Part shown: piece after piece, positions 1 through 64,000 of the stretch | Position numbering within the stretch: the first letter of the stretch is position 1 | Layout: every line of letters begins with the position of its first letter | NCBI GenBank assembly: GCA_964016885.1 | Contig: OZ024743.1 | Coordinates: forward strand, 224,130,001-224,194,000 | Reading direction: 5' to 3' | Origin: Eledone cirrhosa | Lineage: Eukaryota | DNA: 64,000 nucleotides | The notes under the pieces: generated by a model | What the model saw: only the letters and a program-made list of their open reading frames with translations | Told to the model about the DNA's origin: nothing | The model's database searches: none | Program-made: the position numbers and the translations under genes

Positions 1-128
1 CTAAATACTTTAAGGCTAGTAGTAACAGTCATACTATAAAAATGCACAATACATGGAAATAGTTTTAAATTTACCTTAACACGCTTCCAGATCGCTGGGC
101 TTGTTTTCCGGCATATTGTTTTATCCCT

Positions 129-1285
<1,157 letters not shown>

Positions 1286-1671
1286 TAATTAGTTAGTTAA
1301 GTCCTGCAAATTTGCATTCTAGCTAAGAGATTAAAAGAACGGTAGCCAACCTCCGACCCGTTTGATTTTCTGAATAGCATGTGTTATTTCAAAATTGCCT
1401 TGAATCTTTTAGTAGTGTGGCCTGCCCTTTGATGAGCCACATCCTATGCGACCCACTACTCGAAAAGTGTTGCGCATGCCTACTTAAAATACGTACGCAC
1501 ACCATTATGTGTGTGGGGGGGGCGTATGTGTGTGTGCGTGTGTGTGTGTGTTTGTGTGCGTGTGTGTGTGTTGCATGCATGTAGATGTGTGTTTGTTTAG
1601 CGTACAAGCACACACACACAAGACAACACAACTGACATACCCACATACCCAACGATAACGTTATTTTAAAC

Positions 1672-2150
1672 ATATGTGGCTCGGTCGTTAATGTTCGGCT
1701 CACGATCGTAACGTCGTGGATTCGATTCCCGGACCGAGAGGAGCGGTGTATCTTTGAGCAAGGCATTATATTTCATGCTTGGATTGGCAGTATCGGTGGA
1801 GGGTCGGACGCCATGCTTTGCAGCATAGAGTTACGGCCCTTTATGATCTGAGTTCAAATCCCGCCGAGGTTAACTTTGCCTTTCATCCTTACGGGGTCGA
1901 TAAAATAAAGTACCAGTAATGCACTGGGATAATTACTGGCCTTGTGCCTAAAGTAGAAATAATTATATTTCATGCTGCACCATTCCACTCAGCTGGAAAA
2001 AATGCGTTGCATCTGTAATTCAAGGGGCCTACCTTGTCAGACATTATCTCATGCTGAATTTCCCTCACAACTACGTTAAGGGTTACGTTACGTCTATGTG
2101 GAATACTCAACCACTTACACGTTAATTTCATGGAAACAACGGAGGTCTAA
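1672..2150 (+). mobile_element. tRNA-headed CORE-like SINE interrupted by a nested SINE
   Basis: Head TGGCTCGGTCGTTAA...GGATTCGATTCCC, then CTTTGAGCAAGGCA. Tail is similar to 21530-21640. Confidence 0.65.
1780..1961 (+). mobile_element. SINE family A (tRNA head + GCCTTTCATCCTTACGGGGTCGATAAAAT Nin/Deu-like core), nested insertion
   Basis: 15-bp TSD ATTATATTTCATGCT at 1765-1779 and 1962-1976; many copies in the window. Confidence 0.9.
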
Positions 2151-2232
2151 CAAAACACACACACACAAACACATACACACACGCGCGCGCGCACACACTT
2201 GTATTGCCTCGGGAACGTAACCGTATTATGTA

Positions 2233-2318
2233 ATGAAGCTGTCTGATGAGATCATGGCACTGGTTGCGCGGAATCGCGTGGCCACTGTCGTCATTGAAAT
2301 ATGTATCACAACCTTATC
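2233..2318 (+). ncRNA. Type-I hammerhead ribozyme with long stem II
   Basis: CTGATGA at 2243; stem II TGGTTGCGCG-GAAT-CGCGTGGCCA; GAAA at 2296; ATATGTAT stem III; AUC triplet; imperfect stem I. Confidence 0.75.
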
Positions 2319-2438
2319 ATAAAGGACTTTAACATCTGCAACTACTTCGCATGTTCTTATTCTAAATATACTCCGTCATTCCTATGTGGAAAAAGTACGT
2401 AGAGTGCTTGTATTGAATTGCATCAATATTTACCCAAA

Positions 2439-2490
<52 letters not shown>

Positions 2491-2541
2491 AGATATATAC
2501 AATATATTAATAAATGGAAACTATATTTATAAAACCATATT

Positions 2542-2607
2542 TATTTTATTATACATATTTCAAGGGCCACCAAGGCAAATTATGGTGCGCTTTCATTAGA
2601 TAAAATA
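2542..2607 (-). ncRNA. Hammerhead ribozyme at the 3' end (pLTR) of the Naiad-like PLE, core mutated (CUAAUGA)
   Basis: Minus strand TATTTTAT-CTAATGA-AAG..CACCA..TGGTG..CTT-GAAA-TATGTA-TA-ATAAAATA; 8-bp stem I; same sense as ORF 3917-5698. Confidence 0.7.
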
Positions 2608-3916
2608 CAGATTTGTTTTATAAATAAATATTGACATACCCGGAAAAAAAAGACAACCTTAACGGTTGGAGCTTCCTGGATAGTGGAGATATTACATTTA
2701 TTGAGGGTGATAGAAAATTATGATTGAGTATGCAAATGAGTGTCCGAAAGGTTGAAAAGATAACGGTTTATTTAAATTAAACTGTTGGAAGAAGGTGATA
2801 TGTGAGGGGGACAGAAAAAAGAATAAAGAAAAAAAAGAATAAAGAAATGAGAAAAAAAATAGGAGAGTAAAGAAAGAACGATTATATATATTTTGACAGT
2901 GAAAATAGCGTGCATGAAGAGAAGAGCGTAAGTATATTTAAGTGAGGAAAGGGAATAGTTTCAAAGGATAAATATAGTGAGGGAAGAAATGAAGAAAAGA
3001 ATAAATGAGAATAGCGTGGAAGAATAGTATTTATAATGTAGGATTCATTATGTTTTGATTATATTTATAATGATAGGTTGAAAAATTTAGATAAAAATTA
3101 AAAATTAAAATGTAATAATGTGTATGTTAAGGATTATAGATTATTTAAATAAATATATATTATTATTTTACATTAGAGCAAATCTAGTATAGTTTATTTT
3201 ATGTTGTAAGTTGTAAGTCAAAGATTTTAAACATCCAAATAATTCTAAATTTATGGAAAATTTTCGAGAGTTTACAAAATAATAACCACTTAGTTATATT
3301 ATAAAAACAGTAAGGAAGCGTAAAGGAAGTTATATGTGATTTTTTTTTTTTTAAAGTGATTTTTTAAGAACTCAGATGACTCTAAGGATTAAATGCTATA
3401 AAGTTAAGAAGTTAAATTTTCTATCTTAAGAATATAATTAAAAAATGAACCATATGTTATTTTATACGAAGTCATAAATTTACTTGCTATAAAGTTAAAA
3501 CATTTAAAAAAATTTATCTTACGAATATATTTAAAGCATAAACCATAGGTTACTCCACATATATATAAAAAATCATGTTTTTCCACATATATATAAACAT
3601 TTGGATATATATATTAAAAACGTTTGAAAATATAAGAATATAAAAATATAACAATATAAAAATATTGGAAGGTATAAAAATAATGGTTTTTCTATATCTT
3701 TCAAAGGAATTTTCAAAAGATTTTCTAAAACCTTTCCGTAAGTTTTTCGAGAAAAAATTTTCCTTAAAGGAGTTTCAAGCAGTCATATAAAGGAATTTTA
3801 TAATCTATCGATAGGTGTAATAATATATATGTGAAGTAGAGATATTAGAAAGTAAAATAAGTATATGAATCATATATAGATATAGAAGACAATATGTAAA
3901 AGAGATAAATCGTATA

Positions 3917-5755
<1,839 letters not shown>

Positions 5756-6169
5756 CGTATGTATGTTAGATGTAGACAGCGTTACCTATGGGACTCGAAC
5801 TCACTCCTGATGTGTGATGGGATGCTGTGGTACAGGTTACATCAAAGAAGACTGATACATTTTCCTGTTATTTTAAGCCTCATCTTTTCGGTCAGCACGT
5901 AAATAAACAGGCAATGCTGTCCACTTGTTTCCGTTTCTATGGACTAATATGCTCAACTTATTATGAAGCTGTTTTCTAGAATTCACAAATGGTTCAATAT
6001 TTCTAAAAAAATATGCATGAGAGTCCAATAGGTAAGTTTTTTTTTAATGTTCATGCTTTCTCTTATGGGATTTTAATTTAACTACTGATTTGCAGACTAG
6101 TCTACAGATTAGATATAAGAGAGGAAGGAATGTTATATAAAGTAACTGGTATGTTAGATCGAGACTTTA

Positions 6170-6600
6170 CCATTGCTCTCAATTCTTTTAGATGATTCAG
6201 TTTATTTCATTAATTGTTATGACTTTAGAGCAAGCAAATCTCCGTTCATTGCGATTCAATGCAGTTTTTTCAAATGTTTCTGGAGCAATATTGTGGCAGA
6301 GGTATTGTTTCCCAAGTCAAGAAGGAGAGCGCCTTTATTCAGTAACTCCAGAAGAGAGAGAAGATAGGGATTCAGAAAATGAGATTTGATGGCAACGCCT
6401 ATACCTAATAGTCATGGAGCTTGCTCGCTTCTACCGATCCAGAAAAAAGTGTATCCTCCACCAATATATTCCAGTTCAGAAGCAGCTGCAAGACGAGTTT
6501 CACTCAGTTTAGAAATGTCAATGTTATATTTATACAGAACATGCGATATTATTGCTAGGTTCCATTCTGGAGTGGAATGTACGGACATTCCACGAACCAC
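6170..6600 (-). mobile_element. Decayed LINE APE endonuclease N-terminal fragment (RTE-like)
   Basis: YNIDISKLSETRL...GGGYTFFWIGR. Confidence 0.75.
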
Positions 6601-6934
6601 CGTTTAATTTTCTGTTAAATTTTGTACTGCAGTACTGCAGCTACATCAAGCTACCAAGTTAGAGATGTGAGCAAGTAATGCCTGGGACTACTTTTATCTC
6701 CCCCTTCTCGGTATAGGGAAAGCTGTGCTGTTTCTAAATAGATCTGCTTTGGCACCATTGGAGGACACGGACTATACATTGCCTAAGGTTTTGTGCGTGA
6801 ACAGTTGTCACACAATGACCATCACTTTGTAGAGCCCTAGCTAGAAACCAACAGTAATATCCTGTCACCTTAACTCTGTCACCATGTTTACTTGTTTTTG
6901 GTGGAAAAGGGAATTGGAGAAGTAATATTATATA

Positions 6935-8590
6935 TTTCTTTATTTGCCACACGGGCGCACAAGAAAAGGGGACAATACAAAGACACATGCCGGGGATTTT
7001 ACATACAGTCGTGTAAAAATATTATTAAAACAAACAAATTTAACAATCGAAATACCCAATAGAGGGAGGCGTTACAAATTGGTTCTTTAATACCCCGTTG
7101 ATAGAACAACCCTCAACTTCAGGAGCGTGTTGTGCAAGTGCTCCTTTCTTCCTTTTGCTCTCTTCTTCAACCTTCAGGTTTATATACAAAGCAGGCCCAA
7201 TCACTCGGGCCATTTTTGCTACATTCCCCCACCTTTCAGTAAATTTAATGGGGTGCAGTGCCTCTCTCTTCTCTCTGATTCTCCTTCTAAAGTGGTACCT
7301 AAAGAAGGGAATGAGTTGTTGTCCGGAGAGAAAGGCATCTGTCCTCAGTCCTCTCAATCTCGTCCACCATATAACCTCTTTCACCATAGCCACTATACAG
7401 AGGAAAACCGCCTCTCTTTCGTTTTTGAAAGAGGTTGGCGGTTTGATCCTTACTATGGACTCGGCAGTCAACTGGATTTGTCCCATACGCGACAGCAGTT
7501 GTTCTGCGTAGTTTCACAGGTCATTTACGCCCGGGTAGTGTACAATTGCGTGCAAGACGGTTTCAATGTCCTGCTCGCGTCTTGGACACGTCCTCTTGGA
7601 AGGATCCCTGCCGGGGCGTTCGTGCCTGTAGATCTTGTCTCAAACTGGTAGAGCTCCTCGGTAGCACTGCCAGGTCAGGGACCTCTGGAAGTTGTCCATA
7701 GGTCCCGGACGGAAAGTCCTACCAAACAGACTGATGAGCTCGTTGTCTTCGACGCCCAGAGTCTCTCCGAGCACGTCGTCGCCATTGTGACGTACTAACC
7801 CTCAATAGAATGTCGAAGTGGAGTCTCCACTGATTGCTGTGCCCGCTTGACAGGACTGTGAGCGCCTGAGCGCATTCAATGTGCCAGGCACCCATCTTCT
7901 TCGGTCTCCGCTTGACCCAGGATTGCAGCTCCGTCAGAGAGACAATTTGCGGGAAGGCCTGTCTCACAAACGGTGCCCACACCGGTTGGTCGGTGAGGAA
8001 TACCTGGAGATGCCATAGCCTCAGCACATGTTTGCGCATTATCAGCCACGGCATTCCCAGCCCTCCGTTGGAGGGGTGCTGGGAGCAGACGGATCTCCTC
8101 ACCAGTGGAGCCTGCTTCTTCCAAAGGAACTGGAAGAGCATGTGTGCCATCTTAGTGGGAACAAGGCATGGCGGTCAAGCGGTAGTAGATGACGGACGCT
8201 ATGAAAGTGTTTGCTACCTCCGCTCAACCTTTCAAGGATAGTTTGCACTCTGCCCACTTCTGGGTGAGCGCAAATACCTTGGCCGTGACCTCGTTCCAGT
8301 TTTTCTCCACCTGGAGGTCCGGACCGAACTAGACCCCGAGCAATTTCACCGGTCCTTCCATCCAGCGTCCGTCGACGCTGTCGAACGGCATCGGTTTGCC
8401 CCTCCACGTTCCGGGTTGCAAACCGACAGACTTGTCCAGGTTCAGTTTTGCTCCTGTGAGCCTTTCGTATTCCTGCAGTATGTTGCCGATCACCCCGATT
8501 TCCGAGTTTTTCGACACCATTACTGTCACGTCGTCGGCATAAGCCGACGCCACTTTCCGCAGTCGCGGTTCCAACGGGATGCCTGCAGTA
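6935..8590 (-). mobile_element. Tx1/L1-clade LINE 3' part (RT C-terminus, 3' UTR), frameshifted
   Basis: ASAYADDVTV, GAKLNLDKS, GGLGMP, LTAESIV; the 3' end is repeated at 16830-17260. Confidence 0.85.
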
Positions 8591-8615
8591 ATATTATAGC
8601 TGATAATACAGATTA

Positions 8616-9420
8616 CACTGTGTAACACGATTTTTGTCCTTGTGCAGCAACTATTATTTTCTATTTGCTTATGCCTAGAAAGTATGAAAAATGGCTAATA
8701 TTTCCTTAAAACTTTGCTTTTATAGCCATGATAATGATATTTCTAGATTTACCTAATCCCATTAGGAAAACTGCAAAATGTGAACATTTTCCTTCAAGCA
8801 AAGTTGGAATAAAATGGCATATGATTCAGAAAGTAGCATTTATTTATTCTAGGATTACACAAAAAAACTTAGAAGTGAGTGGGTTTTCGGGATTTACAAC
8901 TTAAGCGGCAAATTGCTTTCACGAATCAGCCCCCATTATGTTTTCATTATATGATCCATGGTAGTGACATTCAAAGTCAAGTATATTCTGGTGGAAGCGC
9001 TCCCTTTGATCCTCAGAGTATGCTACCATGTTCCCCTTGAATTTATCAAGATGAGCGTCAAGGATATGTACTTTGAGGGACATCTTGCAACCCATTTTGC
9101 CGAAGTTCTTCACCAGGGTCTCAATAAGCTCCACATAATTTTCCGCCTTGCGATACCCCAGGAAGCCCTAAACCACTGCAACAAAGCTGTTCCACGCTGA
9201 CTCCTCTGCCTTGGTGAACTTTTGGGGGAATTCTTGGCGCTCCATGATCTTCCATATTTGTGGTCCGACGAAGACACCGGCTTTCACTTTTGCCGCAGAC
9301 AGCTTAGAGAAGTCTCGAAGATACTTGAAGGCTGCCTACTTCTTATCTAAAGCTGTGACAAACTGTTTCATAAGACCCAATTTTAAGTGAAGTGGTGGGA
9401 ACAATGCCTTCCGTGGATCA
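8616..9420 (-). mobile_element. Chapaev3-like (CMC) DNA transposon 3' remnant
   Basis: GCKMSLKVHILDAHLDKF..YSEDQRERFHQ motif; CACTG terminus at 8616. Confidence 0.7.
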
Positions 9421-10431
9421 ACTGGTGGTTGTACAAGTCGCAAAAGCAAAGTTAGGGGAGAATAACAGTCTTTTCCTGTGCTTTGAAGGCAGAAGAAAGC
9501 AGGAAATAGCACCTATTGACCAAAGACAAAAAAAAGTAAAATTGTTGTTACATAGTGTTATTTGTTTTCAGTTGTGAATGTGTGTGTAGGACAAGCCACA
9601 TTTTCTGGATAATGTTGATAGCAGAATGCTAGTGCAAATACTTGCCACAAACTCAATGAACAACATATCTCTTTTCTTTTTTTTTAAAGTTCTCCATCTG
9701 GCTTAGAGTCCAACCCATCCTAATAGGCTAAATGCACGCCTGGGTACCAAACCTGAACGTAATTTCAATACTGGACGTACCGTTATCCAGGATTTAAAGA
9801 AATATTATTTCAAAGAAAGTGAAATTATTTTTTAAATAGTATTTCAATACTGGACAAGCGTGTCCTACTGTTTTGCTTTGAAAATAAAGTTAAGTGATTT
9901 AAAGAAACATTATTTCAATATCGAGGGCTCTGGGTTGAGGTAATAATTTTGATGTCTACGCCTGCACTTCATGTGAGTGGATAGCTTCACCAGTACTCTT
10001 CTACCCACTAAAGCTCCCACGTCTGGCTCCTATTGTCATACTCTGATTGACCGCGTCAGCTGATGGACTAAACGACGTGAGGTGATGATGTTGGCATATC
10101 ACTGAGCGAATAAATTTCTCTGTCTTAAGTGCCGTTTGTCTATGATAAGACCAAACCACCTATTTGGAAGATATCAGAGTTGGTCAAGTCTGGAGAGGAA
10201 TGGGCTCTGCCGAGCTGTATTTGCCAAAGATATGCTGCAAAGCTGCACCTACATGAACCTGATGAGTAGTAGCAAGGAAACGTGAAGTGAAGGGATATAT
10301 AAACTAGCAATCCTGCCAAGTCTATTTGGTATGAAGGGTGACTTATACATACATATTTATACATACACACACACATACATATATATTATATATATATATA
10401 TGTGTGTGTGGGGGTGTAAAAGGTAGACAGA

Positions 10432-10650
10432 CATGGTTTCTTATGTAGGCACAAGGCCAACAATTTGGGGGGAGGGGAAAGTCGATTAAATCGACCCCAG
10501 TGCGTGACTGGTACTTTATTTTATCGACCCCGTAAAGATGAAAGGCAAAGTTAACCTCCGCGGTATTTGAACTCAGATTATAAAGGGTCGTAACTCTTTG
10601 CTGCAAAGCAAGGCGTCAGACCCTCTACCGATACTGCCAATCCACCGCCC
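10432..10650 (-). mobile_element. SINE family A copy
   Basis: Reverse complement of the family core; 17-bp TSD TGTAAAAGGTAGACAGA at 10415 and 10651. Confidence 0.9.
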
Positions 10651-11023
<373 letters not shown>

Positions 11024-11820
11024 CCTGTGAGTGTTTGTTATTTAATTCCGTTGAATTATTTTTACCGTTTCAAGGGTGATGGAAGCGCCCATACACTAGA
11101 AATTATATTAAAAAGTAATTGACGTTTATGGGATAATCAATCTAGCTGTTTCGATAATACTTCTCAAGGTGTCGAGCTAATAAAGTCAAAATGAAATGTG
11201 AGTGAACTCTGTTGAAATGGTAATCAAATTAAAATCGCAACAAAATTTTACAACGGTCAACGAGTGATAAAAAAAATCGATGTAGAGTTAGCGTTGATGG
11301 ATTTACATGATAATAACGGTGATAGCGAAAACAATTTGTTAGGAGATGAAGTGAGAATGTTAAATATTTTATGAATAGAATGTTTTAACAATGGTTTCTA
11401 ATGTAGGCCACAAGAACAGGAATTTGAATGACGATTAAATTGATTAAATCAACCACAGTACTTGACAAGTATTTTATTTTATCGACCTCGGAAGAATGAA
11501 AGGCAACGTTGATTTTGACGGAATTTGAACTCAGAACCTAATGAATAGGAAAAATTAACACAAAACATTTTGTCCGACACTTTAACGATCTTTCCAATCA
11601 CCAGCCCTTGGAATGCTACAATAATAATTCGTAAATTCACAAGTGAATACAATCCCAGATCTGAAGATATCGACCATTGTTAGTGGAGGGAGGAGATGGT
11701 AGGTTCGGTAAATTTATATGGTTTAATTTTTCTATGGATGCAATTCGGGATCGTTCCTGAATGGCTATTTAGTATTGGAATGTTATCAAAAAGGTTACGG
11801 GACCTGTCCATGATGTAAAT

Positions 11821-12168
11821 CAGAGGTTCTCAAAGTGGACGCTACCGCCCCACCCCCTGGGAGGGAGGGGGAAGAAAGTTCGGGGCGCCGTTGGACCTAA
11901 AGGGGTGATGAGGGGTGGGGTGGTATAAATGGTATAATAGTATATTAGATATCAAATGATACATATATATAAATATAGTAAAATAAAAAATGTTATATTT
12001 ATTTATACATAGTATATATATTTATTATATATAAATTAAAGATTTTATTTATTATATACTATTTACAATTTGCGTGTAGGAAGGTCTCTTTGGAAATAGG
12101 GTTGGGGATGCTGATGGTATTACGTGGCTGTGAGGGGGATGGTAGCCACAAAATTTTGAGAACCTCTG
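11821..12168. mobile_element. hAT-type MITE
   Basis: TIRs CAGAGGTTCTCAAA / TTTGAGAACCTCTG; 8-bp TSD ATGTAAAT / ATGTAAAG. Confidence 0.9.
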
Positions 12169-12999
12169 ATGTAAAGAATAGAGATTATTATCCTTCAAAT
12201 GCTTTAGCTCTAAAAAAAAGTATATTCGATTTAACGACCAAATTTATGAAGCCAACGTTTTGTTTTTCTTCTTTGCTCCTGGTGGAATTTCTAAAGGAAT
12301 TTGTGCGGGATTAAAATATTGATTTAAACGGGTTTGATGTTTCACTGCTATCTGCTTTAAAGTTTTTAATTGAGACTAAACATTGATACGCGATATACCA
12401 GTTAGATTCCAGGAACAGGGAGGAGGCAGCTGCTGGTGTCAGATCAGTTGTTTGGGAACGTGTTGTTGTTTGCTGTTTTTGTTGGTAAATTACGGTCAAA
12501 ATTTGTGATAGTGGAATATTAAATCATTAAAAGTCTGATAAGAATGAAATTTGGAAGAGATGAAGGTGGTGTCAGCGTCCTTGTTAAAACAAAAATTACC
12601 TTTATAGTTTTGGATCCTTTTCGAGCTCAAAAGAGCTTGTTCAGAGGAAAGCTTGTTCAGAGGAAAGATGGATTACTGTTAGTAACATCAGACGACATGT
12701 GGCATTGGTAAAGGCTTTGATGGTAACAAAGACGGTTTGATGTTCAAAGAAAATATTGATGATTCAAATCTTACAGCAAAGAATTTCAGTGAGGAAGAAA
12801 GAAATATGAATACCAGCAGTGAGAAGGAATTTTCAACGTTTGGAGATAGTGCTTTATCTTCACCTAATGTTATACTATTTTTGTATTTCATAAAATATCC
12901 TTGTGAAACATGGGTTCGTCTTATACAGAGCAGCGTCTTACACGCGAGCAAATATGAAATATTTATAATCAACTTATATTGCATTATTCTTTACTTGGA

Positions 13000-13190
13000 T
13001 GGTGGATTGGCAGTATCGGTAGAGCGTCAGACACAATTTTGTGCAGCATAGAGTTATGGCCCTTTATGTTCTGGGTTCAAATCCCGCAGAGGTTAACGTT
13101 GCCTGCCATCCTTACGGGGTCGATAAAATAAAGTACCAGTAAAGCACTGGGGTAATTGCTGGCCTTGTGCCAAAAGTAGAAACAATTATT
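13000..13190 (+). mobile_element. SINE family A copy
   Basis: Matches 1780-1961. Confidence 0.9.
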
Positions 13191-13292
13191 CATTTGTTGG
13201 TTTCGGTCATTTGACTGTGGCCATCATACTGAAATTTATTTTTGGTACTTATTTTATTGATTTTTTGTTTGCCGAACCACTAGATATATATA

Positions 13293-13327
<35 letters not shown>

Positions 13328-13636
13328 AACTCAGTTGTACGCACACGGTAAACAGCGAATGCCACGTGTTGTCCTTCCCCTCGCAAAAAACCCCAGTTGA
13401 TGGATGTTCAATCCGAAATATAGGGACTATTAAATCGCTTCCAAGATAACTCGTGTTATTATTTTTTACACTTTTCCTACGTTCTTTTACGCTCTCTGCG
13501 TCTCTTTCTACGCTTCCTCTTACATCTCTCTCTCATTACCACCTGATTCTGTTACCTGGAGATTTACCCATCTGCATTGTTGACGCTTCCAAAACGATAA
13601 TTTTTCTTAATCCACAATGAAGCAAACTTCAATACT

Positions 13637-13721
<85 letters not shown>

Positions 13722-13974
13722 TCGCTCTACATGGCTGAATACAATAAATGTAATCTGAGCTTTTCGAATATTAATAATAAGATTCGATTCGTTTGCAATT
13801 ATGCAAACAAGCCTCAATTTTATAGCCATGTCAGTAGAATGAACACTTCATTCTTGCTCCTGTGTTGGCATGCGAACAGAACTGCAGAGACTAATTATAC
13901 CCTTCATCAGTACACCTCACTGTTCACCTGTCAGATCTAGTGAAAATATATGCTATTTTCAAAAATACACAGTG

Positions 13975-14075
13975 ATTGATCGGCCTGATTTGCATATTAG
14001 CAGACTGGCTGATCAGTCAGATCTGCATATTAACAGATCCACTGGTCAGCCAGATTTGCATATCAGCAGACTGGC
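13975..14075. repeat. 33-bp minisatellite, 3 units
   Basis: TGATCRGYC(A/T)GATYTGCATAT(T/C)A(G/A)CAGA repeated three times. Confidence 0.8.
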
Positions 14076-14159
14076 CAAATTCAAATTGGTCCAAATTCAA
14101 ATTCAAATTGGTCCGAAACAGCTGAGTTTCGGTGGATCAGATATTAGCTGTTTCGGACC

Positions 14160-15379
14160 ATGCCAAAATCAACATACTGATTGCGGATTTGGTACGGGTG
14201 ATGAGAAACGTGTCCCGCATATGCAACCCCAAAGAACTAGAGAGATACATACAACACTTCATCCACCGTATGCAGTTCTCTGGTTACAACCAGAGAGATA
14301 AAATCAGAGTATATAGAGGAGCCTGAACCAAATGGGAAAAAATGGTAAATAATGACACAAATGGGACTGCCCCTTGTATAGGAGCAAATTTTGGAATAGA
14401 ATAGAAAGAACTAGGAATAAGGCTAATAGAATAAACTCATGGTATGATAGCAATAAATACCAGAGTGTAATGTTCATCGATACAACCCCTAGAGGTGAAT
14501 TAGCTTACAAATTTAGAAGGGCCCTAGATAAACATAAACTCAATATTAAGATAGTAGAAAGACCAGGTACCTCCATAAAAACATTTATTAGCAATACATA
14601 CCCTTTTCAAAGACCTGCCTGTATAGATAAGAAATGTATAATCTGTAAATTAAGCCCCCATATTAACTGTAAAACTAGAAATGTAGTAGATGTACTGAAG
14701 GACAATGTAGAGATAAAAATATAGTGTACATAGGTGAGACAGCTCGTAGTATAGGGGAACGGATAAATGAACACTGGCGAGACCTTCAAGATAGTAAAGA
14801 ATCATCTGTACTCTACCAACATGCTAAAATAGAACATAAAGGTAAATTAGAGAACATAGAAATAAAAATAGAATCTACACACAGAAAAGACGCAATGTTT
14901 AGACAAATCACAGAGGCAATAAACATAAATGAACTCCAATCAAAATTAAATAGAAAACATGAATTGAACAGCAACATCACAACTTACAATTAAGGACAAA
15001 ATGAAAACACACGCACATAGAACAAACAACCAACTAGTAACATGCAAATAAACAAATAAATAAATGAATATAAACACACACAGACACCCGGATGTAACAC
15101 ATGCGCAAACTAAGCACACAACACACACACAAAACAAGATGGCGTAGGACAGAACAAAGGAGAGGCACAAAAACAAAGAAAAGAATCCCCAGTCACTGAA
15201 GAGGTCACAGAATTGTGACGAAAGAACTTTGACAATATATGAACAATCGTCTGGTTGTGGAACCAACCAACCAACCGGAAATTTATAAATTCCTAAATTT
15301 ATAAATTTATTATAATAAATTGAAGTGAAAGCAAATGGTGCGTGTGTTTCTTATTGGCAACTTGACCCTCCCAAAGTAT

Positions 15380-15385
<6 letters not shown>
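14160..15385 (+). mobile_element. Penelope-like element (Neptune/Nematis-like) 3' fragment: thumb, Cys linker, GIY-YIG, 3' pLTR
   Basis: MQFSGY, VERPG, CxxxxCxxC, YIGETARSIGERINEH, RQITEA, LNRKHE; stops and frameshifts; HHR in the 3' UTR; ends in (TA)n. Confidence 0.85.
15192..15233 (+). ncRNA. Minimal type-I hammerhead ribozyme
   Basis: GTCA-CTGAAGA-G-GTCACA GAAT TGTGAC-GAAA-GAAC-TT-TGAC. Confidence 0.85.
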
Positions 15386-15478
<93 letters not shown>

Positions 15479-15485
15479 TACATAT

Positions 15486-15661
<176 letters not shown>

Positions 15662-15723
15662 CTTTGAGCACGTGTTGGTTGTTTACCGACACTTCAAAGT
15701 GTAAGTCAATATATATATATACA

Positions 15724-15822
15724 CAGGGTGTCCGAAAAATGTATACACACTTCAACAGCATTCTAATAAGTATTGCCTGTACAAGTAATCAAAGTGTGTA
15801 TACATTTTGGAGGGACACCCTA
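15724..15822. mobile_element. Tc1/mariner-type MITE (~100 bp)
   Basis: TIRs CAGGGTGTCCGAAAAATGTATACACACTT / AAGTGTGTATACATTTTGGAGGGACACCCT in TA context. Confidence 0.8.
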
Positions 15823-16420
15823 TATATATATTGCAGCAGCAGAGGTTCGACGAGCTTTTACTTCCAGAGTCAGGCCAGATCGATACAGATCGAACCTTGA
15901 GCTGATCAATAGCGAAACGCGCGTCACCAATCAATAAACGTAATGAAGGCTTATCAAATCGTCTTTGTCATATTATTATATTACACTCTGTCTAGCTCTA
16001 CACTTCGCCACTGACGTGAACCTAAACATCGAGTGCTCACCATGGGTGAACCTACCATTAGCTTCACGTTACACGCCATGGATATATTCTTCCCTACATG
16101 TTTCAGTCCTGGGTGTCCTTTTAGATCATGGATCACAGGCCTCGCGCACCAGGACTGAACAAAGTCCGATTCACAGTCTTCGTTCCTATTCCCCTCTTGG
16201 ACTCAACTCACCTCCCCAATTTCTCTAATACCCCGTCCATTATCGCACCCCTAGATTCCTATCGCTTTCTCTTGATCACTAGCAGCTTCTCTTACAACTA
16301 ATACATGCCGATACACACCCTTATATTAGCATACTTTTGCTCATAGCTTCGTACTTACATGCACACACACTCTTTTACTCACGTATACACACACATTTCT
16401 TCTTAGCTTCGTACGGACCT

Positions 16421-16463
<43 letters not shown>

Positions 16464-16683
16464 ATGCTTACACACGTGCTCAAGTATAGCTCTTTTTACA
16501 AAACGGCTTTTTTTTCATTTCAGATAGACGCGCGCCATCATCCATTTTTCTAAAAATACAAAACGCCAGCACCAACAGTTTTCCAAAAGATGTCAACATG
16601 AATGGACCTGTTCTTTTTATCTAAAGACATTTTTTCCAATTCTATCCCGCCCGTCCCCTCAATCTATTTTATTTCTCATTCTT

Positions 16684-16719
16684 TCTTCTGATGAAGGACT
16701 AGCGTCCGAAACGTTAAGA
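16684..16719 (+). ncRNA. Minimal type-I hammerhead ribozyme (36 nt) within element 16590-16807
   Basis: TCTT-CTGATGA-A-GGAC TAGC GTCC-GAAA-CG-TT-AAGA; palindromic AACGTT stem III. Confidence 0.85.
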
Positions 16720-16829
16720 TCCCCTTCCTGCTATATCAAGCGTTAACCTAATATATACCTTCCATATACTGTACCGATTGTGTTGTTATTTCTGTTTACC
16801 TTTTACAAACATACATATATATAGATAGA

Positions 16830-17260
16830 TTTCTTTATTAGCCACAAGGGCGCAACAAGAAAGGGGACAATACAAATACATGCCGGGGATTTTACATACA
16901 GTCGTGTAAAAAATATAAAAACAAACAATTTCAACAATCGAAATCCCCAATAGGGGGGAGGCGCCACAAATGGGTTGTTTAATACCCCGTCGATAGAACA
17001 ACCCTCAACTCAAGGAGCGTGTTGTGCAAGTGCTCCTTTCTTCCTTTTGCTCTCTTCCTCAACCTACAGGCTTATAAACAGAGAAGGCCCAATCACTCGG
17101 GCCATTTTCGCTTCATTCACCCACCTTTCAGTAAATTTACTGGGGTGCAGTGCCTCTCTCTCCACCCTGATTCTCCTTCTAAAGTGATACTTAAAGAATG
17201 GAATCAATTGTTGTCCGGAGAGAAAGGCATCTGTCCTCAGTCCTCTCAACCTCGTCCACC
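16830..17260 (-). mobile_element. Tx1/L1 LINE extreme 3' end copy
   Basis: Near-identical to 6935-7370. Confidence 0.9.
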
Positions 17261-17741
17261 ATACATATATATAGATAGATAGATATATATAGATATATAG
17301 ATATATATATATATTTGCACTGCTTGTGAATTGATGTATCTATGCTTTGCTTTGTTTTGTTTTGTTTTTTGTTTTTTTTTTTGTTTTTTTGTATTTTTGC
17401 TTTTTTGTTGTGTTTGATCATGCTGAGTAACACCCTCATTCATTTCTTGCTATCCTCTCCCAACCTCCTTGTCATCTATTGCACCATTTATGTGATAAAT
17501 TTTTGATGTAATTTTTTATGACATTTTATGACATTATGTGCGTCATGTATTGTGTGTTTTTCTATATAGCCCTGGCCTTGGGACTCCTTTACTGGTCCTT
17601 TAACCTTGTTCTGGTGACTGAGCTTGATGGAGCCTGCAACCTTTGATATATTCTTGTTTATAGGCTCTGATGATTCTTGCCATAATAAAACAATGTATTT
17701 CTAAGCACTCTTTGGTTATTCCTAAACTTATATATATATAT

Positions 17742-17945
17742 TAAAAAGTGAGGTTTTTTTACAAAATGAAAAAAAACAAAGTGTCCTACACGAGTGAAAG
17801 TATAAGGAAAAATGATGAAATCGAAAATACAACTGGAGTCTTTTTTTTCTTTTAATATATTTATTTGGTTCCTTTACCTGTTTCGCAGTTCTTGTGCTTT
17901 TCAAAAGTAGAATTGAGATGGAGGGTTTGTGGGGTTTTTTACATA
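17742..17945 (-). mobile_element. U3-A8 HHR element copy (diverged)
   Basis: Homologous to 44106-44321 and 58675-58888; motif at 17871-17908. Confidence 0.8.
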
Positions 17946-18249
17946 TATATATATGACATTTATGAGGAAGTTAAAGGCTTTCTCGAATTTCTTTAACTAT
18001 AGAAAAATAGTTTTAATAATAAGGCATATAAGCTACCTTAACGGGAAAAATAGACATTAGTACCAGGCTAATTTCAAATTTCGCTTATCGATTCTAAAAC
18101 ACATATTCGTTCATTTGGGGGTGATCATATTACCAGTATTACCTTTAAAAAGAAACACGCACCAAATGATTTTCACTTTATCTTTATTGGTTATTCTTTT
18201 GTTGAGACAAGGTTGAGTAACAGATCAAGACCAGAAAGAAGACGAGACA

Positions 18250-18660
18250 CAAAAGAAAACAGATAGTCAGTGATGTCACAGAATGTGTGACAGAAGAATT
18301 TTGACGAACTAACAAATAACTAGTAATAAAGATAAATAAAGTTAAAATGAAAATCATATACTGCGTGAGTTTATTTTTATTGGCAATACTGGCAACATGA
18401 CTGTGCCCTAATATAACAATATCTGTTTCAACACACGATTTCACATCAATAATCTTGCATACATACACGTATATATATATATATATATATAGTTATACTT
18501 TGTATGAGTCATGCTGCCAATAAATACATACACCTGTTGATTTTCACTTTAATTTATTATAAACTTCCAGTCGGTTAGATTAATAACCGGATGGTTATTT
18601 ATTTGCTTATTGTCAAAGCTCTTTCGTCACACATTCTGTGACCTTTTCAGTGACTAAGCT
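18250..18660. mobile_element. Two tail-to-tail solo pLTR copies of the 15190-15385 family around (TA)n
   Basis: GTCACAGAATGTGTGAC hairpin at 18275 (+, decayed) and HHR at 18611-18654 (-, core CUGAAAA, GAAAGAGCTT). Confidence 0.75.
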
Positions 18661-18879
18661 GAGAAGAAAGAGTTTTGAAAGAAATACGTACATAATTTTC
18701 ATTTTCTATTTAACATCAAAGCATAAAGGGGATGCAGTTTTAAAGGATGCATATAAGCGTTATTTTCTATTCAAAGTTTAAATTGAATACAAATGATTTA
18801 TAGTTACCTTATAAAAATGTATATCGTATTGAAAATCCAAACAAAGAACAGTTATTTAATTATTTTACATTTTAAAGGT

Positions 18880-19790
18880 ATATGCTGCAACTACAACAGT
18901 TTCTTTCGTTTCGGTTTCATTATTCTATTGTTATCCACTTTAGAAGCCATCTTTATTTCAATGGAGAGCAAACCTAACTTAGACAATCTATCATTGCTTA
19001 TTATAGAAGGAAAGTGTGATTTCATGTGCTGCTTAAGAATCGTTTCCAAACGGTGATAATCATTGGTAAGGTTAGAAAAATGAGATGCATAGTGAACTGG
19101 TTAGGATAAATGAAACACATGCCATTTAAGTGCATAATTGATGGTCAGTTTCTCGTCACATGAATATAAGATACTAATTGGGCTCATGTTCTCTTCGTAC
19201 GAGTCTTTGATTTAAAGAAATTCTTGCAAGATTTCGGTTTGACAGTGAGTGAGTCTAAATAGGTATCTAATAAAGTTCTAATGTGTTCACATCATCTAAA
19301 GGGCGGTGGATTGGCAGTATCGGTAGAGGGTCTGACGCCATGCTTTGCAGCAAAGAGTTACGGCCCTGTGGGGTCGATAAAATAAAGCACCAGTAATACA
19401 CTGGGATAATTGCTGGCCTTGTGCCAAAAGTAGAAACAATTATTTATGTTATCAAAACGCTAAATTTGGGAGATTCACGTTTTATATGCTCAATTCTTTT
19501 ACCTGTGCTGTTTATAACAGAATCTAATGACGCTTATGAAGTAAAATTCAACGAATTTCCATCGTGTTTAAAATATTTTCTCATTATGGAACCTTTAATT
19601 TTACGTTCTTTATGCTACTTGTACTCTCTTACACTCTCCAGCCAACTGGGTGGTTTCATTCTCAATCTGTTTCAATTAAGATTCGTACTCAGTTCACGTG
19701 TTTCTATATCTTTGTCAATAGCTGAATTAAAAGAAAAGGCGTTACTAGATATATTCTACATTTCTGTAAATGTATTGACAGATTAAAAAC
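18880..19790 (-). mobile_element. hAT transposase C-terminal remnant with a SINE A insertion (19302-19443)
   Basis: Manual minus-strand translation gives IYPN..IFLTLP and SIISNDRLSKLGLLSIE (hAT dimerisation domain). Confidence 0.6.
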
Positions 19791-20389
19791 TTTGTCTTGT
19801 ATTTTACTCCAGGATATATAAACAAGAATTCTTAAGTACTCGGTACTCCATTTGCATCAGCGAGCTATTTATGAGTGCAGTTCCATTCACCTCACTATCT
19901 GCAATTTTTTGTAGAGCAACTGCTAAATTATACAATGTAGCCACAACTTCTGACTTTCTGGGTGTATATCTAACGTTAACATGGTGGTACTGGTGGAGGC
20001 TGGATCTTTTGCCCAATATATCCTTGTCATGTCTCCATGTACTGTTCCCCCATCCACCTGTTAGATACCTTCTCTTCATCATTCATCTTCTATCCTATTC
20101 ATTGTACTATGCTATCAAAGACGGGATTGAATCTATGTGTGCCTCTCATATCTCTGACACGTGCTCTTCTATTCACAACACCATGGCGCCCATGCAATGA
20201 GGCATGGCATTAGATATGTCTGTATTCAAGCTTCACTACAACCAAACTTATTACTCCATTGCAACACTATGTATGAAGAGTTGCATCGAAGTTATTTTTT
20301 ATACTCTATATTTATATTGGCCACCAACACCTCACTCACAGACCAATAATTATTAACATCTATCAGTTTTTCTTACCATTGCTTCTCTC

Positions 20390-21155
20390 TATTGGCAGTA
20401 TCGGTAGAGGGTCGGACGCCATGTTTTGACGCATAGAGTTACGGCCCTTGCCATTCTGAGTTCAAATCCCGCCGAAGTTAACTTTGCCTTTCATCCTTAC
20501 AGGATCGACAAAATAAAGTACCAGTAATGCACTGGGATAATTGCTGGCCTTGTGCCTAAAGTAGAAACAATTATTATGTATCACCTGCTCTCTTTCTACA
20601 ATAAACATATAACCTCCAGCACTGTCTCTATTCCATTAGTCTTTGTCATTGCTGCACTTCTTCCATTATTTCTTTTTGCCTTTCATCCTTACGGGGTCGA
20701 TAAAATAAAGTACCAGTAATGCACTGGGTAATTGCTGGCCTTGTGCCTAAAGTAGAAACAATTATTTCTTGGGTCGGTAGAGGGTCGGACGCCATGCTTT
20801 GCAGCATAGAGTTACGGCCCTTTATGGTTTGAGTTCAAATCCCGTCGAGGTTAACTTTGCCTTTCATCCTTACGGGATCGATAAAATAAAGTACCAGTAA
20901 TGCACTGGGATAATTGCTGGCCTTGTGCCAAAAGTAGAAATAATTATTTCTTGGGTGGATTATTTCTTGTAGATTGGCAGTATCGGTAGAGGGTCGGACG
21001 CCATGCTTTGAAGCATAGAGTTACCTCCCTGTATGATCTGAGTTCAAATCCCGCCGAGGTTAACTTTGCCTTTCATCCTTACGGGGTCGATAAGATAAAG
21101 TACCAGTAATGTACTGGGTAATTGCTGGCCTTGTGCCTAAAGTAGAAACAATTAT
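20390..21155 (+). mobile_element. Cluster of four co-oriented SINE A copies or fragments
   Basis: 20390-20575, 20676-20765, 20771-20945, 20972-21155. Confidence 0.9.
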
Positions 21156-21200
21156 TTCTTGTTAATGATGCCTCTCAAACATTACTCCCTCTAGCACACA

Positions 21201-21259
<59 letters not shown>

Positions 21260-22570
21260 CATTCTCGTTCATCTCACCCATTCATGTTAATTATTCTTCT
21301 GTCGTTGCTCTCTCTCTCTCTCTCTCTCTCAATTCCATTCTATTCATAGTGAGTAGATTAGGAGCTTTACTTTAAAACAATCATAAGGTCGCAGGTTCGA
21401 TCCCATATGATGACATCTTGTACATATGTCATTTACTGTAGCCTTTGATCGACACATGCCTTGAGGGTGAAACTGGATAAACGGAAACAGTTTTGAAGCC
21501 CGTCAGATGGACTGTACCTGTTTCAAAAGGGCGGTATTACCACACTCTATTGAGTCTCTATGATAATTATATTAAGGGTACACGTGTCTGTGAATGGCTC
21601 AGCCACATACACAGGCAGCTCCGTTGGCCGAACAACTGGAATAATCATGTCTAAATGTGGTACACAATATCCATTCCATTCGATATTGTCTACCACATAT
21701 ATATGCATACATTCATCAGTTGAGACAGCTAACTTATACATATATAGCAATGAAGAAACAACTTCTGGTGTCATTGGCCCTAGGGCCACCTCCCTGCTCA
21801 CCACCATCGGCATAGAGTTGGCTACCCGAAGGTGTGAGCACACGAGCTGGAATGGCTCTTCCAGCGCATCTCCCTCACCATCCTCCGGCCAAACGCCTTC
21901 TCTATTCTGTCCTCCGGGGCTGCGAGGCGGCCAGCGCCTGGGCCTCCATTTGCTCATAACAGTGAGAGATGGGGAAAGTGTGAGTGACAGAGACAATGGG
22001 AGTTTGGTTCCTTTGTGTTCGGACCTGATGTATATATATATATACATGTTTCACAGACCCACACTCGCACTAATACTAAAGTTATTAATCTCCACCCCTG
22101 TCTTTATTAAATATCACCACATTCTTGCCACTATGATAGTCAGCTTAATGAAGCCATCAACAGCACAATATACTGATCTATACATACTTGCCACAAAGCA
22201 ATACTGACTGACTAGAATATAGTAGTTGTGTTACAAAGATACCAAGGCAGTAACTGTACGGGGGAAAATCTATCTCTAAACTGATTAGTGCACAAAACAT
22301 TGCTCACCATGGCGTTGCTACTATACGAATATGAATGACTATTGTATTCTATTCTATTGCATTATATTGTATTGCATTGTATTATATTGCATTATATTGT
22401 ATTGTACTGTAGTGTATTGTATTGTGTTATCTTACAATATCTGCACCGTTAAATAAAGTGTGTGCCATGACTATTTTCTGTTGCGTTATAATACCTATGA
22501 TTTTTCTTATTATACTTGTGATAAATCAAACAGAAGTCGAGTAGGTTGATTGTTGAAAATGTTGCCATAC

Positions 22571-22656
22571 GTTAGCTTCTGTTATTGATAAGTTAGCTTC
22601 TGTTATTGATAAGTTAGCTTCTGTTATTAGATAAGTTAGCTTCTGTTATTAGATAA
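22571..22656. repeat. 21/22-bp minisatellite, 4 units
   Basis: GTTAGCTTCTGTTATT(A)GATAA x4. Confidence 0.92.
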
Positions 22657-22794
22657 GAGTTATTGAGATATTGCGTCGTATCAAAACTGACGATGACTTT
22701 TACATGAATCAAAATTGAGATCTTCCAATGATTCACGGTTCCTCTATTCATCCCTTTTAACATTTACTTTGATAGAAACATGACTTTGTAAAAT

Positions 22795-23129
22795 GTTGAT
22801 GATAATGATGGTGATGGTGATGATGATGGTGATGGTGGTGGTGGTGGTGGTGGTGGTGGTGGTGGTGGTGGTGGTGGTGGTGGTGATGGTGGTGGTGGTG
22901 ATGAAGATGCTTGTGATAATGATGATGATGAAGATGCTGGTGGTTATAATGATGGTGATTATGATGAAGATGTTGGTGATAATGATGATGATGATGATGA
23001 TTGTGATGGTGGCGATAATGATGGTGATGATGATGATGGTGATGATGATGCTGGTGCTGGTGCTAGTGGTGGTGGTGGTGGTGGTGATGGTGATAAGGAT
23101 GGGGATGATGATGATGATGTTGATGATGG

Positions 23130-23181
<52 letters not shown>

Positions 23182-23183
23182 GT

Positions 23184-23217
<34 letters not shown>

Positions 23218-23317
23218 GTTGATGATGATGATGATGATGATGATTATGATAATGATGATGATGATGATTGTGGTGGTGATGATGATGGTGATAATGATGG
23301 TGATGATAATAATGATG

Positions 23318-23349
<32 letters not shown>

Positions 23350-23445
23350 GATGATGATGATGATGGTGATGATGGCGATGTTGATGATGATGGTCATCAT
23401 CATAATCGTTATTAGTATCATGATCATGATAATGACGATGATTAT
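22795..23445. repeat. (GAT)n/(GGT)n microsatellite
   Basis: Visible directly; source of the poly-M/I/H ORFs. Confidence 0.97.
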
Positions 23446-23539
23446 TCTGTTGTAAACAGAATTGCGTCTGATCAGAGAACATAGCAAAACCCACACTCAT
23501 TCGCACAAGTCATCACAAAACGTCCACACTCTGCCGCGG

Positions 23540-24300
23540 CACATCGATGACTTTGGGACATACCACCTTTCTCTTACTGGGTCCCCACCTTTACCCTCTC
23601 CATGATCTCACATCATGGCCACCGTCTTCTCTCCCACTCTGTTTCCCCAGTTTACCCCGTCCACTCGTCTCTTGGCATAGCTACATGCTATTCGGAGCCA
23701 CCCCGCGATTGGATAGTGGCCCACCAGTTTCCCCCTCGTTGAGAAAAGTTCTCCTCTGCCCATGCGGGTGCCCAGTTCTGAGACTTCATTTCCCCTCGAA
23801 ATATCAATATGCCCGTCTTTAAGTTAACTATCGTCGAGGCCCCCGTCATTTGTCTCCACTCTTGCAAGGTTTCCCTGCAGACATATGTAAACTTGCCGCC
23901 TGTGTGACACGACACGTGTTCGTTCAGTTCATGAAAGTCCAGCCCCGGCCTGGCCTTGTTCTTCGTTGGCTACATTACTACAATTAGCGGCAACACTCCG
24001 CTCTTTATCTCCTCATTGCAGTCCCTTGCCATGTGCGAACCCTGAAACCTAAAGCAGTGACTTTTGAATGCCCCTGGTCGAGCTTTCATGAGGGCTCTTC
24101 TCCCCTCGCCGTTCGTCGATTGCTGTCGACTGCTATAGGCTTTCGTCGCTGCTAACGCCACAACATTCCGCTCATCATCTCATCTCACCAGGCGGGCCTC
24201 GTGTCAGCTTGGACATGTTATTGTAGGTCGCATGTGGGCTTTTCGAACTCCTTTGTTCACTGGTAGAGAAGAATATATGAGATCATGCATCATTTAACAA
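23540..24300 (-). mobile_element. Possible LTR retrotransposon gag/protease remnant
   Basis: GC-rich island; decayed zinc knuckle CFRFQGSHMARDC; TGASTIV protease-like motif downstream. Confidence 0.45.
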
Positions 24301-24669
24301 TTCAACTTTCCGTGACCTACCCCCAGACAAGGGGCATTATCTTATCAGTTAAGAGCGGATCAAATATTGTGTTATCCTGAAACTGAAGAAGCGGGTCTGG
24401 TTCAAATGTTCACATTCACCAATGGTTGGTGACAAAATCATCAGGCTGTATGTTGAGTAAGTTTCAAATCAGTTGGAATGGAACTGTGTCAATAAGTACG
24501 TCACAAACAGTGTGCTGAAAATATTGATGCCAAAAAATAATATTTCTACATTTGTTTGAAGGGAAGGAGAAAGTCGATTAAATCGACCCAGTGCGTTACT
24601 GGTGCTTTATTTTATCGACCCCATAAGACTGAAGGATATATTTTGTTATCCCTTATATATATAAGGGAT

Positions 24670-27967
<3,298 letters not shown>

Positions 27968-27968
27968 G

Positions 27969-28000
<32 letters not shown>

Positions 28001-28002
<2 letters not shown>

Positions 28003-28429
28003 GTGACGAAACATAAGTCAATTGCATGAACTCATAATCCTTTATTTACTGCTATATATATTTCGATGATAGCCATTGAATGGCTATGACCTCATCAGGC
28101 AGTTAGTCAGTTCTTAGATATGCCAGCTCTGTGTTTATAGTGTTGATGGTATCAGAGCCTTAGGACATATCCTATGTCCCAAGGCTCTGATACCATCAAC
28201 ACTATAAACACAGAGCTGGCATATCTAAGAACTGACTAACTGCCTGGTGAGGTCATAGCCATTCAATGGCTATCATCGAAATATATATAGCAGTAAATAA
28301 AGGATTATGAGTTCATTCATGCAATTGAATTATGTTTTGTCACTATTATAACTCCGGAACTTATATCTTCGTTGAATGCTCCCTATCCGCATACTGAAGT
28401 ACTGGATTTTACCAACACTTACTTTCTTG

Positions 28430-28430
<1 letters not shown>
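28001..28430. mobile_element. Fold-back HHR element: palindrome 28001-28345 (centre ~28171) plus unpaired tail
   Basis: Near-perfect ~170-bp arms; HHRs at 28048-28103 (-, CUGAUGA) and 28239-28294 (+, CUGGUGA); (TA)n on both sides. Confidence 0.9.
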
Positions 28431-28468
<38 letters not shown>

Positions 28469-29676
28469 TGGCTGCCAACTCGTTTTCGAGTACGGCCACT
28501 ACTTTATATCCATGTGGGAGAACCCTTACCGATGGGCTGAACGGGTGTGACTTTTTAGTCCAGCCAGCGACTTGAAAACTCTGGTACAAACACTACACTT
28601 GTGACAATTATTGACACATAGTGCTGGGCCCATGGTACCATGTGATGACAAGTGCAGAGAGATCTCCAGATATAAAGCAATGCCTGTGCTGTGAAGCTTT
28701 TATAGTGAGCAAAGGCACTGCACAAAGCCAGTCCCACTCTCTTAACCAAGATGATATTTACCAAAAAGAAGAACAAGTCAACATCATTGGATACCATTAG
28801 GGTTGCAGGTGTTATATCAGAGTTTTCCTTCTCCTAGAATTCTGCCTTGACAAAGGCTAAGGGGTCATCTCTCCCGGTGATTTTGAATGGCCATTGACTC
28901 TTAAGAGCTCCTTTGCCCTATATATATATTCAATTAGAGAAACATCCATCTCATTAAAAACAGCCAACGCTCTACAGTAAAACTAAATGTCTGCACTCTG
29001 AACAGGTAATTGCAGCTGCATAACTGCAATTCACTAGATTTGTTGAGTGAGCTAGACGCTGGTCGATGGACGTTGTATTTATACCAGCGATCTTCGTTTA
29101 TATTGCCATATATATATATATAATTAGCCGATATGTGTTAGTTCGTAGGTCCGTCAGATTTTACTACGTTTGGCAACATATAGAAATAGATAGTGATAGA
29201 CAGTGTATGAGTGGAATAAGGAATTTACATACCGAACGAAGTGGCAGATAAGGAGATCAGTTACGCGCGCACACACATGCAGACACACCTACAAACATAT
29301 TTACACACGTATGCATACGCACACGTACACACACGTAATTATCGTCGGTTGTGGGATTGTACGAAGTTAACGTCTTCATTCTTCGTTGTTTTTCATTAAC
29401 ATTGACTTATAAAGTTGTGAATATGATTAGGACAAATACGTTGATGTATCTTGGACTGGTTTTGTTTACATATTTTATTCAAGATGCCTTTAGCTGGTAA
29501 AACGACCAAGTGACTACGTCGTTGTGTCGCAACCAGTAAACATTCGCTTAACAGTTCAGGGGAGAAAATTTATGCTGTCATTATTCTGTAAGGTTTTAAG
29601 ACTTATTTCCCTTTATTAAAATACAAAAATATATTTATTCCATTTTGTACATACAAACACAATTTATGTTTTATAT

Positions 29677-29708
<32 letters not shown>

Positions 29709-29779
29709 ATGAATATAAAATGTTAAAAAGAAATCAATCAAAGTAGCATTGCAAAATTTTATAAATGAAAGAAAGGGCC

Positions 29780-29945
29780 AAGGGAAGAGTGGTGTTTCGG
29801 CTGCGCCCCGTGGACAAAATGGCAAAGCGATTGCTGCGGACAATGGCCAGCGATACCCGCTGCAACATCCACCCTACCTCGTGGGACTTTTTTCTTAGAT
29901 GGGCCGAGCTATGTGGAAGGCTGAGGAGAGGCGGCCATTTAAACT
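29780..29945 (-). mobile_element. CRE-like (RLE) non-LTR element C-terminal fragment
   Basis: Manual translation WMLQRVSLAIVRSNRFAIL. Confidence 0.55.
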
Positions 29946-30774
29946 AGGATGTAAGAAGTAGAAGCAGGAAATTATATGTGGAGAGTGTGGAGGTGGTAGG
30001 TAAATGTATAGAGGGATAGAAAGAGGGAGAAATAGAAAGCGAGTGATGGGGGATAAATAAATGGATAGGTGTGTGGAGGGATAGAGAGTGAAAGTGAGAG
30101 AAGGAGGTAAATAGGTAGGTAAATGGGTTCTGCAAAGGGAAAGAACCGAGAGAGAAAAATGTTTTCTTATAAACCTAAATTGGTTTTAATTTTTTTTTTA
30201 TTTCCTATGGAAATAATAGATAGACGGAAGAAATGACACTGAACGAAAACAAAAACAATGCTGGCAATGACAAAGTGGTTTTTTTTTTAACCAGATACAT
30301 AAATTTGTGCTTTCGTTCTGTAAGCATTGTATATTTCTTTTTTTGTACAACTCTGAATAGAATATAATGTATATGTAAAAAAAAAACAAAAAAAAAGTAA
30401 ACAAAGAGGGGGGAAAAGAGCAGGTAAAGTAAAATAAAATAAAAAGTAGTAGAAATAAAGAACGAAAAAAATAAATAAGGAACAAGGAAATAAATTAATA
30501 AATTGTTAAAGTGTGCCTTGCTTGACTGAGAGACATAGTCAATCGACACTTTTCTTTATTATCTTTTTTTCCTCCTCAATCATGTATGATTGGAAATAAT
30601 GTATTATAGAGCCGTTAACAGCCAGTCACGTTACTCCAACTGGACAGCTATCAGGCTACACCTCGTGCGGGAAGATTTCCTTTGAACGTAAATTAAGAAT
30701 AAGAATAAAATTTGTATTAGGGAACTTTTACATCATCTTCATTCGCATTTTGCTGCCATGTCAAAGTTCATACT

Positions 30775-31085
30775 AGACAGAATTACCCTCTTCCCATTCG
30801 AAGGAGGTAAATCGCTCATCTGGGACACGACATGCTGTGACATGTTCTCCACCTCCAGCTTAGTTGCTTCAGTCACAAACCCTGGTACTGCAGCCCGCAA
30901 TGCAGAGTTTAAGAAGACAAATACTGGGGCTTGTCCAGCCGCTTCCTCTTTGCACCAGTCACGGCCAAAAGCTTAGGCGTCCTCGGACCCTGAACAGCCG
31001 AGCTCCACTACAAAATTGGTATGTCAATAGCCCATCTGCGTAAGGAACCCTATGAGGATTTTGCAACGGATGTCCACGGAAATAC
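30775..31085 (+). mobile_element. CRE-like restriction-like endonuclease fragment
   Basis: DRITLFPFEGGKSLIWDTTCCD...GTAARNAEFKK. Confidence 0.7.
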
Positions 31086-31329
31086 CTTTCCAGTTTTGTA
31101 CATGGGGCACAGCCAAAACACTGCCCTAACCTAGGTGTAGAGTCTGTCACCCTCTCTCTCTTCCATTACATAATAGTCCTTACTCATTCCCTCCTTTTCT
31201 TCTCATTTATAACATTTTGAAACGATCTACACTTTGTCATATTTCTTCATTGTTCACCATTATACACACACACATATATATATATATATATGCCGTTAGC
31301 TTCTTGCTAAAACAATCTCTATACGTCTC

Positions 31330-31402
<73 letters not shown>

Positions 31403-31539
31403 CAAGACACGGTCACCTGATCTGACTTGCCTCAAATGGGACAACTCATCTAGCCCATGCTACCAATGAAAAAATGTATGTTAAACGGTGATGATGATGA
31501 TGATGATATATAGCAAAGGAAAAATATAACTCTATTTGT

Positions 31540-32750
31540 AGGAGGGTCTGCTGAAAAGTTCATAGGCTAACCAAGATACTCTCATGGAATGTGAGTAAAT
31601 GAGGTTTAATTTTCAACATAGTCCCCCTTGTGGTCCACACACATCTTCCATTGGTGTTGCAGAGCTTGGATCCCATTAGTGGAGAATCTTTCATCCTGTT
31701 GCTCATCAGTGTTTCCACTGCATAGTGATGAACCCAACACTCATCCTACGTAAGGAAATGTTCAAGGAAACCAGCTGGATCTGCCTCAAACAATGTAAGA
31801 TTTTCCTGTAATATGATCATCTTGGTGCACTTCTGATTAGGTGTCAGAAGACATGGCACCCACCGAGCAGAAACCTTTGTCATGCCAAGTTCATTGTGCA
31901 GAATATTCTCAACTCTCTCACAGGATATGCTAATAGCATTGGCTATTTGATTTATAGTCAATCACCTGTCATTCAGCACTATATGGTGAACACAATCAAT
32001 GTTTTTCTTAGTGGTGGCAATTGCAGGATGACTAGACTTTTGGTCATCTTCGGGACTCTCCTTTCCCCTCCTAAATTCAGCTGCTCACTTTTGCACTGTT
32101 GATAAATCTAAAGTGCCAACCCCTAATATAGCAACCATGCCAACATGAATTTCCTTCGGTGTTACCCCTTTTTCTGCAGGCACTTGATAACAGCACGATG
32201 CCAAATGTTGTCCATTTTCAAGAAAAGTCTCAGCTGGTTCTTTTGAAATCTTCTTTGAACAGTCTGATGTCAATTTACCTAGAAAAAAACAATGCAGTTA
32301 TTAATAAGAATAGTTAAAATTAATGCCTTCACAGCTCTAACATCATTCAGCTCACACTCATAATTATCTCTAATCCATTGAATTTTTTCCCCCTTTATTC
32401 ATGTAAGAGATAATTTCAACTTCTGCTACTAATATGGTACTTTGGTCTGTATAATGAACTTGGCATGAAAAGGTGCTCAGTGGGTGCACCAGGCTGATCT
32501 CAACACAGGAAAATCTGACATTGTTTGACGCAGATTCAGCTGGTTTTCTTCAACATTTCCTAACCCAGGATGAGTGTCGTGTTCATCACTTTCAGCCAGA
32601 GATAAAGAGACAATCCATGCAGTGGAAACAACCCTCCTCACCTACTCCAAAGGAGGTAATGGCCTCAGTTTTTTAGGATGCAATAAGCAGTGTTTATTGA
32701 CTATCTTCAAAAGGGCCACACCATCAATGGAGAGTACTATACCAACTTAC
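31540..32750. mobile_element. Mariner transposase remnants in opposite orientations (31740-32290 minus; 32455-32750 plus)
   Basis: ILHNELGMTKVSARWVP; FLTQDECRVHHFQPEIKRQSMQWK; TIR-like GAGGGTCTGCTGAAAAGTT at 31542. Confidence 0.88.
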
Positions 32751-34056
32751 TAGTAAATTTATATGGCCTAGATCAGGAGTGGGGAACCCTTTTATACTAG
32801 AAGACCATTTTGATAAAATATTGTCACCTTAAATATCAGATATTTTATGAAATATAATTATTTATAAAAACTGTAAAAAAAAATTTTGTATATTTTAAAA
32901 CTAATTAATCTTTTAATAACTTTTATGTAACTGCTTCTTATGGGAAAGTATTTCAATGTCTGGTTCCAAATATATTTTAACATATGTTTTCCTTCAAACG
33001 TGCTTCTTTGTGGCCACCATCCCTGGTTGTAATATATTTTGTATCACACTGATTATATGCAGTACAATATAGTAATTGTAGTGCTTCTTTGATAATAAAC
33101 TTGAGACATGTCTGTCTGAACTAAATGTCTGAATCCTACATCAATACATATAAGAACAGGGTCCGGGAAGAGAAATTCATTTCCTTACTATTACATTTAT
33201 ACACAAAATAATTCCTCAACCATCAAATGTTGATCTGCTGCCCATGAAAAATTAAAGTCAACTTTTACATGATCCAGAAAAAATTCCAGATTTTTTAGCC
33301 TTCCCAAAAGCAGTCGACTTTTATATGAGGTTGACATTTTTTCGAGCATATACAATAAATATTTAGTAGCTCTAGAATGCATATATATATATATATGAAT
33401 ATATAGTCAAGGAAAATGCCACTAGAAAATTGACAGGGAAGATCATTCTAGTTGACCTTTTCTCCTTGAAGAGTGCTGACAGCACAAAATACTCAGTAGT
33501 TCTTGGCATAGACTTTATTTCATGGTGTCACAGTATGAGATGTTTATCCTATTCACATTTATAACTGTCATTATGTTTTACTTGATCACCATTCTTAGAT
33601 ATTTTGTTAGTTTGTTATATTTTGCAAATCCTTTTAAAGTTTTGTAAGAATTAACAGCCTTTTTTTTTTCAATTTTATGATTTCTATTAACTCTTTCATT
33701 ACTATATTTCACACTGCCTAGGATTTTTAAATGATTTTGAAAATAATAAAATCTTTAGATAGGTTTAATGAAATAACTAATTTTCTCATTATTAATTTGT
33801 TCTTATCAAAGGTTCTTACATAATATTATTTTAGGTTTTAATATGAATATGAACTCTTGTTTCTCACTCATGGGTGATTATCAAGACTACATATCTCCTT
33901 ACTTCTGCTGAGATTAAAACAAGCTAGAATCTTATAGATTTTTTTCCGTATGTATATGAGCTGATGAAGCTCATTTGTATATGGAGTTGTAACCAGTTTG
34001 ACTTGAATTAAAAAATGAGTATTGGTGCACCAACATAGTGTTATACACATATATGT

Positions 34057-34252
34057 AAGTGTTGTATATTGAATTATATATGGGATGTTTATTTGAAAGC
34101 CTTTCACTATGAATTTTTAAGGTTGTGACCAACATCACACATCCTTTGCTGATATTAGGTGTATGACGTTGGTTACAACCTTAAAAATTCACAGCAAAAG
34201 GCTTTCAAATGTTTTTCATAAACATCCCATATATTATTCACTATACAACACA
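34057..34252. repeat. Imperfect ~195-bp palindrome
   Basis: ATATGGGATGTTTA..TTTGAAAGCCTTT..GAATTTTTAAGGTTGT-ACCAAC mirrored across ~34148. Confidence 0.85.
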
Positions 34253-34574
34253 TATACACACACTTTTCTTCTGTCCGTCTTTCAATTTTGTATTGTTAAA
34301 GTGTGTATGACTTTTCATTGCAATGTGACTTAGTTGTAAGGCTGTGAGTTTGATTCCCTGTGGCATGTTGTATCCTTCAGCAAGACACTTTATTTCATGT
34401 TGCTCCAGTCCAGTTTCCATAGAAACCACATTGGGGATGATTGACGATTCATGGGAATGGGCCACAAGGAATAAGTAATGGCCGATGAGGCATGAGGGAG
34501 ACATGATCTGATATGGAATAAAAAAAACTTGAAAGGCATTCTATGGTGAAAATTGCCCGGGAGGCTACTAGAAT

Positions 34575-35725
34575 TGATGAAATCCAAGCTCGTGTGAAAA
34601 ATTTTACGGTTTGAAGATCAATCAACATTTTCAAGCTCTCTATAAACAAGTGGACACGAACAGGCAGGGCACTTTGCATAAAATCTCTTAATGCTTGGAG
34701 AAGGAAGACTTTCTGTAGATAGCAAGGGAGCTATTGATATAAGTCCCATAGCCATAATGGACAGAATCCATACTCAATCTCTAGGAAGAAGTGTTCCCTA
34801 ATGTTGAGGAATCTGCTCATAAGTCACAAGTGGCTCAGTGAAAATGGACCCGAAAAATGTGATAATGAAATTGATAAATCAAGAGCTGTTAAAAAGAGAT
34901 CCAGGGGTTTAGGAGCTCCTTCAATCTGATGAGAGTGTGGTGAAAGTCAGAAGCTGTCAATTACCTGACAAAGTTCAACTCTTTAGAACCATCAGGGATG
35001 CCTCCACATGTCCTTGACCTTAAAGAAGGAGCACCCATCATGTTATTGGGGAATTTGGTCCCACCTAAGCTGATTGTGAAAAAAATTATCCACATGTGAT
35101 TCAAGCCACCATTTCAATAGAATGTAGTAAAGGAGAGGATGTGTTCATCTCAAGAATTCTTCTGATCCCCACTGATGCCCCATTTGAATTCAAACTTCTT
35201 CAATTTCCTGTGAGTCTTAGTTTTTCCAAGACCACCAACAAATCACAAGGGCAAACATTTTGGTTGCTGGTTTATAGCATGATGGATGTTCAAGAGTAGG
35301 AAGTAAGAAAAATCTTTACATTTATGTACCAAATGGAAAAACAAAAACGAAAAAAAAACACTGTTTATTGAGAAGTGATAAATTGCCCCAAATAATGCAG
35401 AAATCCATCTTGATCGAGAGGCCTAACCAATAAAGAAGACCCTTACTGAAGAAGGAAGAAAGAAAAGAATTCCTTTCATGTATAAATCTGGATAATTGCA
35501 CTCCTAATAAATTAGTTTTACTTTACTATTTGTTTTTTCTTAATTAGCTTTATTTTTGCTGTTCTTCTTAACCCATCAGATAAACAAAATAAAGTCAGTT
35601 TCGGTGAAATCTCTGCCCCAATAAGTAATGGGAAATGAGGCACAGTGGAAACATGAAATAAAAAAATTGGAAGAAACGATTTCTATGCTGAAAATTGCCT
35701 GGCAACAATGGGCTACTCTGCTACT
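34575..35725 (+). mobile_element. Helitron PIF1 helicase remnant with 3' end
   Basis: GEDVFISRILLIPTDAPFEFKLLQFPVSLSFSKTTNKSQGQT; decayed hairpin + CTAC end near 35697-35725; a related 3' end lies at 34470-34571. Confidence 0.85.
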
Positions 35726-37049
35726 ATATATATGTATATATAGTTAATAAATGAAATAAACAAAACACAGGAGGCAATTTTACACAGTTATATTAAGTTC
35801 ACACTTGGTGGGAGTGGAGGAGGTTTCAACGGTTTGGACAGAGGTCCTTCTTCAGGAAAATTTGGATATATATATATAACAGTTGCTTTTTGTAGCATTT
35901 TCAATTTTTGGAATAACTTGATGAAAAAAAGTTAATTAATTAATTAAATCAAAGTTTTCCTCACTCCAGTTACCTACAGGACACAATGTTCCACTGAGAA
36001 TCAAACTCACAACCTAATTATCATGAGGCAAATGCCCTAACCACTAAGCCACACACTTTCACAATGATTAGAATGAATTATTGCAGTAGCTTACTGGTAC
36101 TTATTTTATCATCTCTAGAAGGGCAAAATTCTCATTATTAGTAGAATTTGAATACAGAACAGCATAAGGTGATGAACTTTGCATATAATAAAGCATTTGG
36201 ATCATCTCTCAACAGACAGTACTATCTGAATTGCCTTCATAGCTAATAAAACAATAAAAAAAATGTAGCAGGAAGTAATGTGTGCAAAACGTTGTCAAAA
36301 ATCTGTCATCACATTTCAAATGTTTTTCATTCTCTTTTTTTTCTTTTTTTATTGTCTAAACGTGGGAACCCAAAACTTAAATCTCTCCATATCTATTTTG
36401 AAGCCCACACCAAGAAGAATGCAAAACTTTGATGATTACTGTTAAAAGCAGAAGGAATTATCTTATTCAGTAGTATTGTCAGGTATTTGTTGTATTCACT
36501 TCAGGTTATTGATTTTCATTTTTTTTAAACTCTTTCCTTACCAAATTATCTGAAACTACACTTGAGTTTATGATACAAAACTCTTTGTTTAAAGTGTTTG
36601 TATTTATTTAAAAACCTTACATACTAAGACCCTTTGTGAAGCTATATTCCACACACCAGCTTATAATGTTAGTTATATTACTAAATTCTTCTAAATTCTT
36701 GATTATTTTCAAAATAACTTGAAAATCATAGACACGTGTAATTTATTAGAAATTAATGTTCTAAAACCAAAGAAAAAATAATTTCTTTATTTTTCATTTT
36801 CATTCAATTGTCATTTTAAATATATAAATTTATTTTATGTACAAAATTCCATGTATTAATTAACTTCTATATTGTGAGATGGTTTTTTCACGAACTCCTC
36901 CTATGGTTTTGGAGATAGACCCTCATAACCATATATATTCTGAAACTACATTGCCCAGGGTGCTTGAATAAGTATATTTCATTTTAATTAAAGGGTTCCC
37001 CAGGGTCACAAACCCTTACTGAAAATGTTTTCCCTTCAATTTATATGAA

Positions 37050-37500
37050 ATTTAAACCATAGGTAAATGACAAGATATGATGCCTATTCACAAAATTTCA
37101 ATAATATTAAGATATATGGGAGTTAAACCCCCTATAGTCAAAATTTTGGAAGCCCATAACTTGAGTCTTCAGATTAAAAGTGAAAAGATTTATGGAAGAT
37201 ATGAAGAAGGGAATATTTGGTACTTTGCAAGCATGGCTGTACACCATTGGGTACCCGAAGAGAGATTTACCCCATGCACACTTTCTTTTCTGGATAGCTC
37301 CAGAGTACAAATTTAAAGCCGAAGAATATGATTTGGTAATTTCTGAAGAAATTCCTAACAAAGAGAAAGATAGAGAACTCCATGATCTGGTCATGAAACA
37401 CATGATCCATGGCCATTTGTGGTCCCCTAAATGAAGGATCCCCATGTATGGTCGACAGAAAATGTTCCAAACAATTCCCCAAAGATTCTTTAATGCTATT
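37050..37500 (+). mobile_element. Helitron Rep (HUH) remnant
   Basis: YPKRDLPHAHFLFW..ISEEIP..LHDLVMKHMIHG. Confidence 0.85.
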
Positions 37501-37644
37501 AAGCTGTGATGTGAATGGTGAATGGACATATATATTTTAGCCCATGGATATATATATATAGGAAAATGTATGACCCTGGCGGCAGAGCTCAAGCCGTTTC
37601 AACGAGAGAGAGAGAGAGAGAGAGAGATACTTATATATATATAT

Positions 37645-37975
37645 GGAGGCATATGGCTTAGTGGTTACAGCATTGGGCTTGCAATCGAAAGGTTGTGAGT
37701 TCAATTCTCAGACTGGGTGATGTGTTGTTTCCTTGAGCAAGTCACTTTATTTCACATTGCTCCAGTTTAGTCAGCTGTAGAAGTGAGATGATAGGGACTG
37801 GGGTCCCTATCATTCCACTGCAAAGTGGTCATGGAGGTGCCACAGCAAAAAAGCACCCAGCACTCACTGTAAATGAGGTTAGTGTTAGGAAAGGCATCCA
37901 GCTGTAGAAATCAAGCCTGAATCAGATCCCGTCCCACCCTTGCAAGCAGGGAAAAGCGGACAAAAAATGGAATTG
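37645..37975 (+). mobile_element. SINE family B (tRNA head, CORE-like middle, RTE-derived tail)
   Basis: A box TGGCTTAGTGG, B box GAGTTCAATTC, CCTTGAGCAAG. Other copies: 41670-41895 +, 42931-43277 -, 44422-44672 -, 53973-54322 +, 62384-62708 +. Confidence 0.9.
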
Positions 37976-38003
37976 TATATATATATACATACTTATATAT
38001 ATA

Positions 38004-38240
38004 TCAGAGCAAACAGCACGGACACTCTATCTCAAAATTATTTTTGAAAAGCATTTAGAAATGCGCAACCGGTAAAAACTTAAAAACTTAAAACCACAAC
38101 TTAATACTAACCCATACAATCACTAATACTCTTTTATTCCCAATTAAACCATTTTTCAACTGTGAACAATTTGTCAGCATTTTCTATTCCGTTTACCAAT
38201 ATATAATAACTTGTGTGTTACACCTCGATTCTTTTAACTA
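38004..38240 (+). mobile_element. ~200-bp element with U3-A8 HHR-like motif, duplicated at 39773-39971
   Basis: TTT-TTGAAAA-GCATTT AG AAATGC-GCAA-CCGG-TA-AAA. Confidence 0.65.
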
Positions 38241-38249
38241 TATATATAT

Positions 38250-38335
<86 letters not shown>

Positions 38336-38732
38336 GGAAAAAATGAAATTTCATTTCTCACTCTTAGTACGGCTGATACTTAAATATAAGTATGTATACG
38401 TACATACATATATGTATACAGACGTACACTAGTATGTATATACATACATACATGCACACATATATATGTACATATATACATATATATATATATATACATA
38501 CATGCACACATATATATATGTACGTATATACATATATATATAGATAGGTAGATATACATACACATATATATATATATATATACACATACTTATATATATA
38601 TATAGATAGATATACATACATATATAAATGGAATGGAATGAAACAAAATTTCATTTCTCACTGTTAGTACATACATTCATACATATATATATATATATAT
38701 ATATACACATGTATATATACACATATATATAT

Positions 38733-38845
<113 letters not shown>

Positions 38846-39105
38846 TATATATATATATATATAGATAGATATATATATATACATACTGATATATATATAT
38901 ATACATATATATATAAGGAATTACACCAGTCCAGCCTCCTGTTATTTTATAATAATTAAGTCCGTACTTGCACCACCAACGACAGAAACGAAGACAGGTG
39001 AGTTGCATTACGTCAAGTGCTCTTCCTAATATTACATGGAGGTTGATCATATGGTATGACCAGTTCCATCCAGTGGTGAACCAACAAACCTAAATGAATT
39101 ATAAT

Positions 39106-39134
<29 letters not shown>

Positions 39135-39136
<2 letters not shown>

Positions 39137-39681
39137 GATAAATCTACCAAGAGTTTACGGTAGTGTCCAATCCGTATGAAGAACTCAATGTAATCCGGAT
39201 ATCATGGAAAGAAGAGATGCAATGAAAAATCACTTTCGGTGAAAGATAAACGGAATACAGAGTCAAGATAAAATATTAAAAAAATAATGAATAAAACAAT
39301 GAAACAGTTCCTTATATTAAACAAAAAAAGTTCATTATTTAACGATCGTTTCTAGGATATATATGTGTTAGAATTGGCATGCATATTCAACAGATCTATC
39401 TACAAAATTATACAAAATTATACAAACTATCAAAATTAAATATACATACCAACACATATATATGCGGTCTTCAGAAATTATTTCTGAAGACGGCATATAT
39501 ATGTGTTGGTATGTATATTTAATTTTGATAGTTTGTATAATTTTGTATAATTTTGTACATAGATCTGTTGAATATGCATGCCAATTCTAACACATATATA
39601 TCCTAGAAACGATCGTTAAATAATGAACTTTTTTTGTTTAATATAAGGAACTGTTTCATTGTTTTATTCATTATTTTTTTA

Positions 39682-39690
<9 letters not shown>
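39135..39690. mobile_element. Fold-back HHR element: palindrome 39268-39690 (centre ~39479) plus unpaired tail 39135-39267
   Basis: ~210-bp arms; plus-strand HHR ATTATTT-CTGAAGA-(115-nt stem II)-GAAA-CGATCG-TT-AAATAAT at 39477-39624, mirrored on the minus strand. Confidence 0.88.
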
Positions 39691-39759
<69 letters not shown>

Positions 39760-39994
39760 TAGAGCAAACAGATCAGAGCAAACAGCACGGACACTCTATC
39801 TCAAAATTATTTTTGAAAAGCATTTAGAAATGCGCAACTGGTAAAAACTTAAAAACTTAAAACCACAACTGAATACTAACCCATACAATCACTAATACTC
39901 TTTTATTCCTAATTAAACCATTTTTCAACTGTGAACAATTTGTCAGTATTTTCTATTCCGTTTACCAATATACATATATATATATATACATATA

Positions 39995-41524
39995 TGAGAG
40001 CTATACAAGCCATGTATAAAGAAACAGTCAGCAAGGTTAGAATTAACAACGAATATAGTGAAGAGTTTAGCGTAAAAGTTGGTGTTCATCAGGGCTCTGT
40101 TCTTAGCCCCCTACTATTTATTATTGTCCTTCAGGCTATAACAGTGGAGTTCAAGACCGGCTGCCCATGGGAACTCCTATACGCAGATGATCTAACGCTC
40201 ATAGCTGAATCAATGGCTGAGCTAGAGAAGAAATTCCAAACATGGAAGCACGGCCTAGAATCAAAAGGCCTTAAAATTAACCTGGCTAAGACTAAAGTTC
40301 TAGTTTGTAGGAAAGAAAATAAGGCGCCGGTCCCTTCCGGGAAATGGCCATGCTCAGTGTGTAGGAAAGGCGTAGGTAGAAACTCCATTTTATGTCCCAA
40401 ATGCAAAGTATGGGTGCATAAAAGATGTAGTGGGATCACAGGTAAGCTAACTAAGAACATAGATTTTACATGTGGCCGGTGCTCTGGTGCAATAAGTAGC
40501 AGCAAGTGCCCAAAAATACTAGCTCTTTCAATTGCGTAGAGGGTTCTATAGAAATAGTGGACAGCTTCCGTTACCTGGGTGACAAAATCAGCAGTGGGGG
40601 AGGGTGCTCTGAAAGTACAGTAGCTAGAGTCAGAACTGGATGGAAAAAGTTCAGAGAGCTTATACCACTATTAGCCGCTAAAGGGTTCTCCCTAAAATGA
40701 AAGGCAGGCTGTATGATGCCTGCATATGAACAGCAATGTTGCATGGCAGTGAGACCTGGGCATTGTGTGCAGAGGATATACGCAGACTAGAGAGGAACGA
40801 AGCTTGCATGCTCCGCCGGATGTGTAATAGTAATATACGCAAACGGCAAAGCATAAACAAACTAAGGGAAAAATTAGAAATAAGAGGGATCAGATGTTGT
40901 TTACTCGAGAGAAGGCTACGTTGGTATGGTCACGTGATGCGCATGAAAGACGACAGCTGTATAACAAAGTGCAAGGCAATAAAGATAGACGGTAGCCACG
41001 GAATAGGCAGACCTAGAAAATCCTGGGACGAGCTGATAAACTCCGACCTCACACACTTACACCTCTCCAAGACAATGTCACTGGACCGAGATCTTTGGCG
41101 GCACTCAGTAATAGAGAAGACCCGCCTTACCTAAATACAAAGTAAAACCTACTACAGTCAGTAGGCATCGCTAACAAAATACACCCCCGTCCCACCACCC
41201 CCACCCCATCCACACCGCCCCTTTCAATGTAAAGTTATGTTGGTGCCACAACATCCAGGCCGAAACAAATGAGATCGTGTAGGTATCACGACAAAAAACA
41301 CACAGTCCACGCTGTAATGTGGCCGTGTAGGCAACACGGTAAAAACCTCCCAGTCCCACACTGTAAATGTGGTTGGTGTTAGGAAGGGCATCCAGCTGTA
41401 GAAAACCCGCCAGACAGTCCTATGCGAGCAAGACAACCACTCTTGCCTCAAGTGGGAAAACTCCCATCCAAACCCATGCAAGCGTGGAACATGGACGTTA
41501 AACGATGATGATGATGATGATGAT
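39995..41524 (+). mobile_element. RTE LINE, 5'-truncated
   Basis: [35 protein letters not shown]; (GAT)n tail. Confidence 0.95.
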
Positions 41525-41543
41525 ATATATATATATATATATA

Positions 41544-41673
<130 letters not shown>

Positions 41674-41945
41674 TCTCAGCTGTAGAAATGAGATGATAGG
41701 ACTGGGGCCCCTATCATTCCACTGCAAAGTGGTCGTGGAGGTGCCACGGAAAAAAAGCACCCAGCACTCACTGTAAATGAGGTTGGTGTTAGGAAGGGCA
41801 TCCAGCTGTAGAAATCAAGCCAGAATCAGTTCCCGTCCCACCCTTGCAAGCAGGGAAAAGTGGACGTAAAATGATGATGATGATGATGATGATGATATAT
41901 ATATACATATATATATATATATACATATATACATATATATATATT

Positions 41946-42678
41946 GGAAAGGAATGAAGCATGCATGCTCCGTTGGATGTGTAATATACGTGAACGGCAA
42001 AGCATAAATGAACTAAGTGAGAAATTAGGAATAAGAGGGATCAGATGCTGTTTACTCGAGAGAAGACTCTGTTGGTATGGTCACGTGATGCGCATGAAAG
42101 ACGACAGCTGTATAAAAAAAAGTGCAGGGCAATCAAAATTTATGGTAGTTACAGAGTAGGTAGACCCAGAAAAACCTGGGACGATCTGATAAATTCCGAC
42201 CTTACACACTTGCACATCACTGGACTGAGATCTTTGGCGCTACGCAGTAATACAGAAGACCCGCCTTGCCTATGTACAAAGCGAAACCTAAAGTCAGTAG
42301 GCATCTCTCAACCAAATACACACCCAAATCCACTACCCCTACCCTATCCTCCCACTCCCACCAACACTACCCTCTCTGTGTAAAGTTGGTACCACAACAT
42401 CCAGTCCAAATAAATGAGATAATGAGATCGAGATCGAGATCATGTAGGTGTCACGATGAAAAAAAAAAACTCAGAGTCCACACGGTAAAAAGTTCCCAGT
42501 TCCACACTGTAAATGTGGTTGGTGTTAGGAAGGGCATCCAGCCATAGAAAACCTGCCAGATAGTCCTATATGAGCGAGACATGGTCACCCGACCAACCTT
42601 GCTTCAAGTGGGACAACTCCTGTCTAACCCATGCTAGCGTGGAAAATGGACGTTAAACCAAGATGATGATGATGATGA
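41946..42678 (+). mobile_element. RTE LINE 3' fragment (older subfamily)
   Basis: ERNEACMLRWM..WYGHVMR, 3' UTR and (GAT)n. Confidence 0.92.
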
Positions 42679-42754
42679 TATATATATATATATATATAAT
42701 GTATAAAGCACTCTTCACTTCTATGACCTTTTCTGTTTTCAACGGAAATTTCAA

Positions 42755-42801
<47 letters not shown>

Positions 42802-42815
42802 GTATATATATATAC

Positions 42816-43463
<648 letters not shown>

Positions 43464-43492
43464 AATATATATATATATACATATATATATAC

Positions 43493-43559
<67 letters not shown>

Positions 43560-43626
43560 TATACATATATATATATATACATATATATACATATATACAT
43601 ATATATACATATATACATATATATAT

Positions 43627-43661
<35 letters not shown>

Positions 43662-43722
43662 CATATATATACAAATATATATATATACATATATATACAT
43701 ATATATACAAATATATATAAAC

Positions 43723-43765
<43 letters not shown>

Positions 43766-44105
43766 TTACCAATTTATATACATATATTACAATTTACAAC
43801 CAATCAAATTACATTTATAAAAAAAAGCCTTCGTGAACCCCTTTTTTTTAAGTAAAAAGAAATTCAAACAAACTGGCGCGAAAGCTGATGTGCTTATTCA
43901 CGTGACTGCATCAACCAACCAAACTTCACTCATATATGAAAAAACAACCTGAGCCCCACCCCCCCCCTTGTTTGAAGAACTTTGTAACGCGAACTGGTGT
44001 GAAATTTATTATACTTATTGACCAACCAATCAAATTACTTCTCTAAAAACCTGGCGTTTCAAGCCACGTTTTTCCATATAAAACAAGTAACATTCAAAGA
44101 CCAAC

Positions 44106-44321
44106 CAGATGTGAGAAAAACCACAGACCCTCCATCTCAACTCTACTTTTGAAAAGCAGAAGAACTGCGAAACCGGTAAAGGAACCAAATAAATATATAC
44201 ATATTTTCTTTTAAATAAGACTCCAGTTGCATTTTCGAATTCATCTTTTTTTCTTTATACTTTCACTCATGTAGGACACCTCGGTTATTTTTCATTTTGT
44301 AAAAACACCTCACTTTCTAAT
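44106..44321 (+). mobile_element. U3-A8 HHR element copy (motif at 44145-44182)
   Basis: ACTT-TTGAAAA-GCAG AAGAA CTGC-GAAA-CCGG-TA-AAGG. Confidence 0.82.
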
Positions 44322-44384
44322 ACATATATATACATATATATATACATATATATATACATATAAATATATATAATATATATATAC

Positions 44385-44420
<36 letters not shown>

Positions 44421-44672
44421 TCATTTCATTTCATTTTACGTCCACTTTTCCCTGCTTGCAAGGGTGGGAAGGGAACTGATTCTGGCATGATTTCTACAGC
44501 TGGATGCCCTTCCTAACACCAACCTCATTTACAGTGAGTGCTGGGTGCTTTTTTGCCGTGGCACCTCCACGACCACTTTGCAGTGGAATGATAGGAACCA
44601 CAGTCGCTATCATCTCATTTCTACAGCTGAGTAAACTGGAGCAATGTGAAATAAAGTGTCTTGCTCAAGGAA

Positions 44673-45195
44673 ACGGGGGTGTGTTTTGATAGAGATGCCT
44701 ACTGACTGTAGTAGGTTTTACTTTGTATTTAGGTAAGGCGGGTCTTCTCTATTACTGAGTACCGCCAAAGATCTCGGTCCAGTGACATTGTCTTGGAGAG
44801 GTGTAAGCGTGTGAGGTCGGAATTTATCATGTCGTCCCAGGTTTTTCTGGGTCTGCCTACTCCGTGGCTACCGTCTATCTTTATTGCCCTGCACTTTGTT
44901 ATACAGCTGTCGTCTTTCATGCGCATCACGTGACCGTACCAACGTAGCCTTCTCTCGAGTAAACAACATCTGATCCCTCTTATTTCTAATTTTTTCCTTA
45001 GTTCGTTTATGCTTAGCCGTTCACATATATTACTATTGCACATCCAGCGGAGCATGCAAGCTTCGTTCCTCTCTAGTCTGCGTATATCCTCTGCACACAA
45101 TGCCCAGGTCTCACTGCCATGCAGCATTGCTGTTCGTATGCAGGCATCGTATAACCTGCCTTTCATTTTTAGGGAGAACCCTTTAGCGGCTAATA
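44673..45195 (-). mobile_element. RTE LINE 3' fragment fused to a SINE B body
   Basis: ORF 44729-45166; junction at 44672/44673. Confidence 0.92.
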
Positions 45196-45261
45196 GTTCT
45201 CCCTAAAAATGAAAGGCAGGTTATACGATGCCTGCATACAAACAGCAATACATATATATAC

Positions 45262-45292
<31 letters not shown>

Positions 45293-46040
45293 CATACATA
45301 TATATATATATATCCCTGTGAAGTATAATGTAAATGCCATTTTTCTTATCTCTCTCCAGCCTATCGGTCCATTCATTCATATTGTTCTAAATAATCTTCT
45401 CTCTGCTATCGGTCCATTCATTCATATATCCGTTTCATCGCCCAAAATCCAATCTTTGCTCTCTCTCAATGCTATTCTATAATTCTGTCTGGTTGTTTCT
45501 AAATAATCTTCTTGTATTTTAATGCTATTCTATTATTCTGTCTGGTTGTTTCTAAATAATCTTCTTGTATTTTAAAACCCCATTATTCGCTTATTATTAC
45601 TGTTATATGCTTCCCCAATTATGCCCAAAATTCGAAGATTTCATTTAAAACCTCTCGCTAACTACCCCATTTGTTTTTCTAAAATAACAATCTTGTTTGT
45701 TTAAATTTAGCCGAAAAAAAAAAAAAAAAATTCTAGAATTTATAAAATGGCCTCATTGTCCCTCTTATCCTTTACCCCCCCCCCCCCCCCCCCCACTATA
45801 TCGTATTACGCGCCAGCTAGTTCACCCTCAGTTCACCCTTTCAATCACTCCCTTCTCTCACCAAATATAAATAATCTTCTCTCTGCTAACTACCCCATAT
45901 CCCTCCCTCCCGCCCCCACTCTCCACCTTATTATTTGGACCAATCACAAGTCAACGGCCTATGCTATCACTTCTGGCTGCTTTTCGATATGATGGATGGA
46001 CTAAGGAATTTCTGGAGAGTCTGAAGAATCTGGACACTCA

Positions 46041-49000
46041 ATGACAATGCCAAAGATAACAACAAATTCACCTCATGCTGCTGGACGAAAGGGCAAAGCC
46101 CCCTCCTCTTTGTTTCGGCCGCGGATGGCCAACATAACCCCAACCCCATCCCCCTCACCCCTCCCTGCGCCCCATCCTCCAAACACAATCCAAAACTTCA
46201 GAGTTGGTACCATGAATGTAGGCACCTTAAAAGGCCGCTCTAACGAGGTTGTAGAAATGCTTGAACGTAAGGAGGTTGATGTTTGCTGTATCCAAGAGAC
46301 CAGGTGGAGGGGCGGGTCTGCTAGATTCATTGTGGGTAAAAAACGTTGCTATAAGCTTTTCTGGGTGGGAAATGACAATGGGATCGGCGGGGTAGGAATC
46401 ATGTTAGCAGAAAAATGGGTGGATAAGATAATAGATGTAAATAGAGTAAATGACAGAATAATTAAAATAAGACTTGTTCTAAATAGAACTACTGTGACAG
46501 TAATATCGGCATACGAGCCCCAATCCGGACTGCCTGGCGCTATAAAAAACAAATTCTATGAGACACTGATGCTCACTACCTCCCAAATAACCGACAGTGA
46601 CTATATAATTATTGCTGGCGACCTAAATGGCCACGTTGGACAACATTGTGACGGCTATGATGGAATCCACGAAGGCTATGGGTTCGGTACTAGAAACGAG
46701 GAAGGCTCCAGAATCCTGGAATTCTGTGATGCAAATAACCTAACTATCTGTAACACAAACTTCAAAAAACGAGACAATCACTTGATCACCTACAGATCAG
46801 GGGAACCTACCAGCCAGGTAGATTATATCCTTACCAGAAGACGTGACAGAGTGTCTGTTGTAAACACTAAATCCCTCCCCCATGAAGAATGCACCTCCCA
46901 ACATAGACTGATAATTAGCGACCTCATAGTCAGAACGAGACGTACTAGACAGCAGAAGAGGACTATCCTCAGGAGAAAAATATGGAAGCTAAAGGACCCT
47001 ACAGCCAGAAATAAATTTAAAAGCATATTACTTGATGCTTTCGACAGTAAAGAAGAGCAATTAGAGTCGTACAATATAGAGGAACAGTGGGAATTCCTGA
47101 AAGCAAACCTGCTGGTGGCAGCAGACGAAGTCTGTGGCTGGAGCAGGCCTGTAGGCAGGAGGAGAGTAACATGGTGGTGGAACAGTAAGGTGGAGGAGTC
47201 AATCAACACCAAAAAGCAGGCTTGGAAAGTATGGCGGGATGGGGTAAGTAGAGAAGACTATCAAGTGGCTAGGAGACAAGTGTACTTCGCAAGAAGGGAA
47301 TCAGAGGAAAGAAAGTTCAAGCATGTTCTACAACGCGAGGACCAAAAACGTGAGGTGTTCAGGATTGCTAGGCAATGTGTCAAGGAAAACCGTGATATTG
47401 TCGGGGAGAAGTGTGTACTTAATGATGATGGCGTACTTGCCATCACTGACGCTGATAAGAAGGTAGCTTGGAAGTGTCACTACGAAAGGCTACTAAATGA
47501 GGAGAATAAATGGGAGAAAGACAGTCTCCCCCACATTGACCCAATAAAGGGACCAGCAGTGTTAGTCGAAGGTAGTATAATAAGTAAGGCAATCAAAGAT
47601 ATGAAGACGGGTAAGGCGGCTGGGCCTTCGGAAATAGTTGCTGAGATGCTGAAAGCCTCTGGAACGGTGGGACACACCATGGTCACCTGGATAGTAAACC
47701 AAGTCATATAGAATGGGGTTGTTCCGAAGGACTGGCGTAGCAGCAGCATCATTAACTGCTACAAGGGTAAAGGAGACGCCCTAGATAGGAGTAACTATAG
47801 AGGCATTAAATTAATCGACCAGGTCATGAAGGTCATGGAAAAAGTAATAGCGCAACTAATCAGAGAGAGAATTGATCTAGATGAAATGCAGACGCTCTTT
47901 TCATTGTACGACAACTACAGGAGAAGTACCTAGCTAAAAGTAAACCTCTATACTTAGCTTTTGTCGATTTGGAGAAAGCCTTCGACAGAGTTCCCCGTTC
48001 CATTATCTGGTGGGCTCTTAGAAAACTAGGTGTTGATGAATGGCTTGTGAGAGCTATACAAGCCATGTATAAAGAAACAGTCAGCAAGGTTAGAATTAAC
48101 AACGAATATAGTGAAGAGTTTAGCGTAAAAGTTGGTGTTCATCAGGGCTCTGTTCTTAGCCCCCTACTATTTATTATTGCCCTTCAGTCTATAACAGTGG
48201 AGTTCAAGACTGGCTGCCCATGGGAACTCCTATACGCAGATGATCTAACGCTCATAGCTGAATCAATGGCCGAGCTAGAGAAGAAATTCCAAACATGGAA
48301 GCACGGCCTAGAATCAAAAGGCCTTAAAATTAACCTGGCTAAGACTAAAGTTCTAGTTTGTAGGAAAGAAAATAAGGCGCCGGTCCCTTCCGGGAAATGG
48401 CCATGCTCAGTGTGTAGGAAAGGCGTAGGTAGAAACTCCATTTTATGTCCCAAATGCAAAGTATGGGTGCATAAAAGATGTAGTGGGATCACAGGTAAGC
48501 TAACTAAGAACATAGATTTTACATGTGGCCGGTGCTCTGGTGCAATAAGTAGCAGCAAGTGCCCATAAAATACTAGCTCTTTCAATTGCGCAGAGGGCTC
48601 TATAGAAATAGTGGACAGCTTCTGTTACCTAGGTGACAAAATCAGCAGTGGGGGAGGGTGCTCTGAAAGTACAGTAGCTAGAGTCAGAACTGGATGGAAA
48701 AAGTTCAGAGAGCTTATACCACTATTAGCCGCTAAAGGGTTCTCCCTAAAATGAAAGGCAGGCTGTATGATGCCTGCATACGAACAGCAATGTTGCATGG
48801 CAGTGAGACTTGGGTATTGTATACAGAGGATATACGCAGACTAGAGAGGAACGAAGCTTGCATGCTCCGCTGGATGTGTAATAGTAATATACGCGAACGG
48901 CAAAGCATAAACGAACTAAGGGTAAAATTAGAAATAAGAGGGATCAGATGTTGTTTACTCGAGAGAAGGCTACGTTGGTATGGTCACGTGATGCGCATGA

Positions 49001-49547
49001 AAGACGACAGCTGTATAAAAAAGTGCAGGGCAATAAAGATAGACGGAAGCCACGGAGTAGGCAGACCCAGAAAAACCTGGGACGACCTGATAAATTCCGA
49101 CCTCACACACTTACACCTCTCCAAGACAATGTCACTGGACCGAGATCTTTGGCGGTACTCAGTAATAGAGAAGACCCGCCTTACCTAAATACAAAGTAAA
49201 ACCTACTACAGTCAGTAGGCATCTCTAACAAAATACACCCCCGTCCCACCACCCCCATCCCATCCACACCGCCCCTTTCAATGTAAAGTTATGTTGGTGC
49301 CACAACATCCAGGCCGAAACAAATGAGATCGTGTAGGTATCATGACAAAAAACACACAGTCCACGCTGTAATGTGGCCGTGTAGGCAACACGGTAAAAAC
49401 CTCCCAGTCCCACACTGTAAACGTGGTTGGTGTTAGGAAGGTCATCCAGCTGTAGAAAACCCGCCAGACAGTCCTATGCGTGCAAGACAACCACTCTTGC
49501 CTCAACCCATGCAAGCGTGGAACATGGACGTTAAACGATGATGATGA
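46041..49547 (+). mobile_element. Near full-length RTE LINE (APE + RT + PHD-like finger), inactivated
   Basis: GTMNV, IQETRW, GDLNGH, VDYIL, SQHRL; KAFDRV, QGSVLSP, YADD. Stops at ~47709 and ~48566; deletion/frameshift at ~47890. Confidence 0.97.
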
Positions 49548-49589
49548 TATATATACATACTTACATATATATATATATATACATATATG

Positions 49590-49857
49590 TCTAAAGTCTA
49601 TCTTAAGCCAGAAGGCTCATTTGGCCGGTGCTTATCCCGGTTTCATGGCGAGAAGCGACTGAGAGTACAAGACTCCCCCCTGGACACGACGCCAGTCCAT
49701 CGTAGGGTTAAACCCCCAGCTGTTCCTGGTACTCATTTTCAGCTGTGTATACTAGAGCAACGTGAAATTACAAGAATACAACACGCAACCCAGGAATCGA
49801 GCCCACAACATTATGATCGTAAGTCCAACACTCTTACCACTAGGCCATGTGCCTGCA
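49590..49857 (-). mobile_element. Third tRNA-derived SINE type
   Basis: Minus strand GGCACATGGCCTAGTGGTAAGAG...GGCTCGATTCC head with a distinct tail. Confidence 0.75.
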
Positions 49858-49891
49858 TACATATATATATACTTACATATATATATATATA

Positions 49892-50530
49892 TCTTGGTTG
49901 TCCATCGTAAACGATGATGACATCTTCTTTATTTTAGTTCCCGTCTGCCATGGGCACGAAGGTGGCTGTGGAGGCCAATCCTTGACTTGCAGGTCCGGGG
50001 ACAGTGGGGGCAGGGGAAGAGACTGGAGCTGCTTGGAGCAGCTGTTGATGCCTTTCTCCTCCTTTTGATCTCCTCTGTCATCCCAGGGTCAGGAGGAGAA
50101 CGACTTGCACACCCAGGCCGCCCACATGTGGATTTGAGACTGGCAACTCCTAGAGGTTACTTCCACCTGTTACCTCCGCCTCTCACCCATCGCCGTAGGC
50201 CTTTGGGAGTGCACACTAAAGAAGAAACCTGTGCGGGAAAGGTTTATAGTGGGAGGGCCAGTGCAGTGACGGTCCCACTCACTCGGCTGCAGAAGCCAGA
50301 AACCAGTGGTACGGAGGACCGTCACGACCAGGGACTTCCTTGGCTGCAGTGGATGGCCACAACGTCTGTAGTGCCTTGCCGTACCCTAGCGCTCCACACC
50401 GCTTGCTGTCACCGCCTTCATGACTGTTGGGACGATGTTGTCGGCCTCCAATCTCTCCGCCGGGTCCAGTCTTCGCATGCAGGAGCAGGCATCCCCTATC
50501 TAACTCACCATTTGTCTCCATCATGGATCA
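49892..50530 (-). mobile_element. Non-autonomous bipartite RTE derivative (GC-rich 5' part + C-terminal C2H2 finger + 3' hairpin)
   Basis: Manual minus-strand translation FPCPHCPRTCKSRIGLHSHLRAH..stop, then CATCGTTTACGATG hairpin. Confidence 0.75.
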
Positions 50531-51005
50531 ACTAAGCACTCTTGCCATAATAATAATAATTTTGAACTGCTTATCTTCAAGAACTATGCCTGTAAATAAT
50601 ATTATTTTTTCTTTCCCATTATTTATCATGTTCCGCATTACACACACACACCCCCCTTTTCTTTTTTTTCTTTTTTCTTTTCACTTCAAAAGCCTTGTTT
50701 GTAAATAACATTATTCTTTCTTCACCATTTCCTGAACATGTTCAACATCACCAACATTTTACACCAATACAAATTCCCCCCTTTGATAATGCATAAAATG
50801 CTGAAACCGGTAATAGACAATTATTAAATATATAAATAAATAAATAAATGCCATTGTTAATTAATAAATAAATTAACTAATACCTTAACACTTCACATAA
50901 AGTAAAATATTTTGTTTTAAACATTTTCTAACCCAGAAAAGAGAGAGGAAAATAAAAGGGAGAAAAATATATTTTTCTTCCTAATAATCGTTTTCTTCTC
51001 CCTAT

Positions 51006-51041
<36 letters not shown>

Positions 51042-51054
51042 AACAATACAATAT

Positions 51055-51132
51055 AATTACCTCATTACCAGAGGTTTCTCGAATAAGACAAATACAAGAA
51101 ACGTCCTCATTCGTTCGTCAGACAAGGCAATT
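51055..51132 (-). ncRNA. Intact-looking type-I hammerhead ribozyme
   Basis: AATTGCCTTGT-CTGACGA-A-CGAATGAGGAC..GTCTTATTCG-A-GAAA-CCTCTGG-TA-ATGAGGTAATT. Confidence 0.85.
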
Positions 51133-51742
51133 TAAAACATAGTGAAATATTTGAAAAATCTCCTCAAAAAAGGCAAAAGTTTAACGGGCAAAAAAAATAT
51201 ATAAATAAAAGTAATACAAGAGATATATAAAAATAAAATAAGGAAATATAGTAAGGGTATGTGTATAAATGTGTGTATATGCACCTACAAATGTACATAT
51301 GGGTGTATGTACAAATGCATGTGTATAGTGAAAAAATGTGTGCATAAGTACATACATGAGGGAAAGCATATCAGTGTATGTGTGACCACAAATACGTATA
51401 TAATATATGTTGAAAAAAGAAATTGTAAGATAATAGAGTTAGCGTACATACAGACTCAGGGACTAAGGATTGAAATATATACACATACAAGTATGAAAGC
51501 ACGCATATAAACACACACACACGCACAACCACATACATGTATGTAATATATACAGGGAAGGGAGTGTATCAGTCAAAGCAGTTTCAGGCTGAAGAGATAA
51601 AAATATAAAATATGAAAATGAAAAAATATATATGAGAATAAAAAAATTAAATCAAAGAGAAAGAGGGAGGGGTTATCAATTATAAAGTAACACTAGAAAA
51701 ATAAATAAAAAGTAGAAAACATACAGAGGTTCGTACGCACAT

Positions 51743-51857
51743 ATCATCATCATCATCATCATCATCGTTTAACGTCCATCTTCCACGCTAGCATGGGTTT
51801 GGACAGGAGTTTTCCCACTTGTGGCAAGATTGGTTGTCTTGCTCGTATAGGACTGTC
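51743..51857 (-). mobile_element. RTE LINE extreme 3' end
   Basis: (CAT)n-CGTTTAACGTCC..GCATGGGTTTGGA. Confidence 0.85.
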
Positions 51858-52600
51858 TATATATATATAAAAATATATATATATATATATACGTACAGAC
51901 AAAAGCACATACATGCGTACATACATACAAAGGCGCGCATACATACACATGAAGCACATATATATACATACATGTACATCTAATCACACGCACGCACGCG
52001 ACCATATATATATATACACACACATATATATAAGTATGTAAAAAACATAGATATAAAAACACACATACACACACATATATACATACACGCGCACATACAA
52101 ATGCATTCGTATAATTATACAAACACGTATACACACATATGCACACTTACACGCATACATACAATATAAAAACCAGCCATATGAATAAATGAGTACAAAT
52201 TATATGCAAGTAAACATACGTAAAAGCGGGTGAGGGACAACAGAATATATCTGGAGTTGAAAACACAAGTGACATGTGGTATCAGGTAGTAAAAGAAAAG
52301 GGGGAAGTAAAATATGTAAAAATGTGAAAATATAAAGTAAGTGAATCAAAAAGCAGGGGGGGGGGGGTTCACTGGTGGATGTGAAGTAAAAATAAAGTTA
52401 AAAAAAAAATAAAAAAAATAAAAAAATAAAAGTAAATCAGGACGATAAGTCTGTAAAGAAGGTAAGTTAAGGAAAGTGAAGAACAAGAGTTTATGGAGGA
52501 TAAGTATCTGAAAGTGAGTTAAGTTTATATGAGCTGGAAAGCAAGTGTGATTTCATGTGTGGGCAAATCTGTTATTTTAATAAATATATATATATATATA

Positions 52601-52711
52601 TTAATAATTATTAATAATGGTATATCATGCAATGGCCATACTCGATAACGAGGGGTCAGCCATCATGTATATATATGTATATGTATGTATGAATATAAGT
52701 ATGTATATATA

Positions 52712-52778
<67 letters not shown>

Positions 52779-52853
52779 TGGATATGGCGTATGTCTTTTG
52801 GACATGACACCCTTAATTTAATTTTGGATATATATATATATTTCCCTGCTTCC

Positions 52854-52892
<39 letters not shown>

Positions 52893-53071
52893 AAAATTAA
52901 ATTAAGGGTGACATGTCCGAAAGACATACACCATATCCAAGGTATATATATATATACATATATATATACATACTTATATTCATACATACATATACATATA
53001 TATACATGATGGCTGCATCCTCGTTATCGAGTATGGCCATTGCATGATATACCATTATTAATAATTATTAA
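52601..53071. repeat. ~470-bp palindrome with internal (TA)n tracts
   Basis: Outer arms 52601-52710 / 52960-53071; inner arms 52780-52835 / 52885-52938. Confidence 0.9.
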
Positions 53072-53338
53072 TTAATTCTATCATGCAATGCCTATGCATG
53101 AAGATATTTTTTAAAGTGAGGAAAGACTGTGCACTGAGCCAATCCCACTCTCTGAGCGACAGTAGCTATAACCCGAAAAGAAGAAAAGACCAACATCATC
53201 AGTAACTACTGAGCCGCAGGTTTTATATCAGAGTATACATATACATACTTATATACATATATATACATACTTATATACATACATACTTATATATATATAT
53301 ATATATACATACTTATATATATATATACATACATATAC

Positions 53339-53384
<46 letters not shown>

Positions 53385-53522
53385 ATACATACATATACAT
53401 ATATATATATATACATACATATACATACATATATATATATATACATACATATACATACATATATATATACATATACATATATATATATACATACATATAC
53501 ATATATATATATATACATACAT

Positions 53523-53586
<64 letters not shown>

Positions 53587-54375
53587 ATACATACGTATAC
53601 ATATATATATATACATACATATACATATATATACATACATACATATATATATATACATACATACATATACATATATATACATATATATACATATATATAT
53701 ATATACATACATATACATATATATACATATATATACATTCATACATACATATACATATATATACATATATATACATTCATACATACATATACATATATAT
53801 ACATATATATATATATACACATATATACATTCACATATATATACATATATATATACATATATACATATACATATATACATACACATATATATATACATAT
53901 ATACATACACACATATATACATATATACATAAACATATATATATACATATATACATACACATATATATACATGGAGGCACATGGCTTAGTGGTTAGAGCA
54001 TTGGGCTTGCAATCGAAAGGTTGTGAGTTCAATTCTCAGACCGGGTGATGTGTTGTTTCCTTGTGCAAGAGACTTTATTTCACATTGCTCCAGTTTACTC
54101 AGCTGTAGAAATGAGATGATAGGGACTGGGGTCCATATCATTCCACTGTAAAGAGGTCGTAGAGGTGCCACGGCAAAAAAAAAAAGCACCCAGCACTCAC
54201 TGTAAATGAGGTTGGTGTTAGGAAGGGCATCCAGCTGTAGAAATCAAGCCAGAATCAGTTCCCGTCCCACCCTTGCAAGCAGGGAAAAGCGGACGAAAAT
54301 GAAATGATGATGATGATGATGATACATACACATATATATATATACATATATATATATACATATATATATATATAC

Positions 54376-54408
<33 letters not shown>

Positions 54409-54420
54409 CATATATATATT

Positions 54421-54493
<73 letters not shown>

Positions 54494-54498
<5 letters not shown>

Positions 54499-57400
54499 CA
54501 TCATCATCATCATCATCGTTTAACGTCTATCTTCTACGCTAGCATGGGTTTGGACGGGAATTGTCCCACTTGAGGCAAGATTGGTTGTCTTACTCGTGTA
54601 GGACTGTCTGGCAGGTTTTCTACGGCTGGATGCCCTTCCTAACACCAACCACGTTTACAGTGTGGTCTGGGAGGTTTTTACCGTGTTACCTATACGGCCA
54701 CATTACAGCGTGGACTGTGAGTTTTTTTTTTTTTTGTCATGACACCTACACAACCTCATTAATTTAGGACTGGATGTTGTGGTACCAACATAACTTTACA
54801 TCGAAAGGCGTGGTGTAGATGGGGGTGGGGGTAGTGGAATGGGGGTGTATTTTGGTTAAGAGGTGCCTACTGACTTTAGGTTTCGCTTTGTACTTAGGCA
54901 AGGCAGGTCTTCTGTATTACTGCGTAGTGCCAAAGATCTTGGTCCAGTGACATTGTCTTGGAGAGGTGTAAGGTCAGAATTTATCAAGTCATCCCAGATT
55001 TTTCTGGGTCTGCCTACTCCGTAGCTACCGTCTATTTTGATCGCCTTGCACTTTTTATACAGCTGTCGTCTTTCATGCGCATCACATAACCGTACCAACG
55101 TAGTCTTCTCTCAAGTAAACAGCATCTGATCCCTCTTATTCCTAATTTCTCACTTAGTTCATTTATGCTTTGCCGTTCACATATATTACTATTACACATC
55201 CAACGAAGCATGCAAGCTTCGTTCCTCTCCAATCTGCATAGATCCTCTGCACACAATGCCCATGTTTCACTGCCATGTAACATTGCTGTTCGTATGCAGG
55301 CATCATAGAGCCTGACTTTCATTTTTAGAGAGAAACCTTTAGCGGCCAATAGTGGTATAAGCTCTCTGAACTTTTTCCATCCCGTTCTGACTCTAGCTAC
55401 TGTACTTTCAGCGCACCCTCCACCACTGCTGATTTTGTCAACCAGTTAACGGAAATGAGCTAGTATCCTGTGGGCAGTTGCTACTACTTATTGCACCTGA
55501 GCACAGGCCACATATAAAATCTATGTTCTTAGTTAGCTTACCTGTGATCCCACTACATCTTTTATGCACCCATACTTTGCATTTGGGACATAAAATTGAG
55601 TTTCTGCCTACTCCTTTCCTACACACTGAGCATGGCCATTTCCCAGAGGGGACCAGTGCCCTATTTTCCTTCCTACATACTAGAACTTTAGTCTTAGACA
55701 AATTAATTTTAAGACCTTTTGATTCTAGGCCATGCATCCATGTTTGGAATTTCTTCTCTAGTTCAGCCATTGATTCAGCTATGAGGGTTAGATCATCTGC
55801 CTATGCGCAGCCGGTCTTGAACTCCTCTGTTATAGCCTGAAGGGCAATAATAAATAGGAGGGAGCTAAGGACAGAGCCCTGATGAACACCAACTTTTACG
55901 CTAAACTCTTCACTATATTTATTGTTAATTCTAACCTTGCTGACTGTTTCTTTATACATGGCTTGTATAACTCTCACAAGCCATTCATCAACACCTAGTT
56001 TTCTGAGAGCCCACCAGATAATGGGGGCGTCGGACCCTGTCGAAGACTTTTTCCAAGTCAACAAAAGCTAAGTATAGGGGTTTACTTTTAGCTAGGTACT
56101 TCTCCTGTAGTTGTCGTACAAGGAAAAGAGCGTCTGTGGTACTTTTACCTGACACAAACCCAAACTGCATTTCATCTAGATCAATTCGTTCTCTGATTAG
56201 TTGTGCTATTACTTTTTCTGTGACCTTCATGACCTAGTCAATTAATTGAATGCCTCTATAGTTTCCCCTATCTAGGGCATCACCTTTACCCTTGTTGCAG
56301 TTAATGATGATGCTGCTATGCCAGTCCTTTGGTACGACCCCATTCTGTATGACTTGGTTTACTATCCGGGTGACCATAGTGTGTCCTACCGTTCCAGATG
56401 CTTTCAGCATTTCAGCAACTATTTCCGAAGGCCCAGCCGCCTTGCCCGTCTTCATATCTTTGATTGCCTTATTTATTATACTACCTTCAACTTGCACTCC
56501 TGGTCCCTCTATTGGATCGTTGTGGGGGAGACTGTCTTTCTCCCATTTATTCTCCTCATTTAGTAGCCTTTCGTAGTGACACTTCCAAGCTACCTTCTTA
56601 TCAGCGTCAGTGATGGCAAGTACACCATCATTATTACGGACACACTTCTCCCCGACAATATCACGGTTTTCCTTGACACATTGCCTAGCAATCCTGAACA
56701 CCTCGCGTTTTTGGTCCTTGCGTTGTAGAACATACTTGAACTTTCTTTCCTCTGATTCCCTTCTTGCGAAGTACACTTGTCTCCTAGCCACTTGATAGTC
56801 TTCTCTACTTCCCCCATCCCACCATACTTTCCAAGCCTGCTTTTTGGTGTTGATTGACTCCTCCACCTTACTGTTCCACCACCAAGTTACTCTCCTCTTG
56901 CCTATAGGTCTGCTCCAGCCACAGACTTCATCTGTCGCCTTCAGCAGGTTACCTTTCAGGAATTCCCACTTTTCCTCTATATTGTACGACTCTAATTGCT
57001 CTTCCTTACTGTCGAAAGCATCAAGTAATATGCTTTTAAATTTAACTTCCATATATTTAACTTCCATATTTTTCTCCTGAGGATTGTCCTCTGCTGTTGT
57101 TGAGTACGTCTTGTCCTGACTATGAGGTCGCTAACTATGAGGTGCATTCTTCATGGGGGAGGGATTTAGTGTTTACAACAGACATCTGTCACATCTTCTG
57201 GTAAGGATATAATCTATCTGACTGGCGTGTTCCCCTGATCTATAGGTGATCAATGATTGTCTCGTTTTTTGAAGTTTGTGTTACAGATAGTTAGGTTATT
57301 TGCGTCACAGAATTCCAGGATTCTGGAGCCTTCCTCATTTCTAGTACCAAACCCATAGCCTCCATCGATTCCGTCAAAGCCATCACAATGTTGTCCAACG

Positions 57401-57797
57401 TGACCATTTAGGTCGCCAGAAATAATTAAGTAGTCACTGTCGGTTATTTGGGAGGTAGTGAGCATTAACGACCCATAGAATCTGTCTTTTATAACGCCAG
57501 GCAGTCCGGATTGGGGTGCATACGCAGATATTATTGTCATAGTAGTTCTATTTAGGACAAATTTTAATTATTCTGTCGTTCACTCTATTTACGTCTATTA
57601 TCTTATCTGCCCACTTTTCTGCTAGCATGATTCCTACTCCACCCAGCCCATTGTTATTTCCCACCCAGAAAAGCTTATAGCATCGTTTTTTACCCACAAT
57701 GAATCTAGCAGACCCACCCCTCCACCTGGTCTCTTGAATACAACAAACATCAACTTCCTTACGTTCAAGCATCTCTACAACCTCGTTAGAGCAACCT
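54494..57797 (-). mobile_element. Near full-length RTE LINE, decayed, 5'-truncated in the APE domain
   Basis: ORF pieces 55032-57772 are homologous to 46041-49188; (CAT)n tail. Confidence 0.96.
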
Positions 57798-57803
57798 TTT
57801 ACA

Positions 57804-57916
<113 letters not shown>

Positions 57917-58115
57917 GCAAAAGTTCTATTTAAATTGTTGGGATACAACAACCAAATATTTTTATAACTGATATAAAGCACTCAACTAGTATTTGGAGTA
58001 AACATACGATACTAACAAATGGAAACTATATTTATAAAAGCATATTTATTTCATTATTTCAAGGGCACCAAGTTATGTATAATGAAATAATAAATATGGT
58101 TTTATAAATTGTTAA
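57917..58115 (-). mobile_element. pLTR tail of the 2500-2607 family, partly folded back; second copy at 63886-64000
   Basis: AAATGGAAACTATATTTATAAAA..CATATTTATTT..TTTCAAGGG shared with 2512-2570. Confidence 0.7.
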
Positions 58116-58117
58116 TA

Positions 58118-58188
<71 letters not shown>

Positions 58189-58425
58189 TATATATAAATA
58201 CATATATATATACATATGTGTATACAGACGTGTGGCTGAGTGGTTAGAGAATTGGATTCACAATCTTGAGGTTGTCAGTTCGATTCCTGGACCGGACGAT
58301 GCGTTATGTCCTTTCACATTGCTCCTTCTACCTGGAGTTGCGACCGATAGATAGTATTAGCAACTGGAAAGACAAATGGAAATATTGTTTCCTCGGTCCG
58401 ATTTGACGAAAGTCAATCGATCCTT

Positions 58426-58520
<95 letters not shown>

Positions 58521-58523
<3 letters not shown>

Positions 58524-58888
58524 AAAAAAGAGATGAAATCGAAAATGCAACTGGAGTCTTATTTTTTTTTTAAATATATATATTTATTTGGTTTCTTTAC
58601 CAGTTTCGCAGTTCTTCTGCTTTTCAAAAGGTGAGTTGAGATGGAGGGTCTGTAGTTTTTCTCACATTTTCTCAGATGTGAGAAAAACCACAGACCCTCC
58701 ATCTCAACTCACCTTTTGAAAAGCAGAAGAACTGCGAAACCGGTAAAGGAATCAAATAAATATATATATTTTTTTTAAAAATAAGACTCCAGTTGCATTT
58801 TCGATTTCATCTCTTTTTCTTTATACTTTCACTCGTGTAGGACACCTCGGTTATTTTTCAATTTGTAAAAAAAACCTCACTCTCTAAT
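58521..58888. mobile_element. Fold-back U3-A8 HHR element: palindrome 58521-58820 (centre ~58671) plus tail
   Basis: Plus-strand motif at 58712-58749: CCTT-TTGAAAA-GCAG AAGAA CTGC-GAAA-CCGG-TA-AAGG; mirrored at ~58594-58631. Confidence 0.88.
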
Positions 58889-58918
58889 ATATATATATAT
58901 TAGAAAGTGAGGTTATAC

Positions 58919-58997
<79 letters not shown>

Positions 58998-59034
58998 TAT
59001 ATATACAGATATATATACACATATATATATACAT

Positions 59035-59446
59035 ATCATCATCATCATCATCATCATCATCGTTTAACGTCCGTGTTCCATGCTTGCATGGGTTTGGACG
59101 GGAGTTTTCCCACTTGAGGCAAGAGTGGTTGTCTTGCTCGCATAGGACTGTCTGGCGGGTTTTCTACAGTTGGATGCCCTTCCTAACACCAACCACATTT
59201 ACAGTGTGGGGCTGGGAGGTTTTTACCGTGTTGCCTACACGACCACATTTCAGCGTGGACTGTCTGGCAGGTTTTCTACAGCTGGATGCCCTTCCTAACA
59301 CCAACCACATTTACAGTGTGGGACTGGGACGTTTTTACCGTGTTGCCTACACGGTCACATTACAGCGTGGACTGTGTGTTTTTTTTTTTTTTGTCGTGAC
59401 ACCTACACGATCTCATTTGTTTCGGCCTGAATTTTCTGGCACCAAC
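59035..59446 (-). mobile_element. RTE 3' UTR with an internal ~110-bp tandem duplication
   Basis: GGACTGTCTGGC...GCGT occurs twice (59145-59256, 59257-59368). Confidence 0.88.
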
Positions 59447-59464
59447 ATATATATATATATACAC

Positions 59465-59495
<31 letters not shown>

Positions 59496-59498
59496 CAC

Positions 59499-59583
<85 letters not shown>

Positions 59584-60076
59584 CACATATATATATACAC
59601 ATATATATACATTTATATATATACACATATATATATATATACATATATATATACACATATATATAAATATATAGATATATATATACACATATATATAAAT
59701 ATATACATATATATATACACATATATATATATATACATATATATATACACATATATATAAATATATACATATATATATATACATATATATATACACATAT
59801 ATATAAATATATACACATATATATATATATATACATATATATATACACACATATATATATACACACATATATATATATATATATACATATATGTATATAC
59901 ACATATATATATATACATATATATATACATAGATATATATATACATATATATATACACATATATATACATATATATATACACATATATATATATATACAT
60001 ATATATACACATATATATATATACATATATATACACATATATCTACATATATATACACATATATATATATATACAT

Positions 60077-61574
60077 AGGTTAGAATTAACAACGAATATA
60101 GTGAAGAGTTTAGCGTAAAAGTTGGCGTCCATCAGGGCTCTGTTCTCAGCCCACTACTATTTATTATTGCCCTTCAGGCTATAACAGAGGAGTTCAAGAC
60201 AGGCTGCCCATGGGAACTCCTATACGCAGACGACCTGACACTCATAGCGGAATCAATGGCCGAGCTAGAGAAGAAATTCCAAACATGGAAGCACGGCCTA
60301 GAGTCAAAAGGACTTAAAATTAACCTGGCTAAGACCAAAGTACTAGTTTGTAGGAAAGAAAACAAGGCGGCGGTCCCTTCTGGGAAATGGTCGTGCTCGG
60401 TGTGTAGGAAAGGCGTAGGTAGAAACTCCATTTTATGTCCTAAATGCAAAGTATGGGTGCATAAAAGATGTAGTGGGATCACAGGTAAGCTAACTAAGAA
60501 CATAGATTTTACATGTGGCCGGTGCTCTGGTGCAATAAGTAGCAGCAAGTGCCCACAAGCTACTAGCTCTTTCAATTGCGCAGAGGGTTCTATAGAAATA
60601 GTGGACAGCTTCCGTTACCTGGGCGATAAAATCAGCAGTGGGGGAGGGTGCTCTGAAAGTACTGTAGCTAGAGTCAGAACTGGTTGGAAAAAGTTCAGAG
60701 AGCTTATACCACTATTAGCTGCTAAAGGGTTCTCACTGAAAATGAAAGGCAGGTTGTACGATGCCTGCATACGAACAGCAATGCTGCATGGCAGTGAGAC
60801 CTGGGCATTGTGTGCAGAGGATATACGCAGACTAGAGAGGAACGAAGCTTGCATGCTCCGCTGGATGTGTAACAGTAATATACGTGAACGGCAAAGCATA
60901 AACGAACTAAGGAAAAAATTAGAGATAAGAGGGATCAGATGTTGTTTACTCGAGAGAAGGCTACGTTGGTATGGACACGTGATGCGCATGAAAGTCGATA
61001 GCTGTATAACAAAGTGCAGGGCAATAAAGATAGACGGTAGTCACGGAATAGGCAGACCTAGAAAAACCTGGGACGAGCTGATAAACTCCGACATCACACA
61101 CTTACACCTCTCCAAGACAATGTCACTGGACCGTGACCTTTGGCGGTACCCAGTAACAGAGAAGACCCGCCTTACCTAAATATATAGTAAAACCTACTCC
61201 AGCCAGTAGGCATCCCTAACAAAATACACCCCGTCCCACCACCCCCACCCCTACCCCATCCACACCACCCCGTTCTATGTAAAGTTATGTTGGTGCCGCG
61301 CCATCGAGGCCGAAACAAATGAGATCGTGTAGGTGTCACGACAAAAAAACACACAGTCCACGCTGTAATGTGGCCGTGTAGGCAACACGGTAAAAACCTC
61401 CCAGACCCACACTGTAAATGTGGTTGGTGTTAGGAAGGGCATCCAACTGTAGAAAACCTGCCAGACAGTCCTATGCGAGCAAGACAATCACTCTTGCCTC
61501 AAGTGGGACTACCCCCGTCCAAACCCATGCAAGCGTGGAACACGGACGTTAAACGTTGATGATGATGATGATGA
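60077..61574 (+). mobile_element. RTE LINE, 5'-truncated, uninterrupted C-terminal ORF (to 61179)
   Basis: 307-aa ORF with PHD-like finger and LRWYGHVMR; (GAT)n tail. Confidence 0.96.
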
Positions 61575-61777
61575 TACATATATATATACACATATATATA
61601 TACACATATATACATATATATATACACATATATATATATATACATATATATATACACATATATATATATACATATATATATATACATATAATATATATAC
61701 ATATATATATATATATACGTATATATATATACATATATATATATATACATATATACTTATATATATATATACTTATA

Positions 61778-62286
61778 TAAAATAAAGTTAAATAAAAGTC
61801 AAATGATTAAAATTTAGCTTTGTTTATTACTGCTATATATATTTCAGTGACAGCCATCTTTGGCTGTGACCTCTTCAGGCAGTTTGAATTAGTATGGTAT
61901 AGACAAGTACATATGTTGTTTAGGTGTATGATATTGTCAAATACTGGGGAACTGGAGTCATATGGATATGACTCCAGTTCCCCAGTGAATTAACAACCCA
62001 GCAAGGAACTGGGCATATCAGAGTATTGACAATATCATACACCTAAACAACATATGTACTTGTCTATACCATACTAATTCAAACTGCCTGAAGAGGTCAC
62101 AGCCAAAGATGGCTGTCACTGAAATATATATAGCAGTAATAAACAAAGCTAAATTTTAATCATTTGACTTTTATTTAACTTTATTTTACACTACTCCGGA
62201 GTAACCAAACCAACCTGCGCACTTCGTCGAGTGCTCCAGCCTGCATACTGAGGTGTTGGTATACAACCAACATAAACTCAAAATCT
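61778..62286. mobile_element. Fold-back HHR element: palindrome 61778-62188 plus tail
   Basis: Identical HHRs at 61829-61883 (-) and 62083-62137 (+): ACTGC-CTGAAGA-GGTCACAGCCA AAGA TGGCTGTCACT-GAAA-TATATA-TA-GCAGT. Confidence 0.92.
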
Positions 62287-62708
62287 ATATACTTATATAT
62301 ATATATACTTATATATGTATATATATATACACATATATATACATATATACTTATATATACTTATAAATATATACTTATATATATGGAGGCACATGGTTTA
62401 GTGGTTAGAGCATTGGCCTTGCAATCGAAAGGTTGTGAGTTCAATTCTCAGACCATGTGATGTGTTGTTTCCTTGAGCAAGACACTTTATTTCACATTGC
62501 TCCAGTTTACTCAGCTGTAGAAATGAGATGATAGGGACCCCAGTCCCTATCATTCCACTGCAAAGTGGTTGTGTAGGTGCCACGGATGTAAATGAGGTTG
62601 GTGTTAGGAAGGGCATCCAGCTGTAGAAATCAAGCCAGAATCAGTTCCCGTCCCACCCTTGCAAGCAAGGAAAAGCGGATGTAAAATGATGATGATGATG
62701 ATGATGAT

Positions 62709-63770
62709 ATCCAAAATTAAAATTAAGAGGTGTCATGTCTGAGAGACATGCGCCATATCCACTGTAGAATAAGCTCAAAGATTCCAATGAATAGATCTGA
62801 GCATTACATATCAACTAGAAATAGATTGACATATATATATATAAAATAAACATATGGAACAATCACAGGGAATAATTTGTAAAGAATGTAAGCACACATA
62901 GCTAGGTAGGTAACTAATTAAAGTTTAACTAGAACTACAAATATAGATAACTTTTAAAATGATTAATCTCCTTTGTATATATTTCTTTAAGTAAGAAATA
63001 TATTTCACCAATTAATCCGTAAATCTTGGATGTTCACCAAAGAAGAAGAAGATAACCATCTGCGTTTACAAAGCAAAAGCAAATCTGTGAATGACTCGAA
63101 CCACGTGTTGCATTTTTTTTAAAAATACACACATTGCACAACGTGAATAGGACCATCGACAGCCAGAAATAGCAGCCGAGTCTATTCAACTGAACGAGCT
63201 CAACAATCAAGGGGCTGTATTTATATCCAAAATTAAAATTAAGGGTTGTTATGTCTGAGAGACATGCATCATATCCACTGTAGAATAAGCTCAAAGATTC
63301 CAATGACTAGATCTGAGCATTACATATCAACTAGAAATAGATTGATATATATATAAAATAAACATATGAAACAATCACAGGGAATAATTTGTAAAGAATG
63401 TAAGCACACATAGCTAGGTAGGTAACTAATTAAAGTTTAACTAGAACTTCAAATGTGTGTATTTTTAAAAAAATGCAACACGTGGTTCGAGTCATTCACA
63501 GATTTACTTTTGCTTTGTAAACGCAAATGGTTATCTTCTCCTTTGGTGAACATCCAAGAATTTGACTGCTGTGTTTTACGGATTAATTGGTGAAATATAT
63601 TTCTTACTTAAAGAAATATATACAAAGGAGATTAATCATTTTGAAGTTCTAGTTAAACTTTAATTAGTTACCTACCTAGCTATGTGTGCTTACATTCTTT
63701 ACAAATTATTCCCTGTAATTGTTTCATATGTTTATTTTATATATATGTCAATCTATTTCTAGTTGATATA
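62709..63770. repeat. Duplicated and inverted unknown element (direct 62709-62940 / 63224-63452; inverted ~62805-63132 / 63455-63770)
   Basis: Direct string matches; the 5' end is homologous to the inner arms of the 52601-53071 palindrome. Confidence 0.85.
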
Positions 63771-63801
63771 TATATATATATATATATACATACTTTTATA
63801 C

Positions 63802-63834
<33 letters not shown>

Positions 63835-64000
63835 CTTATATATATTTATATATACATATATATATTTATATATATATACTTATATGCAAAAGTTCTATTT
63901 AAATTGTTGGGATACAACAAGTAAATATTTTTATAACTGATATAAAGCACTCAACAAGTATTTGGAGTAGATATACGATATTAATAAATGGAAACTATAT

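Follow-up and report, generated by a model that had tools for sequence, protein, structure and literature searches.

Inverted, one-tailed pLTR stubs in Eledone cirrhosa very probably derive from Hydra-clade Penelope-like retrotransposons with a covarying hammerhead

Introduction

Inverted, 5'-truncated pLTRs, palindromes at their junctions and a tail at one end have been described for EN+ Penelope-like elements (PLEs) (PMC3846280, PMC8557442, PMC8969392), and the origin of the inverted pLTRs and of the one-sided tails is named as unresolved in the accessible text of two of these studies (PMC8557442, PMC3846280). For example, the Pen2a-type insertions of Adineta vaga have the same head-to-head truncated copy, junction palindrome and single tail as the locus described here (PMC3846280). 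An inverted pLTR with a one-sided tail is the published layout of the PLE class and is not new. Compared with the EN+ PLE inverted pLTRs in the accessible parts of these reports, the tail here is 82-98 nt long and not 30-40 nt, many copies are body-less, and no target-site duplication is visible in (TA)n (PMC3846280, PMC8557442, PMC8969392).

Within the class, the Hydra clade is defined in the available text of PMC8557442 by an RWK motif, a change of DKG to DKT, a CxCx5C linker, the lack of CCHH, CxxC/CxH around E and N, a (TA)n target and a canonical hammerhead; a length of <3 kb is given there as a tendency and not as diagnostic. The clade shares its motifs, its (TA)n target and a sense hammerhead near the 3' end with the families reported here, and one of its members, Penelope-13_HM, has an inverted 5'-truncated copy with a hammerhead on both strands, as here (PMC8557442). 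The present families differ from the clade as described in a unit of ~4 kb, with a low-complexity insert behind the RT thumb and a long 3' part rich in TA, and from the hammerhead rows listed in the accessible part of the same paper in an 11-position stem II with a C-C mismatch and a stem III that is a perfect 8-nt TA palindrome (PMC8557442). The octopus entry Hydra-1_Obim, listed as 'no pLTR', has a hammerhead that differs from those of our families A and B and proteins that are colinear with theirs in motifs by eye (PMC8557442); families A and B seem to differ from this entry.

The dimer-type hammerheads of PLEs (Cervera and de la Pena 2014, PMC4209133) have the same type I architecture as ours, with a short stem I, a long stem II and a palindromic stem III, and likewise occur as thousands of dispersed copies, in covarying families and as dual motifs on opposite strands 100-700 bp apart. 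Compared with the hammerheads in the accessible text of that study, those reported here have a conserved C-C at stem II position 4 and need no unpaired base between A9 and stem II (PMC4209133). PLE hammerheads are reported to cleave weakly or to require protein (PMC11167929, PMC4209133). In the Poseidon element of Anolis (PAc; Frangieh et al. 2024, PMC11167929), both strands of the target are nicked and extended, two internal RT start sites bound the tail, and ribozyme cutting is protein-assisted and not needed. The unit end and the tail end of our families would be two start sites of this kind, and AT-rich targets and extension of both strands are further likenesses, whereas PAc belongs to another clade and its ORF starts inside stem II, not beyond the tail as here (PMC11167929). 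Inverted pairs are not addressed in the accessible text of the PAc study (PMC11167929).

Results

Layout of the two elements

The window analysed here is a stretch of 64,000 nucleotides from E. cirrhosa (GCA_964016885.1, contig OZ024743.1, positions 224,130,001 to 224,194,000, forward strand). At 28003-28432 it holds a head-to-head palindrome with arms of 167 and 174 nt and an 86-nt tail on one side, lying inside (TA)n. The left flank (27640..28002) is a (TA)n-rich microsatellite in which a target-site duplication is not discernible, and the (TA)n target resumes on the right (28433..28466). The tail-less arm, an inverted 5'-truncated pLTR of family A (28003..28169, minus strand), stops at the unit end, ~+57 from the predicted ribozyme cut. 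It is followed by a TCC spacer at the palindrome turn (28170..28172), by the direct pLTR arm of family A (28173..28346, plus strand) and by the one-sided tail (28347..28432, plus strand), which is the beginning of the next unit, is 82-86 nt long and continues into an RT-endonuclease frame at four other loci (L003, L005, L010 and L014). Both arms terminate at TCATATG, a family motif that coincides with a hotspot of 5' ends and is a candidate transcription start. Folded as single-stranded DNA, the element reaches -193.7 kcal/mol (z -33.7), and none of 100 shuffles was equally good.

The arms differ by 4 substitutions per 169 aligned bases and by one 4-nt duplication (TTCA). Four of these five differences are on one arm and one is on the other; the direct arm has private changes at 28247, 28329 and 28338 and the TTCA duplication at 28312-28319. 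The first-pass annotation, made from the sequence before this analysis, had likewise noted that the arms differ at a few sites, among them a CUGGUGA core on the plus arm. Like that core, the other arm differences are missing from the family-A copies inspected, and we therefore regard them as most likely post-insertion changes.

A second element at 61778-62286 is equal in structure and comes from a sister family, B. Its inverted pLTR arm (61778..61963, minus strand) has a 37-nt internal deletion near the turn and a hammerhead at 61829-61883, its direct pLTR arm (61966..62188, plus strand) has a hammerhead at 62083-62137, and its tail of ~98 nt (62189..62286, plus strand) continues into a homologous RT-endonuclease frame in L044 and L148. 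The core is CUGAAGA on both arms, a detail omitted from the first-pass annotation. That annotation had described both elements as palindromes with a one-sided tail and TA flanks, which we confirm.

Comparison of the two elements also bears out its more specific observations. Stems I and III are common to both, ACUGC/GCAGU and AUAUAUAU being identical. Stem II of each element reads as annotated, and the reported U-A to C-G compensation is present at pair 6 and is the sole two-sided change; two further changes are one-sided and preserve pairing, and pair 4 is a C-C mismatch in both elements. Overall the ribozymes are 83% alike. The sequence 5' of the ribozyme, called dissimilar, is 58% alike over 64 nt, against a mean of 51% and a maximum of 62% in shuffled sequence. 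Between the cut and the unit end the likeness (57%) falls inside the shuffled range, and that of the tails (56%) is at the shuffled maximum.

Several other repeats occur in the window. tRNA-derived SINE heads follow TA tracts at 43210-43267, 53982-54039 and ~62390-62450, and fragments of an AP-endonuclease/RT LINE, 94-96% alike, lie at 39913-41190, 44673-48568, 56165-57130 and 60079-61232. In a loose scan, CUGANGA...GAA matches with short stems were found at 15196 and 16688 (both plus strand); these may be other ribozyme-bearing repeats, or chance.

The parent retrotransposon

The right arm and tail of 28003-28432 as query gave 727 candidates in the genome assembly, and 61778-62286 gave 366; the 40 scored among the 727, window itself aside, are 95-97% identical to the query. 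The exact hammerhead core pattern has 10,672 matches in the assembly and its reversed control none. In 4 of the first 30 family-A loci, those named above, the tail runs into coding sequence instead of (TA)n. In all four, a pLTR and the tail lead into an RT frame, which is followed by a low-complexity insert, a GIY-YIG-type endonuclease at the C terminus, a 3' part rich in TA and another pLTR. This second, 3' pLTR halts exactly where the inverted arm of 28003-28432 ends, and (TA)n follows. Direct pLTRs of unequal 5' length thus flank the ORF in the extended copies, and the ORF starts ~195 nt past the ribozyme cut, beyond the tail. The unit of family A measures 3.9-4.15 kb between hammerheads; an internally deleted copy of family B measures 3.37 kb. 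RT followed by a VVY...YIG endonuclease was found in L061-L064 and L148, with frameshifts in every copy seen. In family B, the layout in L148 is that of family A, and open frames are 49-68% identical to those of family A. Searches of the RT and endonuclease pieces against Pfam recognised neither domain, and a PDB sequence search returned nothing under E 0.35. Look-alikes in the ESM Atlas, which are leads from one source, fall into clusters bearing RVT_1 and into GIY-YIG clusters, at 0.92-0.96. Copies with the ORF are far fewer than the short stubs, which are 95-97% identical to the ends of full elements.

On this sequence evidence, 28003-28432 very probably consists of 5'-truncated pLTR stubs of an autonomous Hydra-clade Penelope-like retrotransposon, that is, a body-less inverted pLTR insertion. 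It is an ordinary object, one of about ten thousand stubs of a known retrotransposon class.

As in EN+ PLEs, there is a single ORF with RT and, at its C terminus, a GIY-YIG endonuclease, a pLTR from a partial tandem, direct or inverted, with an optional 3' tail, and a sense-strand hammerhead in the pLTR. The RWK-type motif near the N terminus reads RMRWRA in family A and RMRWKA in family B; family A has ADKT at the DKT motif; the CxCx5C linker is CNCRDPSLC in family A and CNCRNPESC in family B; CCHH is absent, with one Cys between VVY and YIG; and E and N are surrounded by CNLC..E..N..CRH. (TA)4 follows 95 of 108 3' ends, against a background of 11-14%. The single mismatch with the definition is length, 3.9-4.15 kb in elements of a clade said to be generally short (<3 kb). 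Length aside, the motifs match the written definition point by point, and on these motifs we assign the families, provisionally, to the Hydra clade.

Other classes of element were considered. Naiad and Chlamys elements have an N-terminal endonuclease and no canonical hammerhead, whereas here the endonuclease is C-terminal and a hammerhead of canonical order is present. Non-LTR retrozymes form head-to-tail tandem monomers, whereas the 78 loci sampled below hold no arrays and consist of single arms or head-to-head pairs. A MITE was rejected because of the variable turns and the link to RT.

Two more distant relatives lie in the window. At 2500-5620 (minus strand) there is a third, 5'-truncated Hydra-type element, with a 567-aa open RT and endonuclease frame (55% to family A RT) and a long 3' part rich in AT. 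A decayed, family-C-like hammerhead stands at ~2545-2605 near its end, where (TA)n takes over; the element links family C, one of the further lineages introduced below, to an ORF. At 25556-26239 (plus strand), a 227-aa GIY-YIG-type endonuclease fragment belongs to a more distant family, 29-35% to A and B, and a hammerhead scan downstream of it found none.

Hammerhead motifs and covariation

The minus arm of 28003-28432 has a type I hammerhead motif at 28048..28103 with an intact CUGAUGA core and a predicted cut between 28053 and 28052; the plus-arm motif at 28239..28294 has a private A6G core, CUGGUGA. Each arm has stem I ACUGC/GCAGU, an 11-position stem II with the C-C mismatch, GAAA and an AUA cut site, and the palindrome AUAUAUAU forms stem III of both hammerheads. 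The minus arm and the family thus have the features of a type I hammerhead, namely the CUGANGA and GAAA cores, three stems, an NUH site and covariation, and the plus arm departs from the core at A6. We assume that this hammerhead is probably impaired. CUGGUGA was seen in 1 of 90 family-A arms, the plus arm itself, in a set partly chosen by a pattern that demands A6, and for this reason it is most likely decay after insertion and not a functional variant.

At the Rfam gathering threshold, the whole window gave no hammerhead and just two tRNA-like SINE heads. Free-energy folding of monomer and dimer did not recover the catalytic hammerhead fold, and in dimer co-folding the stem III palindromes of the two strands paired weakly with each other (-3.2 kcal/mol). 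In the RNA of the master element, the hammerhead is predicted to act as a dimer by way of its stem III palindrome; in the stubs, which lack a promoter, it is probably inert.

Two relaxed patterns (347 and 177 matches, controls 0) led to four further lineages, A2, C, D and E, and the arms available per family were 90 (A), 8 (A2), 165 (B), 22 (C), 8 (D) and 2 (E). Among 16 chosen representatives, pairing holds in 94.9% of the cells and both sides have changed in 10 of 16 pairs, a number reached by 8 of 500 shuffles in a control that ignores relatedness. The covariation score of these representatives is 0.61; shuffling gives 0.31, and sliding no more than 0.14. When each of families A-D is represented by one modal pair, pairing is kept in 39 of 44 stem II cells, where the null mean is 29.7 (p 2e-5, with relatedness not fully corrected). 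The C-C mismatch at stem II position 4 occurs in 89/90 arms of family A, 7/8 of A2, 158/165 of B, 16/22 of C, 8/8 of D and 2/2 of E, and the pairs adjoining it covary across these six families.

Because covariation extends across six lineages, the hammerhead fold is likely under selection across master lineages, acting on the master elements and not on the stubs. The first-pass annotation had argued for selected structure from the two elements and had suggested testing covariation on a larger alignment. Covariation between families (10 of 16 pairs) supports selection of the ribozyme, and not of the palindrome itself, 46 of 78 loci having no inverted arm; the covariation holds across the six lineages, whereas the two elements by themselves provide one two-sided change.

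Fold-backs across the genome

For an unbiased set, we took the first 100 listed among the 10,672 core matches (C1, first 47 Mb), which fall into 83 loci; 5 were dropped as repeats, leaving 78. These comprise 32 head-to-head pairs, no tail-to-tail pair and 46 single arms (31 tail-less, 12 tailed and 3 other). The first-pass annotation had proposed that fold-back formation recurs, a reading at odds with homologues that are never palindromic; 32 of the 78 are palindromic, all of them head-to-head, and the proposal stands. In this set family B forms fold-backs at 30 of 56 loci and family A at 2 of 22, and the pair statistics are thus mostly those of family B. Families C and A2 likewise form head-to-head pairs.

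Of the 32 pairs, 4 are unscorable; 27 of the others are one-tailed, 1 is tail-less and none is two-tailed. One-tail pairs therefore make up 27 of 28 scorable cases, against a ceiling of 50% for independent choice of ends (p 1e-7), and on this rule the two starts would be coupled. Counted from the predicted cut, the 3' ends themselves form two classes, ~+40 to +64 and +135 to +160, with the unit end at ~+57 and the tail end at ~+140 to +155. Exceptions are the pair L046/L052 with two tails, L118 with no tail, and L207 (family D), which is tail-to-tail around a short TA tract and is the sole tail-to-tail pair of one family seen. At L027, L038 and L048, family C stubs lie in the TA tract directly after A or B tails, tail to tail; this is repeated insertion into one microsatellite. 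The upstream flanks of L010, L017 and L025 contain a further family of short palindromic repeats, inserted in (TA)n, whose sequence is unrelated to that of families A-E.

None of the head-to-head pairs combines an A arm with a B arm, and where a subfamily is rare its two arms match (in L068, for example, 0.95 against a median of 0.81). Over 110 nt, arm-to-arm identity is above the family median in 35 of 46 pairs; it is at or above that of the best outside copy in just 14 of 46, a measure too blunt to prove a single template. Loci differ from one another in arm length and in turn point. Of 21 tight pairs with one tail, 10 have a tail-less arm that reaches further upstream, 5 have a tailed arm that does so, and 6 have arms equal within 10 nt. 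Both arms usually cover one region (18/21), the arms share no sequence in 3/21, and the junctions overlap by 1-8 nt in 15/21.

The 5' ends cluster as well. They lie within 3 nt of the A of CATATG, at -118 in A and -167 in B, in 10 of 24 arms of family A and 23 of 91 of family B, neighbouring 7-nt bins holding at most 5. TCATATG is found 56 nt (A) and 52 nt (B) below a shared CTGACCAATGAG, amid sequence that is otherwise unalignable (L062:1538-1600, L148, 3' pLTRs); we take CTGACCAATGAG to be CCAAT-box-like. Family C carries ATTTGCAT upstream instead (L178; window ~2735, minus strand), which is presumably octamer-like. Upstream of the proposed start, many tailed arms continue for a long way, as far as -547. 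We did not count the 5'-end pile-ups at -246 and -547 as real ends; they resemble breaks in the alignment to the reference copy. Short-read contigs from three runs (X1-X3) have loose, TA-flanked ends at the same three positions, in one sample that may not be independent of the assembly, and two of the three runs contain one opposite-strand joint.

Discussion

In LINE-1 twin priming, the second target strand primes internally, which gives a head-to-head inversion joined by microhomology. We favour, at about an even chance, a related process in which twin priming at two fixed sites on one RNA made the head-to-head pair; it differs from the LINE-1 case in having two fixed start sites and in that one region is usually copied into both arms. 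Judging from motifs and end pile-ups, the RNA would start at TCATATG under an internal CCAAT promoter. The endonuclease would nick both strands of (TA)n; one nicked strand would prime at the tail end, its counterpart at the unit end. As both cDNAs advance toward the 5' end of the RNA, the trailing one would either stall behind the leading one or displace it, and a few shared bases would serve to join the two 3' ends. We prefer twin priming because tail-less arms that are longer than the tailed arm, or disjoint from it, are hard to obtain by self-copying. Against it, the tailed arms that reach -547 would need read-through from tandem arrays. Secondary deletion could, moreover, mimic unequal or non-overlapping arms; it is a real confounder because palindromes lose their centres, as in the 37-nt deletion of 61778-62286.

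Self-priming has been proposed for such insertions (PMC3846280): a cDNA or antisense template would fold back at a short palindrome, here CATATG, and be copied on itself, and an endonuclease would leave the one-sided tail, a resolution put forward in PMC8557442. The turn at the palindromic CATATG, the 6 of 21 tight pairs that are symmetric within 10 nt and the origin of both arms from one family agree with this, yet a copy cannot exceed the tailed strand, and the tail-less arm reaches further upstream in 10 of 21 pairs and is disjoint in 3. Self-priming would need later one-sided deletions in all such pairs, and we consider it unlikely. Slightly less likely still is an asymmetric protein dimer with two RNAs, in which one subunit always begins at the tail end and its partner at the unit end. 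PAc is a predicted dimer that extends both strands (PMC11167929), the palindromic stem III can pair two RNAs in co-folding, and the arms cover one region in 18 of 21 tight pairs; the dimer would, however, require a built-in asymmetry to give 27 one-tail pairs in 28. The lack of mixed A/B pairs and the matching arms of rare subfamilies also speak for one RNA, although a cis preference could explain them as well.

The first-pass annotation had instead pointed to an independent non-coding fold-back ribozyme element, retrozyme- or MITE-like, with the palindrome and ribozymes under selection. Stubs do far outnumber ORF copies, 5' ends are fixed in many copies, and non-LTR retrozymes are reported to derive from pLTRs in the accessible part of a recent preprint (bioRxiv 10.64898/2026.07.22.740005). 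The variable arm lengths and turns largely refute such an element, and the 46 single arms among 78 loci, the absence of tandem arrays, the private change in the plus core and the 95-97% identity of stubs to full-element ends make it improbable. Palindromes adjoining microsatellites are a known class of artefact. A long-read fold-back or assembly artefact is nevertheless a negligible prospect here: the arms differ at five places, the inverted arm halts at a fixed site, and short-read contigs (one sample) have the same ends, in agreement with the annotation's rejection of a read artefact. Taken as a whole, that earlier reading was right about hammerhead covariation, recurrence and the absence of an artefact, whereas it missed the identity of the element as a PLE pLTR, and the palindrome itself gives no sign of selection.

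In the literature searched, which covered few subscription journals, we found no statement of fixed-site twin priming for PLE fold-backs and no description of these families; families A-E may be catalogued in repeat collections such as Repbase or Dfam. The new detail reported here is a near-strict one-tail rule, which we quantify, together with a 5'-end hotspot at TCATATG. This work also adds several Hydra-clade families missed by Pfam and Rfam, and a covarying hammerhead set with a conserved mismatch.

We suggest, as a joint proposal that we hold at somewhat less than an even chance, that PLEs class-wide integrate by fixed-site twin priming of one uncleaved RNA from a CCAAT-driven internal promoter, and that the C-C mismatch conserved across six hammerhead lineages would point to a contact, tertiary or with protein, that controls cutting. 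The one-tail rule, the non-overlapping arms and the shared 5'-end hotspot yield predictions that can be tested in the published PAc in vitro system. If true, fixed-site twin priming would be a single mechanism behind the inverted pLTR found across the class, the tail on one side and the palindromes at the junctions.

What the first reader, a model, noticed from the sequence alone, without database searches (positions are those of the whole stretch)
58521..58888. Hammerhead family with compensated U3-A8 catalytic core (UUGAAAA), also as a fold-back
Seen: CCTT-TTGAAAA-GCAG/CTGC-GAAA-CCGG-TA-AAGG at 58712-58749, with the same core at 58594-, 44145+ and 17871-. Established: core positions 3 and 8 form a Watson-Crick pair, normally C3-G8, and U3-A8 is a rare compensated variant that CUGANGA searches miss. 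Inference: the variant is fixed in a multi-copy family with a palindromic ACCGGT stem III, so it is likely functional, possibly as a dimer.
Basis: partly seen in the sequence, partly recalled or inferred. Interest (0 to 1): 0.82.

Follow-up and report, generated by a model that had tools for sequence, protein, structure and literature searches.

The report
Penelope retroelement stub with variant hammerhead
This is a short mirror-image scrap of a very abundant Penelope-type jumping gene that carries a hammerhead-shaped RNA motif with an already published core variant (U3-A8), so it is ordinary, and this particular copy is likely unable to fold into a working ribozyme.

Summary
58525-58886 is two head-to-head fragments of the terminal repeat (pLTR) of a Penelope-like element (PLE), set in (TA)n. 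Full-length copies (about 4.7 kb, RT plus GIY-YIG nuclease, Neptune/Nematis-type linker) occur elsewhere in the genome. The 26-nt core has 12,435 exact copies. The matching C3 pattern has 55, none with C3-G8, so U3-A8 is fixed. A hammerhead origin is supported by helix I and II covariation across three sister families and by relatives with C3-G8 in the same architecture. But U3-A8 in PLE hammerheads is published (about 1,300 in Schistosoma), as are the palindromic helix III, the dimer model and the inverted pLTR with a tail. 'Fixed, therefore functional' does not follow. A sister family with an A13C core change reached 6,258 copies. The fold-back hairpin (-228 kcal/mol) is predicted to bury the motif, and U3 can pair with the cleavage-site A17. 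No RNA data were found, so cleavage is untested. The scan noted U3-A8 PLE stubs before on other DNA. Side finding: a conserved -1 frame overlap between ORF1 and the RT ORF.

The parts
58525..58667 (-). Short inverted pLTR arm; it stops at the element's internal TTCTT/TATA site and runs into (GA)n/(TA)n
58594..58631 (-). Second hammerhead copy, decayed: helix III palindrome broken (ACTGGT), helix I mismatch
58668..58672 (.). Inversion junction (small extra fold-back piece)
58673..58886 (+). Long pLTR arm. It begins about 30 nt downstream of a TATA-like motif in full pLTRs (near the likely start site, inferred) and ends about 30 nt before the ORF1 ATG of full elements
58712..58749 (+). Minimal type I hammerhead motif with U3-A8 core, 4-bp helix I, 4-bp helix II and palindromic ACCGGT helix III; predicted cut between 58745 and 58746 (after GUA)
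58819..58886 (+). One-sided extension ('tail', about 68 nt) present only on the long arm
   Evidence: known PLE feature
58887..58914 (.). (TA)n target repeat followed by a short inverted piece of the arm end
43790..44332 (+). Same family: 5'-truncated 3' end with promoter-like upstream sequence (CCAAT-like and TATAAAA motifs) and an intact hammerhead at 44145-44182
17729..17944 (-). Older, diverged copy of the same pLTR; hammerhead 17871-17908 with broken palindrome
38038..38080 (+). Sister family B motif: U3-A8 core with GCAA in place of GAAA (A13C); second copy at 39807-39849

Best explanation
This locus is a doubly truncated, head-to-head pair of terminal-repeat fragments of an endonuclease-containing Penelope-like retrotransposon inserted in a TA repeat, and its U3-A8 minimal hammerhead is likely a weak, dimer- or protein-dependent self-cleaver in the full element but is predicted to be buried in a long hairpin here. 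Shown: family identity, parent element, copy numbers, arm geometry and cross-family covariation. Inferred: the parent RNA starts in the upstream pLTR, about 40 nt before the hammerhead. The element's RT/GIY-YIG protein nicks (TA)n and copies from two start points about 68 nt apart, which gives the long and short arm ends. Early termination with fold-back self-priming gives the inversion. In the parent RNA two hammerheads (5' and 3' pLTR, or two RNAs) could pair through ACCGGU and cut after GUA. Cleavage is likely slow and likely not required for each round of transposition.
For: Parent elements: L091 and L178-L180, L182-L185 each carry two direct pLTR hammerheads 4.6-5.0 kb apart around RT and GIY-YIG coding sequence with a CGRSNCGTC linker; Pfam RVT_1 E 2.7e-6, just under the curated cut-off; 859 homologues, many with RVT_1 and GIY-YIG domains. 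Geometry: among the first 100 genome matches there are 17 head-to-head pairs within 350 bp and no tail-to-tail pair. Head-to-head pLTR, tail and palindromic junction are described for PLEs. Hammerhead identity: across families A, B and C (ORF2 49-54% identical), N7 varies A/U/C and N17 varies A/U. Helix II changes C-G,A-U (A) to A-U,U-A (C), and helix I position 2.2/1.2 changes U-A to A-U, while U3,U4,G5,A6,A8,A9,G12,A14,A15.1,U16.1 stay. The two closest metagenome PLE loci with a sense-strand motif (L221, L224) have C3-G8 in the same no-bulge, 4-nt-palindrome layout. Over 80 PLE loci the 3:8 pair was C-G 24, U-A 7, mixed 0. Core substitutions in 54 copies chosen by flanking sequence: 6 seen, 12.8 expected, P 0.03. 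Dimer fold -18.9 vs two monomers -9.4 kcal/mol. Fold-back: -227.6 kcal/mol, stem II probability about 1e-18.
Against: Cleavage is untested and no RNA run was listed. Rfam gives no hammerhead match even at E 10. Even the single long arm folds away from the hammerhead (stem II 0.16, helix I 0.004). The 24:7:0 tally holds repeated copies and two weak minus-strand U-A hits, so its P value overstates independence. The within-family conservation test is borderline and the core is A-rich. The clade call (Neptune vs Nematis) rests on a linker motif, not a tree. The start site and the self-priming steps are inferred from other PLEs.
Confidence: 0.8

Rival explanations
1. The motif in this PLE clade no longer cleaves. 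It is a hammerhead-derived fold kept for another job (RNA dimerisation through ACCGGU, protein binding) or is decaying slowly, and transposition does not need it.
For: Sister family B has C13 in 98 of 100 listed of 6,258 exact copies, and its top copies are 96-99% alike. In an exhaustive double-mutant scan of a type III hammerhead only the G3-C8 swap rescued the core; other doubles there were low. U3 can pair with A17, the analogue of the inhibitory C3-G17 pair; probability 0.66 as monomer and 0.61 as dimer in the 58716 copy. The distant U3-A8 loci L230, L255, L264 and L270 have U or C at 17. In an Anolis PLE, hammerhead mutants did not affect insertion in vitro. An older subfamily has G10.1-U11.1 and a 3-bp stem II.
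Against: The U3-A17 pairing is 0.12 or less in the other 8 U3-A8 motifs folded. Natural U3-A8 hammerheads are described, and the pair was reported active in vitro (citing earlier work I could not read). Families A and C keep every other core base over about 50% protein divergence, with variation at exactly N7 and N17.
Confidence: 0.3
2. One reading: each copy, including this fold-back, is a functional ribozyme and the two arms supply the dimer.
For: A palindromic helix III and a favourable dimer fold for the isolated motif.
Against: The two arms lie on opposite strands, so one transcript holds one sense motif and its antisense and folds into a hairpin of about 140 bp. The inverted copy has a broken palindrome. 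The stub lacks the upstream promoter-like region.
Confidence: 0.05
3. CCG/GTAA at the cleavage site is conserved mainly as the 5' splice site of a 5'-UTR intron, with the 3' site at CTCGTGTAG about 95 nt downstream, so splicing and self-cleavage compete.
For: GT at 58743-44 is kept in A, B and C. A and C share a pyrimidine tract ending in TAG at a matching place (sequence). PLE pLTRs are known to hold 5'-UTR introns.
Against: No precisely spliced genomic copy; the 2 hits are microhomology deletions. No such joint in four contig sets of unknown type. Family B lacks the matching AG. A splice site does not explain helix II covariation.
Confidence: 0.15

Closest known systems
Minimal type I hammerheads in pLTRs of metazoan PLEs, U3-A8 variant of Schistosoma mansoni Cercyon elements (Cervera and de la Pena 2014, PMC4209133; read parts 1-2 of 4: abstract, results, discussion, start of methods)
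   Same: pLTR location, short helix I, U3-A8 core (about 1,300 hits there), palindromic helix III variants, dimer model, pairs on opposite strands 100-700 bp apart, mostly truncated copies.
   Different: Here helix II is 4 bp with no bulged base after A9 (there 7-8 bp with a bulge), helix III is a 6-nt ACCGGU palindrome, N17 is A, copy number is about ten times higher, and a sister family carries A13C.
EN+ PLE insertions with inverted 5'-truncated pLTR and one-sided tail (Arkhipova et al. 2013, PMC3846280; Craig et al. 2021, PMC8557442 and preprint; passages read)
   Same: Head-to-head inversion with a palindromic junction, tail on one arm, (TA)n target, CX2-5CxxC linker of Neptune/Nematis.
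   Different: The tail is about 68 nt rather than 30-40. The element has a 400-aa ORF1 overlapping the RT ORF in the -1 frame; the Fig. 1 legend mentions a frameshifted ORF1 in PLEs, but I could not see which clades.
Poseidon PLE of Anolis carolinensis, PAc (Frangieh et al. 2024, PMC11167929; passages read)
   Same: pLTR hammerhead near the ORF start, two RT start sites that define the tail, AT-rich targets.
   Different: PAc has C3-G8, and its cleavage was measured (protein-assisted, dispensable for insertion in vitro). Here the motif lies about 170 nt upstream of the ATG and nothing is measured.
Natural U3-A8 core hammerheads (Perreault et al. 2011, PMC3088659; passages read)
   Same: Covarying U3-A8 pair.
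   Different: Those examples were found among many core variants. Here U3-A8 is the shared state of at least three high-copy PLE families.

Membership tests
EN+ Penelope-like element | RT with C-terminal GIY-YIG nuclease linked to this repeat | tested here: met
   L091 and L178-L185 family A copies; Pfam RVT_1 (that ORF piece ends before the nuclease motif); homologues with PF00078 and PF01541
EN+ Penelope-like element | Direct pLTRs flanking the ORF (partial tandem) | tested here: met
   Two same-strand hammerheads 4.6-5.0 kb apart in 7 of 7 family A regions fetched and in L091
EN+ Penelope-like element | Inverted truncated pLTR, head to head, with a one-sided tail | tested here: met
   17 head-to-head vs 0 tail-to-tail pairs within 350 bp in the first 100 matches; long plus short arm in 20 of 30 loci by a strict pattern (loci chosen with a query spanning the centre)
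Neptune/Nematis clades | CX2-5CxxC linker between RT and nuclease | tested here: met
   CGRSNCGTC in L091, L182, L183, L184; CGRPNCGTC in L180
Neptune/Nematis clades | Placement in the RT tree with named references | not tested
   No named reference set was fetched
Type I hammerhead ribozyme | Core Y-U-G-A-N-R-A ... G-A-A-A ... U-H with a Watson-Crick 3:8 pair | tested here: met
   U3-A8, H17 = A; 12,435 exact cores
Type I hammerhead ribozyme | Three helices supported by covariation | tested here: met
   Helix I and II compensatory changes across families A, B, C and relatives; helix III forms only as a dimer
Type I hammerhead ribozyme | Match to an Rfam hammerhead model | tested here: not met
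   No hammerhead hit at gathering score or E 10. The canonical-core PLE motifs in the window were also missed at gathering score, so the test has little power for minimal motifs.
Type I hammerhead ribozyme | Loop I-loop II tertiary contact | not tested
   Helix I is short and open; minimal PLE motifs lack a recognisable contact
Type I hammerhead ribozyme | Site-specific self-cleavage | not testable with these tools
   No assay; no RNA run listed
Non-LTR retrozyme (tandem 170-400 nt hammerhead repeats; definition recalled) | Head-to-tail tandem monomers without an ORF | tested here: not met
   Close neighbours are head to head, and the repeat runs into an RT element

The most novel reading that the evidence does not exclude
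A whole PLE clade has pushed its hammerhead past catalysis (U3-A8 with A17 in family A, plus A13C in family B) while keeping the fold and the ACCGGU palindrome, and has still made more than 18,000 copies. The PLE hammerhead would then serve as an RNA dimerisation or protein-binding signal rather than as a cutter, and families A, B and C form a ready-made natural series to test why PLEs carry ribozymes.
Probability: 0.25. Interest if true: 0.55.

Novelty: new member of a known kind. Interest (0 to 1): 0.2.

Why it matters
The locus itself is an ordinary insertion scar, and its core variant is published. The residual value is comparative. The role of hammerheads in PLEs is still open, and this genome holds three related high-copy families that differ at defined core positions (A: U3-A8/A17; B: also C13; C: A17 or U17), which could be assayed side by side. 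It also shows that CUGANGA-only searches miss more than 12,000 motifs in one genome.

Tried and rejected
1) A C3-G8 ancestor inside family A. One search gave 16 matches vs 8 in the control; two (L140, L142) were old family A copies with C3-G8. Of the 30 loci nearest L140, 21 parsed (9 did not); the 20 other than L140 itself all had U3, and 18 had A8. So L140 is an isolated double change and not a subfamily. 2) Spliced retrocopies: 0 precise, 2 microhomology deletions; uninformative, because PLE copies usually keep introns. 3) Expression: no RNA holder listed; four contig sets of unknown type gave no splice joint and cannot show RNA ends. 4) Rfam: only sub-threshold miRNA hairpin models from the fold-back. 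5) One search used a pattern with one base too many in helix III and returned chance level (230 vs 206); it was corrected (1,480 vs 199). 6) The MAFFT alignment of 16 motifs misplaced the 5' strand of stem II, so pairs were read by motif in a script. 7) Literature terms 'C3U'+'G8A', 'U3A8' and 'Penelope-like'+'frameshift'+'slippery' found 0 papers. 8) Lunse et al. (PLE hammerheads cleave as dimers) and Przybilski and Hammann 2007 were seen only as reference-list titles; they and the unseen supplements of PMC4209133 may already hold U3-A8 rate data or mollusc examples.

Full report
Observation. The motif is as described: 58712-58749 has helix I CCUU/AAGG, core U3-U4-G5-A6-A7-A8-A9, helix II GCAG/CUGC, GAAA, palindromic ACCGGU and A17. 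Copies lie at 58594-58631 (-), 44145-44182 (+) and 17871-17908 (-); only two of the four keep the palindrome. 58525-58818 is a 92% inverted repeat, and the right arm runs on to 58886; both ends meet (TA)n or (GA)n.

What the repeat is. The genome is 3.0 Gb. The only hits named for an animal among the closest homologues of the element's protein are Octopus bimaculoides entries at 74% and 65% identity, so it is likely an octopus (inference). A DNA search gave 724 candidates, and the best of the 40 scored are 97-100% identical. Of the 30 loci fetched, 21 show both arms by a strict pattern and 20 of these are one long plus one short arm (chosen with a query across the centre). The window copy at 44106 carries extra upstream sequence; searching with it led to loci that run back into the end of a nuclease ORF. 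L091 holds a decayed full element with two direct repeats 4.6 kb apart. Seven of seven further family A regions do likewise; L179 has an open 695-aa RT frame. RVT_1 matches at E 2.7e-6, and homologues carry RT and GIY-YIG domains. The CGRSNCGTC linker fits the Neptune/Nematis signature given by Craig et al. (passages). So the repeat is a PLE pLTR: in the parent the hammerhead lies about 70 nt after a TATA-like motif and about 170 nt before the ORF1 ATG.

The fold-back. In the first 100 genome matches of the core, 17 adjacent pairs lie head to head within 350 bp and none tail to tail; within 5 kb it is 25 vs 1. An inverted truncated pLTR, a palindromic junction and a one-sided tail are standard for EN+ PLEs and were attributed to self-priming (PMC3846280 passages). 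In an Anolis PLE the tail is the stretch between two RT start sites (PMC11167929 passages). The fold-back is therefore a product of insertion, not a device of the ribozyme. A transcript across it folds into one hairpin of -227.6 kcal/mol with essentially no chance of stem II; the long arm alone gives stem II 0.16 and helix I 0.004.

Is U3-A8 fixed, and is the motif a hammerhead? The exact 26-nt core occurs 12,435 times, control 0. With C3 and positions 7-8 free there are 55 matches, all C3-A8. An older subfamily is also U3-A8 (20 of 20 U3, 18 of 20 A8 among parsed neighbours), so two C3-G8 copies are isolated. Two sister families share U3-A8: B (ORF2 54% identical) and C (49-54% over fragments). 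Across them N7 and N17 vary, helix II changes from GCAG/CUGC to GAUG/CAUC, and helix I covaries at 2.2/1.2, although family C1/C3 has only a 2-bp helix I. In 80 related PLE loci from metagenomes the same descriptor gave 31 hits: 24 C-G, 7 U-A, 0 mixed, with some repeats and two weak hits among them. The closest two with a sense-strand motif have C3-G8 in the same layout. Within family A, core positions carried 6 substitutions against 12.8 expected in 54 copies (P 0.03), which is weak support. Rfam did not detect the motif. I conclude that it is a real member of the PLE minimal hammerheads by sequence and structure.

Does it cut? Untested. For: the full core is kept in A and C; the dimer is favoured (-18.9 vs -9.4 kcal/mol; intermolecular helix III 0.89-0.92 in the young A copies); natural U3-A8 cores are described and were reported active in vitro (PMC3088659 passages). 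Against: PLE minimal hammerheads cleave poorly even as dimers (PMC4209133); a full double-mutant scan of another hammerhead found only the G3-C8 swap to rescue (PMC9901934 passages); U3 can pair with A17 as C3 does with the inhibitory G17 (PMC3884650 passages), at 0.66 in this copy but 0.12 or less in the others; family B, with C13 in 98 of 100 listed copies, reached 6,258 copies (that A13 is needed for activity is recalled knowledge, consistent's core consensus); hammerhead mutants did not hinder insertion in the Anolis system. I put detectable cleavage by family A dimers, or with protein, at about 0.55, and activity of this fold-back copy at under 0.1. No RNA run was listed. A possible 5' splice site at the cleavage site found no support.

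Comparison and novelty. Cervera and de la Pena 2014 report U3-A8 in Schistosoma PLEs (about 1,300 hits), palindromic helix III variants, the dimer model and opposite-strand pairs. Perreault et al. 2011 report natural U3-A8. Earlier notes of this scan reached the same reading on other DNA (AI notes, not counted as support); a look-up by this sequence found none. The finding is a new member of a known kind. The latter is hinted at in a published figure legend and was not found by one literature search.

Verdict. Observation confirmed; interpretation partly supported; interest 0.2. The most novel reading not excluded is a hammerhead kept as a non-catalytic signal, at probability 0.25 and interest 0.55.

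Noticed in passing
L179 (reverse-strand position 1741), L180, L184, L181; metagenome L216, L217, L218, L220, L222, L224, L276: The parent element has a 400-450 aa ORF1 that overlaps the RT/EN ORF in the -1 frame at a conserved U UUU UUA G (ORF1 reads N-H-F-L-D, ORF2 reads F-F-R). It is present in families A and B. Of the 8 metagenome loci checked at 35-47% identity it is present in 5 in frame, as U UUU UUG in 2 more (read by eye), and absent in L223, whose match starts at a broken frame. Likely programmed -1 frameshifting. A frameshifted ORF1 in PLEs is mentioned in a figure legend of PMC8557442 without clades visible to me.
   Followed up: partly
window 38038-38080 +, 39807-39849 +: Sister family B: U3-A8 core with C13 in 98 of 100 listed of 6,258 exact copies; parent element at L181, ORF2 54% identical to family A.
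   Followed up: yes
L186-L213, L296-L298: Family C: U3-A8, stem II GAUG/CAUC with a long loop, N7 U or C, N17 A or U; the pattern gave 1,480 matches vs 199 control and most of the 100 listed are this family; it lies next to related RT/EN fragments.
   Followed up: partly
window 16688 +, 28098 -, 61878 - and 62088 +: Other hammerhead motifs with canonical C3-G8 cores. 61878/62088 form another head-to-head pair, with a palindromic AUAUAUAU helix III.
   Followed up: no
window 3917-5785 -, 25556-26239 +, 14356-14724 +: Other PLE-like RT/GIY-YIG fragments by eye. The 566-aa part of the 622-aa frame that was scanned had no Pfam hit at E 0.001.
   Followed up: no
L001-L030: The 4-nt loop at the inversion centre occurs in both orientations relative to the long arm (for example L003 vs L012, L013, L027), as a hairpin intermediate resolved either way would give.
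   Followed up: no
window 43210-43267 -, 53982-54039 +, about 58230: tRNA-derived SINE-like heads (Rfam tRNA 29-31 bits).
   Followed up: no
window 39913-41134, 44729-48568, 55032-57925, 60079-61179: Many fragments of a LINE-type AP-endonuclease/RT element (family label from recall).
   Followed up: no
G000:C1:348863669-348949710: Seven matches of the C3 pattern, six of them spaced about 9.6 kb apart: a tandem amplification that inflates the count of 55.
   Followed up: no

Follow-up and report, generated by a model that had tools for sequence, protein, structure and literature searches.

A twin bulged hairpin close to the copy ends of Hydra-clade Penelope-like elements and related hammerhead repeats

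Described systems closest to the hairpin elements

RNA stems that the reverse transcriptase recognises and that fix where copying begins or stops are known from the 3' stem-loops shared by SINEs and LINEs and from the telomerase template boundary element. The LINE and SINE stems are copied into the new insertion, with priming at the RNA 3' end, and the telomerase element delimits where synthesis ends rather than where it begins. The signal described here for Hydra-type elements differs from the LINE and SINE stems in lying outside the copied part.

Among Penelope-like elements (PLEs), the Hydra clade, the hammerhead ribozymes (HHRs) in the pLTRs, the tail and internal initiation are already published. 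As far as the accessible part of PMC8557442 goes, the Hydra clade comprises C-terminal EN+ PLEs that have RWK, DKT and CxCX5C motifs, a C-terminal GIY-YIG domain, an HHR and insertion at (TA)n, and its description mentions neither the hairpin reported here nor its duplication or distance to the copy ends. By eye, we observed the hairpin in the consensus sequences of Hydra-2_Amil and Hydra-2_Ajap printed there, twice in Hydra-1_Ajap, and in mismatched versions in Hydra-1_Crog and Hydra-1_Obim; the Hydra-1_Amil consensus, read against one of our loci (L078), stops 4 nt before it. Six 9-mers of the hairpin's 3' word occur seven times in the 584,176-character supplement of that paper, a count that misses words split across lines. 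Four occurrences are in Hydra consensus sequences and three in apparently coding interiors of other elements, and none was found near an end of the Naiad or Chlamys PLEs in the supplement.

In Poseidon_Ac (PAc), according to the accessible text of PMC11167929, the reverse transcriptase (RT) is a predicted dimer that starts internally at two sites bracketing the tail, and needs RNA to +172 for starts at +111-118. The AT-rich target, the extension of both strands and the requirement for RNA 3' of the start resemble the Hydra-type case. However, the PAc starts lie in an AC-rich stem loop of its ORF and its tail measures 30-40 nt, whereas the Hydra-type ends described here fall a few nucleotides 5' to a hairpin that is conserved, duplicated and located in the 5' UTR. 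Since the PAc start lies inside the AC-rich loop and its template, inspected by eye as given there, has no RCUC/GAGY-RCU motif, the precedent is one of analogy only. A CUC/GAG pairing with a 2-nt bulge can be seen by eye downstream of the PAc start, but it was disregarded because the sequence there more likely folds as a local UACG tetraloop hairpin.

Non-LTR retrozymes are likewise short, non-coding units with type I HHRs that are related to pLTRs and presumably rely on enzymes borrowed from PLEs; the accounts of them, in the portions available, give no recognition signal (PMC7229834; bioRxiv 10.64898/2026.07.22.740005). They form head-to-tail tandems, whereas the copies in the window, the 64-kb stretch of DNA analysed here, are head-to-head or single. 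How a start is chosen inside a Penelope-like RT RNA and why the tail is one-sided are open questions for these RTs, which are sister to telomerase (accessible parts of PMC8557442 and PMC11167929). Our search, which covered the open literature and Rfam, returned no description of a twin hairpin. Judged by sequence comparison, the hairpin is conserved and clade-specific, and its position is tied precisely to both ends of the elements.

The focal element and other hairpins of the window

The features of the focal 62k element and of its relatives in the window are collected in Table 1.

Table 1. Features of the focal element and of other hairpin-bearing elements in the window
Feature	Positions	Strand	Remarks
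Focal bulged hairpin, hairpin 1 type	62193-62235	+	ACUC/GAGU, UC bulge, 6-pair upper stem CGGAGU/ACUUCG, AC-rich loop, 3' GCU
Tail, long arm only	62189-62285	+	97 nt, holds the motif, ends at TA run
Type I hammerhead motif, long arm	62083-62137	+	predicted cut after 62132
Mirror hammerhead motif, short arm	61829-61883	-	
Head-to-head palindrome, TA-rich site	61778-62188	.	short arm stops 4 nt before hairpin position
5' stem-loop at palindrome centre	61964-62020	+	GAUAUG/CAUAUC closing, z -3.0; similar in 28k sister family
Sister-family palindrome with tail	27995-28431	+	hairpin 28351-28380, one lower-stem mismatch; long-arm core CUGGUGA
Hammerhead element	2235-2439	+	hairpin 2370-2408, long end at TA run
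Short palindromic copy, 2.5k/64k family	57913-58120	-	hairpin 57999-57977 and tail
Long-end copy, 2.5k/58k family	63883-64000	-	hairpin 63968-63946; cut by window edge
Hammerhead element	24749-25055	-	long-loop hairpin 24824-24749, CAAGA/UCUUG upper stem, 3' CAA
Short-end copy of 24824 family	27421-27642	+	stops 1 nt before hairpin position
Palindromic hammerhead element	39134-39690	-	hairpin 39263-39180, 3' UCU; short arm stops 4 nt before
Probable further hairpin	15985-16037	+	about 59 nt behind decayed hammerhead-like core
5'-truncated Hydra-clade-like RT/GIY-YIG ORF	3917-5623	-	starts at TA run
Probable 3' end of RT/GIY-YIG ORF element	2504-2607	-	hammerhead 2607-2542, short end 2504

The long-arm motif of the focal element has the CUGANGA/GAAA core, stems I and II and the NUH site of a type I HHR; Rfam did not report it as a hammerhead at the gathering score. 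No RT/GIY-YIG ORF was found in the 508-nt focal unit, a coding parent for the 62k family was likewise not found, and no RNA data set is listed as carrying the element. Nor did we see the head-to-tail tandem units with two same-direction HHRs of non-LTR retrozymes, the focal copies in the window being head-to-head. From its HHR type, hairpin and end geometry the focal element probably belongs to a Hydra-clade PLE, with 62193-62235 as the likely hairpin-1 copy inside the tail, in the ACUC/GAGU-GCU form of this genome. Both ends of the family are found in public reads: 82 molecules end at 62284 at a depth of 219 (run X22), with loose read ends at 62291 that are TA runs, and in a contig from run X4 the element stops at 62188 and gives way to TA. 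RAD-seq ends peak at 62076-62079 and at 62155; we disregarded these peaks, which are probably artefacts of the library.

The two sister palindromes turn at a central GGATATG (61964-62020 and about 28110-28172), which can close a 5' stem-loop with CATATC. Both arms start at this centre, which points to a fixed 5' end of the RNA some 120-170 nt above the HHR cut. At 61943-62023 the short arm lacks about 38 nt of the long arm, located between short AGT repeats, which removes part of the 5' stem-loop. A tRNA-derived SINE head (62385-62450) lies directly behind the focal tail.

The original prediction described a conserved ACTCC...GAGTGCT motif in the unpaired tails of unrelated HHR families. In the form ACTCC...GTNGARTGCT we recovered it at 2370-2408, 28351-28380 and 62193-62235 on the plus strand and at 57999-57977 and 63968-63946 on the minus strand. 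These five strict matches compare with a mean of 0.005 and a maximum of 1 in 200 dinucleotide shuffles of 2-kb blocks, a significance that is overstated because the pattern was picked after the matches had been seen. A fairer test scored the window with a model for which 74 metagenome hairpins, all of them outside the window, were the sole training set. The score is a custom one, chosen because MAFFT misaligned the variable loops. The top four positions in the window were 63968, 62193, 2370 and 15985, with four at 16 bits or more against 0.4 in 30 shuffles. The hairpins at 39263 and 57999 ranked sixth and seventh, among chance-level matches, 28351 was 14th, and 24824 was absent among the 24 matches listed. 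A candidate at 19917 on the minus strand scored 14.4 bits, with no HHR seen.

In six family groups the motif lies 55-77 nt behind the HHR cut site, counted from the sequence, within the 50-100 nt expected of it. Short arms also stop just before ACTC as anticipated, by 4 nt at 62188 and at 28346 and by 1 nt at 27642, the last read against the long copy of its family at 24824 on the minus strand. Two listed variants fared less well. At 39178-39201 only the 3' half of a hairpin had been seen, the 5' half being the ACTC at 39263 on the minus strand, across a long upper part, and at 42705-42750 GAGTGCT is present with neither a pairing ACTC nor an adjoining HHR core, so that this variant is unsupported. 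To call the families unrelated was too strong: the 62k and 28k families align at 83% over 64 nt, and the 58k, 64k and 2.5k copies are one family, which leaves six mutually unalignable groups. The description of the tails as unpaired does not hold either, in that the tail is not unstructured and the motif can form a bulged hairpin. The 2-nt bulge, the upper stem, the Hydra-clade link and the second hairpin copy that marks the long end had not been described, and the hairpins at 24824-24749 (minus strand, CAA in place of RCU) and 15985-16037 (plus strand) had not been listed. A candidate hairpin at 24690-24714 was weak, with an AAUC mismatch.

Within the 64-kb window no RCUC/GAGY-RCU hairpin was found behind the HHR-like families at 15196/18655, 16688/10769, 51121 and 35855. 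In the first of these (15191-15385, plus strand, and 18655-18459, minus strand) the copies sit in TA runs with a full tail and may use another signal; in the second (16588-16807, plus strand, and 10869-10651, minus strand) both copies end at the same base, and may be short ends or belong to another PLE clade. Other repeats in the window include a short element at 15724-15822 that is flanked by TA runs, has inverted ends of the CAGGGTGTCC type and resembles a Tc1/mariner-type MITE, LINE pieces with an RT followed by a PHD finger (46005-48568, 60079-61179 and 39913-40539) and tRNA-derived SINE heads (53982-54039 and 43210-43267).

The window also contains a truncated RT/GIY-YIG ORF. It has RT-like motifs, then YVG..FK.R..NH and C.LC..E, and was aligned with 30 of 59 homologs. 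A C-terminal GIY-YIG follows the RT, and the CxCX5C linker is present as CNCRNKSNC; RWK and DKT occur in the homologs' consensus, in a region that the ORF has lost by 5' truncation. No CCHH motif was evident by eye in the endonuclease, in an alignment that included no CCHH-bearing PLE, and Pfam gave no match for the ORF. Several of the Hydra-like RT proteins (P0041, P0057 and P0059) bear unrelated database names such as inositol kinase or GATA zinc finger. The element has an HHR in its 3' region, which is unusually long at 1.3 kb, and TA runs at both ends, as expected of (TA)n insertion. Its hammerhead at 2607-2542 has one core change, at 2597, and most reads restore the core; its short end at 2504 lies 9 nt before the hairpin position of its family, and 13123 loose read ends at 2512 run on into the hairpin. 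Reads cover all 30 bins between the ORF and this 3' end, with a depth that drops steeply away from the 3' end. No single listed read or contig spans the ORF to 2504, and therefore the link between ORF and hairpin is only probable: the ORF probably belongs to the element that ends at 2504, in the hairpin family.

Hairpin structure and layout in coding elements

On its sequence, the motif is a small bulged hairpin, consisting of an RCUC/GAGY lower stem, a 2-nt bulge with U first, a covarying upper stem and a 3' RCU. The upper stem differs between families of the window (CGGAGU/ACUUCG, CGU/ACG, CAA/UUG, CAAGA/UCUUG and UGUA/UACA) and has six pairs in the focal hairpin. Among 93 distinct candidates, collected with no demand for pairing, pairs 5-7 formed in 95, 76 and 75%, against 69, 42 and 40% after shuffling, and 0 of 5000 shuffles, which ignore the relatedness of the candidates, reached these values; pair 8 is not paired. 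The excess was kept in 50 dereplicated candidates and fell when the partners were slid. A compensatory GCAC/GUGC occurs in L080 and L081. Counts of G-U against A-C (3 against 1) can neither separate RNA from DNA nor fix the strand. Rfam gave no hairpin match in the window at the gathering score or at the hairpins of four loci at E<=1.

Predicted folding varies among the copies. The lower stem was in the minimum free energy (MFE) fold of 49 of 74 metagenome hairpins, and the hairpin at 24824 was also present in its MFE fold. Unaided, the lower stem had a probability of 0.82-0.89 at 63968, 39263 and 15985, 0.39 at 57999, 0.02 at 2370, 0.01 at 62193 and 0.00 at 28351. At 62193 the constrained fold reached -15.4 kcal/mol against an unaided MFE of -17.2, so that the hairpin costs 1.8 kcal/mol. 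The focal copy is not predicted to fold as a hairpin unaided and therefore would need protein or context.

Coding relatives allowed the position of the hairpin to be assessed in 97 loci retrieved by protein alignment alone, with no use of the hairpin for selection. Of these, 78 are metagenome loci, from the best 80 of at least 270 confirmed, and 19 are contigs filed as prokaryotic (L079-L097) that carry animal-type Hydra elements and are most likely host DNA; viral contigs searched with the RT motif pattern and with an alignment gave no match. There were 74 ORF ends. Setting aside 23 (those with no HHR, plus L007) left 51 with an HHR, and removing 12 more with fewer than 130 nt after it left 39. 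A hairpin was found in 25 of the 39, eight met a TA-type repeat first and six had none, one of the six being a compensatory variant. By comparison, shuffles gave a mean of 0.13 and a maximum of 2, and windows upstream of the ORF end gave 2 in 183.

Of 46 ORF starts, 30 are preceded by a hairpin at a distance of 12-55 nt. Where the sequence reaches far enough, in 25 cases, 19 show a second hairpin another 55-83 nt upstream, and an HHR lies above both in 23 of 32. These counts use a descriptor relaxed to at least one upper-stem pair; the strict form, with at least two, gives 18 of 39 ORF ends and 22 of 46 starts. Five regions score on the reverse strand too, reflecting neighbouring inverted elements or a near-palindromic word. 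The order in these Hydra-type elements of aquatic animals, as read from the sequences, is HHR, hairpin 1, hairpin 2, ATG. The first pair is G-C in 71 of the 76 hairpins of these loci, and their usual form is GCUC/GAGC-ACU, against ACUC/GAGU-GCU, with A-U in place of G-C, in the window. Window tails measure about 70-135 nt, against 55-83 nt in the related Hydra-type elements, and hairpin 2, although predicted by the twin-hairpin model, was not visible for any family of the 64-kb window. Upstream of the ORF start, L024 and L052 have divergent twin hairpins with the 3' words GAGAACT and GAGATCT, which suggest signal variants of a sub-clade.

Copy ends and the start of copying

We observed that 22 of 30 copy ends, from 16 families, fall 2-9 nt before a hairpin, 12 before hairpin 1 and 10 before hairpin 2, and that the latter copies keep hairpin 1. 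The number expected is 2.8 for uniform placement and 6.8 for TA sites only, and none of 200,000 simulations reached 22; the simulation treats as independent ends that were hand-picked, one per terminating copy, from 56 junction rows, many of them from L083-L096. The 26 rows that were dropped repeated a terminating copy, were junctions at a palindrome centre or of the 5' kind, matched another family in the HHR only, or had neither copy continuing. Eight ends do not fit (offsets 12, 13, 13, 20, 41, 70, 98 and -15), of which the first three are apparently near ends obscured by mismatches. The six ends in the window have offsets of 4, 4, 4, 1, 9 and 9: the palindrome short arms of the 62k, 28k, 39k and 58k elements stop 4, 4, 4 and 9 nt before ACTC, and the separate copies ending at 27642 and 2504 stop 1 and 9 nt before.

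The two kinds of end are paired in head-to-head copies. Nine of ten such pairs join a short and a long arm, namely all four window palindromes and five of six Hydra-type pairs in the loci, the exception being a short and short pair in L085. A seventh loci pair (L085 6320/7417) was left out, with no motif on either arm and from another family. The inverted pLTR with a one-sided tail that typifies EN+ PLEs is found in all four window palindromes (27995-28431, 39690-39134 and 58120-57913, besides the focal one). An antisense self-priming model for head-to-head palindromes is in print (accessible part of PMC3846280).

The layout, the upper-stem covariation, the copy ends just before either hairpin and the short/long asymmetry can all be seen in the sequences, and they are consistent with the twin Hydra-clade hairpin being an RNA signal that positions the RT to start copying 2-9 nt upstream, which we regard as likely, if well short of certain. 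The RT/GIY-YIG protein would bind the hairpin through the constant RCUC/GAGY stem, the UH bulge and the RCU, while the nicked end of a (TA)n target would pair with the UA-rich tract that adjoins the hairpin on its 5' side. Two nicked strands would be primed, one at hairpin 1 and the other at hairpin 2, possibly by a protein dimer. Copying would run away from the hairpin and leave the starting hairpin itself uncopied, so that starting at hairpin 1 would produce a short, hairpin-free arm, and starting at hairpin 2 a long arm in which hairpin 1 is retained. The Penelope tail would then be the interval between the two starts, and to regain both hairpins a copy would have to be made through a template that is tandem or circular, a step that agrees with a circular-RNA proposal (PMC4209133, as far as accessible).

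It is possible, although we consider it unlikely, that the hairpin acts in DNA instead, with the GIY-YIG endonuclease recognising a cDNA or genomic copy and cutting 2-9 nt upstream. The tail has been ascribed to endonuclease resolution by Craig et al. (available part of PMC8557442), and, by the summary in the accessible text of PMC11167929, DNA recognition by the endonuclease of D. virilis Penelope depended on the tail. Cutting would also fit some 5' boundaries or TA runs that occur at this position (L007, L048 and L086), and the strand test of G-U against A-C is uninformative here. Against this, the PAc ends were reproduced in vitro as RT start sites, going by the same part of PMC11167929, and the ends are identical in copies that lie inside plain TA runs with no hairpin; the cut would therefore have to be made on an intermediate.

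Somewhat less probable again is that pairing between the nicked TA target and UA-rich RNA tracts alone determines the ends, the hairpins having another role such as translation control, packaging or ribozyme folding. Indeed, 19 of the 30 ends follow a TA/AT site and hairpin 2 sits close to the start codon, and PAc ribozyme cleavage needs protein (accessible text of PMC11167929). However, only 10-39% of the TA sites per region adjoin a hairpin, the excess of near-hairpin ends stands when TA sites alone are considered, and no read end is listed at the perfect TATATATA that the 62k ribozyme contains.

The original prediction of a shared cis signal with an ACTC/GAGT stem at the element boundary stands in so far as the stem covaries and copy ends lie 2-9 nt before it. 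Its promoter or transcription start option is weak because it is 3' ends in the ribozyme sense, and not 5' ends, that cluster at the motif. An internal promoter or start element that defines the 5' boundary seems very improbable. The Penelope pLTR does have an internal promoter, and its 34-bp repeat was scored as a promoter computationally, but this repeat is not needed for normal transcription (PMC2377424); base-pair covariation is unexpected in a double-stranded promoter, and at most ORF starts the HHR lies further upstream. A few 5' boundaries, or an expanded TA run, do occur at, near or just before hairpins (L086 about 2880, L048 about 150, L028 about 2850 and L019 about 625; also L007 about 450-470). 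These are unexplained by the initiation model alone, and possibly reflect RT stops at hairpins or insertion into the element's own UA tract. A functionless leftover of neutral shared ancestry or chance, to which the post hoc search pattern and the decay of some window copies (28351 and 57999) might point, is the least probable reading and already largely refuted by compensatory changes, the fixed distance to copy ends and persistence of the motif across unalignable flanks and proteins only 36-49% identical.

Returning to the hairpin as an RNA start signal, a broader form of the idea would make it a portable, sequence-specific, duplicated signal for a dimeric RT/endonuclease that takes one strand per hairpin and uses a telomerase-like UA alignment tract; we hold this to be a serious possibility, falling a little short of an even chance. 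If true, it would explain the one-sided tail, the head-to-head palindromes and the need for a tandem or circular template, as well as how many non-coding hammerhead families are mobilised, and a portable hairpin would be a compact handle for programming target-primed insertion. The motif, of 20-45 nt, predicts both element ends within a few bases and is open to a direct mutational test. It could also serve to assign non-coding hammerhead repeats to the clade that mobilises them.

Two arrangements of neighbouring copies were also observed. Hairpin-family elements of two kinds point tail to tail into one TA run at 2439-2504, as also happens in L005 and L086. At 24638-24760, lying tail to tail with the 24824 element, there is a 42-nt palindrome and, after it, a weak form of the motif, AATCC...GTGAGTACT.
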